Part shown: positions 1 through 34,357 of the stretch, piece after piece | How the letters are laid out: each line of letters starts with the position of its first letter | Numbering within the stretch: position 1 is the first letter of the stretch | NCBI GenBank assembly: GCA_029858245.1 | Contig: JAOUFL010000001.1 | Location: 1-34,357, forward strand | Direction of reading: 5' to 3' | Length of the DNA: 34,357 nt | Origin: Candidatus Zixiibacteriota bacterium | Lineage (GTDB): Bacteria > Zixibacteria > MSB-5A5 > RBG-16-43-9 | The notes under the pieces: model-generated | Told to the model about the DNA's origin: nothing | Seen by the model: the letters and a program-made list of their open reading frames with translations, nothing else | Databases searched by the model: none | Translations under genes and position numbers: made by a program

Positions 1-54
1 GACTTGAGGTGAAGAATATTTTACTTTTAATCTCAAGTCTCTTCACTTCTTATA

Positions 55-139
55 GGTCAGGTTGCAAAGTTACCTGACAATAGGATTTTATCTTAAGTTC
101 TGTTGGGCAGTCTCCAACAGCCTGACCCGCAAGGTTTTT
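55..139 (+). repeat. Cluster of short hairpins ending in a T-run; possibly the terminator of a gene upstream of the window
   Basis: GGTCAGGT(55-62)/ACCTGAC(72-78). CTGTTGG(100-106)/CCAACAG(114-120). Alternative outer pairing GGTCAGG with CCTGACC(121-127). T5 at 135-139. Confidence 0.3.
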
Positions 140-190
140 ATAAAGTGTTAATAAACGAGATATAACCCTAAATAAGTTCTGGAGGACAAA

Positions 191-1819
191 ATGACAAACT
201 ATCGCATACCAAATCCGGTAAATGAACCAATCTACAGTTATGCTCCTGGCACAAAAGACCGGGAGAAGCTTAAAGCAGCTTTAAAAGAGCTGAAATCAAA
301 GCAGATTGAAGTTCCTTTAGTGATCGACGGAAAGGAAATTCAAACAGAGAAGAAGGTTAAAATCACCGCTCCGCATGACCATAGTTTAATCCTGGGTTAT
401 GCCTATCACGGCAGCAAAAAGGATATAGAATCAGCCATAGATTCTGCATTGAAAGCCCAGAAAAAATGGGCTGCCCTGCCCCTGCAGCAGCGCGCAGCTA
501 TCTTTCTGAAAGCAGCTGATTTGCTTGCCGGACCCTACCGCTATATAATGAATGCTGCCACCATGCTGGCTCACTCCAAAAATCCTTTCCAGTCAGAGAT
601 CGATGCGGTTTGCGAGCTGGCTGATTTCTTCAGGTTTAATGCTTATTATATGCAGATGATCTCTGATATTCAGCCGAACAATCCAGATCCGACTATCTGG
701 AATCTTATTGATTACAGGCCCCTGGAAGGATTTATTTTCGCGGTCACGCCTTTTAACTTCGTTTCCATAAACGGAAACCTTCCCACCGCCCCAGCTATGT
801 GGGGTAATGTCGCAGTCTGGAAACCCGCAAGAAGTGTACTGTACACCTCACACTTCATTATGAAGATATTAATCGAAGCAGGGCTGCCACCCGGTGCGAT
901 TAATTTTGTTACCGGTGATTCATCGGAGATCAGCGAAGTTATCTTGAACCATGAGAACCTTGCAGGAGTCCATTTCACCGGCTCGACCTCTGTATTTCAG
1001 AATATGTGGAAGACTATTGGAGAGAATATACCCAGATACAAGACCTATCCCAGAATAGTCGGCGAGACCGGAGGAAAGGATTTCATCTTCGTTCATAAAT
1101 CCTCTGTTCCTTCTCAGGTTGCCACTGCTATCACGCGCGGTGCCTTCGAATATCAGGGTCAGAAATGCTCTGCTGCCTCCCGGGCTTATATACCCAGGTC
1201 ACTCTGGAATGAGATAAGGGAAATACTTATAAAGCAGATCAAAGAGATCAAGATGGGTGACCCCTGTGATTTCTCCAACTTCATGAACGCTATTATCGAT
1301 AAAGGAGCTTTTAAAAGTATCAAGGAGTATATTGATTTTGCCAGAAGCGCATCCGATGCCAAGATCATTACAGGAGGTAACTGTGATGATTCCAGAGGAT
1401 ACTTTATCGATGCTACGGTGATTGAGACCACAAATCCCCAATTCAAGACTATGGTGGAGGAGATATTCGGACCGGTTATTACCATATATGTATATGAGGA
1501 CGAAGATTACGAGAAGACCTTACATCTTTGTGACCAGACCTCTCCCTATGCACTAACTGGTTCCATATTCTCAACGGATCGAAATGCCGTGGAGCTTGCT
1601 GAGACTATTTTGCGAAACGCTGCAGGTAATTTTTATATAAACGATAAGCCCACAGGGGCGGTAGTAGGCCAGCAGCCCTTTGGAGGTGCCAGAGCTTCAG
1701 GTACAAATGACAAAGCCGGCGCACTGCACAATATGATAAGATGGACCTCTCCCCGCACCATCAAGGAGAATTTTGTTCCTCCGGCTGACTTTAAATATCC
1801 ATTTATGATAGAGCCATAA
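191..1819 (+). CDS. pruA: L-glutamate gamma-semialdehyde (1-pyrroline-5-carboxylate) dehydrogenase, aldehyde dehydrogenase superfamily
   Basis: 542-aa ORF with GGAGG (181-185) 5 nt before the ATG. ALDH blocks FAVTPFNF, VGETGGKDF (catalytic Glu region) and EYQGQKCSA (catalytic Cys). C-terminal FGGARASGTNDKAG is typical of the long PruA/RocA-type P5CDH. Confidence 0.9.
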   Translation: MTNYRIPNPVNEPIYSYAPGTKDREKLKAALKELKSKQIEVPLVIDGKEIQTEKKVKITAPHDHSLILGYAYHGSKKDIESAIDSALKAQKKWAALPLQQRAAIFLKAADLLAGPYRYIMNAATMLAHSKNPFQSEIDAVCELADFFRFNAYYMQMISDIQPNNPDPTIWNLIDYRPLEGFIFAVTPFNFVSINGNLPTAPAMWGNVAVWKPARSVLYTSHFIMKILIEAGLPPGAINFVTGDSSEISEVILNHENLAGVHFTGSTSVFQNMWKTIGENIPRYKTYPRIVGETGGKDFIFVHKSSVPSQVATAITRGAFEYQGQKCSAASRAYIPRSLWNEIREILIKQIKEIKMGDPCDFSNFMNAIIDKGAFKSIKEYIDFARSASDAKIITGGNCDDSRGYFIDATVIETTNPQFKTMVEEIFGPVITIYVYEDEDYEKTLHLCDQTSPYALTGSIFSTDRNAVELAETILRNAAGNFYINDKPTGAVVGQQPFGGARASGTNDKAGALHNMIRWTSPRTIKENFVPPADFKYPFMIEP

Positions 1820-1844
1820 ACCTTAGAATGACATGATGTACAAT

Positions 1845-1879
1845 AGTTCCCCACTCTGTTAAAAGCCGGGTGGGGAACT
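1845..1879 (+). terminator. Hairpin downstream of the P5CDH gene (putative terminator, no clean U-tract)
   Basis: AGTTCCCCAC(1845-1854)/GTGGGGAACT(1870-1879) forms a 10-bp stem with a 15-nt loop, followed by AT-rich TAATAAATAATT. Confidence 0.35.
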
Positions 1880-2002
1880 TAATAAATAATTGACTCCTCT
1901 TAATTACTTTTAATAAACATAATTCAATGAAATTGATTGACTTTATATAATCATACTGATTGATTACAGTTAACTTAAACAACAATCCTCTGGAGGTAAA
2001 AC

Positions 2003-3916
2003 TTGAACCCAAAAAAATCCTGTATGGTTAAACTAAGCAGGTTACTTTTACCTATTTTGTTATTGTCGATTGTACCGGGCGTAAAGGTTAAATCTGAAAT
2101 TATCGATTTCGAATCAGATCGCTGGGTTTTGAAAGATGCTCTGGTAACCGAATACCTGGGAAGAAAATCCCTCAGGGGATATGCTTTTCTGAAAGACGTT
2201 GAGTTTGAAAACGGGATTATCGAAGTGGACATGGCAGTTAGCGGTTCTCGCTCTTATCCCGGTATCATATTTCGCATGCAGTCTGTGGAGGATTGCGAGA
2301 GGTTTTATATCCGTCCTCACCGGGCTAATCTCTATCCGGATGCACTTCAGTACACCCCGGTATTCAACGGCATTGATTGCTGGCAGCTTTACAATGGAGA
2401 CGGACTTACTGCCGGAGCTGATATCCCTGTAAACCGATGGTTTCATCTAAAAATGGAGATTTCAGGTAAACAAGCCAGAATATATCTTAATGATTCTGAC
2501 CAACCTGCTTTAGCGATATATGACCTCAAACATGGATTAAGTAAAGGGACCATTGGAGTTCTTGGACCGAATAACACCAGTGCTTATTTTTCAAATTTCA
2601 GCTATAAAATCGACAGCACCTTACAATTTGAATCACCCCCTCCGGTTGAAACTCCTCCGGGAATGATTACCGAATGGGAGTTATCTCAAAACTTTAAAAT
2701 CAGCCAGATCGATATGGAAAAGTTTCCGGATGATCAAATTTTATCCGGTCTTCAATGGAAAAAAGCCACCAGTGAACCTTCAGGTCTGGTGAATATATCC
2801 CGTTATGTGCGAAGAAACGGAAGCGAGCCAGACTGTATATTTGCCAGGACAATTATTAACGCAAAAAAACCTGAGGTGGAAAAACTGCTTTTTGGATACA
2901 GCGATGTTATCAGTATCTTTCTGAATGGTAAGATATTGTTTAGCGGTACCAGCTCTTATCAAAAAAGGGACCCCTCCTTTTTGGGAATCATCGGATTGTT
3001 TGATAGGGTTTATCTGCCGCTGGAGGAAGGCAAAAATGAGCTTTTTCTCATAATTGCCGAGTCATTCGGCGGGTGGGGCTTTATGTGTCAGGATGGGAGT
3101 GCCATCTTTCAACATGAGAGTGTGGAAAAGAAGTGGGAGACAGAAAATAAATTCAAAATGCCAGAATCCATAGTTTATGATTCAGCCAGAGGCATGTTAT
3201 ATGTTTCCAACTATGGCTCTTACGATGCCACCAACCAGAGAGGCGAATATATCTCCAGGGTATCGCTGGATGGGGTGATTGAGGAATTAAAATGGGTAGC
3301 AGATTTAAATAATCCGACTGGTATGGCTATATTAAATAATAAATTATTTGTGGTCGAAAGGAAAAATCTGGTCGAGATTGATATCCAGTCCGGACGGATA
3401 GCAAAAAGATACCCGGTACCTCAGGCAAGATTTCTGAATGACATCACAGTTGACCTTTCGGATAACTTATATATTTCTGATTCATACAGGAACTTGATTT
3501 ACAGATTTAAAGATGGCAGCTTTGAGGAATGGCTGAGCGGTCTTGAGATTAAAAATCCGGATGGGCTTTATATCCACAAGAATAAATTAATACTATGTAG
3601 TACTGGCGATAACCGGCTGAAACAAGTGGACCTTGATACAAAAGAAATCAGCACTATAACAAATTTAAGCTCGGGTATTCCCGACGGAATAAAAACTGAT
3701 GTGGATGGTAATTACCTCCTCTCACACTGGGAGGGAAGAATATATAAAATTAATCCTTCCGGTGAAATAAAAAAGCTCTTGGATTTATCCGCACCAGAAA
3801 TCAACTGTGCTGATTTCGAGTACATCCCCGGGAAAGGACTTTTGCTAATACCAACCTATTTTGACAACAGGATTATGTGTTACGAGATTAATCAACAGTT
3901 TAAGGAAAAAAGGTGA
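2003..3916 (+). CDS. Secreted multidomain protein: N-terminal concanavalin/DUF1080-like beta-sandwich, central beta-sandwich, C-terminal SMP-30/gluconolactonase/NHL-like beta-propeller
   Basis: TTG start 6 nt after GGAGG (1992-1996), with a signal-peptide-like N-terminus (KLSRLLLPILLLSIVPG). The N-terminal region (GIIEVDM..GIIFR..RWFHLKMEISGKQARIYLND) resembles DUF1080-type lectin folds. The C-terminal third has repeated blade-like segments (LYVSNYG, LFVVERK, LYISDS, DGLYIH, DGNYLLSHW). Function unknown. Confidence 0.6.
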   Translation: MNPKKSCMVKLSRLLLPILLLSIVPGVKVKSEIIDFESDRWVLKDALVTEYLGRKSLRGYAFLKDVEFENGIIEVDMAVSGSRSYPGIIFRMQSVEDCERFYIRPHRANLYPDALQYTPVFNGIDCWQLYNGDGLTAGADIPVNRWFHLKMEISGKQARIYLNDSDQPALAIYDLKHGLSKGTIGVLGPNNTSAYFSNFSYKIDSTLQFESPPPVETPPGMITEWELSQNFKISQIDMEKFPDDQILSGLQWKKATSEPSGLVNISRYVRRNGSEPDCIFARTIINAKKPEVEKLLFGYSDVISIFLNGKILFSGTSSYQKRDPSFLGIIGLFDRVYLPLEEGKNELFLIIAESFGGWGFMCQDGSAIFQHESVEKKWETENKFKMPESIVYDSARGMLYVSNYGSYDATNQRGEYISRVSLDGVIEELKWVADLNNPTGMAILNNKLFVVERKNLVEIDIQSGRIAKRYPVPQARFLNDITVDLSDNLYISDSYRNLIYRFKDGSFEEWLSGLEIKNPDGLYIHKNKLILCSTGDNRLKQVDLDTKEISTITNLSSGIPDGIKTDVDGNYLLSHWEGRIYKINPSGEIKKLLDLSAPEINCADFEYIPGKGLLLIPTYFDNRIMCYEINQQFKEKR

Positions 3917-3920
3917 TAGG

Positions 3921-4682
3921 ATGATAAAAAACACTGATTGGTGGAATGATTTCTTTCCTACTTTTCGTTCCGTCTTTTACAGGATTTCAAAAAAGGATAC
4001 CAATGCTCAGGTACGCTATATAATCAAGAAACTCAATATATCCCCGGGTAATAAGTTTTTAGATTGTCCTTGTGGAATAGGAAGAATTGCCCTTCCCTTA
4101 GCCGGAAGGGGAATCAAGGTAACCGGGATTGATATTATCCCCTCATACCTGGAGGAGCTTGGAAAGAAAGCTAAGCGTCAGGATTTGATGATCAAATTGG
4201 TAAGAAATGATATGCGCAGGATTAACTTCAAAGAGGAATTCGATGCAGGAGCTAACCTCTGGACTTCTTACGGTTATTTTGAGAAAGAATCTGATAATCT
4301 CTTAGTTCTAAAGAAAATGTATCAGGCATTAAAACCCGGTGGAAAATTCATGTTGCACGTGATAAATCGAGACTGGATCATGGCAAACTACTCTCCCCGC
4401 GATTGGTTTCAAGCAGGGGATATTAGGGTACTCGAAAAAAGGAAGTTCGATTACGCTACCTCTATTAATCATAGCGAATGGTGTTTTTTGAAAGAGGGAA
4501 AGGAAACCTCACACCAGGTTATAATCAGAATGTATTCTTATCATGAGCTGATCGCTATGTTTAAATCTGTTGGGTTCGTTGATATTAATGGATATGGAAC
4601 TATAAAGGATGAGCCAATAAGCCGAGACACTATGATGATGTTTATAATCGGAACTAAACCCAGGAAAAAAAGTGATCGATAA
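3921..4682 (+). CDS. Class I SAM-dependent methyltransferase (small-molecule type)
   Basis: Motif I FLDCPCGIGR, and post-I/II spacing (VTGIDI, LVRNDM, LKPGGKF). I prefer the ATG at 3921 (AGGTGA at 3911-3916, 4 nt after the upstream stop) over the track start at 3861, which overlaps the previous gene. Confidence 0.75.
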   Translation: MIKNTDWWNDFFPTFRSVFYRISKKDTNAQVRYIIKKLNISPGNKFLDCPCGIGRIALPLAGRGIKVTGIDIIPSYLEELGKKAKRQDLMIKLVRNDMRRINFKEEFDAGANLWTSYGYFEKESDNLLVLKKMYQALKPGGKFMLHVINRDWIMANYSPRDWFQAGDIRVLEKRKFDYATSINHSEWCFLKEGKETSHQVIIRMYSYHELIAMFKSVGFVDINGYGTIKDEPISRDTMMMFIIGTKPRKKSDR

Positions 4683-4796
4683 CCACTTCGGTTGAACACG
4701 AATCAACAAAATAACTAATTAAGCATTTCTCGCTCTTAGACTTTTGACTTCAAATTCTAAAGTAAGAGAGATCTCAGGATTTTAAAAGGAGAATTT

Positions 4797-5354
4797 ATGA
4801 AGCAGGAATTCAAAGGTAATCTGTTGAGTCCTTTGCCAATTGTTCTGGTTGGAGCATTGGTAAACAATCGTCCAAATTACCTTGTGATTGGATATATATG
4901 CCCTTTTGACTTTGGGAAATATATCTTCTTTAGTTTATATAAGAAGCGTTATACACGAATTGGAATTCACGAAAACAAGACCTTTAGCGTAAACATCCCC
5001 TCAGAGGCACTGCTCACTGAAACAAATCTCTGTGGAAGTAAATCTGGACGTAATTTTGACAAAGCGTCGCTCTTTGAAAATTTTTTCGGTGAACTTAAAA
5101 CCGCACCAATGATTCGCCAGTGTCCCATAAATTTAGAGTGTGAGGTGACTGAAGTCCTGGATTATGATCCAAACGAAGGTATCATCGGCAAAGTCATCAA
5201 ATCCTATGTAGATCAGGAATGTCTCACACAAGGAAAGCTTGACATGAGGAAAGTTCATCCATTGATCTGGGCAACAGGTGGGGATTTTAACTATTACCAA
5301 CTGGGGAAAAGAATCGCTCAAGAAGAAAGTAAAGAAGATACTGCAACAACATAA
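4797..5354 (+). CDS. Flavin reductase-like (FMN-binding split-barrel) family protein
   Basis: AAAGGAG RBS upstream. Pattern LPIVLVGA..NRPNYLVIGY...FSVNIP....CGSKSGRNFDK is typical of Flavin_Reduct domain proteins. Confidence 0.65.
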   Translation: MKQEFKGNLLSPLPIVLVGALVNNRPNYLVIGYICPFDFGKYIFFSLYKKRYTRIGIHENKTFSVNIPSEALLTETNLCGSKSGRNFDKASLFENFFGELKTAPMIRQCPINLECEVTEVLDYDPNEGIIGKVIKSYVDQECLTQGKLDMRKVHPLIWATGGDFNYYQLGKRIAQEESKEDTATT

Positions 5355-5450
5355 AACCACATTATGCCATTCTAATAAACAGTACTTTAGGGATTATTCC
5401 TGCCTCTGGGTAGAATAAAGAACTATCCAGGTGGTTTATTTTAATTAATT

Positions 5451-5888
5451 TTATGAAAGTTCTTTGCGGTAAAAGAACTTTCTTTTTACCTCCTTGTATC
5501 CCAGAGCCTTATGTGCTTTCGGGCTTAAAGGATAATCCGAGGTGGTATCAGAAGCCATTTCCCTGCATCCTAAATCCTTTGCCCATTTTTCTCCCTGTTC
5601 TACTAACTTCTTTCCCACACCCTGATTCCTGAATGCAGGTGCTATAAACCATCCCTCGATATACCCGATCCTGTTCGTTTCACATCCCGGGGCTTTATCC
5701 CGGATCGAGCATTCAATAAATCCTATAAGTTTCCCTGCATGTTTTGCTACAAATACTCTCCATTTTCTATCCTTGAGTATATCGTCAGCTTCTTCTCTGA
5801 GTCGAGCAGGTTCAGCTCTCGTCCACAACTGTGCGCGAAGAGAAATCCAGTTCGATTTATCCCTCTCAGCGATTTTCCTTATTCTCAT
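5451..5888 (-). CDS. GNAT N-acetyltransferase closely resembling aminoglycoside 6'-N-acetyltransferase type I (AAC(6')-Iy-like)
   Basis: Blocks LRAQLW, LIGFIECSIR, IEGWFIAPAFRNQGVGKKLV (acetyl-CoA Q/RxxGxG/A motif), GCREMASDT and HKALGYKEVKRKFFYRKE match my memory of AAC(6')-Iy. I prefer the ATG at 5888 (GGAG 9 nt upstream) over the TTG at 5903. Confidence 0.7.
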   Translation of the reverse strand: MRIRKIAERDKSNWISLRAQLWTRAEPARLREEADDILKDRKWRVFVAKHAGKLIGFIECSIRDKAPGCETNRIGYIEGWFIAPAFRNQGVGKKLVEQGEKWAKDLGCREMASDTTSDYPLSPKAHKALGYKEVKRKFFYRKELS

Positions 5889-6087
5889 CTGTATATACTC
5901 CAACTGTGGGTTACATATATTTTATTTTAAAAATAATCAGGTTAATCAAAGATTTCCACTGGTAGTTTGTTTATCAGCACTCTTATTATGTAAGGTAAGG
6001 TGAGATGATATGACGGTTAATTCAAATTCACATAAAATAAAAAACAAGGGTGTCAAAAATAGTTTCAGGGAAGATTTCAATTGAGTT

Positions 6088-7023
6088 TTAATCCTCTGAT
6101 TTGAAATCCTCCACCCTTTTATCGATCAGTTCATAAGAGCCCTTAGAAAACTCGTATATGGTTTCATCCTCTCCCTTTTTAGCAAAATATCTTTCACTCT
6201 CTCCACCTTCTCGAAATACAGTAAGGATCTCCCCTGAGCCATCTTCCAGAACAAGTCTGAGTTGTAATACGGACTTTCCCATATCCAATTTTAGAGCCTC
6301 CTTTTTGGAAACAAAGGCATCAGCCTTAAAGGAGGAGATAAATTTTATAAAATCTTCAACCTTATCTTCTTTTACCTCATAACTTGCAGAATAAGGCGGG
6401 GGGCTAACCTTCCACAGGGTATCAGCTTTTATCAACCAGAAACTCCCTTTATTTCTAACGAATTCCACCTTTTGAATTTTCTCTGCATCGAGCTCAATAA
6501 TACTTTTATCTCTCCACTGATCCAGACGGCGACTAACTAATGGAGAAAGAAACCCCTTAGCTGACCAGACTTCTTTGGAATTCGATTTTCTTACGTAGGT
6601 ATACATATAATCGCTGGATGTTTTTCCCACTACCAGGGAGGCTAAAAGTTTCTCCCGGTTAAAAAAATCAATTCTGGTCCCGGTAAGGGTATCAACCTGA
6701 AAACGCATCTGCTTTACCGGATTGGCAGAGATCAGATCCTCTACCTCCAGGTTTGCCATCAGGTTTAAAAATTGCCCTACCAGGATTTTGTCAAGCTTAA
6801 AGGAATCGGGATGTGTGGAGTACCAGTTTTCGTCTTTTTTTTCAAAGATGCGTTTTGTTTGGAATAGTGAAAATTTTATTTTGTCCGCTGAGCTGGAGTC
6901 AAATTGCAGGAAATGCTCCACCCTTTGAGGGGCAAAAGTTTTTTTCTCTTTACTGACCACAAGAAAATAAACAATCGCACACAGAATCAGAATTAATACT
7001 AAAGCGTAGAAACTTTTTCTCAT
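6088..7023 (-). CDS. DUF4340-like membrane-anchored protein, last gene of the GldAFG-like operon
   Basis: N-terminal TM helix (FYALVLILILCAIVYFLV) followed by a soluble repeat-like region. Its position immediately after a GldG-like gene is the arrangement usual for DUF4340 proteins. Confidence 0.55.
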   Translation of the reverse strand: MRKSFYALVLILILCAIVYFLVVSKEKKTFAPQRVEHFLQFDSSSADKIKFSLFQTKRIFEKKDENWYSTHPDSFKLDKILVGQFLNLMANLEVEDLISANPVKQMRFQVDTLTGTRIDFFNREKLLASLVVGKTSSDYMYTYVRKSNSKEVWSAKGFLSPLVSRRLDQWRDKSIIELDAEKIQKVEFVRNKGSFWLIKADTLWKVSPPPYSASYEVKEDKVEDFIKFISSFKADAFVSKKEALKLDMGKSVLQLRLVLEDGSGEILTVFREGGESERYFAKKGEDETIYEFSKGSYELIDKRVEDFKSED

Positions 7024-7038
7024 CCTGCAATTTTCATA

Positions 7039-8622
7039 TCATAATTGTTTTATCTTACCCTGTTTTCTGATACGCCAGCGCAGAAATCCGAACAGGACCA
7101 CGACTGCGGGTAAGCCCAGGATATTTGCGTATTTTATCAATTTCTTCTTACCCTCAGAGATTTCTTTAAGTGGGCGGGTGGTTACTTCCTTGGAACGTAT
7201 ATCGATAAGGTTTTCATCCTGGGAAAGCCAATCCACGATATTCATAAAGAAAACCAGATTGCTTTTCGATAAGCTCCGGTCTTTTAAGAAATCAGCATCA
7301 CCTATAACCACCAATCTGTTTTCCGGACTCTGGGTAAGGGTAGATTCCGGAATCTCAGACCAGACAGAATCCTCCCCTGCTTGTGGAATTCCAATATCTT
7401 TGTAGTGGCTTTTAAATCTCCCCTGAACCACTGCTCCCAGTATCAGATTCCCCTTGCTGAAATCTGCTTTATCGAATTTTCTAAAAGGATTAATATTATA
7501 GGGATATATCTGGCTTCCGCTGTTGGCAGAGGACATTACCAGAGGTATGAAAAGAAGGTTTCTTTTAGCAGCATAATTCGAATCAAGAGAGCTCACAAAT
7601 GAAAAATCCACGTTCTCCAATCCTTTAACAATTAAGTTCTCGCGGTTGAAAGCAGTAGCCACGGGGAAAAAAGGATAGTTCACTATATTGGAATAGGTCA
7701 TATGTCCGCTCTGTTGTCTGATAGTAATCCTGCTGCATTGCATATCCACAACCAGATCATCATTTACCTTTATACCATAACTTTCTAATAGATCATCTAA
7801 GTTCAAATCGAGCCTGTCCGCCTTTCCCGCCTCCAAGTCTATATCAGTCTTATCCAGAAAAATACCTAACTTGCCGCCCTTCATCACATACTGGTCAAGT
7901 GCATATTTCTCCAGCTCGGAGAAAGGTTTTTTAGGACCTACTATAAGCAGACAACTGATATCCGCAGGGACGGATTGTCTATCCAGCAGGTTAATACCTC
8001 TGGTAGTGTATTCTTTACTCAGGGCAGAGTTCAGGTAGGTTAGATCTTTTTCCAGGGCTGCCTCATCATGCCCGGTGAGAAAACCTATAACCGGAGTTGA
8101 ACTTGAAGAGATTTTTTTTATGGTTCGGCTAAATTCATATTCCAATCCTGACAGACTCTGTACTACCGGCAGAACTGCTTTTTTATTCTCATATAGAAAA
8201 ACCAACCCCATATAAACTTTCTTTATCTCCAGCTTATCCTGTTCCATCACATTCACCTGCATAGGTGGAATACCATACCCCTGTGCCTCCAGTTCCTTAT
8301 TTTCCTTAATGGGATCTATGAGCTCCAGTTTTAGATTTCCTTTGGCATAAGCTTTATATTCCTCAAGTTTATCTTTGATATAGCGGAAATTGGTATTGTA
8401 GGGTTGCGGTAAATCCTCGCTAAAATACATTTTTACAATAACTTTATCATCCAGGTTGCGGACGATATCCTTACTGGTTTTAGAAAGAGAGAAGACCCTT
8501 CCTCCGCTTAAATCTAGACGGGAGAAGAGATTTACCGAGATAAGATTAATAAGCAACAGTACAGCCAGAACTAAAAAGATGAGTGCTGTTGAACTCAATC
8601 CATATTTAAATCTTCTTTTCAA
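7039..8622 (-). CDS. gldG: GldG-like ABC-transporter auxiliary component (ABC-type uncharacterized transport system)
   Basis: 527 aa with N- and C-terminal TM anchors (LIFLVLAVLLLINLISV; LGLPAVVVLFGFL) around a large extracytoplasmic region. It follows the ABC-2 permease after a 4-nt gap. Confidence 0.65.
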   Translation of the reverse strand: MKRRFKYGLSSTALIFLVLAVLLLINLISVNLFSRLDLSGGRVFSLSKTSKDIVRNLDDKVIVKMYFSEDLPQPYNTNFRYIKDKLEEYKAYAKGNLKLELIDPIKENKELEAQGYGIPPMQVNVMEQDKLEIKKVYMGLVFLYENKKAVLPVVQSLSGLEYEFSRTIKKISSSSTPVIGFLTGHDEAALEKDLTYLNSALSKEYTTRGINLLDRQSVPADISCLLIVGPKKPFSELEKYALDQYVMKGGKLGIFLDKTDIDLEAGKADRLDLNLDDLLESYGIKVNDDLVVDMQCSRITIRQQSGHMTYSNIVNYPFFPVATAFNRENLIVKGLENVDFSFVSSLDSNYAAKRNLLFIPLVMSSANSGSQIYPYNINPFRKFDKADFSKGNLILGAVVQGRFKSHYKDIGIPQAGEDSVWSEIPESTLTQSPENRLVVIGDADFLKDRSLSKSNLVFFMNIVDWLSQDENLIDIRSKEVTTRPLKEISEGKKKLIKYANILGLPAVVVLFGFLRWRIRKQGKIKQL

Positions 8623-8626
8623 AAGA

Positions 8627-9340
8627 CTACCTCCACTTTCTGCTTTCCAGTGAACGAACCGCTAAAAGAATGAAGAATGATATAACCGAGAGATAGTAGA
8701 TTATATCCCTTGAATCTATTACCCCTCTGGCAATATTTGAAAAATGATATTCCACACTGAGATATTCCAGAAATCCAGCCAAAAATCCGGGAAAGAAGAT
8801 TACTACCTTATCCAGCATAAACAGAATAAAGACGATAACGAAACTCAGCACAAAAGCCACTACTTGATTTTTGGTAAGACTGGAGGTGAAAATACCTACT
8901 GAAAGATATGTTGCTCCAACCATAATTAATCCTAAGTATCCACCCACCAGAGCTCCCTCATCCAGATTTCCCAGGGTAGAAAGGGTCAAAGTATAAGTTA
9001 AGGTTAGAAGAATAGCAACTGAAAGCAGTATCAGGGCTGAGAGATACTTCCCCAGGACCACTTCCCAGTCCTTAACCGGGAGCGTGACCAGAATCTCCAT
9101 AGTCCCGCTTCTTTTTTCCTCTGAGATCAGCCGCATGCTGATTGCCGGAGCAAAGAACATAAAGATAAAGGGTGCTACAGAAAAAAGTCCTTGAAAATCA
9201 GCCTGGTTAGCGATAAAAAGATTATTAAAGAAAAACCAGCCGGAGATCAGAAGAAATATGGTGATAACGATATAGGCTACGGGTGAATTGAAATAGGATT
9301 TCAATTCTCTCTTACAGAAGATCCAGCTGTTTTTGAACAT
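8627..9340 (-). CDS. gldF: ABC-2 family permease, GldF-like
   Basis: 237 aa with about 6 TM helices. N-terminal ELKSYFNSPVAYIVITIFLL is characteristic of GldF-type permeases. Located between the ATPase and the GldG-like gene. Confidence 0.7.
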   Translation of the reverse strand: MFKNSWIFCKRELKSYFNSPVAYIVITIFLLISGWFFFNNLFIANQADFQGLFSVAPFIFMFFAPAISMRLISEEKRSGTMEILVTLPVKDWEVVLGKYLSALILLSVAILLTLTYTLTLSTLGNLDEGALVGGYLGLIMVGATYLSVGIFTSSLTKNQVVAFVLSFVIVFILFMLDKVVIFFPGFLAGFLEYLSVEYHFSNIARGVIDSRDIIYYLSVISFFILLAVRSLESRKWR

Positions 9341-9355
9341 AGGTAATATATCTTA

Positions 9356-10288
9356 TTAGCTTCTGGTTAAAAGTCTAAAGATCTGCTCAAGTGATGCCTG
9401 TTCTCTTCTCATTTCCAGAATAGTCCAGTTATTCTGAACCGAGTAATTGAAAAGTTTTTCTCTCAAATCCACACCTTTGTCAGATTCGATATAAAAACCT
9501 CTGGTTTCTACTGAAGGTGTGGCAACTTTTTCCACTTTTTCCACCTGTTCTAACATTTTCAACTTACTCTCTATATTTTCAACTGTTTTTTTTAACTCCA
9601 GATAAATCCTCTCCTTCCCCTCAAATCCGCTCTGCAACTCCTTAGGGGTTCCATCAGCTACGATCTTTCCTTCATGAATTATCAATACCCTCCCACAGGT
9701 AGCTTCAACCTCCGGAAGTATATGCGTGGATAAAATAACCGTTTTTTCCCTTCCCAGCTGTTTTATCAGATTCCTTATCTCCACTATCTGGTTGGGATCA
9801 AGCCCGATGGTAGGCTCATCCAGAATAAGGATCTCCGGGTTATGTATCATCGCCTGGGCTAAACCGACTCTTTGCCTGAATCCTTTGGAAAGCTCCCCGA
9901 TATCCTTGTGCGTAACCGAACCCAAGCCGCAAAGGTCTATTATATCTTTCTTCCTCTGGCTGAAATTATCCTTACCCACACCCCGCAGACCCATGATGAA
10001 CTCCAGATATTCCACAACATTCATCTCCCAGTAAAGAGGAGCATTCTCAGGAAGGTAGCCTATTTTACCCCTGATCTCTAAGGAATTGTCAAAGATATTT
10101 AAATCATCCACTTCTACGGTTCCCGAGGTAGGCGGCATAAAACAGGTGATAATCCGCATGGTGGTTGTTTTGCCTGCTGCATTAGGACCAAGAAAACCAA
10201 CTATCTCTCCGGTTTTCACCTCAAAGGAGATATCATCAACTGCCTTTAACTCTCCATAATTTTTGGTAAGGTTTTTTACTCTAATCAT
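9356..10288 (-). CDS. gldA: ABC transporter ATP-binding protein, GldA-like
   Basis: Walker A GPNAAGKT, signature LSKGFRQR, Walker B ILILDEPT and H-loop STHIL, plus a C-terminal extension of about 90 aa. Confidence 0.85.
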   Translation of the reverse strand: MIRVKNLTKNYGELKAVDDISFEVKTGEIVGFLGPNAAGKTTTMRIITCFMPPTSGTVEVDDLNIFDNSLEIRGKIGYLPENAPLYWEMNVVEYLEFIMGLRGVGKDNFSQRKKDIIDLCGLGSVTHKDIGELSKGFRQRVGLAQAMIHNPEILILDEPTIGLDPNQIVEIRNLIKQLGREKTVILSTHILPEVEATCGRVLIIHEGKIVADGTPKELQSGFEGKERIYLELKKTVENIESKLKMLEQVEKVEKVATPSVETRGFYIESDKGVDLREKLFNYSVQNNWTILEMRREQASLEQIFRLLTRS

Positions 10289-10602
10289 GTGTGTCGACTA
10301 AACCGTTTTTTCCTCCCTCTTAATGGAAGCTAATTTACACCAAACAAATAAAAAATCAATAGTAAAATCTTGCTGCTCCTTATAACTAAAGTTCCCGGTA
10401 CTTTTAGGTGTTTCTTCAGCAACATTCTAACTCACCAGACCAGATTAATATCTGATTTACGCAAAATAAAATTAGTTGCTTGTTGATTTATAAAATAATT
10501 GAACCAAAATTAAATTCTTGCTTTAACTACACCAATGCCTTAAGAAAATGTCCAGCATACTAATTAGGCTATGAACACAATTGATTTAAATGGTAGATGT
10601 CT

Positions 10603-12075
10603 TTACCGTGTAAGAAGCTTTTCAATTTTTTCTGATACCATCCCGGCAGCCTGATCGTAATTAGCCATCACTGCCACTGTATAACCGCTGTCCAGGTACA
10701 TATCCAGATTTGCATTGATACCTGGTGCTCCTCCGCCATGACCGATAATACGCTGCCCGTTTACCTTTCGGTCCTGAAAAAGATAAGCATACATAACTCC
10801 AGGTCCTCTCTGCGTCTTACCCGTAGTCAGTATATCAAAGTACTTTTTGCTGATAAGCTTATTGTTACGCAGAGCAGTATCGAATCTCCACAAGTCTTCG
10901 ACTGTGGAGTAGCCACCTCCTGCCGGACCTCCTTTGATCGCATGCATGAAAAGATTATTACGCCATTCGCCACCAGGATTGGGTGTGCCATCATAGTTTA
11001 CCCTGGTATAGCCGATAGCCAGATTGGGCACATCCAAATCCACCTCATAGCAATCGCTATTGTTCATCCCGGCTGGCTTATAGATATGTTCCCGCACGTA
11101 ATCATAATAGTCCTGCCCGGTGACCTTTTCTATAATCATACCTAAAACGATGGGACCGGAATTGCTGTAATGAAAATCTGTGCCCGGCTCAAAAAGCAGG
11201 GTATCACCGAAGACCAAATCTGCGTATTGGCTTACGGTTTTAATTTCCCACCAGTGGGAATCAAACATCTCCTCCCAGTAATCCTGCATTCCAGAAGTGT
11301 GGGTCAAAAGATGATGAATGGTCACTTTTTCAGCGATCTCTTTGCGGGGAAGCTCTGGCAGATATTTACCAATAGTGTCATTTAAAGAAATTTTCCCCTG
11401 CTCTACCAGTTGCATAATAGCCACTCCGGTAAACATCTTGTTCATCGAGCCTAAGTTGAATTTAGTATCGAGCTTATTGGGAACATTATACCTTTTGCAA
11501 GCCAATCCATATACTCGGGTATAGAATGGTTTTCCATCTTTGGCAATCAGAACTGTACCGGAAAAACGGTCTTTGGAAACCAGGTGTTCTAAATAACGAT
11601 CAAGAAAATCGGTAATCTGCTTTTCCGTCAGGATACCTTCAGGAACCTCAAACCCGGGCTCCTCTCCCGGTTTAGCAGACAAAAGCTCCAGCTTATGTGG
11701 AGGTAGAGTATCAATCTGTAAAGTCAATAGCAGCCATTCATCAAGACCAGTGGGCTTTTTAGCCTGAAGCAGAACAGAGATGTTATAATCCTCTGAATTT
11801 TCAATCCGATGAAGAATTAAACCGTCTGTATCCGAATAGACCTGTTTAAAAAATCCAAGCCGGCGTTCAAACATCCCCTCTCTTTCCTTCCAGTGGTCAC
11901 GAATAAAATTTTTCCACTGCTCCTCATCTCCTGAATTAAATGCATTCAAAAGATAAGTCAGTATTTTACCTGAAGTCGTCTTTGGAATCTCAGGTAATTG
12001 TTGAGCTTCAGTGGAAATGATTAAAGCAACTATCGAGAGCACGAAAATAATAACCCTGAGTTGCAGCTTGTGCAT
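10603..12075 (-). CDS. Secreted serine hydrolase of the beta-lactamase/transpeptidase-like (class C/esterase) family with an extra N-terminal domain
   Basis: AGGAGG RBS and a signal peptide. SxxK (GSMNKMF), YxN (HYSNSG) and HGG (IGHGGGAPG) motifs are in the correct order. About 140 additional residues lie at the N-terminus. Confidence 0.8.
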   Translation of the reverse strand: MHKLQLRVIIFVLSIVALIISTEAQQLPEIPKTTSGKILTYLLNAFNSGDEEQWKNFIRDHWKEREGMFERRLGFFKQVYSDTDGLILHRIENSEDYNISVLLQAKKPTGLDEWLLLTLQIDTLPPHKLELLSAKPGEEPGFEVPEGILTEKQITDFLDRYLEHLVSKDRFSGTVLIAKDGKPFYTRVYGLACKRYNVPNKLDTKFNLGSMNKMFTGVAIMQLVEQGKISLNDTIGKYLPELPRKEIAEKVTIHHLLTHTSGMQDYWEEMFDSHWWEIKTVSQYADLVFGDTLLFEPGTDFHYSNSGPIVLGMIIEKVTGQDYYDYVREHIYKPAGMNNSDCYEVDLDVPNLAIGYTRVNYDGTPNPGGEWRNNLFMHAIKGGPAGGGYSTVEDLWRFDTALRNNKLISKKYFDILTTGKTQRGPGVMYAYLFQDRKVNGQRIIGHGGGAPGINANLDMYLDSGYTVAVMANYDQAAGMVSEKIEKLLTR

Positions 12076-12378
12076 ATTTCCTCCTTTAACATCACGTTAT
12101 TTGACCTTCCAGGGCAAATTTCGACCCTGTTAATAATTAGTTACACCGATAAAATAGCTAAAGTTCCAGAATTGTAAACTTTTTTTGCAGCCTTTGAATA
12201 TTTTTTAAATATCAAATATGGCTGTTTTTATTAAAAATGTAGAGGTACACTATCGTAGGTATCGCTACTTACCCTTAACTCACATTAGCCTTTCCCTTAG
12301 AGCGTGATTAAGATAAAGATTTAGGTTAATTGAGATTAAGACTATCTTATATTTCAAAGCAAAAAACAAAATTTTCCC

Positions 12379-12408
12379 TTGACAAAAAAAATTATCTTAT
12401 TTTATTAA
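12379..12408 (+). promoter_or_regulatory. Putative sigma70-type promoter of the ABC-2 exporter leader
   Basis: TTGACA (12379-12384), 18-nt spacer, TATTAA (12403-12408). Confidence 0.4.
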
Positions 12409-12443
12409 AATTTAATCATAGCCTTTTGTTGGAGGTGGATAGA

Positions 12444-12518
12444 ATGAGAATGAGGATTAATTTAAATTTTTGCACAGGGAGCATTCTGTCCATTCTTATG
12501 GGCAAAAGGCTGAAATGA
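12444..12518 (+). CDS. Candidate 24-codon leader peptide (MRMRINLNFCTGSILSILMGKRLK)
   Basis: The ATG at 12444 is preceded by the strong SD GGAGGTGG (12431-12438). The ORF lies entirely inside the structured leader and stops at the edge of the 9-bp helix. It is in frame with, and the only credible part of, track ORF 12330..12518. Confidence 0.35.
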   Translation: MRMRINLNFCTGSILSILMGKRLK

Positions 12519-12543
12519 GATAGGCAAACAAAAGGTTAATCAG

Positions 12544-12578
12544 AACCGTGGCTTATCCAGAGTAAGTCACGGTTTTTT
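12544..12578 (+). terminator. Intrinsic terminator 24 nt upstream of the ABC ATPase start codon
   Basis: AACCGTG(12544-12550)...CACGGTT(12568-12574) with inner CTTA/TAAG pairs, followed by T6 (12573-12578). Confidence 0.7.
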
Positions 12579-12602
12579 AATTATATTTTAGGGATTCCAG
12601 AA

Positions 12603-13622
12603 ATGAGTTACGCCGTAGAAACAAAAGATTTAACCCGGACTTTCAAAAAGGGTAAAAAGAAAAACAATACAAATTCTAAAACATCAAACCTGATAATGGC
12701 ACTGGATAATGTGAATGTTACCATTAATTCTGGAGAGCTGTTCGGGGTTTTAGGTCCAAATGGTGCGGGGAAAACCACTCTTATTAAGATACTGGCTACT
12801 TTACTCCTGCCAACATCTGGTTCTGCGCTGGTGGATGATATCGACGTGGTAAAATACCCGGAGAAGGTCAGGAAAAAGATAAACATGGTTTCAGGTGGAG
12901 AACATTCCGGATATGGTATTTTAACCGTAAAGGAAAATCTATGGATGTTTTCCCAGCTTTATGGTATCTCGAACAAGATAGCCAAACAGAGAATCGATGA
13001 GTTACTGAAACTTCTGGGTATGGAGGATTACGCTAAACTAAAAATCTCCAAGCTTTCAACCGGTATGAGGCAGAAGATGAATATTATCCGCGGATTTGTC
13101 TGCGACCCGCAGATACTTTTTTTGGATGAGCCCACGCTCGGTTTAGATGTTCAGATATCCAGGGAGGTCAGAAGATATATAAAAACCTGGGTAAGGGAAA
13201 ACGATGAGAAGACCGTTCTTCTAACCACTCACTATATGGCAGAGGCAGATGAACTTTGCGATAGAGTAGCCATAATCGATAACGGGAAGGTTTTAGCCTG
13301 TGATTCTCCAGCTAATCTGAAAAAATCTTTAAAGCAGGATGCTGTTTATCATATCGAGGTGAATTTGATGCTGGACAATCTGGAGAGTTTCGATCAAATA
13401 CCCGGCGTAAAAAAATTCGCATATGAGCATAAAACTCAAACTGGCAGGACTTTTTTAATGTTCATTCTGGAGAACGATTGCTATATCTCCGGCATAACCG
13501 AAGTAATAAGCAACAACAGCTCGCAGATACTGAGTTTATCTAAAGCAGAGCCAAGCCTGGAGGATGTTTTCGTATCCTTATGTGGAAAGGCCTTAGAGGA
13601 TGAAAACCGAACTCAAAACTAA
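12603..13622 (+). CDS. ABC transporter ATP-binding protein (DrrA/ABC-2 exporter type)
   Basis: Walker A GPNGAGKT, signature LSTGMRQK, Walker B LFLDEPTLGLD and H-loop TTHYM. A Lys/Asn-rich insertion (KKGKKKNNTNSKTSN) follows the first strand, and there is a C-terminal extension of about 100 aa. Confidence 0.9.
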   Translation: MSYAVETKDLTRTFKKGKKKNNTNSKTSNLIMALDNVNVTINSGELFGVLGPNGAGKTTLIKILATLLLPTSGSALVDDIDVVKYPEKVRKKINMVSGGEHSGYGILTVKENLWMFSQLYGISNKIAKQRIDELLKLLGMEDYAKLKISKLSTGMRQKMNIIRGFVCDPQILFLDEPTLGLDVQISREVRRYIKTWVRENDEKTVLLTTHYMAEADELCDRVAIIDNGKVLACDSPANLKKSLKQDAVYHIEVNLMLDNLESFDQIPGVKKFAYEHKTQTGRTFLMFILENDCYISGITEVISNNSSQILSLSKAEPSLEDVFVSLCGKALEDENRTQN

Positions 13623-14418
13623 CCTTAAAGCCATCCTGGGACGTGGATATGTCAGATTAGTCGGTGCCCACAGGGAGCCAAGCTGGGTCATTACTGAAAC
13701 TCTCTTACCTCTTCTTACCACGGCTGCTTTCGTCTATGTTTACAAGGCGTTAAAAGCACCTGAGGAATTCACCGGTTTTGTCGTTCTGGGTGGGGCTATG
13801 ACTGCATACTGGATGAACGTCTTATGGTCTATGGCTGCCCAGTTCTACTGGGAAAAGGAGACCGGGAATTTAGAGATTTATATGGTTGCACCCATCTCCA
13901 GGATGGCCATCCTTTTCGGGATGGCATTTGGTGGATTTTATATGGCAAGCACCCGTGCGGTTTTCGTTTTCCTGATTGGAAGCCTTATTTTCAAGGTTAA
14001 TTTTGTTCTGATAAGCTGGGAAAAGCTGATTTTGTTATTTTTGCTAACCCAGATCTCACTTTATGGTTTGGGGATGGTTTTTTCTTCTTTGTTTATGCTC
14101 TTTGGCAGAGAAGCCTGGCACACCACTAATCTTTTTCAGGAACCGGTTTACCTGTTATCCGGTTTTTACTTCCCCGTAAAGAGTTTGGGACTAACAGCTG
14201 GAATGATCGCCTCTCTAATTCCGCTAACTTTAGGTTTAGATGGAATGAGGCAGTTGGCTTTCAAAGGTGGAAGCGAGTTTGGACTTTTAGATGTTAACTT
14301 GGAAATTGGTGGCTTGGTCTTATTATCCATATTTTTTCTTTTTGCATCCCATTATGCCCTGAAGTATATGGAGTATTTGGGAAAAAAAGAGGGAAGATTA
14401 ACTATGAGGTGGCAATAG
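13600..14418 (+). CDS. ABC-2 type transporter permease (permease 1)
   Basis: 272 aa and polytopic. It overlaps the ATPase gene by 23 nt. The C-terminal tail YMEYLGKKEGRL parallels the tail of permease 2. Confidence 0.8.
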   Translation: MKTELKTNLKAILGRGYVRLVGAHREPSWVITETLLPLLTTAAFVYVYKALKAPEEFTGFVVLGGAMTAYWMNVLWSMAAQFYWEKETGNLEIYMVAPISRMAILFGMAFGGFYMASTRAVFVFLIGSLIFKVNFVLISWEKLILLFLLTQISLYGLGMVFSSLFMLFGREAWHTTNLFQEPVYLLSGFYFPVKSLGLTAGMIASLIPLTLGLDGMRQLAFKGGSEFGLLDVNLEIGGLVLLSIFFLFASHYALKYMEYLGKKEGRLTMRWQ

Positions 14419-14523
14419 AATGTCGAAACGCATTGCATGTGTCTCTGACAAGCGTAGTGCAAATTTTCAGGTTTCCTAAAAGGGAAAGAAAAACTAAAAC
14501 TATGCATTCAATGATAAAATCTT

Positions 14524-15294
14524 ATGAAAAATGATTTCGATGCCTATTCAGATTTCTATGATAAGTGGAATGAGACTTTCACCTCAGACATTCCCTTATG
14601 GTTGGAGTATGCAAAAAAGTGTGGCTCCCCGGTTTTAGAGCTATGCTGCGGAACCGGCCGAATTCTTATACCTCTGGCTAAGGAGGGAATAGAGATTTCA
14701 GGACTCGATGTCTCTAAGAAAATGTTGGATAAAGCCAAGGAGAAAATGAAAAAAGAGGCTACGGATGTTAGAAAAAGGGTGACTTTACACCAGGCAGATA
14801 TGAGAAATTTCAACCTTAAAAAAAAGTTTCATTTAATCTTTATCCCCTACAACTCCTTTCAGGTCCTTTTATCCATAGAGGAGCAGAATGGATGTTTGAA
14901 TTCAGCTTATAAACATCTCACCGCTCAGGGAAAATTAATGATAAGCATATTTCACCCAGACCTTAGCAGGGCAGAGGGTGTGCTGAGGAGCGAAGGAGAT
15001 ATTTTAAAGGATTACCCTCAATCAGGTGATATGACCCAGATATATTCAAATCAATTTTATGACAAAGCAAAACAGATTATAAAAGTCAGGTTCTTTGTGG
15101 ATACCAATAAGTCAGATGGCAAATTCTTCCGAAAGACTATCGATTTGAAGATGAGATACTTTTTCCCGGCTGAGTTCGATAGGATACTTTACTCCAATGG
15201 ATTTGAGACTGAGGAGCTTTTCGGAGATTATGATAAGTCACCTTTGAAGAACACAAGCCCTTTTATGATTTTCGTGGCGAAGAAAAGAAGTTGA
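14524..15294 (+). CDS. Class I SAM-dependent methyltransferase (small-molecule type) inserted between the two permease genes
   Basis: Motif I VLELCCGTGR, ISGLDVS, HQADMRNF and AQGKLMI. Same subfamily architecture as the 3921..4682 protein. Confidence 0.75.
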   Translation: MKNDFDAYSDFYDKWNETFTSDIPLWLEYAKKCGSPVLELCCGTGRILIPLAKEGIEISGLDVSKKMLDKAKEKMKKEATDVRKRVTLHQADMRNFNLKKKFHLIFIPYNSFQVLLSIEEQNGCLNSAYKHLTAQGKLMISIFHPDLSRAEGVLRSEGDILKDYPQSGDMTQIYSNQFYDKAKQIIKVRFFVDTNKSDGKFFRKTIDLKMRYFFPAEFDRILYSNGFETEELFGDYDKSPLKNTSPFMIFVAKKRS

Positions 15295-15310
15295 ATTACA
15301 TTACTATTTC

Positions 15311-15387
15311 CCTGCTTATCCCGAAGTAAGCGGGAGCAGGGATGCAATGTAGGGACAGAACCCGCCTCAGGCGGGTTCTGTCCTTAC
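15311..15387. repeat. Composite hairpin repeat, copy 1
   Basis: CCTGCTTATCCCGAAGTAAGCGGGAGCAG (15311-15339), then GTAGGGACAGAACCCGCC-TCA-GGCGGGTTCTGTCCTTAC (15349-15387; 18-bp stem with one G-U pair). A near-identical composite recurs at 17611-17683. Confidence 0.8.
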
Positions 15388-15477
15388 TTAAAAATATAGC
15401 GGAGGTCTTTAGCCCTCCATTAAAGATAGGAGACTGAAGCTTTATACAACTTATTTTAAAATAATAAAAACAAATTT

Positions 15478-16335
15478 ATGTTCATCCAGAGAATAAAGGA
15501 AAATTTAAAAACTACCCAATTAGCTGGTAAATTAGGCTGGTCTATGGAGGCAAACTGGGCAGATCCTCTTCTTTTTGCCATCTACTCAATAATCCGGCCC
15601 ATTGCCTCGTCTTTGATTTTGGTCTTTATGTATTTAGTGGTAACACGAGGAAAGACCTCTTTTGACCTGTTCGCTTATATCTTTCTGGGCAATGCATTTT
15701 TTATGTACGTGTATAATGTCCTGTTCGGCATTTCCTGGGTAATCCACGAGGACCGGGAGCATTACCAGATGCTGAGGTATATCTATATTTCACCTATAAG
15801 GATGTACTATTACCTTTTCGGGAGAGGGATAGCCAAACTCATTACTACCACCGTAGCGGTAATCATAACCTTAGCCTTTGGTATAATTTTCTTGAAGATA
15901 CCTATTAATTTACTTGAGATAAATTACCCCTTGTTCCTTATAACCCTTTTTGTAGGACTTTTCGTTATAACCTGTCTGGGAATCCTTTTGGCTGGAATAA
16001 CCATGCTAACTGCACATCACAGCTTTGCCTTAACCGAAGGGCTGGGGGGGTTATTTTACCTGGCATGTGGAGCGATTTTCCAGATAGATCTTCTTCCCCG
16101 CTGGCTTCAGTATATATCCAAATCCCTGCCTTTAACCTATTGGTTAGAGCTTTTAAGAAGGACTATTTTAGGAAAAAGCCTGAGCCATACGCTTTCCAGA
16201 TATTCCGATTTAGAGCTTCTTCTGATTATGCTTCTGACTACAGTTCTCTTAGCTTTGGTCTCCAACTATATATATAAATCGATCGAATATATTGCTCGCA
16301 AAACGGGGAAAATCGATCAGGTGATTACCTATTAG
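15478..16335 (+). CDS. ABC-2 type transporter permease (permease 2)
   Basis: 285 aa with about 6 TM helices. It ends ...YKSIEYIARKTGKIDQVITY. Probable heterodimer partner of permease 1. Confidence 0.8.
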   Translation: MFIQRIKENLKTTQLAGKLGWSMEANWADPLLFAIYSIIRPIASSLILVFMYLVVTRGKTSFDLFAYIFLGNAFFMYVYNVLFGISWVIHEDREHYQMLRYIYISPIRMYYYLFGRGIAKLITTTVAVIITLAFGIIFLKIPINLLEINYPLFLITLFVGLFVITCLGILLAGITMLTAHHSFALTEGLGGLFYLACGAIFQIDLLPRWLQYISKSLPLTYWLELLRRTILGKSLSHTLSRYSDLELLLIMLLTTVLLALVSNYIYKSIEYIARKTGKIDQVITY

Positions 16336-16385
16336 TAAATTGGGGATAATCCAACAGGTTGTCCCTTCAGTCAAATTAATTATAT

Positions 16386-17312
16386 ATGGATACCATAACC
16401 CACGCCCTGACTGGAACGACCTTATCAACAGTTTTGAAAAAATTTGACCTCCATGCCGGGAAATGGGTTCTAATTATCTCCTCGGTTATACCGGATCTTG
16501 ATTTCGTCACTCGATATTGGGGCATGGCAAGTTACCTAAACTATCATCGAGGGATCTCTCATTCGTTTATCGGAGTTGCGGTTTCTGCAGTGATGTTGGC
16601 TGCAATTTTCAAGGTTTTCTTCAAAAAATCTCCTTATCCTCTTCTGCTCCTTTTTGGGCTAATCGGAGGATTGATTCATATATTTATGGATTTGACTAAC
16701 TCCTATGGAACACAGATTTTTCTCCCCTTCTCCTCACATCGATATGGTTTTGACTGGGTGATGATTGTGGATCCATATATTTTTGGTCTATTGCTTTTCG
16801 GTCTTGTTTTCATTTTACTTAAAAAAAGCTATTCTTCTCGTATAGCGCTAGCTTCCCTGCTTTTAATTTTCATTTATATAGGATTTAAAGCAGTACTTCA
16901 TCAAAAAGCATTTTCTCTTGTAAAAAAATATAGTTTAGATAATGAGAAAAAGATAAAATTCGGTGCTTATCCATATTTTATTCCCCTCTCCCCTTTTAAA
17001 TGGCTTGGTGTAATTGAAACCAAGAACACTTTTCTTATGGGGGATATAGATCTATTAAAAAGCAGAGAGAAATTTGTTCGCCACGAGAAAATACCTGAAA
17101 CCGAGGTGGTAAAAATCGCAAAGAATAGCAGGACTGCTCAGATCTTCTTGGATTTTGCCAAATACCCTCGTTTAGAGGTTAAGAAAAAGGATGATAAGTG
17201 GGAGATCGTCTGGTATGACCTAGCTTTCAGTTATTTCGATGACAAGAGATTTGTATGTAAAATAGTTCTCTCTGAGGATAACAAGATTTTATCTGAGAGT
17301 TTTAGTTACTGA
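16386..17312 (+). CDS. YdjM/DUF457-like membrane-bound metal-dependent hydrolase with an extra C-terminal soluble domain
   Basis: The N-terminus MDTITHALTG, PDLDF and HRGISHSF resemble the His/Asp-rich DUF457 signature. There are several TM helices, then a C-terminal domain of about 120 aa not typical of the family. Confidence 0.6.
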   Translation: MDTITHALTGTTLSTVLKKFDLHAGKWVLIISSVIPDLDFVTRYWGMASYLNYHRGISHSFIGVAVSAVMLAAIFKVFFKKSPYPLLLLFGLIGGLIHIFMDLTNSYGTQIFLPFSSHRYGFDWVMIVDPYIFGLLLFGLVFILLKKSYSSRIALASLLLIFIYIGFKAVLHQKAFSLVKKYSLDNEKKIKFGAYPYFIPLSPFKWLGVIETKNTFLMGDIDLLKSREKFVRHEKIPETEVVKIAKNSRTAQIFLDFAKYPRLEVKKKDDKWEIVWYDLAFSYFDDKRFVCKIVLSEDNKILSESFSY

Positions 17313-17321
17313 TCCCGCTAT

Positions 17322-17387
17322 ATCGATAAATCCGTTGAATATATCACCCGTGAAAAGGGGAAAATCGATCAGGTGATTAATTATTAA
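17322..17387 (+). pseudogene. Remnant of the 3' end of a paralogous ABC-2 permease gene
   Basis: It translates to IDKSVEYITREKGKIDQVINY-stop, compared with the permease 2 C-terminus KSIEYIARKTGKIDQVITY-stop. The 23-nt run GGGGAAAATCGATCAGGTGATTA is identical to 16306-16328. No upstream ORF body exists. Confidence 0.7.
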
Positions 17388-17462
17388 ATCGTAGGGGCAA
17401 GGTTTCCTCGCCCTATGTGTGGTCAGGGCATTTATACAGCCTGTATATAACAATAGAAGATT

Positions 17463-17507
17463 GTAGGGGTTCATCCGCCTCAGGCGGATTATACCCCTAC
17501 TTTTTTT
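17463..17507 (+). terminator. Probable intrinsic terminator of the + strand exporter/hydrolase operon (also a repeat-family member)
   Basis: GTAGGGGT..ATCCGCC-TCA-GGCGGAT..ACCCCTAC (17463-17500) followed by T7 (17501-17507). Confidence 0.6.
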
Positions 17508-17610
17508 GGTGGAACAGACCACTGGTTTGTTCTGGACAGGCTGGAAGTCTGTCCCACCAAGTGGGTAGGGGCGACCTGGTGGGTCGCCTTCACAATCATC
17601 ATAGTGCGGC

Positions 17611-17683
17611 CCTGCTTGTCCCGAAGTAAGCGGGATCAGTCTCGCCAAAGTTAAATGGACAGAACCCGCTTGTGGTGGGTTCT
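17611..17683. repeat. Composite hairpin repeat, copy 2 (direct orientation, 2300 bp from copy 1)
   Basis: CCTGCTTGTCCCGAAGTAAGCGGGATCAG (17611-17639; 27/29 identical to 15311-15339), then GGACAGAACCCGC..GGGTTCT (17657-17683), matching 15353-15379 except in the loop. Confidence 0.8.
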
Positions 17684-17842
17684 ACCCGCCTGCAAGAAAA
17701 AAATGGAAGGCTAGCTCGGGCGGGAAATCCAATTCCCGCACGAACAGAAAATTTTGACCCTCTACCTTAACAGGTGGAACAGGCATCTTGCCTGTTCCCT
17801 TAACCCGGAGAATACGGGAGAGGACAAACCTCTCCCTTCCAC

Positions 17843-17889
17843 AAAAAAGTATACCCACGTTGAGGACAACGTGGGTATACTAATTTTTT
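17843..17889. terminator. Bidirectional intrinsic terminator (serves skp on the - strand)
   Basis: GTATACCCACGTT(17849-17861)/AACGTGGGTATAC(17868-17880) forms a perfect 13-bp stem, flanked by A6 (17843-17848) and T6 (17884-17889). Confidence 0.8.
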
Positions 17890-17908
17890 CACATAAGAAA
17901 ATTTACTT

Positions 17909-18436
17909 CTACTTGTTCAGTTGTGCCAGTATCTCATTGGTTATATCCATCTCCTCCTTAGCGTAGAGCACATCTCCACCGGAGGTATCCAGGATCAAGG
18001 AGTAGCCATCTCTTATTGCTACCAGTTGAATAACTGCATTGATTTTATCAATCAGAGGTTTGGAAAGTTCCCGTTCCCTTCTGGCTGCCTCCCCTTCAGG
18101 TCCCAGGATATTGGTAGCGAACTCCTGATACTCCTTTTGCTTGAGGATAATAAGTTGCTGTTTTTCCTGTCTTTTAGCCTCAGTAAGAAGTGAGGATTGT
18201 CTATCTAAATCCTCCTGTAAAACTTTTATCTGATTTAAGAGTGTATCTGCATGACTCTGCCATTTAGTCAACTGCCGGTTGAACTTCTCCTGAGCATCCT
18301 TGAAATCTTTGAACTCGTTTTTAAGCCTTTCCACATCCACATATCCAATCTTAAGCTGCTGGGCTGGAATCGCTCTGGCTGAAAACACCATCCCTAATAG
18401 CAGAAACCCCAGAACACATGCTACCTTTCTTGACAT
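17909..18436 (-). CDS. skp: OmpH/Skp family periplasmic chaperone
   Basis: AAGGAGG RBS and a signal peptide (VLGFLLLGMVFSARA). It begins KIGYVD and has a long Gln/Glu/Lys-rich coiled-coil core. A size of 175 aa is typical of the family. Confidence 0.8.
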   Translation of the reverse strand: MSRKVACVLGFLLLGMVFSARAIPAQQLKIGYVDVERLKNEFKDFKDAQEKFNRQLTKWQSHADTLLNQIKVLQEDLDRQSSLLTEAKRQEKQQLIILKQKEYQEFATNILGPEGEAARRERELSKPLIDKINAVIQLVAIRDGYSLILDTSGGDVLYAKEEMDITNEILAQLNK

Positions 18437-18478
18437 CTTAATCCTCCTTTATAGCTAATATATATAATCAAATTCAAT

Positions 18479-19132
18479 TCACAAGAAAAGTTTTTTTAAT
18501 GTTTTTTTACCTTCCTTACCCACCAGGGTTATTATGGTATCTTTCTCCCTGAGAATGGTATCTCCCTTAGGGATTATTACCTTACTTTCCCTTAAGGCTG
18601 CTATAATTATACAATCCTGAGGCAGACTTAGTTTGGAGATTTTCTTGTTCACCAGGGGAGAATCTGAAGATAGCTGGGTTTGGAAGATCTCCACTTCCCC
18701 TCCCCGCAGGGCTAAAAGCGGTATGAACATTCCTGCATCGATTTTCTCCTCGATCAGAGAACCGATGATTCGGGTGGCTGAAACTGTTGCATCCACCCCC
18801 AGACTCTGAAAGATCTCTTCATTCTTAGGGTCATTTACACGGGCAATGGTTTTGGGAATAAGATAAAGAATTTTTGCCATCTGACAGATGATCAGATTAT
18901 CCTGATCTGTCCCGGTCACTGCTACCAGGACATCAGCCCGGTTGACACCCATATCCATCAAAGTATCAAGCTCAGTCCCGTCTCCCAGGATAACCTGTTC
19001 CCCCCATTCCTCAGACAGCTTATTATATCTCTGCTGGTCTTTTTCAACTATCAGGACTTCATGTTTCTCCGACATAAGCAGCCGCGCCAGACTATAACCC
19101 ACCTGGCCACCACCTACAATGATTACATACAT
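18479..19132 (-). CDS. RCK protein, TrkA-N + TrkA-C domains (KtrA/TrkA-like K+ transport regulatory subunit)
   Basis: The N-terminal Rossmann motif MYVIIVGGGQVG (GxGxxG), the E at the end of the second strand, and a C-terminal TrkA-C-like segment (SPLVNKKISKLSLPQDCIIIAALR). SD AAGGAGAAGG upstream. Confidence 0.85.
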   Translation of the reverse strand: MYVIIVGGGQVGYSLARLLMSEKHEVLIVEKDQQRYNKLSEEWGEQVILGDGTELDTLMDMGVNRADVLVAVTGTDQDNLIICQMAKILYLIPKTIARVNDPKNEEIFQSLGVDATVSATRIIGSLIEEKIDAGMFIPLLALRGGEVEIFQTQLSSDSPLVNKKISKLSLPQDCIIIAALRESKVIIPKGDTILREKDTIITLVGKEGKKTLKKLFL

Positions 19133-19149
19133 TTTCCTTCTCCTTAAGA

Positions 19150-19554
19150 TTATGCTTTATCTGATAAAAACTCCTCAATTTTTTTAGCGGAATCTATGGT
19201 TGGGCAGATAATATTCAAACCCAGTTCCTTAAATGTCTGAGCCCTTTTGGAACCATAAACTCTCAATAATATCCTGGAGATTTTATATTTTTCCCTTACC
19301 AGTTGTACAGCCATGAGATTGGTATTATCGTCATTGGTTACAGCTATGAAAGCGTCTGCTTGTTCGATTCCAGCTTTTATTAAGGCCTCCTCATCTATCC
19401 CTATGCCGGAGATGGTTTTTCCGGTAAATTCTTTATCCAGTCTTTTAAAAGAACCTGGGTCCTGATCTATGACCGAAACCTCATCCCCTTTTGAAACAAG
19501 TTGAGAGGCAACTAGTGCGCCTACTCTACTGCATCCTAAAATAACTACCTTCAT
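19150..19554 (-). CDS. RCK N-domain-only protein (TrkA-N, NAD-binding)
   Basis: MKVVILGCSRVG Rossmann start and no TrkA-C domain. I prefer the ATG at 19554 (GAGGAGAGGAAGT immediately upstream) over the TTG at 19569. Confidence 0.8.
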   Translation of the reverse strand: MKVVILGCSRVGALVASQLVSKGDEVSVIDQDPGSFKRLDKEFTGKTISGIGIDEEALIKAGIEQADAFIAVTNDDNTNLMAVQLVREKYKISRILLRVYGSKRAQTFKELGLNIICPTIDSAKKIEEFLSDKA

Positions 19555-19575
19555 ACTTCCTCTCCTCAAAAAAGA

Positions 19576-20142
19576 TTAACCTTCCTCAGGCAGTTTGTCA
19601 ATAATAACCTCACAGGGTGCTTTTCTCAGTAAGGTATCAGTTGTTCTTCCCCACAGAGATTGAACACCACGTAGGCTGGTTCGCATTCCCAGAACAATAA
19701 CATCCGCCTGGTTATCCTTAGCTGCTCGTATTATCCCCTCACCTGCTTCTCTGGCTTTCTCGATTAGAAGAACTGGAGGCAGATGGTGAAGTTCTACGAT
19801 TTCTTTCCCCCGATTTAAAGCCTGATTCGCTTTTTCCTCTGCTTCAGGCATAGGAGCATCCAGGGGCATAGTACGGGGTATCTCTATCACATATGTTAAT
19901 ACAATCTCGGCTTGATGTTCGGCACCTAACCGGCATGCTAATTCTATCCCCCTTTCAGAATAGGGCTTTCCTGAGGTTGGTACCAAAATCCTTTTCAATG
20001 TCTCAACCGACCTGCGAGCCCTTGCTACTTCTGGCTTTATCTGAGGCGGAGGATGGAGCATCCACCATAAAATTCCACCCATGCTAATGGTGAAAATTAT
20101 AGCGATTATCACTCCTAATAACGATACCTGAACCTGGGTCAT
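19576..20142 (-). CDS. Membrane-anchored universal stress protein (UspA family)
   Basis: An N-terminal TM helix (LLGVIIAIIFTISMGGILWWML) followed by a Usp fold (RILVPTSG...; C-terminal ADVIVLGMRT..G....GRTTDTLLRKAPCEVIII). The start overlaps the upstream stop as ATGA. Confidence 0.75.
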   Translation of the reverse strand: MTQVQVSLLGVIIAIIFTISMGGILWWMLHPPPQIKPEVARARRSVETLKRILVPTSGKPYSERGIELACRLGAEHQAEIVLTYVIEIPRTMPLDAPMPEAEEKANQALNRGKEIVELHHLPPVLLIEKAREAGEGIIRAAKDNQADVIVLGMRTSLRGVQSLWGRTTDTLLRKAPCEVIIDKLPEEG

Positions 20143-20360
20143 TTTCTTCTTTTCCTTAGATATTTATATACAAATCTCAAGCGGTAGATTCCAATAAATA
20201 AAAAACCTCCTCCAATTAAAAGAGTGAGGATATAAAATCCAGTGAAAAAAGAACGAATAAGGATCACCCCTCCCAAGATGGTCATTAAAACGCTGGTTAT
20301 TATCTGATAATAATCCAGGCGGGTCAGGTGATCTGGCATGTCAACCATATGCTTTCTCAT
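20139..20360 (-). CDS. Small two-TM membrane protein, translationally coupled on both sides
   Basis: 73 aa with two hydrophobic helices and a basic tail (YLRKRRK). ATGA overlaps at 20357-20360 and 20139-20142. Confidence 0.6.
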   Translation of the reverse strand: MRKHMVDMPDHLTRLDYYQIITSVLMTILGGVILIRSFFTGFYILTLLIGGGFLFIGIYRLRFVYKYLRKRRK

Positions 20361-21934
20361 TTCAAATCCACCCTCTTCTTATCCCTTTCTGCTAAGGCAT
20401 TTTTATACTGCTCTAATAAATCGAATTCCTCAGCTGAGGATAACACCTCCATCTGCTGTTTTTCCCAATTATGTTCGATGCTTTTGAAAATGGGAAACTT
20501 TTGTGATTTTCGATACCAAACGTAATAACAGAAGCATAAGATAACCCAGGCCGGTCCGGCAATTCGTCCAATGCTGTGGGTCAAAACCACCATGAACAGT
20601 ATGGTGCCCACTCCCAGGGTTCCGATTACCCCTAAAACCGGGAATAGAACTTTTCTCCCTTTGTATTTCAGTTTGATATTCAAAGGCATCTTATAGGGTC
20701 TTGGAGTCCAGGGCTCGGAAAACCTTAGCCTGATCAGGGCTATGAATACCAGGGTATAACCTAAAGTAGCCCCAAAGGCATACATATTAGCCAGGGTATC
20801 CATAGCAGATGGAGTGAGGAAGGATAAGACTGTCTCAATTAACCCGATTCCGGAAAAGACCAGGATGGTACGAATGGGGGTCTTGTATTTAGGATGAACA
20901 GCATCAAACCACGAACTGATGATTCCGAACTTGCTGAGATAATAGGTTAACCTGGAGGAGCCTACTATGCCTGTGTTGGAGGAGATAAAAAGTATCAGTG
21001 CTCCTAAAGCCGCAGCAAATGGTCCGGCGATCAAGCCAACGAATGGAATGGCTTCAGCCAAAACTGCAATCGGATTGTCGATATTTTCGGCGAACACCTG
21101 CCAGGGTAAAATCCCCAGGCCTAAGGTGGAGAACGCCACAGCAAAGATGAACACCGTGAAGATCAAGGTAATGGAGGTACGGGGTATGACCGTAGCCGGT
21201 CGTCTGGTCTCCTGTGCCACCTCGGAGATCGATTCCAAACCCACAAAGGATATTATGGCAATGGAGGAGCCATACATAAAATTATGCAAAGAGGGAAACT
21301 GGGTGCTCCATTGATAAGCCAAAAGCTCAGGGTTCCAGGCAAATAGGAAAGCCAGGATGACAAGGGCTGATTCGGTAGCAATCACCACCGCTCCTATGAC
21401 CTCATTTACAAATGAAGATTCCCTTATTCCCCTGATATTAAGCCAGATCAAAAACCCTATTAGGATAAGTGTCTCCGCACACCAGACCGGATTGATGTTG
21501 TGAAAAGGACCAATAGTTGTGACGAATGAACTGATCTCCCGACCTATAACAAAAGGCATAAAGAAATTAAGATACCCGGCAGAAGCAGTAGCGAAAAGTG
21601 CGATGTCTATGGTGTAGTCTAAGATCAAAGCAGATCCAGCCACAAATCCCCAGAAATCGCCTAAGCCGCGCAGGGTAAAGTAGGACCCCCCGCCTGCCAC
21701 CGGATAAGAGGAGGCAAGTTCAGTATAGGCTAATCCGATCATTATATAGACGATACCAGCTAAGGCGAAAACCAGACTGGTTGCACCCTGGGCATAAGCC
21801 ATCACCAAGCCTAAAGCAACGTATGTATCCGCACCCACATCCGCAAATCCCCACATATAGGAGCCCCAGACCGAGACATCCCTCCTCAGCTCTGATTTTC
21901 CCTGGCCTATAGACTCTTTAATCTTCTCTCTCAT
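20357..21934 (-). CDS. APC-superfamily permease, paralog A (KimA-like candidate K+ or amino-acid transporter)
   Basis: 525 aa with about 12 TM helices and AA_permease_2-like blocks (YPVAGGGSYF, LILDYTIDIALF). A 52-aa run is identical to paralog B (WGSYMWGF...AYTELAS). Conserved cytosolic tail EEFDLLEQYKNALAERDKK. No SD before the ATG. Confidence 0.85.
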   Translation of the reverse strand: MREKIKESIGQGKSELRRDVSVWGSYMWGFADVGADTYVALGLVMAYAQGATSLVFALAGIVYIMIGLAYTELASSYPVAGGGSYFTLRGLGDFWGFVAGSALILDYTIDIALFATASAGYLNFFMPFVIGREISSFVTTIGPFHNINPVWCAETLILIGFLIWLNIRGIRESSFVNEVIGAVVIATESALVILAFLFAWNPELLAYQWSTQFPSLHNFMYGSSIAIISFVGLESISEVAQETRRPATVIPRTSITLIFTVFIFAVAFSTLGLGILPWQVFAENIDNPIAVLAEAIPFVGLIAGPFAAALGALILFISSNTGIVGSSRLTYYLSKFGIISSWFDAVHPKYKTPIRTILVFSGIGLIETVLSFLTPSAMDTLANMYAFGATLGYTLVFIALIRLRFSEPWTPRPYKMPLNIKLKYKGRKVLFPVLGVIGTLGVGTILFMVVLTHSIGRIAGPAWVILCFCYYVWYRKSQKFPIFKSIEHNWEKQQMEVLSSAEEFDLLEQYKNALAERDKKRVDLK

Positions 21935-21963
21935 GTCGGATTATTGTGAATCAGAACCTAAAC

Positions 21964-22023
21964 AAAAAATCGCCTTAAAAACGACTCCTCCAGCTCCCCA
22001 ACATCGGCAGGGGGTTAGGCGAC
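21964..22023 (-). promoter_or_regulatory. Internally deleted remnant of the c-di-AMP riboswitch; folds as a hairpin plus U6
   Basis: The minus strand reads GUCGCCUAACCCCCUGCCGAUGUUGGGGAGCUGGAGGAGUCGUUUUUAAGGCGAUUUUUU. The first ~45 nt align with the intact copy at 23952-23908, and the core blocks are missing. Confidence 0.6.
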
Positions 22024-22036
22024 TTATTAAAAATTG

Positions 22037-22064
22037 AATATATCGAGTGGGAGAAGATTGTCAA
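22037..22064 (-). promoter_or_regulatory. Putative promoter of paralog A (duplicate of the paralog B promoter)
   Basis: Minus strand: TTGACA (22064-22059), 16 nt, TATATT (22042-22037). Same boxes and spacing as 23992-23965. Confidence 0.55.
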
Positions 22065-22092
22065 TACAAAAAAATACTTACTGATTAATCTG

Positions 22093-22125
22093 AAAAAAAA
22101 GACTTGTTGAATTCACTGGTGAATT
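22093..22125 (-). terminator. Weak terminator-like signal after paralog B
   Basis: An AT-rich 6-bp stem (22110-22115/22120-22125), with the U8 tract (plus-strand A8 at 22093-22100) 9 nt away. Poor geometry. Confidence 0.2.
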
Positions 22126-22140
22126 GGATTAAAGCTTTCC

Positions 22141-23715
22141 TCACTTTCTCCTTTTCTTATCTCTTTCAGTTAGAGCATTTTTATACTGTTCTAATAAATC
22201 ATATTCCTCAGCCGAAGTTAAAACCTCAATCTGCTCTTTCTCCCAGTCATGTTTTATACTCTTAAAAACAGGTAAACCCTCTTTTTTTCTATACCAAGCA
22301 TAATATATAAAACAGAGCAGAATCCAGGCAGGTCCGGCTATCCGCCCTATGGTATGAGTGAGAACTACCATAAAAAGAATAGTGGAAACTCCAAGCATAC
22401 CGATTACCCCCAGCACCGGGAAGTCGACTTTTCTTCCCTTATACCCTATTTTTAAATTTAAAGGCATCTTATAGGGTCTGGGGGTGTAAGGGTCTGAAAA
22501 TCTAAGCTTTATCAAAGCAACAAAGACCAGAGTATATCCTAAGGTAGCGCCAAAGGCATACATATTCCCCAGGGTGCCCATGGCTGAAGGAGTAAGAAAA
22601 GATAGAACAGTTTCGATTATCCCTATGAAAGAGAAAATAACAATTGTCCGCATAGGGGTTCTGAATTTCGAATGAATCATATTAAACCATTTGCTTATTA
22701 TGCCAAATCCGCTCAAGGAGTAGGTAAGTCTTGAAGCACCCATCACGCCGGTATTAGCGGAGATGAAAAGTATTAGTGCACCTAAAGCAGCGGCAAAAGG
22801 ACCTGCCATAAATCCAATTATAGGAATAGCCTTAGCTAATATAGCTATGGGATTATCCATATGTTCGGCAAACTCCTGCCAGGGTAAAACACCTAAGCCC
22901 AGGGTGGAGAAGGCAACTGCAAAGATAAAAACTGTAAAGATCAAGGTCAAAGAGGTACGAGGTATAATAGTTGCTGGTCTTCTGGTCTCCTGAGCCGCCT
23001 GGGAGATTGATTCCAATCCAACAAAGGAGATAATAGCCAGGGAGGAACCATACATAAAATTATGAAAGGAGGGGAACTGAGTTTTCCATTGATGGGCTAA
23101 GAGCTCCGGCCTCCAGGCAAAGAGAAATCCCATTATAACCAAGGCAGATTCTGTGATTATCACTATCGCCCCGATCACTTCATTCAGAAAAGAAGATTCT
23201 TTTATGCCCCGAACGTTAATTAATATCAAAAGCGAAATTAAAACCAAGGTCTCTATACACCAGAAGTAGTTGACATTATGCAGTGGCCCGACGGATATAA
23301 CAAAACTATCTATGCTTATTCCTAAGATGTAAGGCATAAAGAAGTTCAGATAGCCGGCTGAGGCAGTTGCAAAAAGGGCAATGTCTATGGTGTAATCTAA
23401 AAGTAATGCAGAACCACCCATAAACCCCCAGAAATCACCTAAGCCACGTAGGGTAAAGTATGGTCCTCCTCCAGCCACAGGATAGGCTGAGGCAAGCTCG
23501 GTATAAGCTAATCCGATCATTATATAGACGATACCGGCGAGGGCAAAGACCAGACTGGTTGCACCCTGTGCATAAGCCATTACCAGACCTAGGGCGACAT
23601 AGGTATCCGCACCCACATCCGCAAACCCCCACATATACGAGCCCCAGATTGTAACATCCCTTCTGAGTTCGTTTTTACCGTCCACTGGTGCAATGTTCTG
23701 GTTATTCTTCTCCAT
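22141..23715 (-). CDS. APC-superfamily permease, paralog B (KimA-like candidate), riboswitch-controlled
   Basis: Same architecture as paralog A. I prefer the ATG at 23715 (GGAGG at 23727-23723, 7 nt upstream) over the track start at 23745, whose first codons contain that SD. Confidence 0.85.
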   Translation of the reverse strand: MEKNNQNIAPVDGKNELRRDVTIWGSYMWGFADVGADTYVALGLVMAYAQGATSLVFALAGIVYIMIGLAYTELASAYPVAGGGPYFTLRGLGDFWGFMGGSALLLDYTIDIALFATASAGYLNFFMPYILGISIDSFVISVGPLHNVNYFWCIETLVLISLLILINVRGIKESSFLNEVIGAIVIITESALVIMGFLFAWRPELLAHQWKTQFPSFHNFMYGSSLAIISFVGLESISQAAQETRRPATIIPRTSLTLIFTVFIFAVAFSTLGLGVLPWQEFAEHMDNPIAILAKAIPIIGFMAGPFAAALGALILFISANTGVMGASRLTYSLSGFGIISKWFNMIHSKFRTPMRTIVIFSFIGIIETVLSFLTPSAMGTLGNMYAFGATLGYTLVFVALIKLRFSDPYTPRPYKMPLNLKIGYKGRKVDFPVLGVIGMLGVSTILFMVVLTHTIGRIAGPAWILLCFIYYAWYRKKEGLPVFKSIKHDWEKEQIEVLTSAEEYDLLEQYKNALTERDKKRRK

Positions 23716-23775
23716 AGGCAGACCTCCTTCCTGCTTTTTTGACATTAAAGATTTTGGAAAGGGGGGTACTAAAAT

Positions 23776-23805
23776 AAAAAAAGACCAGAGGAAACCTCTT
23801 GGTCT
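23776..23805 (-). terminator. Intrinsic terminator forming the riboswitch expression platform
   Basis: Minus strand: AGACCAAGAGG-UUU-CCUCUGGUCU (10 bp, one bulged A) followed by U7. Confidence 0.8.
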
Positions 23806-23829
23806 AAAAGATTTTTTAGTTCCTCTCTC

Positions 23830-23952
23830 CTTACGCCTACGAAGTTAGCTGACGGGCTCGGGTCAAGAGATAACCCTATTCGCCTCTGGCGAAATTCGCC
23901 CCAATTACTTGGGTCCTCCGTCTCCCCGCCTTCGGCGGGGGGTTAGGCGATT
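23830..23952 (-). promoter_or_regulatory. ydaO-yuaA (kimA/ktrA leader) class c-di-AMP riboswitch aptamer
   Basis: The minus strand contains AAUCGCCUAA, CCCCGCC-GAA-GGCGGGG, GGAGGACCCA, UGGGGCGAAU and GACCCGAGCCCGUCAGCUAACUUCGUAGGCGU. P1 is CGCCUA (23949-23944) / UAGGCG (23839-23834). Confidence 0.8.
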
Positions 23953-23964
23953 TATTAAAAATTT

Positions 23965-23992
23965 AATATAAATATTAAAAAAGAATTGTCAA
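23965..23992 (-). promoter_or_regulatory. Putative promoter of the riboswitch-led transcript
   Basis: Minus strand: TTGACA (23992-23987), 16 nt, TATATT (23970-23965). Confidence 0.55.
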
Positions 23993-24147
23993 TAGAAATC
24001 TTAAATAATTTGAAGGTGTAAGTCTTTATATGTGAAGGAATTCTGGAGTTGCCTGATTTGTAAAGCAGCATATCACTGGGTTGAGGGAAACAAGAGATAC
24101 TAAACTTAGCGGCAGACATCCGTATTTGTTCAAATAGACTATTTCTA

Positions 24148-24176
24148 TTGACTTCTCTTTGCTTGAGCTTTAATTT
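24148..24176 (+). promoter_or_regulatory. Possible hutU promoter
   Basis: TTGACT (24148-24153), 17 nt, TAATTT (24171-24176). Confidence 0.3.
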
Positions 24177-24234
24177 AATTTTTTGAGATACACCAAAGAG
24201 ACTTCGTTTTGGTTTTTCAAGATTGGAGGTTTAT

Positions 24235-25893
24235 ATGGAATATGCCCCGATAAAAGCTCCCAGAGGAATAGATTTATCCTGCAAGGGCTGGCATCAGGAA
24301 GCAGCATTGAGGATGTTACAGAATAACTTAGATGAAGAAGTAGCTGAAAAACCTCAGGAGCTGATAATTTATGGAGGAAGCGGCAAAGCCGCTCGAAACT
24401 GGGAATGTTATTATGCTATTGTGGAGGCTTTAAAGAATTTAGAAAATGACCAGACTCTTCTGGTTCAATCCGGCAAACCAGTGGGTATTTTCAAAACCTA
24501 CTCCTATGCCCCTCGTGTATTAATCTCCAATTCAATGATGGTTCCTGCCTGGGCAAACTGGGAGAAATTCAGGGAACTGGAAAGATTAGGCTTGATTATG
24601 TTCGGGCAGATGACTGCAGGGTCCTGGATTTATATAGGGACACAGGGAATTCTGCAGGGGACTTATGAGACCTTTGCCTCTGCTGCGAAAAAGCATTTCA
24701 ACGGAGATCTGAAGGGAAAATTCATCCTGACCGGTGGTATGGGAGGAATGGGTGGAGCTCAGCCCCTGGCTGTGACTATGAACGGTGGAGTAGTTTTGTG
24801 TGTGGAGGTGGATAAAAAAAGGATAGAGAGGAGACTCTCTAAGGGATATTGCAATAAAATGGTGGAAAGCCTGGACGAGGCGCTGGATATGGTTCTGAAA
24901 GCCAAGAACAAAGGCAAAGCCATCTCAGTGGGTTTAGTGGCAAACTGTGCGGATACCCATCCGGAGATATTAAAAAGAGGGATAATCCCGGATATAGTCA
25001 CTGACCAGACCAGTGCGCATGACGAGCTGAACGGGTATGTTCCAGCAGGTATCCCCTATGAGGAAGCTTTGAGATTGAGAAATGAAAACCCGGATGACTA
25101 TATCCAGAGGTCGATGGAGTCAATTGCCAGACATGTTGAGGCGATGTTAGGCTTTTTGAAAGCCGGTTCTGTGGTATTCGATTACGGCAATAACATAAGG
25201 GGTCAGGCAAAAAAGGCAGGATTGGAGAATGCCTTTGATTTTCCTGGCTTTGTCCCGGCTTATATCAGACCCTTGTTCTGCCAGGGCAAAGGTCCTTTCA
25301 GATGGGCAGCCCTGTCTGGTGACCCGGAGGATATAAGGATAACGGATAAAGTAGTCTTAAGGGAGTTCAAGCAGGATGAGCCTCTGTGCAGGTGGATAAA
25401 GTTAGCCTCTAAAAAAGTCCAGTTCCAGGGACTTCCTGCAAGAATCTGCTGGCTTGGTTATGGAGAAAGAGCGCATTTCGGGGATATAATAAACTCAATG
25501 GTTAGAAGAGGTAGGATAAAAGCGCCGGTGGTAATCGGCAGAGACCATTTAGACTGCGGTTCAGTTGCCTCCCCTTACAGGGAAACCGAGGGAATGAAAG
25601 ATGGCTCAGACGTGATAGCAGACTGGCCCATCCTGAACGGGCTTTTGAATGCAGTCTCCGGTGCCTCCTGGGTCTCAGTGCATCACGGAGGCGGAGTAGG
25701 GATTGGAAATTCCATCCACGCGGGAATGGTCATCGTAGCAGATGGAACAAAGGATATGAAGCTGAGGCTGGAAAGGGTCTTGACCAACGACCCGGGCACG
25801 GGTGTTGCGCGACACGCAGATGCCGGATATGAGGAGGCAATTAAAGTGGCAAAGGAAAAGGGAGTAAAGATACCGATGTTGAGAGAAAAGTAA
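24235..25893 (+). CDS. hutU: Urocanate hydratase
   Basis: Length of about 552 aa. Hallmark [16 protein letters not shown]-binding block, [16 protein letters not shown] and [13 protein letters not shown] prefer the ATG at 24235 (GGAGG at 24225-24229) over the TTG at 24223. Confidence 0.95.
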
Positions 25894-25910
25894 GAAGTGA
25901 GACGTAAGAC

Positions 25911-27170
25911 GTGAAACGAATTACTTTATTGCTCAAAAACGCCAGACAGCTTTTGACTTTATCCTCTGACAAAAAAGCTCCCCGCAGGAGTAGGGAGATG
26001 GAGGAACTGGGACTGATTGAGGATGGGGCAGTTGCGGTCTCCGGAAAAAAGATTGTAGCTGTTGGGAAAACTAAAGATGTTCTTGCAAAGGTCAAAATAG
26101 ACCGCAAGACAAAAATCATAAATTCCGAAGACAAAGTCGTTCTTCCTGGCTTTGTGGACTGCCACACCCATCCGATTTTCGGAGCTACCAGGGAGGAGGA
26201 GTTTGAATTAAGGGTAAAAGGTAAAACCTACGAGGAGATCGCAAAAGCCGGTGGTGGTATAAGGTCAAGTGTACGGTCTTTGCGAGAGTTATCTAAGGCG
26301 GAATTGATAGAATTAGCTCTGCCCCGTTTGGATAGATTTTTATCCTTCGGCACCACCACGATTGAGGCAAAATCAGGTTACGGTCTTTCTCTGAAAGACG
26401 AGATAAAAATTCTGGAAGTAATCAAAAAGTTAGACCAGATACACCCGCTGGACTTGATTCCGACTTTCCTGGGTGCACACGAAATCCCGGATGAGTATAT
26501 AGATAAAAGAGAAGAATATATTGATTTTTTGATAAACCAGATGATTCCTGAAGTTGCTAAAAGAAAATTAGCTCTTTTCTGCGATGTATTCTGCGAGAAA
26601 AATGTCTTCAGCCTGGAGGAATCTAAAAAGATAATGGAGACAGCTAAAAGATATGGATTGAAGCCAAGACTTCACGCCGACCAGTTAAGCTCTTTGGGTG
26701 GTGCAGAATTGGCTGGAGAAGTTGGTGCCATCTCAGCAGACCATCTGGAATATATCTCCGATTCGGGTATTGAGAAGATGAAAGAGTGTGGAACGATTGC
26801 AGTTCTATTACCCGGTTCAGTTTTTGGATTGGGTAAAGATAATTACCCTCCGGCACGTAAAATGATTAATAAGGGATTACCCGTGGCATTAGCCACAGAT
26901 TTCAATCCCGGCAGCTCTTTTACCGAATCGATGCCGATTATTTTGAGCTTAGCCTGTTTGAAAATGAAGCTTACCCCGGCAGAAGCCATAACCGCAGCTA
27001 CTGTTAATTCCGCCTATGCCATAGACAGAGGAGATTCGATCGGCAGTTTAGAAAAAGGTAAAAAGGCAGATATGGTTATCTGGGATATCAAAAATTACAA
27101 GGAGATTCCCTATCATTACGGAGTCAACCTGGTTGATAAGGTCATCAAAAACGGAGAGATGATAAGATGA
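25911..27170 (+). CDS. hutI: Imidazolonepropionase
   Basis: Amidohydrolase metal ligands VDCHTHP, KSGYGL, HADQL and ATDFNPGS. GTG start; the N-terminal LLLKNARQLLT matches the conserved HutI N-terminus. Confidence 0.9.
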   Translation: MKRITLLLKNARQLLTLSSDKKAPRRSREMEELGLIEDGAVAVSGKKIVAVGKTKDVLAKVKIDRKTKIINSEDKVVLPGFVDCHTHPIFGATREEEFELRVKGKTYEEIAKAGGGIRSSVRSLRELSKAELIELALPRLDRFLSFGTTTIEAKSGYGLSLKDEIKILEVIKKLDQIHPLDLIPTFLGAHEIPDEYIDKREEYIDFLINQMIPEVAKRKLALFCDVFCEKNVFSLEESKKIMETAKRYGLKPRLHADQLSSLGGAELAGEVGAISADHLEYISDSGIEKMKECGTIAVLLPGSVFGLGKDNYPPARKMINKGLPVALATDFNPGSSFTESMPIILSLACLKMKLTPAEAITAATVNSAYAIDRGDSIGSLEKGKKADMVIWDIKNYKEIPYHYGVNLVDKVIKNGEMIR

Positions 27171-27679
27171 GAAAGAAATATTTATTTTATTTTTTTCTTT
27201 CCCTCTCTACTCTATGCTGCTTACTGTCTGTTTTTTTATCCTGTGGTCCCTACTCTTTCACCGGGTCAGGACTCCCCGGTATCAAGACTATCGCCATTCC
27301 TTTATTCGAAAATCAAACCCAGGAATATGGAATAAGAGAGGAACTATCCGAGACGTTAGTTCAAGCCTTTATTCAGAATAATACCCTTAAGGTGGTGAAT
27401 GAAAGGATTGCTGAATCCGTTTTAAAAGGGACTGTAACAAAGTACGAGAAAATTGCACATACCTTTGATGAACAGGAAAATGTAAAAGAATATATTGTCA
27501 GGATTTACGTGAAAATAGTTTTGGAGGATAAGACTCACAACAAAAACATCTGGGAAGAGGAAAACCTTGAAGGCTGGGGTATTTATTCTGCTACTGAGGA
27601 AACAGAGCAGGATGGAAAAACTAAAGCTCTTGCCAAATTGACTGAGGATATTTTGAACCGGACAGTGAAGGGGTGGTAG
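27167..27679 (+). CDS. lptE: LptE-like LPS-assembly lipoprotein (Bacteroidota-type)
   Basis: Lipobox FLSC followed by GPYSFTGSGLPGIKTIAIPLFENQT, the characteristic start of this family. 170 aa. The ATG overlaps the hutI stop (ATGA). Confidence 0.6.
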   Translation: MRKKYLFYFFLSLSTLCCLLSVFLSCGPYSFTGSGLPGIKTIAIPLFENQTQEYGIREELSETLVQAFIQNNTLKVVNERIAESVLKGTVTKYEKIAHTFDEQENVKEYIVRIYVKIVLEDKTHNKNIWEEENLEGWGIYSATEETEQDGKTKALAKLTEDILNRTVKGW

Positions 27680-27684
27680 GTAAT

Positions 27685-27730
27685 AGGTCGTAGGTTGTAG
27701 GTTTCTCCTAACTCCTACTACCTACTACCT
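27685..27730 (+). terminator. Long imperfect hairpin built from GTAGG/CCTAC repeats (terminator-like, no U-tract)
   Basis: 5' arm ATAGGTCGTAGGTTGTAGG and 3' arm CCTACTACCTACTACCT give about 17 bp with 2 mismatches. It starts 6 nt after the stop codon. Confidence 0.3.
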
Positions 27731-27746
27731 TAAATATCAAAAACTA

Positions 27747-27775
27747 TTGACAACCCGGACCAGGTGTAGTAAATT
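27747..27775 (+). promoter_or_regulatory. Putative promoter of the PorV-like gene
   Basis: TTGACA (27747-27752), 17 nt, TAAATT (27770-27775). The track ORF start at 27747 is this -35 box. Confidence 0.45.
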
Positions 27776-27806
27776 TGTAAAAGATCAAGTTCGAAGCGAG
27801 GAGAAA

Positions 27807-28754
27807 ATGACAATAAAAAAAATCTTTTTAGTAACAGGTCTGATTTTACTGTTATTTACCACCCCCATCTGGGCGACAAACTCCAAAGTGGGAACAACCG
27901 CCTACCCTTTTTTGAAGGTCGGAGTTGGGGCAAGGGCAAGTGCTATGGGTGGTGCATTCGTTGGGCTTTCAGATGATGAGTCAGCCTTATACTTCAACCC
28001 TGCAGGCCTTATGCAGCTATCGGACAAGCATTTCATTACCTATTATAATAACCATATATCAGATATCCAATCGGGCTTTTTGGGTTATATAAGTCCCTAT
28101 TCCGAAAAAGTCATGCTGGGTTTTTCCGTGAATTATTTCAACTATGGAAAAATTGAAGAGACAGATGAGCAGGGGAACAGACTGGGTACTTTTAGTGCTG
28201 GAAGTTTCTCTTTTGCTTTCTCCTGCGCCAGGAAGATTAAGCCCCGGCTGGATTTAGGTGCAAATGTCAAGTTCATTCTGGAAAATGAAAGTGCTCAAGG
28301 ACATTCCTCTGATGCTCTGGCTTTAGACTTAGGTGGATTTTACCAGCATACAGATGAACGTACCAGATTGGGAGCAGTAATACATAATTTAGGATTTCAG
28401 CTCAAGGGTTTCGCTGAAAGTCATAAGGACCCCTTACCCACGGTGATTAAATTAGGGATTTCGCATAGCCTTAAAGAGATTCCCCTTTTAGTAGCTGGAG
28501 ACCTGTCTGTTCCCTTTGACAACGATATTTACCTGAGCCTGGGAGGGGAAGTAACTTATTTTAAACCCCTGTTTCTTAGGCTGGGGTGGACCTCCTTCGG
28601 AGAAAATTATAAAACCGACTCGGATAAAGACAAATGGGCAGGAATGTCCCTGGGTTTTGGTTTTCACTGGAAAAAATATATTTTCGATTATGCTTTTTCC
28701 TCCTATGCTGATTTAGGAGGTGTACACCGGATAACCATAGCCGGCAGAATATAA
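27807..28754 (+). CDS. PorV/PorQ family outer-membrane beta-barrel protein
   Basis: The ATG at 27807 follows GAGGAG, and a signal peptide is present. GTTAYPFLKVGVGARASAMGGAFVGLSDDESALYFNPAGL is the family-typical N-terminal block. The sequence has a beta-barrel alternating pattern and ends in an aromatic-rich strand. Confidence 0.65.
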   Translation: MTIKKIFLVTGLILLLFTTPIWATNSKVGTTAYPFLKVGVGARASAMGGAFVGLSDDESALYFNPAGLMQLSDKHFITYYNNHISDIQSGFLGYISPYSEKVMLGFSVNYFNYGKIEETDEQGNRLGTFSAGSFSFAFSCARKIKPRLDLGANVKFILENESAQGHSSDALALDLGGFYQHTDERTRLGAVIHNLGFQLKGFAESHKDPLPTVIKLGISHSLKEIPLLVAGDLSVPFDNDIYLSLGGEVTYFKPLFLRLGWTSFGENYKTDSDKDKWAGMSLGFGFHWKKYIFDYAFSSYADLGGVHRITIAGRI

Positions 28755-28778
28755 CCTTTTATTCTCAGGAGGGGAATT

Positions 28779-29039
28779 ATGCCAGAAGAGGAAATTGGCA
28801 AAGTAGTGGGATATTTTGCCAAAATAGGTGTTGCCGCAATTGACATAACCAAAGGTTCGTTGAAGGTGGGAGATACAATCCATATAAAAGGCCATACTAC
28901 GGATTTTGAGCAGATGTTAGACTCAATGCAGATCGAGCATCAAAACGTAACTGAAGCAAAACCCGGTGATTCAATCGGAATGAAGACCAAAGACAAGGTC
29001 AGGGACCACGATATAGTTTTTAAGGTCATTCCTGAGTAA
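28779..29039 (+). CDS. Small translation-elongation-factor-like beta-barrel protein (EF-Tu domain II-like)
   Basis: 86 aa with an AGGAGG RBS. The pattern IGKVVGYFAKIGVAAIDITKGSLKVGDTIHIKG...GDSIG resembles stand-alone EF-Tu domain-2-like proteins. Confidence 0.5.
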   Translation: MPEEEIGKVVGYFAKIGVAAIDITKGSLKVGDTIHIKGHTTDFEQMLDSMQIEHQNVTEAKPGDSIGMKTKDKVRDHDIVFKVIPE

Positions 29040-29057
29040 AATTTACTAGAGGTAGAG

Positions 29058-29540
29058 TTGATAAAAATTCCGCCAGAGGTAGATTTCAAAGAAATACCGC
29101 TTGAACAAAAATATAAAAGCGCCGTTGCCGGGCTCCTTCAGAGAATCCATACTATCTACAAAGGTATCCACAGTAAATTCGGCGAGCAAGGGTTGGATTT
29201 AATCCGGGAGGTAAGTAAAACCTATGGAAAGGATATTGCTGAAAGGGGCAAAAAAAGAATCAAACCCGAAGATTTAAAGTCCGCTGCCCTGTTCTTGATC
29301 CGTGTTTTCGAGATGATTAACTGCGAAGGAGAGGTTACCGAATTCTCCGAGGATAAAGCAGTAATTCGTCTTTTCAAGTGCCCTTATCCCTTTGAAGACC
29401 CCAAATTGTGTGAAGCCCATACCACTATGGAAAAGGTCTTGATCGAATCTCTGGGAGAGAACCTCCGTTATCACATAAAAGAATCCATCCCCTCCGGCGG
29501 CAGGTGGTGCGAACACGTAATCAGCTTGAAAAAGAAATAA
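29058..29540 (+). CDS. Hypothetical Cys/His-containing protein (ATC-hydrolase/V4R-like fold possible)
   Basis: TTG start after GAGGTAGAG. The C-terminal pattern FKCPYPFEDPKLCEAHT...IPSGGRWCEHV is reminiscent of ATC_hydrolase or V4R small-ligand-binding domains. The assignment is uncertain. Confidence 0.35.
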   Translation: MIKIPPEVDFKEIPLEQKYKSAVAGLLQRIHTIYKGIHSKFGEQGLDLIREVSKTYGKDIAERGKKRIKPEDLKSAALFLIRVFEMINCEGEVTEFSEDKAVIRLFKCPYPFEDPKLCEAHTTMEKVLIESLGENLRYHIKESIPSGGRWCEHVISLKKK

Positions 29541-29713
29541 TTTATCTGACCCTCCTTTATTTCACCTTACAGTTTTAAATCTCCTCAGGAAGAATTATAA
29601 AAAATGTTTACTGATGCTTTAGATGATTTGGTTAGGAGAGTGCAATCTGCTTATCATCTTTTTAAATGTGGTTCACCACCCTGTAATTTGTGACTATTTT
29701 TTGCTTCACCCTT

Positions 29714-29864
29714 CCCCTCTCCTTTAAGGAGAGGGGAATAATGTTTCCTCCCCTATAGGGGAGGAAAAAGGAGGGGTCACATATCTTTTTTTTTAAAGTC
29801 AGTGAACCAAAATGGTAGCACAGGCTTCCAGCCTGTGCAGAACAGACCGGAGGTCTGTTCCACC
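29714..29864. repeat. Cluster of GC-rich hairpin repeats
   Basis: CCCCTCTCC(29714-22)/GGAGAGGGG(29728-36). TTTCCTCCCC(29744-53)/GGGGAGGAAA(29758-67). GGTAG + CACAGGCT/AGCCTGTG + GAACAGACC/GGTCTGTTC + CACC (29814-29864). Confidence 0.8.
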
Positions 29865-29969
29865 TAAACCTTCTCCTGTTCTAACTGCTGGTTCTAATGT
29901 AACATTTCCTTGACAGATAAGAAGATCTATTCTACCTTATTATCAGGTTATAAAAAATATTTCTGGAAA

Positions 29970-31046
29970 ATGATTTTTTCAGCTTGCCTAAAAAATAATT
30001 TTTTCCTGCTAATTCTTATTTTCTTTTTTTCTCTGTCCTGTAATAATCTTCAGAAAAATGAGTCCCCCTCATTTGCGGATGATTTTTTAGCCAGGGAACA
30101 CAGCATAATATTTGTAGGTGATATTATGCTCTCCCGTGGAGTTGATTCCTGGATGAAAAAGGAAGGGTATTTATATCCTTTTAAAAATATTGCACAGATT
30201 ACAAACTCTGCTGAAATTACTTTCGGAAATTTAGAGTCCCCTCTTTCCTTTAAGGGGAAAAAAGCGGGAAATTTCTATTCTTTTCGGGGTAATCCCTTAT
30301 CAATAAAAGGGTTAATTTATTCTGGATTTGATCTGCTCAATCTGGCTAATAACCATATATTTGACTATGCAAAAGAAGCTTTTGAGGAAACAATTGAACT
30401 TTTAAGAAAGTACGATATCCAGACAATTGGTGCAGGAAAAAACCTGCTGGAAGCCAGAAGACCAGCTATTTATAATTTGGGAGACTCAAAAATTGCTTTT
30501 CTAGGATATGTTGCTTCAAAGGGAGCTTTTTATGCCAGAGATAATCGCGAGGGAGTAGCCAGAGCTGAATCTGCCTGGATAATTGAGGATATCGAGAAGG
30601 TGAAAAAAGATGTAGATTTAGTGATAATCTCGTTTCACTGGGGGATTGAATATGAGGATTACCCCACCGAGTATCAGAAAAGCTTAGCTCGTATGGCAGT
30701 TGACTGTGGTGCGGATATGGTAATTGGGCATCATACTCATACTTTTCAGGGAATTGAGATATATAAAGGCAAGCTCATTGCCTATAGTCTGGGGAATTTT
30801 ATCTTTGACCAGAGAGATTTAAAGAATAACCAGAGCTTTGTTCTGAAAGTTAATCTCAAAGGCAAAAAACTACTTCAAACAGAGATAATTCCGATAGAGC
30901 TTATAACCTATCCCTGTTCCCCAAGAATAGCTGAAGGGAAAATGGCTCAGGAGATACTGGAGAGATTATATTTTGATTCGTCCATCTTTGGTACAGAGTT
31001 TGATTTTTTCAGTGGAAGAGGCCTCTTGAAGATAGACCCACGATGA
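29970..31046 (+). CDS. capA: CapA family protein (poly-gamma-glutamate capsule synthesis/metallophosphatase-like), probable lipoprotein
   Basis: Blocks FVGDIMLSR, FGNLESP, NLANNHIFDY, IGAGKN, KIAFLGY, ISFHWGIEY, GADMVIGHHTHTFQGIE and YSLGNFIFDQ. The ATG at 29970 gives a signal peptide with the SLSC lipobox. The TTG at 29910 is an alternative start. Confidence 0.8.
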   Translation: MIFSACLKNNFFLLILIFFFSLSCNNLQKNESPSFADDFLAREHSIIFVGDIMLSRGVDSWMKKEGYLYPFKNIAQITNSAEITFGNLESPLSFKGKKAGNFYSFRGNPLSIKGLIYSGFDLLNLANNHIFDYAKEAFEETIELLRKYDIQTIGAGKNLLEARRPAIYNLGDSKIAFLGYVASKGAFYARDNREGVARAESAWIIEDIEKVKKDVDLVIISFHWGIEYEDYPTEYQKSLARMAVDCGADMVIGHHTHTFQGIEIYKGKLIAYSLGNFIFDQRDLKNNQSFVLKVNLKGKKLLQTEIIPIELITYPCSPRIAEGKMAQEILERLYFDSSIFGTEFDFFSGRGLLKIDPR

Positions 31047-31054
31047 GGGCAACG

Positions 31055-31084
31055 TTGACCTATCAATGAGGATAGATGTATAAT
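31055..31084 (+). promoter_or_regulatory. Putative promoter upstream of dprA
   Basis: TTGACC (31055-31060), 18 nt, consensus TATAAT (31079-31084). Confidence 0.5.
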
Positions 31085-31151
31085 AATCCTCAGGTTCTGG
31101 AAAAGTTTATGTTTTGACTTTGGCCTAAACAGATTATATTAAATGAGTAAT

Positions 31152-31210
31152 GTAGTGGAAGGTTTCAGCCTTCTATAAATGGAAACCTAATGGTTTCCGC
31201 TACATTTTTT
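31152..31210 (+). repeat. Three-way-junction-like hairpin element plus T6 in the dprA leader
   Basis: Outer stem GTAGTGG(31152-58)/CCGCTAC(31197-203). Inner hairpins GAAGG/CCTTC and GGAAACC-TAAT-GGTTTCC. T6 at 31205-31210. Confidence 0.6.
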
Positions 31211-31237
31211 GATAAACTTGAAGGTTTATAACACAAT

Positions 31238-32110
31238 ATGGAGCGGGATTATCGAAAATATGTCATAGCCTTAAGGGAAGTAGCCAAGGTGGGACCCAAA
31301 GGGTTTCAACAGCTCCTTTTTGTTTTTGGCTCCCCGGAGAATATCTTCGACGCCACCTTAGAGGAGATAACTCAACTTCCCAGGATGAGCAAGGAAAATG
31401 CTGAGGAGATTCTAAAATCTCAGGATAGGTTTGCCGAAATAGAAGAGCATATATCCTTTCTGGAAGAGCAGGGCATCGGAATTAAAACCATCTTAGACGA
31501 GGATTATCCTCAAGGCTTGAAACAAATCAACAACCCTCCTCCCTTATTTTACCATAAGGGAGAGATTTCCCTCATTAGAAAGTTATCTGTAGCGGTAGTT
31601 GGGACTCATAAGGCAACTTATGAGGGGATAAGATATGCCACTAAGATAGGTAAAGAATTGGCTAAAAGAGATGTAGTGGTAATAAGTGGTTTAGCCAGAG
31701 GTATAGATACCGCCGCGCATTTAGGGGCACTTGCTAAACAGGGTAAAACCTATGCAGTTTTAGGTTCAGGTCTAAATAGTATCTATCCAAAAGAGAATTT
31801 TACCCTGGCCACTGAGATTAGCAAAAGTGGTGCTCTTCTCACTGAATATCCATTGAATTCCCCGGTGAACGTGGGACAGCTTATAGCAAGGAATCGCATA
31901 GTGGTAGGTCTTTCTCAGGCTGTTATTGTGGTCGAAAGCGAAGATAGTGCTTCAGGTACTATGAATGCTGTAAATAAAACCATTGAACAGGGTAAACCCC
32001 TTTACGCAGTAGTCAGAGAAAAGAGTGAGGGCTTCCAGGAGCTGGTTAGTTCCGGGGCAATTCCCATACGGGGTTATGAGGATTTAGATTTGGTTTTGAA
32101 CTATTTATGA
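31238..32110 (+). CDS. dprA: DNA-processing protein DprA/Smf (short form, no C-terminal winged helix)
   Basis: An N-terminal HhH-like region followed by a Rossmann DprA domain with VVGTHKAT, SGLARGIDTAAH, LGSGL..IYP, R..NRI..GLS and VVES...SGT. Confidence 0.85.
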   Translation: MERDYRKYVIALREVAKVGPKGFQQLLFVFGSPENIFDATLEEITQLPRMSKENAEEILKSQDRFAEIEEHISFLEEQGIGIKTILDEDYPQGLKQINNPPPLFYHKGEISLIRKLSVAVVGTHKATYEGIRYATKIGKELAKRDVVVISGLARGIDTAAHLGALAKQGKTYAVLGSGLNSIYPKENFTLATEISKSGALLTEYPLNSPVNVGQLIARNRIVVGLSQAVIVVESEDSASGTMNAVNKTIEQGKPLYAVVREKSEGFQELVSSGAIPIRGYEDLDLVLNYL

Positions 32111-32361
32111 AAGGCTATCTTGACCACGAGGAGAAGATAAAGCAGCTTAAAAGAATAGTGGATCAGGCTTGCGAAAAGATAAAAAACGGTAAGCTGACCC
32201 TGGGTGAAGCTAAGAAAGAAGCTGCTCTGGCAAGGCTAAAAGCAAAATCTTTGATTCCGGAGGATATGGAAAAATTCGATTTAATCTACGGGAGCAGGCT
32301 TAAAAGGCTGATCCAGCAGTTCGTGGAGAAAATGCTTGATGACGAAAGAAAATCCAGATGA
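32107..32361 (+). CDS. Hypothetical small helical protein
   Basis: 84 aa, Lys/Glu-rich and predicted helical. The ATG overlaps the dprA stop (ATGA), and the 3' end overlaps the yigZ start. Confidence 0.45.
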   Translation: MKGYLDHEEKIKQLKRIVDQACEKIKNGKLTLGEAKKEAALARLKAKSLIPEDMEKFDLIYGSRLKRLIQQFVEKMLDDERKSR

Positions 32362-32959
32362 GTATCTTAGCATAAAAGATTTCAGAAGGGAAAAAATTTT
32401 AATCAAAAGCTCAAAATTCATTGCCACTGCTTTCCCCATCAGCACAGAAGGTGAAGCTAAGCTATTCCTTGAGAAAATTAAAAGAGAGTTTTACGATGCT
32501 ACCCATAACCCTTTCGCTTACGTCCTCTCAAAAGAAGAGACTAAGAAATTTAGTGACGATCGGGAGCCTTCCGGAACTGCAGGCAGTAAGATATTAAATG
32601 CGATAGAATCTCAGCGTTTAAAAGATGTGCTGGTAGTGGTAACTCGATATTTCGGTGGGACAAAATTAGGCACTGGAGGTCTTTCCAGGGCTTATCATGA
32701 AAGCGCCTTAAAGGTTTTAAAAAGCTGTACCTCTATAAAAAAAGAGACCAGTAGAATACTTTTTCTGCTTTTTCCCAAAGAATATTTTGATCAGGTTCAG
32801 ATGGTTTTAAAAAAGGATGGGTCCAAAGTAAAAAAACTTGATTTTGGGGAAAGGGTCAAAATGGAGATAAGTTTCCCGGAGAGTGTGTATTCAAAACTAA
32901 AAGAAAAACTAAAGAACATCACCAGGGGAGAAATAGAGTTTGAAACAGGTAAAAACTGA
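32339..32959 (+). CDS. yigZ: YigZ/IMPACT family protein (UPF0029)
   Basis: Blocks IKSSKFIATAFP, ATHNPFAY, SDDREPSGTAG and VVVTRYFGGTKLGTGGL. I prefer the ATG at 32339 over the TTG at 32336. Confidence 0.8.
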   Translation: MTKENPDEYLSIKDFRREKILIKSSKFIATAFPISTEGEAKLFLEKIKREFYDATHNPFAYVLSKEETKKFSDDREPSGTAGSKILNAIESQRLKDVLVVVTRYFGGTKLGTGGLSRAYHESALKVLKSCTSIKKETSRILFLLFPKEYFDQVQMVLKKDGSKVKKLDFGERVKMEISFPESVYSKLKEKLKNITRGEIEFETGKN

Positions 32960-33881
32960 AAGGCTCGAGGAAAGATTTGATTTTGATTGTCTGGGTTTTG
33001 GTATCTGTCCCCTGGATTATATCTCCATACTGGACCCATATCCAGGCTTAGATGAGAAGGTTAATATCACCTCTTTTTCAGTTCAGGGGGGAGGTCCGGT
33101 TCCAACAGCTATGGCTGCTCTTTCCAGGTTGGGTGCCAAGGTGGCTTTTGCAGGAAAGGCCGGTGATGATTACGAAGGCAGGTTGATTTGCTCTGAGCTG
33201 GAAAAATATGATGTTAATACGGATTATATGATGGTGGATAAAAAGTCAAAAAGCCTAAAAGCGTTTATCTGGGTGGATAAACATAGCGGAAAAAGAACTG
33301 TGGCTCTGGACCAGACAAAGATGAACCCGGTTAGACCGGATGAACTTACCTTTTTGAATAAGGTTTCCTTCAGATACCTGCATCTGGATGGCAGAGATAT
33401 GGATGCAAACATCTTCCTGGCTAAAAGAGCAAAAAATACGGGTTCCCAGATCATTCTGGACGTTGGCAGTTTAAGAGATAAAATTGAAAAACTTCTTTCG
33501 TATGTTGATTATTTAGTGGTATCTAAAAAATTTGCTTACGATTACACTGGGACCGAAGATTTGATCCAGGCCTGTCTGAAACTTAAAGAGATTGGTTTCA
33601 AATGTGTGGTTATTACCTTGTCCGAAAAAGGATGCCTGTGGGCGGATTCCGACAAGATAAATTATTTCCAGGGTTTTAAAATAGATGCGGTTGATACCAC
33701 AGGAGCGGGAGATGTTTTTCATGGCGCTTTCATCTTCGGATTATTAAAGAAGTGGAAGATGGGAAAGATAATCGAGTTTGCTTCTGCCTGTGCAGCATTG
33801 AAATGTAAAAAAATAGGTGGCAGGGAAGGAATTCCAAGTTTAAAAGAGGTGAAAAGTTTTTTGAGAAAGGGGATATGCTAA
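32940..33881 (+). CDS. PfkB-family carbohydrate/nucleoside kinase (ribokinase-like)
   Basis: N-terminal GGGPVPTAMAALSRLG and C-terminal DTTGAGDVFHGAF, the PfkB signatures. TTG start overlapping the yigZ end. Confidence 0.8.
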   Translation: MKQVKTERLEERFDFDCLGFGICPLDYISILDPYPGLDEKVNITSFSVQGGGPVPTAMAALSRLGAKVAFAGKAGDDYEGRLICSELEKYDVNTDYMMVDKKSKSLKAFIWVDKHSGKRTVALDQTKMNPVRPDELTFLNKVSFRYLHLDGRDMDANIFLAKRAKNTGSQIILDVGSLRDKIEKLLSYVDYLVVSKKFAYDYTGTEDLIQACLKLKEIGFKCVVITLSEKGCLWADSDKINYFQGFKIDAVDTTGAGDVFHGAFIFGLLKKWKMGKIIEFASACAALKCKKIGGREGIPSLKEVKSFLRKGIC

Positions 33882-33965
33882 TAATCCCACCTTTTACCCG
33901 GGGCAGGGTTTTACTCTTTTGGTCTGGAGACCAACAGTGGCTGAAAACAATTAACTCAACTTGTA

Positions 33966-34037
33966 ATTGCGAGCTAAGGCGAAGCAATCTTTTTATTATA
34001 AGAGGATTGCTTCATCATCCTGCGGATGACTCGCAAT
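33966..34037. repeat. Nested palindromic repeat between the kinase and the PAP2 gene
   Basis: Outer arms ATTGCGAG(33966-73)/CTCGCAAT(34030-37). Inner arms GAAGCAATC(33981-89)/GATTGCTTC(34005-13). Confidence 0.7.
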
Positions 34038-34051
34038 GACGGAAAAAAATT

Positions 34052-34357
34052 ATGCTAATTGAAATTTTAGATTTTATTATCAAACTGGACAGAGAGTTTT
34101 TCATCTTTATCAATCTCAAAATGCAGAATGGAATTTTAGACATTCTGATGCCTATCATAACTGAATTCAAATACTGGAGAATTCCTTTTTTCCTCTGTTC
34201 GCTGGGTATGCTTATATTTGGAAGAAAAAAATTGAGGATATGTGCGATTTTGCTTTTGATTGTCTTAGGAGTAACTGACGCTAGCGTGAATATGCTGCTT
34301 AAACCCTGGATAGGAAGAGTCAGGCCCTGCAATGTCCTTACACAAGTTCATCTCTTA
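34052..34357 (+). CDS. PAP2-family phosphatase (undecaprenyl-diphosphatase/phosphatidic acid phosphatase type), 3'-truncated by the window end
   Basis: I translated this myself: MLIEILDFIIKLDREFF...VTDASVNMLLKPWIGRVRPCN... It contains the PAP2 motif 1, K-x6-RP (KPWIGRVRP), and TM helices. It has no stop codon before the window end, which is probably why it is absent from the ORF track. Confidence 0.65.
   Translation, partial: MLIEILDFIIKLDREFFIFINLKMQNGILDILMPIITEFKYWRIPFFLCSLGMLIFGRKKLRICAILLLIVLGVTDASVNMLLKPWIGRVRPCNVLTQVHLL

Follow-up and report, generated by a model that had tools for sequence, protein, structure and literature searches.

A conserved permease–Usp–TrkA gene set downstream of a c-di-AMP riboswitch in Zixibacteria: a candidate regulated cation uptake system

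KimA and Kup are c-di-AMP-regulated K+/H+ symporters of the KUP family, and kimA lies behind a ydaO riboswitch. High c-di-AMP is a signal that K+ and osmolyte are sufficient. Relatives with the APC fold typically import solutes by symport or exchange, and the amine transporters of this fold set a precedent for changes in TM1 that suit substrates without a carboxylate. In GkApcT, which with CAT (SLC7) transporters represents the best solved-structure relatives of the permeases described here, the carbonyl of I40 contacts the substrate amino group, while the backbone amides of T43 and G44 hold the carboxylate (PMC5803215). Gating is exemplified by TM1088A/TM1088B of Thermotoga maritima, a solved two-subunit TrkA ring (PDB 3L4B; PMC4380455). 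Its N-lobe-only subunit (~140 aa) and its N+C subunit (~218 aa) are encoded side by side, next to the gene of their working partner, the TrkH protein TM1089. Outside their own family, the permeases described here are closest to APC permeases with a fused C-terminal Usp, among them archaeal and actinobacterial fusions with a related TM1 motif, [GA]YG[DN]VGSS. This domain architecture has been noted (PMC3673472), and in the literature searched we found neither a functional study of the fused forms nor a mention of a link to a TrkA pair.

In the window, the entire 34,357-nucleotide stretch of DNA analysed, elements of these systems are combined in six genes on the minus strand, and both the ORF coordinates and the Pfam domains agree with the initial annotation that all six are real. 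Permease A (22141–23745; 534 aa, TM1 motif FADVGAD) and permease B (20357–21934; 525 aa) are 14-TM proteins of the APC family that share 79% identity. They are followed by a small two-TM protein (20139–20360; 73 aa), a membrane-anchored Usp (19576–20142; 188 aa), an RCK N-lobe-only protein (TrkA_N; 19150–19554; 134 aa, nucleotide-loop motif G-C-S-R-V-G) and an RCK N+C protein (TrkA_N + TrkA_C; 18479–19132; 217 aa, motif G-G-G-Q-V-G). Pfam assigns AA_permease_2 to both permeases, Usp (3e-21), TrkA_N and TrkA_N plus TrkA_C to the last three proteins, and to the 73-aa protein a weak DUF308 match below the cut-off (E 0.001). The fifth ORF spans 19150–19569, with its likeliest start at the ATG at 19554, ahead of which lies a GAGGAG ribosome-binding site. 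The small two-TM gene overlaps its neighbour on each side by 4 nt (ATGA at 20357–20360 and 20139–20142), and gaps of 21 nt and 17 nt separate Usp from RCK_N and RCK_N from RCK_NC, as had been reported. The divergent genes hutU and hutI adjoin the operon.

The initial annotation had brought in the c-di-AMP riboswitch as a theme only; in fact, a complete aptamer of the ydaO/yuaA class (RF00379) is present directly upstream of permease A on the minus strand (23818–23959). It scores 98 bits (E 3e-22) against a gathering score of 38, all model positions from 1 to 134 are matched, and the leader has a fold z of -4.4. A promoter-like site, TTGACA-16-TATATT, matches the consensus at 11 of 12 positions upstream of the aptamer (23965–23992, minus strand; a consensus match only), and between aptamer and gene lies an intrinsic-terminator-like hairpin, AGACCAAGAGG-TTT-CCTCTGGTC with a T-run (about 23775–23805, minus strand), the putative expression platform. 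Judged by the order of aptamer and terminator and by published members of the class, the pair would act as an OFF switch. Twelve of the Zixibacteria loci scanned bear the riboswitch and include DNA upstream of the permease, and in every one it stands ahead of that gene, as an RF00379-type riboswitch does at one Thermodesulfobacteriota locus; among the module loci scanned, it was seen in these two lineages only.

The permease genes themselves are 206 nt apart (21935–22140), and the spacer carries a second TTGACA-16-TATATT promoter-like copy (22037–22064, minus strand). Because of this spacer and of the second permease's own promoter copy, we reject the earlier view of a single tightly packed six-gene unit with gaps of 6–21 nt. 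Next to the promoter copy lie the decayed remains of the 5′ part of a second c-di-AMP riboswitch (21964–22030, minus strand), the relic of a tandem duplication: about 65 nt of the spacer can be aligned with the corresponding part of the intact aptamer before the alignment stops, and the fragment has no Rfam match and a fold z of +0.2. In one relative, an intact riboswitch stands ahead of each permease paralogue.

Is the gene set a functional unit or a chance neighbourhood? We surveyed 26 loci, picked by their permease without bias and extending at least 3.5 kb downstream, from about ten phyla, including Zixibacteria, Nitrospiria, Firestonebacteria, Thermodesulfobacteriota, Elusimicrobiota, Acidobacteriota and Clostridia. 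By tblastn, Usp is present in 25 of the loci and RCK_NC in 19. The order permease, small TM protein, Usp, TrkA_N, TrkA_N+C is usually kept, with the genes on the same strand, and the flanking genes are unrelated between module lineages; the set is a real functional unit. A small TM ORF occupies the same place at many of the loci, and in the actinobacterial version it lies between the two permeases. The RCK ring is not obligatory, since six lineages keep permease and Usp without any RCK gene. No description of the module was found in the searchable literature.

Gene fusions in relatives point to a physical association of the module proteins. The Thermoleophilia loci L058 and L060 encode, in order, an APC-Usp fusion, a 73-aa protein, a second APC-Usp fusion, TrkA_N and TrkA_N+C, and at L061, also from Thermoleophilia, the two RCK genes are fused. 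The window Usp corresponds to the fused C-terminal domain of the L060 permeases (30–32% identity, E 1e-12 to 1e-14), although here it is encoded on its own and carries a TM anchor, an N-terminal helix with a conserved WWM, ahead of a Usp domain whose ATP motif is degenerate. Window and actinobacterial permease profiles match with 100% probability (E 2e-80). The RCK proteins share about 40% identity, and the window RCK_N is 40% identical to the L060 TrkA_N protein. The idea that Usp and RCK subunits could regulate the permeases in trans is supported by fusions in relatives. At L059, two APC-Usp genes flank a two-component pair of the KdpD-C-half/KdpE-like kind. The likeness to KtrAB/KtrCD, KdpD-Usp and KhtTU/CpeAB lies in the riboswitch, the RCK_C domain and the Usp domain, and the difference in the transport subunit.

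We weighed what the permeases may carry. Our preferred reading, to which we assign a probability of about 0.5, is that the locus encodes a c-di-AMP-repressed, RCK- and Usp-regulated importer of the APC type for a cation, probably K+. The permeases had been called KimA-like, but within the APC family they fall in a CAT/GkApcT-like branch (profile E 5e-27, vs. 7.5e-6 for KimA). GkApcT and the CAT proteins have neither Usp nor RCK genes as partners. The match to KimA is remote (28 bits), the sequence and family profile of E. coli Kup give no match to the permease (probability 0.3), and matches to the amino-acid transporter entries TIGR00909 and BcaP fall below the cut-offs. An AlphaFold model was too poor for use (pLDDT 40). 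Like KimA and Kup, the permeases have the LeuT/APC fold and come under RNA-level control by c-di-AMP, but they have 14 rather than 12 TM helices and no fused cytoplasmic domain. D106/Y107, E234 and Y385 in TM3, TM6 and TM10 are equivalent to D117/Y118, E233 and Y377 of KimA, D110 aligns with the KimA K+ ligand T121, and the TM8 motif ANTG is common to both. The Kup motif Y-G-D-I-G-T-S resembles F-A-D-V-G-A-D in TM1 of the permeases, a likeness at the motif level that no alignment method confirmed.

The most serious competitor, which we consider possible though clearly less probable, is uptake of an amino acid, a polyamine or an organic osmolyte by the permeases, with Usp and RCK only tying that uptake to the K+, energy or c-di-AMP state. 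Automatic labels read "APA/APC family", the closest solved and curated relatives by structure and profile are the amino-acid transporters GkApcT and CAT, whose 14-TM topology the permeases share, and the equivalents of GkApcT E115 and D237 (D106 and E234) are retained, as is the G-x-E motif of TM6. Moreover, c-di-AMP riboswitches control amino-acid and osmolyte transporters too (PMC10117811), the Usp TeaD regulates an osmolyte transporter according to work cited in PMC3673472, and the hut genes are adjacent. Those hut neighbours, however, are not conserved at other module loci, and we found no precedent for an amino-acid carrier with a TrkA_N-type ring of its own. The TM1 site differs as well: D32, A35 and D36 replace I40, T43 and G44 of GkApcT, so that the G[ST]G motif that binds the α-carboxylate has become G-A-D with a further Asp two residues upstream (D-V-G-A-D), a change that speaks for a carboxylate-free substrate. 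Across 17 sequences of many phyla, D32 never varies and position 36 holds Asp, apart from two sequences with Asn. A polyamine or another amine is also compatible with the altered site. Members of the actinobacterial clade often have Asn in place of the TM1 Asp, and they have Ser in place of D36; since the D36N exchange abolishes K+ uptake in KimA, the acidic-site argument does not extend to the whole clade. The riboswitch, the TrkA-type ring, the KdpD/E-like pair and an upstream TrkH-KtrA pair in one lineage are real but circumstantial links to K+ and c-di-AMP, and K+ as the permease substrate is an inference.

It is unlikely that the RCK pair is an ordinary TrkA ring gating a TrkH/KtrB encoded elsewhere, with its neighbours merely co-regulated for osmotic homeostasis. 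The closest solved homologues do gate TrkH: RCK_NC matches TM1088B (3l4b_C; E 1e-35) and TrkA (4g65/4j9u; E 5e-44) over its full length and TM1088A over the N lobe, and RCK_N has the architecture of TM1088A. In the window, however, the pair is accompanied by an APC permease, a small TM protein and Usp, and the reported lack of TrkH/KtrB holds up there, with a blank TrkH tblastn query and no such domain in a Pfam scan of most ORFs of at least 100 aa. At L025 and L055, TrkH does lie directly upstream of the module, but a KtrA-like N+C gene of its own stands between TrkH and the module; at the remaining loci TrkH is absent within 6–10 kb. All four RCK_NC homologues sampled from the RCK side (53–72% identity) sit within the module, which argues that this clade is dedicated to it and that TrkH/KtrB, the partner whose regular presence would have spoken against the initial proposal, is not the usual one. 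Even in Actinobacteria, where permease identity is down to 29%, the pairing with the permease clade is retained. That the module exports cations or exchanges them for protons, in the manner of KhtTU or CpaA, is very improbable: the K+/H+ antiporters KefC, KhtTU and CpeAB are likewise under RCK control, and sequence alone does not give direction, but KhtTU and CpeAB are activated by c-di-AMP (PMC10117811), whereas the present order of riboswitch and terminator would mean repression at high c-di-AMP, the logic of an importer, and the permease fold and its relatives typically serve uptake.

For the regulated cation importer that we favour, we propose a self-contained multi-subunit membrane transporter under two layers of control. 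In the first, high c-di-AMP would halt, through riboswitch and terminator, transcription of permease A and read-through to the rest; permease B and the four accessory genes would probably keep a basal, c-di-AMP-independent expression, because their duplicated promoter has a decayed riboswitch copy. In the second, the 14-TM permease may partner with the TM-tethered Usp, the two-TM protein and a cytoplasmic RCK ring of N-lobe-only and N+C subunits in the TM1088A/B design, which would gate the permease in response to nucleotides or ions. The cytoplasmic C-terminal tail noted earlier, SAEE[FY]DLLEQYK..L.ERD, is real and kept across phyla (SAEEFDLLEQYKNALAERDKK in permease B), and is the likely docking site. 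Sensing of c-di-AMP at the protein level is unsupported by sequence, as the window RCK_NC does not carry the published RCK_C signature for c-di-AMP binding (PMC10117811) and the Usp ATP motif is degenerate. The likeliest substrate would be K+ or another small carboxylate-free cation, taken up at low c-di-AMP. The permease-Usp-TrkA set is thus probably an undescribed regulated uptake system for a cation, likely potassium.

The six minus-strand open reading frames predicted by the initial annotation were confirmed and fill positions 18479-23745 of the window, and an HMM search with Pfam and NCBIfam upheld their proposed domain make-up. Both permeases, A (22141-23745, 534 residues) and B (20357-21934, 525 residues), belong to AA_permease_2, with Pfam scores of 122 and 131 bits against a gathering cut-off of 27. 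They are accompanied by a 73-residue protein that has two hydrophobic helices and matches DUF308 weakly, by a Usp of 188 residues with an N-terminal transmembrane helix, and by two RCK proteins. RCK_N, with a TrkA_N domain only, has 134 residues if started at the ATG at 19554, which is preceded by a GAGGAG site, while RCK_NC has 217 residues and carries both TrkA_N and TrkA_C. The tight packing described for these genes holds for two ATGA overlaps and for gaps of 21 and 17 nt, but not for the permease genes, which lie 206 nt apart. As had been stated, no TrkH or KtrB gene is found in the window, either by Pfam on most of its reading frames of 100 residues or more or with a TrkH query. Neither the permease clade nor the Usp nor the small protein is described by a curated NCBIfam model. 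Best matches at 89-92% identity place the window in the Zixibacteria.

Permease B was searched against one genome per species, which returned 46 loci. According to tblastn with the window proteins, the order permease, small transmembrane protein, Usp, TrkA_N and TrkA_N+C on one strand recurs in many groups, including Zixibacteria, Nitrospiria, Firestonebacteria, Thermodesulfobacteriota, Elusimicrobiota, a deltaproteobacterial MAG, Acidobacteriota and Clostridia. In the unbiased set of 26 loci whose downstream DNA extends for 3.5 kb or more, a Usp was detected by tblastn in 25, the last one (L042) having a weak Pfam Usp match, and RCK_NC was present in 19; this neighbourhood survey bears out the gene set as a conserved unit. 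Pfam annotation of the contexts gave the same architecture with unrelated flanking genes. Permease and Usp occur without RCK genes in six lineages (Armatimonadota, Chloroflexota, a Nitrospirota and one unclassified MAG), and two loci from Acidobacteriota have the Usp-RCK_N-RCK_NC trio on the opposite strand at a distance of 2-4 kb, with no other transporter adjoining it. At one locus (L052) a gene of the DinB_2 family (5067-5531) is inserted between Usp and TrkA_N in an otherwise standard module.

A more distant version is found in Actinobacteria. The permease profile, run against 1.84 billion cluster representatives, retrieved 181 of them at E up to 1e-30, and just outside this family there are proteins of 610-820 residues, several with C-terminal Usp domains. 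Three of the four Thermoleophilia genomes sampled have the order APC-Usp, a protein of 44-84 residues, APC-Usp, TrkA_N and TrkA_N+C; the genes of this fused-type set overlap at locus L060, and at L061 (10191-11303) the TrkA_N-only and TrkA_N+C proteins are joined into one 370-residue N-N-C protein, intermediate in design between a ring of two subunits and the single-chain N-C-N-C TrkA. The window Usp is 30-32% identical to the fused C-terminal domain (E 1e-12 to 1e-14), the RCK proteins share about 40% identity and the permeases 29%, the permease profiles aligning over 460 columns with 100% probability (E 2e-80). That the same five kinds of part travel together over so great a distance, with two pairs of them fused, argues strongly, on comparative grounds, for a single working complex of permease, Usp and RCK proteins. 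The second permease paralogue of L060 (8123-10072), like its counterparts in the actinobacterial modules, has a degenerate TM1, VYTMSVSS instead of AYGNVGSS, which hints at a heteromer of a catalytic and a non-catalytic subunit in these modules; in the window, by contrast, both paralogues keep FADVGAD.

The description of the permeases as KimA-like does not stand at the family level. Among solved structures, the family profile finds the amino-acid transporter GkApcT at 5e-27 (98 bits) and the eukaryotic CAT transporters at about 1e-24, with KimA far lower in the list at 7.5e-6 and 28 bits. E. coli Kup does not match the profile (hhalign probability 0.3), and Pfam finds no K_trans domain in the window permeases. 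KimA has 12 transmembrane helices and a large C-terminal cytoplasmic domain, whereas the window permeases have two further hydrophobic helices past the PRPYK motif, followed by a tail of about 45 residues. The remote score, the unmatched Kup, the two extra helices and the short tail are therefore all at odds with the name. A BLAST alignment of the permease TM1 to KimA was set aside, its TM1 part being unreliable, and an AlphaFold2 model from a 12-sequence alignment (pLDDT 40) is the basis of no structural claim.

What does the permease transport? The foremost alternative to K+ uptake is a carrier of amines, polyamines or amino acids that answers to the same regulators. In GkApcT the backbone NH groups of T43 and G44 hold the substrate carboxylate and the carbonyl of I40 contacts the amino group (PMC5803215). 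In the profile alignment I40, T43 and G44 correspond to D32, A35 and D36 of the window permease, which reads G34-A35-D36 in place of the G-[ST]-G segment of TM1 in CAT/SLC7-type carriers. D32 is found in all 17 sequences of an alignment spanning many phyla; at position 36, 15 of these have Asp and two have Asn. Equivalents of the TM3 residue E115 and the TM6 residue D237 of GkApcT are present as D106 and E234. The substrate site, as judged from the TM1 positions in these alignments, differs from that of an amino-acid carrier. Among LeuT-fold transporters, Asp in place of the TM1 Gly is a hallmark of non-carboxylate substrates, for example in the monoamine transporters, and by this analogy the TM1 Asp of the permease would point to a substrate without a carboxylate.

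As for K+ itself, the K+ and H+ site of KimA comprises D36, Y43, T121, Y377 and E233. In an alignment to KimA, the K+ ligand T121 is matched by D110 of the window permease, Y377 by Y385 and the proton-coupling E233 by E234, and a TM8 ANTG motif is common to the window permease and KimA but absent from GkApcT; these features, too, would fit a substrate without a carboxylate. The TM1 sequence F-A-D-V-G-A-D resembles the Kup motif Y-G-D-I-G-T-S, in which D23 is essential, in a register that no alignment method confirms, and the fused relatives have a similarly Kup-like form, [GA]-Y-G-[DN]-V-G-S-S. Since no method gives a reliable TM1 alignment to KimA, D32 can be equated with KimA D36 by motif resemblance only. 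Many actinobacterial members have Asn at the TM1 Asp position, and the D36N mutant of KimA is dead, which is a caveat to reading this region as a K+ site.

The textbook role of RCK/TrkA rings is to regulate TrkH/KtrB channels and CPA2 antiporters. A TrkH or KtrB protein as the usual partner elsewhere, which the initial annotation had named as a refuting finding, is contradicted from the RCK side: four RCK_NC homologues (72, 64, 57 and 53% identity), chosen blind to their neighbours, all lie in the module, and this RCK clade does not usually go with TrkH/KtrB. Within 6-10 kb, most related loci contain no TrkH/KtrB gene. The exceptions, L025 (3-2009) and L055 (606-2639), represent one Thermodesulfobacteriota/deltaproteobacterial lineage, in which TrkH and a KtrA-like TrkA_N+C gene immediately precede the module on its own strand. 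This neighbourhood is a link between the module and K+ uptake; because this TrkH comes with its own KtrA-like gene, the ring of the module would not be the ring of that TrkH. RCK_NC matches Vibrio TrkA proteins (5e-44) and, over its full length, Thermotoga TM1088B (1e-35), with the N-only TM1088A matching over the N lobe. TM1088A/B form a solved two-subunit octameric ring, the partner of the TrkH protein TM1089 (PMC4380455). In this pair a protein of ~140 residues with an N lobe only is encoded next to an N+C protein of ~218 residues, and the window likewise has adjacent genes for homologues of the two. The gene fusion in L061 supports an association of the two RCK proteins, putatively in a hetero-octameric ring. 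The ring design is therefore known from TM1088A/B; the putative membrane partner in the window would be new.

RCK_N has G-C-S-R-V-G where GxGxxG is expected. Domains of the RCK_C type that bind c-di-AMP carry the signature (I/L)(I/L)-x2-D-x-R-x5-N-(I/L)(I/L) (PMC10117811). The corresponding segment of RCK_NC, I-I-I-A-A-L-R-E-S-K-V-I-I-P, keeps I-I and R, with A for D and I for N. In our alignment the S. aureus RCK_C domain of PDB 4YS2 (CpaA), which binds c-di-AMP, likewise has neither D nor N, so the deviation in RCK_NC may not exclude binding. In the Usp, the UspFG-type ATP motif G-x2-G-x9-G-[ST] is replaced by G-M-R-T-x9-G-R-T, and only its first Gly is invariant across the Usp alignment. 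With the RCK_C signature partial, the RCK_N motif altered and the Usp motif degenerate, we assign no ligand to the RCK proteins or the Usp.

The leader of permease A contains a c-di-AMP riboswitch (RF00379, minus strand, 23818-23959) that covers all 134 model positions with 98 bits, compared to a gathering score of 38; no other Rfam family reaches its gathering score anywhere in the window. A hairpin with a T-run, resembling a terminator-type expression platform, lies at ~23775-23805 (minus strand), 30 nt ahead of the permease A start codon, and a near-consensus promoter-like site is found on the other side of the aptamer (minus strand, 23965-23992). The leader folds much better than shuffled sequence (z = -4.4), and permease A expression is probably controlled by c-di-AMP. 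A riboswitch precedes the permease at 12 Zixibacteria loci and one Thermodesulfobacteriota locus, and none was found in the other lineages, including Actinobacteria and the RBG-1-type Zixibacteria locus L047.

Permeases A and B are 79% identical, and the spacer ahead of B repeats the promoter hexamers at identical spacing and some 65 nt from the 5' portion of the aptamer, after which the alignment breaks off. This segment (21964-22064, minus strand) appears as a duplicated promoter and truncated riboswitch start, carried along in a tandem permease duplication. A functional second riboswitch was rejected in favour of a relic: Rfam finds nothing in the spacer with E allowed up to 10, and its fold is no better than that of shuffles. 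On a related Zixibacteria contig (L010), two permease paralogues each have their own intact c-di-AMP riboswitch (7747-7913 and 9742-9882), which is likely the ancestral layout. Because the spacer repeats the start of the leader and L010 keeps two intact copies, the window is best described as carrying a tandem duplication with a decayed second riboswitch. Permease B and the four accessory genes can probably also be transcribed from the internal promoter (22037-22064), free of c-di-AMP control.

Around the operon, a Skp/OmpH chaperone gene (17909-18436, minus strand) begins 42 nt after RCK_NC with a promoter-like site of its own (18457-18484); it probably stands outside the module, as L015, the closest relative, is the only other locus to share this neighbour. 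The ~600 nt from a YdjM-like gene to skp (17313-17908) contain no convincing reading frame and no Rfam match, and end in a perfect 15-bp palindrome flanked by T-runs on both sides (17848-17881) that looks like a bidirectional terminator. On the plus strand (24223-27170), two genes that sequence and position suggest to be hutU (urocanate hydratase) and hutI (imidazolonepropionase) diverge from the operon at its riboswitch promoter region, a neighbourhood not kept at other loci.

A further link to K+ comes from locus L059 (5001-11173), where two APC-Usp genes flank a DUF4118-HisKA-HATPase kinase, built like the C-terminal half of KdpD, and a response regulator of the OmpR type; the pair resembles that half of KdpD together with KdpE. 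Rv2690c of M. tuberculosis, a neighbour of ceoB/ceoC, is presumably an APC-type protein, but in one paper the wording 'trkA-C ... Rv2690' may mean that it carries TrkA_C domains instead. As a possible system of the same kind, ceoB/ceoC plus Rv2690c were kept out of the evidence.

We propose that the operon would encode an importer, made at low c-di-AMP, with K+ as its most likely substrate and with the Usp and the RCK ring gating it post-translationally. That the module is one functional system has, in our estimate, a probability of about 0.85. A role in K+/osmotic homeostasis is favoured with less assurance, and K+ itself as the substrate falls somewhat short of even odds. Likewise below even odds is the wider proposal of a widespread, unrecognised class of K+ (cation) uptake systems from Zixibacteria to Actinobacteria, in which a 14-TM APC-fold pore would replace TrkH/KtrB, an RCK ring and a tethered or fused Usp would gate it, and a c-di-AMP riboswitch would be an addition in some lineages.

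A literature search for modules of APC, TrkA and Usp proteins found nothing relevant; the module is undescribed in the literature searched, and all its parts come from known families. It would be a single coherent system hidden under the automatic labels 'basic amino acid/polyamine antiporter' and 'Trk system protein TrkA', and a ring dedicated to an APC-fold carrier and working with a Usp would, if true, pair regulator and transporter in a new way. The module is a candidate extra target for the c-di-AMP regulon in poorly studied Gram-negative phyla. In many genomes a 'TrkA potassium uptake protein' is annotated with no matching pore: Streptomyces venezuelae lacks TrkH/KtrB but has six RCK_C proteins (PMC10117811), and the 'Trk system' of M. 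tuberculosis has been described as two TrkA proteins only (PMC4553272). If true, the proposed class could explain such 'orphan' TrkA proteins of genomes without TrkH/KtrB, and a conserved alternative membrane partner would make this puzzle testable.

Follow-up and report, generated by a model that had tools for sequence, protein, structure and literature searches.

Probable decay of a c-di-AMP riboswitch in front of one of two tandem permease genes in a Zixibacteria genome

Results

Organization of the tandem permease locus

The analysed stretch of DNA (34,357 nucleotides, hereafter the window) is a single contig of a metagenome-assembled genome of a Candidatus Zixiibacteriota bacterium (G000; 2.2 Mb, 297 contigs, 90% complete). 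The operon lies on the minus strand and is ordered, according to Pfam assignments, as c-di-AMP riboswitch, APC-family permease, 73-aa protein (p73), Usp, TrkA_N and TrkA_N+C; among the relatives compared, the gene order after the permease is kept throughout the order. In the single-copy relatives of the same family (G001, G003, G005 and G006), urocanase is divergent from riboswitch-B-p73-Usp-RCK-OmpH. The window genome carries an additional permease gene, A (20357-21934), which lies between B (22141-23715) and p73. The features of the locus are as follows.

18479 to 20360, minus strand: genes for the 73-aa protein, Usp, TrkA_N and TrkA_N+C (Pfam), which depend on transcription through leader A
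20357 to 21934, minus strand: paralog A, APC-family permease with an intact reading frame (525 aa; Pfam AA_permease_2, 6e-38; 'A' clade, 100/100 support)
21935 to 21963, minus strand: residual 5' UTR of gene A, 29 nt, without a Shine-Dalgarno sequence (read from the sequence)
21964 to 22031, minus strand: c-di-AMP aptamer remnant (5' half), which aligns collinearly to the intact leader of L095
22037 to 22064, minus strand: promoter P_A, TTGACA (22064-22059), 16-nt spacer, TATATT (22042-22037) (promoter scan, 11/12 consensus positions)
22075 to 22143, minus strand: relic of the p73 5' end ('p73 prime', ~70 nt, in the 69-nt spacer after B), found by local alignment to p73 of relatives
22141 to 23715, minus strand: paralog B, APC-family permease (524 aa from the ATG at 23715, which a Shine-Dalgarno sequence precedes)
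23776 to 23992, minus strand: leader B, intact, with promoter (23992-23965), RF00379 aptamer (23959-23818) and intrinsic terminator with U7 (23805-23776) (Rfam, promoter and terminator scans)

Paralog B is 90% identical to its counterpart in G001 and 88% to that in G006. For paralog A, the comparison was made with a metagenome contig (L095/L096) holding a syntenic operon of the same family, in which a single A-type permease stands behind an intact RF00379 aptamer (70.9 bits); the Usp, TrkA_N+C and OmpH proteins of this contig are 90%, 92% and 75% identical to those of the window. The 525-aa open reading frame of paralog A had been described as fully intact, and it is both intact and conserved: its core shares 94% of amino acids with L095_A at 59% identity of four-fold sites, a ratio that indicates purifying selection. 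Usp and both RCK genes are 83-92% identical to those of G001, G006 and L095, and the 73-aa protein is less conserved (56-71% identity to same-family relatives). The GC3 of paralog A is 0.52 versus 0.42 for B, with an overall window GC of 0.41; L095_A is likewise GC3-rich (0.50 versus 0.43 for its locus), so the elevated GC3 appears to be a property of the A clade and no sign of recent transfer.

Both permeases match AA_permease_2 and TIGR00909, and the nearest solved structures are amino-acid transporters of the CAT and ApcT types. A KimA-like identity was considered and rejected, as the closest structures and NCBIfam models are those of CAT/ApcT/BcaP-type amino-acid transporters, with no KimA match. 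The genome encodes a diadenylate cyclase, so the c-di-AMP signal exists in this organism. Leader B is the only RF00379 match in the genome (98 bits, E 3e-22, model positions 1-134).

The leader of paralog A is collinear with an intact orthologous leader

The preliminary description of the locus held that the leader of paralog A reuses the promoter of leader B, and this is the case. P_A (22064-22037) and P_B (23992-23965) have identical -35 and -10 hexamers and a 16-nt spacer, and each agrees with the consensus at 11/12 positions; the sigma-70-type assignment is a consensus match only (hexamers near consensus, spacing of 16-18 nt). The predicted transcription start of P_A lies near 22030, and its flanks, TTTGTATTGACAA and ATATATTCAAT, are common to all leaders of this family. 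The hexamers themselves are unchanged. The promoter was not significantly more conserved than the aptamer remnant (4/40 versus 3/18 invariant columns changed; Fisher p = 0.67), and this test does not demonstrate continued selection on P_A.

Pairwise blastn aligns leaders A and B over 85 nt (78% identity, E 7e-16). Their local alignment score of 78 stands far above the values obtained in 500 shuffles (19.6 ± 2.6, maximum 37), so the similarity is real and not the low-complexity AT noise that had been named as a possible refutation. The comparison with L095 extends further: from the -35 flank to GGCGA-T6, leader A and the intact leader of L095 run collinear for 110 nt (79% identity, E 9e-21), and the block ATATATTCAATTTTTAATAAGTCGCCTAA of 29 nt is identical in the two. 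The element of leader A designated GUCGUUUUUAAGGCGAUUUUUU corresponds to ACCAAUUUUUGAGGCGAAUUUUUU in L095, which is the next aptamer segment. The parts of the remnant, all on the minus strand, are as follows.

22023 to 22015: 5' strand of P1, GUCGCCUAA
22014 to 21996: P2, degraded
21994 to 21986: 5' strand of P3, GCUGGAGGA
21985 to 21970: degenerate ACC...GGGGCGAAU block, which reads GUCGUUUUUAAGGCGA
21969 to 21964: U6 (a T6 run), a probable deletion scar

The remnant (22031-21964) spans roughly positions 1-62 of the 134 of the model. This changes the anatomy that had been proposed. About 45 nt of the riboswitch had been taken to be shared, followed by a jump; the homology is real, but it reaches 21964 and covers ~70 nt of the leader, and the sequence placed after the jump, GUCGUUUUUAAGGCGAUUUUUU, is a degenerate copy collinear with ACCAAUUUUUGAGGCGAAUUUUUU of the intact leader. 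Nor is the loss that of an internal ~90-nt core containing ACCCA; the 'ACC' and 'GGGGCGAAU' blocks are present in degenerate form. The collinearity through ACCAAUUUUUGAGGCGAAUUUUUU also rules out GGCGA as the 3' strand of P1 brought in by an internal core deletion. What leader A has lost is the 3' half of the aptamer together with the terminator. Its alignment to both L095 and leader B stops at GGCGA-U6 (approximately model position 62/134), and the following helix, the rest of the 3' half including the CAGCUAAC block, the 3' strand of P1 and the terminator hairpin are missing. In RF00379 both halves are closed by pairing of the 5' CGCC with a 3' GGCG located after CAGCUAAC, and leader A has no such closure. 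Likewise, 21935-22031 contains no counterpart of the expression platform, the AGACC...GGUCU-U7 hairpin that leader B shares with all relatives. The leader is collinear with an intact orthologous leader at the same genomic position, and judged from these alignments the remnant is a pseudogene of the RF00379 class and not a member of it.

The remnant is not recognised by the covariance model and has lost conserved positions

With the RF00379 model (gathering threshold of 38 bits), no match was found in 21800-22300 at E<=10, and the isolated 73-nt remnant gave none at E<=10 even in truncated mode. The equivalent 73 nt of leader B, used as a positive control, were recovered as a 3'-truncated match (25.4 bits, E 1e-4, model positions 1-59). 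The expected outcome of this search had been a failure or a partial match; it was a failure, and it also speaks against the suggestion that a complete aptamer might still be present. Within the 5' half, GGAGGA[AC]CC and GGGGCGAAU are nearly invariant among 25 intact aptamers of the clade, whereas the remnant carries GGAGGAGUC and AAGGCGAU at these places; thus the GGAGGA-ACC and GGGGYGAAU motifs kept by the 25 as a consensus are not preserved here. The first hairpin is degraded, as had been observed, with the upper stem of P2 lost and two uncompensated changes in P2. The mutated motifs and uncompensated changes indicate that the deletion is not brand new. Leader A as a whole folds no more stably than its shuffles (z = 0.16).

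The RF00379 aptamer is pseudo-symmetric, and each of its two ligand pockets requires both halves; the remnant is therefore predicted to be unable to bind c-di-AMP. We consider it extremely improbable that a shortened functional sensor, such as a single-site aptamer, remains in leader A. Such a sensor would have to build on the retained 5' part of the aptamer, in which GGAGGA and GGCGA are still found. However, model positions ~63-134 are missing along with the P1 3' strand and the CAGCUAAC block, near-invariant positions are mutated, the leader is not unusually structured, and the covariance model found nothing at E<=10 in context or in truncated mode while its positive control succeeded.

The absence of a Shine-Dalgarno sequence before the ATG at 21934, also remarked on in the preliminary description, is genuine, but it is no sign of decay, since A-type orthologues with intact riboswitches lack one at this spacing as well. 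Closer relatives with the same remnant were not found in the nine family genomes or in the genome and metagenome contig collections, and nothing directly relevant was found in the literature on riboswitch remnants.

A single deletion between two T-runs probably removed the sensor

In L095, GGCGAATTTTTT is located at 2676-2687 and the T6 of the terminator at 2810-2815. In all leaders, the terminator T6-7 run is followed by [CGA]TTT. The T6 of leader A is followed by GTTTAG, and its tail, TTTTTTGTTTAG, is identical (12/12) to the tail of the G001_B terminator, unlike the aptamer-internal U-run of L095, which is followed by CCCCC. The distance from the T-run to the ATG is also similar, 29 nt in leader A versus 31 nt in the A-type leaders of the sister family. 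From this agreement of tail and distance with those of terminators we infer one T6-to-T6 deletion, in which the U-run inside the aptamer (after GGCGAA) was probably fused to the terminator U-tract to give the T6 scar. The deletion was probably a single event of ~115-130 nt; its length would be 128 nt in L095 coordinates (2688-2815) and ~115 nt measured on leader B, with the 3' breakpoint and the T-run mechanism resting on short matches.

The remaining hairpin is unlikely to act as an efficient terminator

The residual leader had been reported to pair and then to run into U6. The fold predicted for the nascent RNA, from the start to the U-run, agrees: AAGUCGCCU pairs with AGGCGAUUU in a 9-bp helix (P~0.95, -19 kcal/mol), the UCGCC:GGCGA pairing has P~0.95, and U6 is next. 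The U-run abuts the stem directly, and the hairpin is followed by U6-G-U3. In this respect leader A resembles intrinsic terminators, which likewise consist of a GC-containing helix and an immediate U-run. It differs from them in the loop, which is branched and 46 nt long compared with 3-8 nt, and in that the same arrangement occurs inside the functional aptamers of relatives. The same CGCC:GGCG hairpin followed by (A)U5-6 is predicted with P>=0.94 in the nascent RNA of the intact aptamers of L095, G003 and G005. The terminator scan called no site in 21935-22140 or after B.

These observations bear on the proposal, made in the preliminary description, that the residue forms a ligand-independent, terminator-like hairpin. 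If it were a working constitutive attenuator, the hairpin between the P1 5' strand and GGCGA, together with U6, would stop most transcripts from P_A and from B, and A with Usp/RCK would be expressed at a low fixed level, or a short RNA of ~65 nt would be produced. The predicted stability of the 9-bp AAGUCGCCU/AGGCGAUUU helix and the U-rich sequence directly 3' of it speak for such a role; moreover, if the U-run is terminator-derived, it has retained its native tail, TTTTTTGTTTAG. Against this stand the large branched loop that the helix closes, the negative terminator scan and the stability of the whole leader, which does not exceed that of shuffles. When the polymerase arrives at the U-run, the transcripts of the intact L095, G003 and G005 aptamers are equivalent to that of the remnant, and they must be read through there if the riboswitch is to function, which makes efficient termination at leader A unlikely. 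Furthermore, transcripts for A, p73, Usp and the two RCK genes, from either P_A or P_B, all cross the hairpin; no further strong promoter serves these five genes, each of which is intact and conserved. Taken together, we regard a constitutive attenuator as unlikely, along with the low fixed expression or short RNA that it would entail, and the terminator-like role first suggested is doubtful; partial attenuation at the hairpin and U6-G-U3 may still occur.

Paralogs A and B diverged long ago, and both clades retain intact aptamers

The A and B proteins are 79% identical, and their four-fold sites are saturated (36% identical). The A clade (100/100 support) is present in two Zixibacteria families; within it, the genes of the second family form a group of their own (91/97) that excludes L095_A and G000_A, a topology that fits vertical descent. 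By these measures A and B are ancient paralogs and not the recent local duplicate that the preliminary description had implied.

A-type orthologues with intact aptamers were found at at least 12 loci in two families (including L095, G016, G018, G019, G029 and several metagenome loci), and the B-type (upstream) genes have an intact aptamer of their own in all examined cases. Since both paralog clades keep members with an intact aptamer, the presence of two aptamers is the older state, which settles the question of whether one or two were ancestral. The undecayed state of the arrangement is represented by G027, in which sister-family tandem permeases (L037, G027:C37, 2384-4519) each stand behind an intact aptamer (90.8 and 83.5 bits). 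The sister family has five other tandem loci at which different, larger deletions have taken both promoter and aptamer from the A leader, and the spacer of 80-115 nt consists of a decayed p73 start and a terminator tail. The sequence 'CAAGACC...GGTCTTTTT' in these intergenic regions had initially been taken for a collapsed terminator and was re-read as this combination of p73 relic and terminator tail.

A recent horizontal acquisition of A from the sister family (90-92% identity, higher GC3) was considered, and is weakened by the existence of a same-family A-type orthologue with the same elevated GC3, which is also closer at four-fold sites (0.59 versus 0.46-0.51), as well as by the separate clade formed by the sister-family A genes. 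Paralog A is not a mosaic gene either; it is A-type along its whole length (71 A-only sites versus 9).

Several other features were noted in the leaders and flanks of relatives. In L095 (364-2476), two ORFs of 525 and 181 aa without Pfam matches lie between urocanase and the riboswitch promoter, where they occupy the place that paralog B has in the window genome. GC-rich palindromes of 100-200 nt are located between riboswitch terminator and permease start in L095 (2816-3012) and in the L041 and L043 leaders; they look like lineage-specific repeat-element insertions into the 5' UTR. G003 has an orphan copy (...ATATATTCAATCTTCAATAAATCGCTTAATTCCG...) of the family-type promoter together with the 5' leader of the riboswitch (L179 ~1480-1560, minus strand; G003:C11:4950-5030); its neighbours are a HerA-like ATPase gene and the 3' end of lon. 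Unlike P_A, this copy has a destroyed -35 hexamer (ATAACA); it has no RF00379 match and no downstream gene, and seems to be another fossil of a riboswitch leader in this family.

A truncated copy of p73 marks the junction between the two units

In single-copy relatives, the ATG of p73 overlaps the permease stop codon. In the window, a truncated p73 copy (22143-22075) starts with a GTG, which overlaps the B stop codon, and stands directly upstream of the P_A flank, as expected at a tandem-duplication junction. It is identical to p73 of G001, G005 and L095 at 48/61, 53/68 and 46/66 positions, respectively, and none of 1000 shuffles reached any of these scores. The corresponding search upstream of the L095 promoter was not significant (23/1000 shuffles reached the score, the same as for the control). 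The relic marks the right-hand end of a first repeat unit, which extends from ~10-15 nt upstream of the -35 hexamer to ~70 nt into p73. Its position between B and P_A thus gives a duplication-type junction and supports the proposed outline, in which gene, promoter and leader were duplicated in tandem and one copy then lost its sensor. Junction, promoter copy and sensor loss all hold; the recent, local character of the duplication does not.

The relic is ~78% identical to p73 of relatives and is far better preserved than the A-B synonymous sites. On this sequence comparison, either the junction is younger than the A/B split and arose by later recombination between A- and B-type units, whose loci share one site in sister genera, or the relic is under constraint. 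According to the first reading, the present tandem is not the product of a duplication in place with later divergence; a unit of B type (comprising promoter, riboswitch, B and the start of p73) would have been joined to an A-type unit from a related lineage, with the leader deletion occurring at or after joining. Within one family, the A-only (L095), B-only (G001, G003, G005 and G006) and tandem (G000) states share one chromosomal site, which speaks for such a recombination. The relic, which is significant against 0/1000 shuffles despite the saturation of A-B synonymous sites, is also closer to p73 of G001 and G005 than to the p73 of G000 itself, and the full p73 of G000 is nearest to that of L095 (71% versus 56-64%). 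On the other hand, no donor is identifiable, sister-family tandems keep an 'ATGAG...' p73-like start after the upstream gene and the G030 relic is significant, which suggests one old shared junction, and the relic may be decaying more slowly owing to an inverted repeat that is conserved near the p73 5' end. We consider joining by later recombination a serious possibility, although we lean somewhat against it.

The inverted repeat, TTAAATTC-N6-GAATTTAA, lies at the p73 start (first ~40 nt), just after the permease stop, in L041, L042, L043, L044 and L095, and takes the form AATTCAC-CA-GTGAATT in the relic (window 22100-22125, minus strand). It is kept across genera although the encoded residues vary, and may be an intercistronic RNA hairpin.

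An assembly artefact, in which either the tandem or the leader deletion results from a chimeric contig of two populations, might be feared in a genome of 297 contigs, given that both the A and the B type are known from this site in related populations. A chimera would, however, join at shared sequence and give one hybrid copy. In the window, family-type sequence lies on either side of A, the junctions (p73 relic/promoter and GGCGA-T6/UTR) are away from long shared repeats, and comparable tandem arrays exist in five other genomes. An artefact is therefore very improbable.

Discussion

The reading that we favour as likely is that leader A is a decayed c-di-AMP (ydaO-type, RF00379) riboswitch, and that A and p73/Usp/RCK are now free of c-di-AMP control from P_A. 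An ancestral c-di-AMP riboswitch would once have controlled the A-type permease gene, and one deletion of ~115-130 nt, from the U-run inside the aptamer to the terminator U-tract, would have removed the aptamer 3' half and the terminator hairpin. Left behind are the promoter, the P1 5' strand, P2, the P3 5' strand and the degenerate ACC...GGCGAAU segment, with no dedicated terminator; the UCGCC:GGCGA hairpin with U6 would be a by-product of aptamer sequence. Paralog A and the 73-aa/Usp/RCK genes would then be transcribed without c-di-AMP control from the surviving sigma-70-type P_A, the activity of which is predicted. Read-through from P_B, which is under riboswitch control, probably reaches them as well, as there is no canonical terminator after B. 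The outline of the preliminary description, a riboswitch remnant behind a duplicated promoter with its sensor lost, therefore survives, while the extent of the deletion and the role of GGCGA had been mis-mapped.

The remnant resembles the c-di-AMP riboswitches of the ydaO/yuaA class (RF00379) in its promoter-proximal leader, P1 5' strand, P2, P3 5' strand and GGCGA motif, and it aligns collinearly with intact class members that head operons of the same type (leader B and the A-type leader of L095). It differs from them in lacking the aptamer 3' half, the P1 3' strand and the terminator, in its mutated conserved positions and in being unrecognised by the covariance model. The locus can also be compared to tandem arrays in which only the first gene has a leader (operonisation after duplication), such as the five sister-family loci that keep the upstream riboswitch and have lost the A leader. 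In contrast to those loci, from which promoter and whole aptamer are gone, a consensus promoter and half an aptamer survive here, so A may be c-di-AMP-independent rather than merely co-transcribed.

It is conceivable that the loss of sensor and terminator, with a consensus promoter retained, was adaptive, uncoupling A and the 73-aa/Usp/RCK genes from c-di-AMP while B was kept under the riboswitch, although we think this rather unlikely. If true, deletion of a riboswitch would have led to regulatory subfunctionalisation of two ancient transporter paralogs, and the independent losses of the second aptamer in tandem arrays of the sister family would point to a selective pressure that recurs, or to selection acting against leader repeats, which favour pop-out of the upstream copy.

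Most inferences on the gain and loss of riboswitches start from whether one is present or absent. In leader A, the decay of a c-di-AMP riboswitch can be followed at single-base level by comparison with an intact orthologue, and sister lineages show parallel losses. It is a tidy, well-documented example of a known event, the decay of a regulatory RNA, and involves no new mechanism. The case illustrates a route by which a tandem paralog can leave second-messenger control, and it shows annotators that a riboswitch pseudogene with its promoter can escape covariance models. For this lineage, the prediction is that permease A and Usp/RCK would be expressed regardless of c-di-AMP, while permease B would be repressed by it.

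Follow-up and report, generated by a model that had tools for sequence, protein, structure and literature searches.

A stretch of RNA encoded on the minus strand at 23959-23818, in the leader of a permease operon of a Candidatus Zixiibacteriota genome, is a full-length member of the c-di-AMP (ydaO/yuaA) riboswitch class. These positions are those of the window, i.e., the whole 34,357-nucleotide stretch of DNA that was analysed, and all features below lie on its minus strand unless stated otherwise. With ligand binding, direction and termination carried over from the tested members of Bacillus subtilis and Bacillus thuringiensis, the leader is very probably a transcriptional OFF switch placed ahead of a gene for an APC-superfamily permease (permease B). 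The switch itself is ordinary and extends a thoroughly studied class to the candidate phylum Zixibacteria. Through its placement, a permease-Usp-RCK module that is widespread but uncharacterised becomes linked to the c-di-AMP/potassium-osmotic circuit, and this in genomes in which none of the usual K+ importers was detected; riboswitch regulons have repeatedly exposed the functions of unannotated genes.

The aptamer is a full-length member of the c-di-AMP class

The whole window was searched with cmscan against all 4227 Rfam families, which placed a match to the c-di-AMP riboswitch family RF00379 at 23818..23959 with a score of 98 bits (gathering score 38) and an E-value of 3e-22. The match spans model positions 1-134 of 134 and is not truncated. 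No Rfam family other than RF00379 rose above threshold in the window, and in a permissive Rfam rescan of 21700-24200 every other match had E > 3. A preliminary description of this DNA had assigned the leader to the ydaO class, and the Rfam search over the full model bears that assignment out.

In the CM alignment, P1 is formed by CGCC (23949..23946) with GGCG (23837..23834). The P2 hairpin occupies 23940..23924, P3 pairs ACGGAG (23921..23916) with CUUCGU (23844..23839), and P6 and P7 lie at 23893..23879 and 23876..23860, respectively; the conserved block CCCGUCAGCUAAC follows at 23856..23844, and the aptamer ends in a purine 3' tail, UAAGGAGAGAGGAAC, at 23833..23819. The conserved internal-loop blocks ACGR, GGGGYGAAU and CCCGA.CCCG.CAGCUAAC are all present in the alignment, so the hallmark blocks that the preliminary description had recognised are indeed there. 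Most helices of the ydaO-type fold are also recovered from energy alone: the minimum free energy (MFE) secondary structure of the leader contains P2, P3, P5, P6 and P7 as well as the terminator hairpin, and scores z = -3.8 relative to shuffles.

Comparison among relatives gives further support to the helices, since, among 27 aligned aptamers, pairing is kept by compensatory changes on both sides at 18 of the 32 consensus pairs, mainly within P2 and P6. In the ydaO class, the published consensus includes a pseudoknot that joins the P7 loop to the purine-rich 3' tail, and each aptamer binds two c-di-AMP molecules with high affinity. The two complementary partners of this pseudoknot, UCUCU in the P7 loop and AGAGA in the tail, are both present here; they hardly vary within the clade and therefore leave no covariation signal for the pseudoknot. 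By analogy with the rest of the class, the aptamer at 23959-23818 would be expected to bind c-di-AMP.

Promoter, terminator and start codon

Directly upstream of the aptamer, a consensus scan found a sigma-70-type promoter, TTGACA-16 nt-TATATT, at 23965..23992 (11/12 matches), with the -35 element at 23992..23987 and the -10 element at 23970..23965. From this spacing, transcription of the permease B leader would start near 23958, at the first aptamer model position. The same promoter had been named in the preliminary description, and the leader that was written out there as RNA agrees exactly with the minus strand from 23992 to 23713. On the other side of the promoter and divergent from it, hutU (urocanase) and hutI (imidazolonepropionase) occupy 24223-27170 of the plus strand; hutU also lies next to the riboswitch locus in the same-family genomes G001 and G006.

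Downstream of the aptamer, both folding and scanning located an intrinsic terminator at 23776..23805, the putative expression platform, which reads AGACCAAGAGG-UUU-CCUCUGGUCU followed by U's. Its hairpin spans 23805..23782 and its U7 tract ends at 23776. The stem consists of 10 pairs and a single bulged A, with a core of modest stability at -10.7 kcal/mol; the consensus scan by itself reports a hairpin with a T-run at 23799..23777. This hairpin with its U7 tract had been described beforehand, as had its position downstream of P1, and both hold, with the correction that the spacer measures 28 nt instead of about 25 nt. The terminator lies wholly outside the aptamer and has no nucleotides in common with it.

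A Shine-Dalgarno sequence, GGAGG, can be read in the sequence at 23723..23727, downstream of the terminator and, as previously noted, 7 nt before the ATG at 23715. Because the terminator precedes the Shine-Dalgarno sequence, it can act only on transcription. The resulting order of promoter, aptamer, terminator and Shine-Dalgarno sequence is the OFF-type layout that the preliminary description had pointed out, and it is conserved in relatives. The mechanical ORF of permease B reaches farther upstream to an in-frame ATG at 23745, which has no Shine-Dalgarno sequence. We take 23715 to be the more likely start, since, when the protein is read from there, its alignments with homologs set in at residues 1-14, and since GGAGG precedes that ATG.

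Proposed mechanism and alternative explanations

In the mechanism that we propose, the promoter at 23992-23965 would start a leader RNA whose first ~140 nt would fold into the canonical c-di-AMP aptamer. At high c-di-AMP, the ligand-bound aptamer would let the hairpin-U7 terminator at 23805-23776 form, and transcription would then end before the ribosome-binding site of permease B. At low c-di-AMP, RNA polymerase would read into permease B and then, by read-through, into the operon behind it. The signal would be made by the CdaA and degraded by the PgpH-like enzyme that the genome encodes. The OFF reading rests on the terminator being able to act only on transcription and on the behaviour of the B. 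thuringiensis kdp riboswitch, on which c-di-AMP lifts termination from 27% to 63% in vitro (PMC6488665). The class as a whole is associated with K+ and amino-acid transporters (PMC7266159).

An antiterminator was sought in the leader. In an alternative fold, the purine tail (AAGGAGAGAGGA) pairs with the 3' arm of the terminator and the first U's, which is less stable than the terminator fold by only about 2 kcal/mol (-13.9 vs -15.6 kcal/mol locally and -65.1 vs -67.3 kcal/mol for the whole leader). We rejected this pairing as a shared antiterminator, as the complementarity does not exceed that of composition-matched shuffles across 23 related leaders (mean z -0.07) and the leaders of same-family relatives lack it. 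For the host leader, the modelled pairing is an unconfirmed lead. Duplex searches of the terminator 5' arm against the aptamer returned partners that were inconsistent among relatives, and no conserved antiterminator was found in them.

The lack of a demonstrable conserved antiterminator pairing, together with a terminator that stands 28 nt from P1 and does not overlap the aptamer, is what would be seen if the aptamer were genuine and bound c-di-AMP while the hairpin-U7 element were a constitutive attenuator or pause, with control exerted via RNA stability or Rho. We consider this unlikely, as the order of aptamer then terminator is kept in 22 of 27 cases despite spacers of ~13 to >180 nt, and as tested class members use ligand-promoted intrinsic termination (PMC6488665). 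It is also conceivable that this copy is decaying or non-functional and still scores in Rfam, or that its ligand is something other than c-di-AMP. Decay of the element does occur in this lineage, since there is a remnant copy 1.9 kb downstream and there are degenerate copies in related tandem loci. The copy under study, however, holds the top score (98 bits) of the 27 matches in the relatives search, has all strongly conserved core blocks, belongs to a clade in which substitutions at paired positions are compensatory, and retains an intact promoter, terminator and downstream gene, all of which makes this reading very unlikely.

Least likely of these alternatives, and in our view hardly credible, is an ON switch, through which c-di-AMP would induce the permease operon. 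Such induction at high c-di-AMP would be physiologically sensible if the permease exports a cation or an osmolyte, but it would require the ligand-bound aptamer to sequester part of a terminator that lies wholly outside it. We know of no ON example among c-di-AMP riboswitches. The copies in relatives also precede the K+ uptake genes kdpAB and kimA, which are repressed by c-di-AMP in known systems, and the tested B. thuringiensis member is an OFF switch (PMC6488665).

The riboswitch in related genomes and the host's c-di-AMP system

RF00379 was found in 23 of 40 related genomes, including 5/8 genomes of the same family (f1) and 17/20 of the sister family (f2). At least 16 of the 27 matches lie directly upstream of a permease B ortholog, as judged by tblastn or ORF mapping, and several further leaders have permease N-terminal codons within 260 nt downstream. 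In most relatives, the aptamer is preceded at the same distance by a TTGACA/TATAAT-like promoter, and the terminator design GACC...GGUC plus U6-7 recurs behind 22 of the 27 related aptamers, at spacers ranging from ~13 to >180 nt. This conservation and the compensatory pairs together indicate that the riboswitch is genuine, is subject to selection and regularly accompanies the operon in the order.

The f2 leaders of G016, G018, G019 and G024-G029 (L014, L023, L024, L022, L019, L011, L015, L018) have aptamer-terminator spacers of 60-190 nt. These expanded spacers contain repeated AACGGAT / ATCCGTT, direct and inverted, between GTCAACGGA and TCCGTTGAC. The repeats may stem from the insertion of a repeat element or may serve as sites for protein binding.

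Some copies precede other genes. The second RF00379 copy of G009 (L035, contig C47) precedes kdpA-kdpB, the copy of G012 (L037, contig C25) precedes a KdpA-like frame with 37% identity, and the copy of G039 (L034, contig C1) precedes a 682-aa KimA homolog (6S3K, E 9.8e-60). The permease-Usp-RCK module itself is found under the riboswitch in two Zixibacteria families and in one Terriglobia MAG, the latter being the exception to a module that outside Zixibacteria mostly occurs without the riboswitch. The aptamer of the Terriglobia MAG scores 84 bits in Rfam and only reaches E 1.7e-12 against a Zixibacteria sequence profile, a divergence which suggests that its riboswitch is not a recent transfer.

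The host assembly is a Candidatus Zixiibacteriota MAG of 2.2 Mb in 297 contigs that is 90% complete, and exactly one copy of RF00379 is present in it. It encodes a CdaA of 257 aa with CdaA_N and DAC domains on contig C292 and a 7TM-HD PgpH-like protein on contig C40. With these and the riboswitch, the host has the means for synthesis and degradation of c-di-AMP as well as an RNA receptor for it. In the literature searched, no paper combines 'Zixibacteria' with 'c-di-AMP'.

Permease B is a CAT-like transporter with an acidic TM1

Permease B, the first gene under the riboswitch (22141..23715, 524 aa), belongs to the APC superfamily, with PF13520 (AA_permease_2) matching residues 38-470 at 122 bits (cut-off 27); no NCBIfam equivalog reached its cut-off for this protein. 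Genomes of the same family have one permease each, which is the ortholog of permease B and is 88-90% identical to it. The preliminary description had likened the regulated gene to KimA as an APC permease. The superfamily assignment stands, and the comparison with KimA is true at that level only, because, among solved structures, those of cationic amino-acid transporters and of GkApcT (9SQH, 6F34 and 5OQT, at 5e-19 to 2e-15) come nearest and are far closer than the KimA structure 6S3K. KimA orthology was rejected on this basis, 6S3K having been matched only at E 0.064 and 15 bits as against 5e-19 for the CAT-type transporters; the riboswitch-linked permease of G039 served as a positive control for the search and matched 6S3K at 9.8e-60. 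The large C-terminal cytoplasmic domain of the KimA type is also absent from permease B, which ends at 524 aa with a charged tail of ~55 residues, while KimA has 607 aa.

In APC amino-acid transporters, the G-x-G segment of TM1 cradles the carboxylate of the substrate. TM1 of permease B reads WGFADVGADTY (window ~23640-23600, residues ~26-40) and does not contain the CAT/GkApcT motif IG[AT]G[VI][YF], the aligned segment being D-V-G-A-D-T-Y. An Asp thus takes the place of the second Gly of G-x-G, and there is an extra Asp upstream. The pattern WG[FY]ADVGA[DN]x[YF] was found in 28/28 family members examined, across phylum labels, with D33 invariant. The replacement of G-x-G by acidic side chains suggests that the substrate is a cation and has no carboxylate. 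For its part, KimA uses the TM1 residues Asp D36 and Tyr Y43 for K+, and the two proteins are alike in having an acidic TM1 residue followed 6-7 positions on by a Tyr, D33...Y39 in permease B and D36...Y43 in KimA (6S3K; PMC6994465). We would like to note that this is a resemblance between sequences and not a test.

The operon and its possible role in potassium uptake

The operon continues with a 73-aa ORF (20360..20139), a Usp gene (20142..19576), a gene for a TrkA_N-only RCK protein (RCK_N, 19569..19150) and one for a TrkA_N+TrkA_C RCK protein (RCK_NC, 19132..18479), the latter three identified by domain matches. The gene order permease / 73-aa / Usp / RCK_N / RCK_NC is common to same-family genomes and recurs in loci that bear the labels Edwardsbacteria, Zixibacteria RBG-1, Eubacteriales, Anaerolineae/Anaerolineales, Terriglobia and WOR-3; the module order is kept across at least seven phylum labels.

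Neither a TrkH/KtrB pore nor Kup was detected in the host or in the four f1 genomes G001, G003, G005 and G006 (90-98% complete MAGs, of which one consists of a single contig). KdpA turned up in just two of the five f1 genomes, G003 and G005, and hence not in the host. In MAGs of this completeness, a missing match does not prove that the gene is absent. With no TrkH/KtrB and no Kup detected, the two RCK proteins of the operon appear without a canonical pore partner. A role in the transport of K+ or a related cation can be argued mainly from the fact that all other cargoes found for this riboswitch in the host's taxonomic class are K+ importers (kdpAB, KimA). As such, we tentatively raise the possibility, which we hold with considerable doubt, that the module is a new c-di-AMP-controlled uptake system for a cation, most likely K+, in which an acidic-TM1 CAT-like APC permease would work with the 73-aa protein and the Usp, both in the membrane, and with an RCK ring made of two parts.

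Permease A and the loss of a second riboswitch

A second permease gene, permease A, lies at 20357..21934 and encodes a protein of 525 aa that is 79% identical to permease B. Upstream of it, a consensus scan found a second TTGACA-16-TATATT promoter at 22064..22037 (11/12), followed at 22029..21983 by a riboswitch relic that corresponds to the initial ~47 nt of the aptamer. The relic keeps the 5' strand of P1, P2 in degraded form and the beginning of P3 and then breaks off, leaving the leader of permease A with neither an aptamer core nor a terminator. It yields no RF00379 match even at E <= 10, it matches a clade-specific nhmmer profile at positions 3-46 only (E 0.0024), and its fold is no better than those of shuffles (z = +0.28). 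Transcription of permease A and the Usp/RCK genes from the second promoter is thus probably independent of c-di-AMP. Relatives with a single permease, by comparison, have the entire operon behind the switch; G001, G003, G005 and G006 have one B-type permease each. After the stop codon of permease B (22125-22090), there is an A/T-rich hairpin, AATTCA-CCAG-TGAATT, with a U8 tract 9 nt later. Since this hairpin is at best a weak terminator, read-through from the riboswitch transcript into permease A is plausible.

Phylogenetically, permease A falls into a clade with f2-family copies (SH-aLRT 100), to which it has 90-92% amino-acid identity (L039, L040, L041, L047, L059-L071). A recent in-genome duplication was rejected as its origin, the AU test of an A+B clade giving a delta lnL of 150 and p 1.5e-5 for a group that was named after the tree had been seen. 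A recent transfer from any of the sampled genomes is not supported either, as the closest A-type gene is 82% identical at the nucleotide level, about as much as permease B is to its same-family orthologs. The relic promoter and 5' leader are of f1 type, being 84-85% identical to those of G003/G005 and 79% identical to the host's own B leader. With a gene from the f2 clade and a leader remnant of f1 type, the permease A locus is a mosaic, and its history may involve an older transfer or differential loss. The junction between the relic and permease A may otherwise be a chimeric assembly; an exact 24-mer across it had no match in metagenome contigs, a set from which records near the host genome may be left out. 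Such a chimera, however, presupposes two breakpoints, and similarly decayed leaders are found in independent contigs.

A-type genes in metagenome contigs have their own intact riboswitch in 10 of ~15 loci. Tandem permease pairs also recur in related populations (L033 (G027), L072, L075, L077, L078, L080-L083, L065, L069), and their first copy always has an intact riboswitch. The second copies vary: two intact switches are present in G027 and L080-L082, no riboswitch is detectable before the second copy in G030, G020, L065, L069 and L075, the second copy of L072 has a degenerate aptamer reduced to its 3' part with the terminator intact, and that of L077 has a weak riboswitch match. This variation indicates that the second switch was lost repeatedly and by different deletions. 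The relic and the decayed tandem copies form a small natural series of the loss of a duplicated riboswitch.

Comparison with known riboswitch systems

The Firmicute ydaO/kimA riboswitches resemble the Zixibacteria leader in matching RF00379 over the full model, in the order of promoter, aptamer, intrinsic terminator and Shine-Dalgarno sequence, and in standing before a 12-TM transporter of the APC superfamily. The system described here differs in that its transporter is not a KimA ortholog (6S3K, E 0.064), its host is a Zixibacteria MAG, and its operon also encodes Usp and two RCK proteins. The B. thuringiensis kdpFABC riboswitch (PMC6488665) likewise has an aptamer and then a hairpin-U-tract terminator in its 5' UTR, and RF00379 copies also precede Kdp genes within Zixibacteria, in G009 and G012. 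The OFF behaviour was shown by experiment in B. thuringiensis, and the cargo of the predicted Zixibacteria OFF switch is a permease/Usp/RCK operon and not Kdp. KimA, a K+/H+ symporter of the KUP family (6S3K), shares with permease B the APC/LeuT-fold superfamily and a position behind a c-di-AMP riboswitch, although the two proteins have no significant sequence similarity and permease B is without the KimA-type cytoplasmic domain. The novelty of the locus is that a textbook c-di-AMP switch is joined to an uncharacterised permease-Usp-RCK module in two Zixibacteria families, and the placement of the riboswitch hints at the function of that operon.
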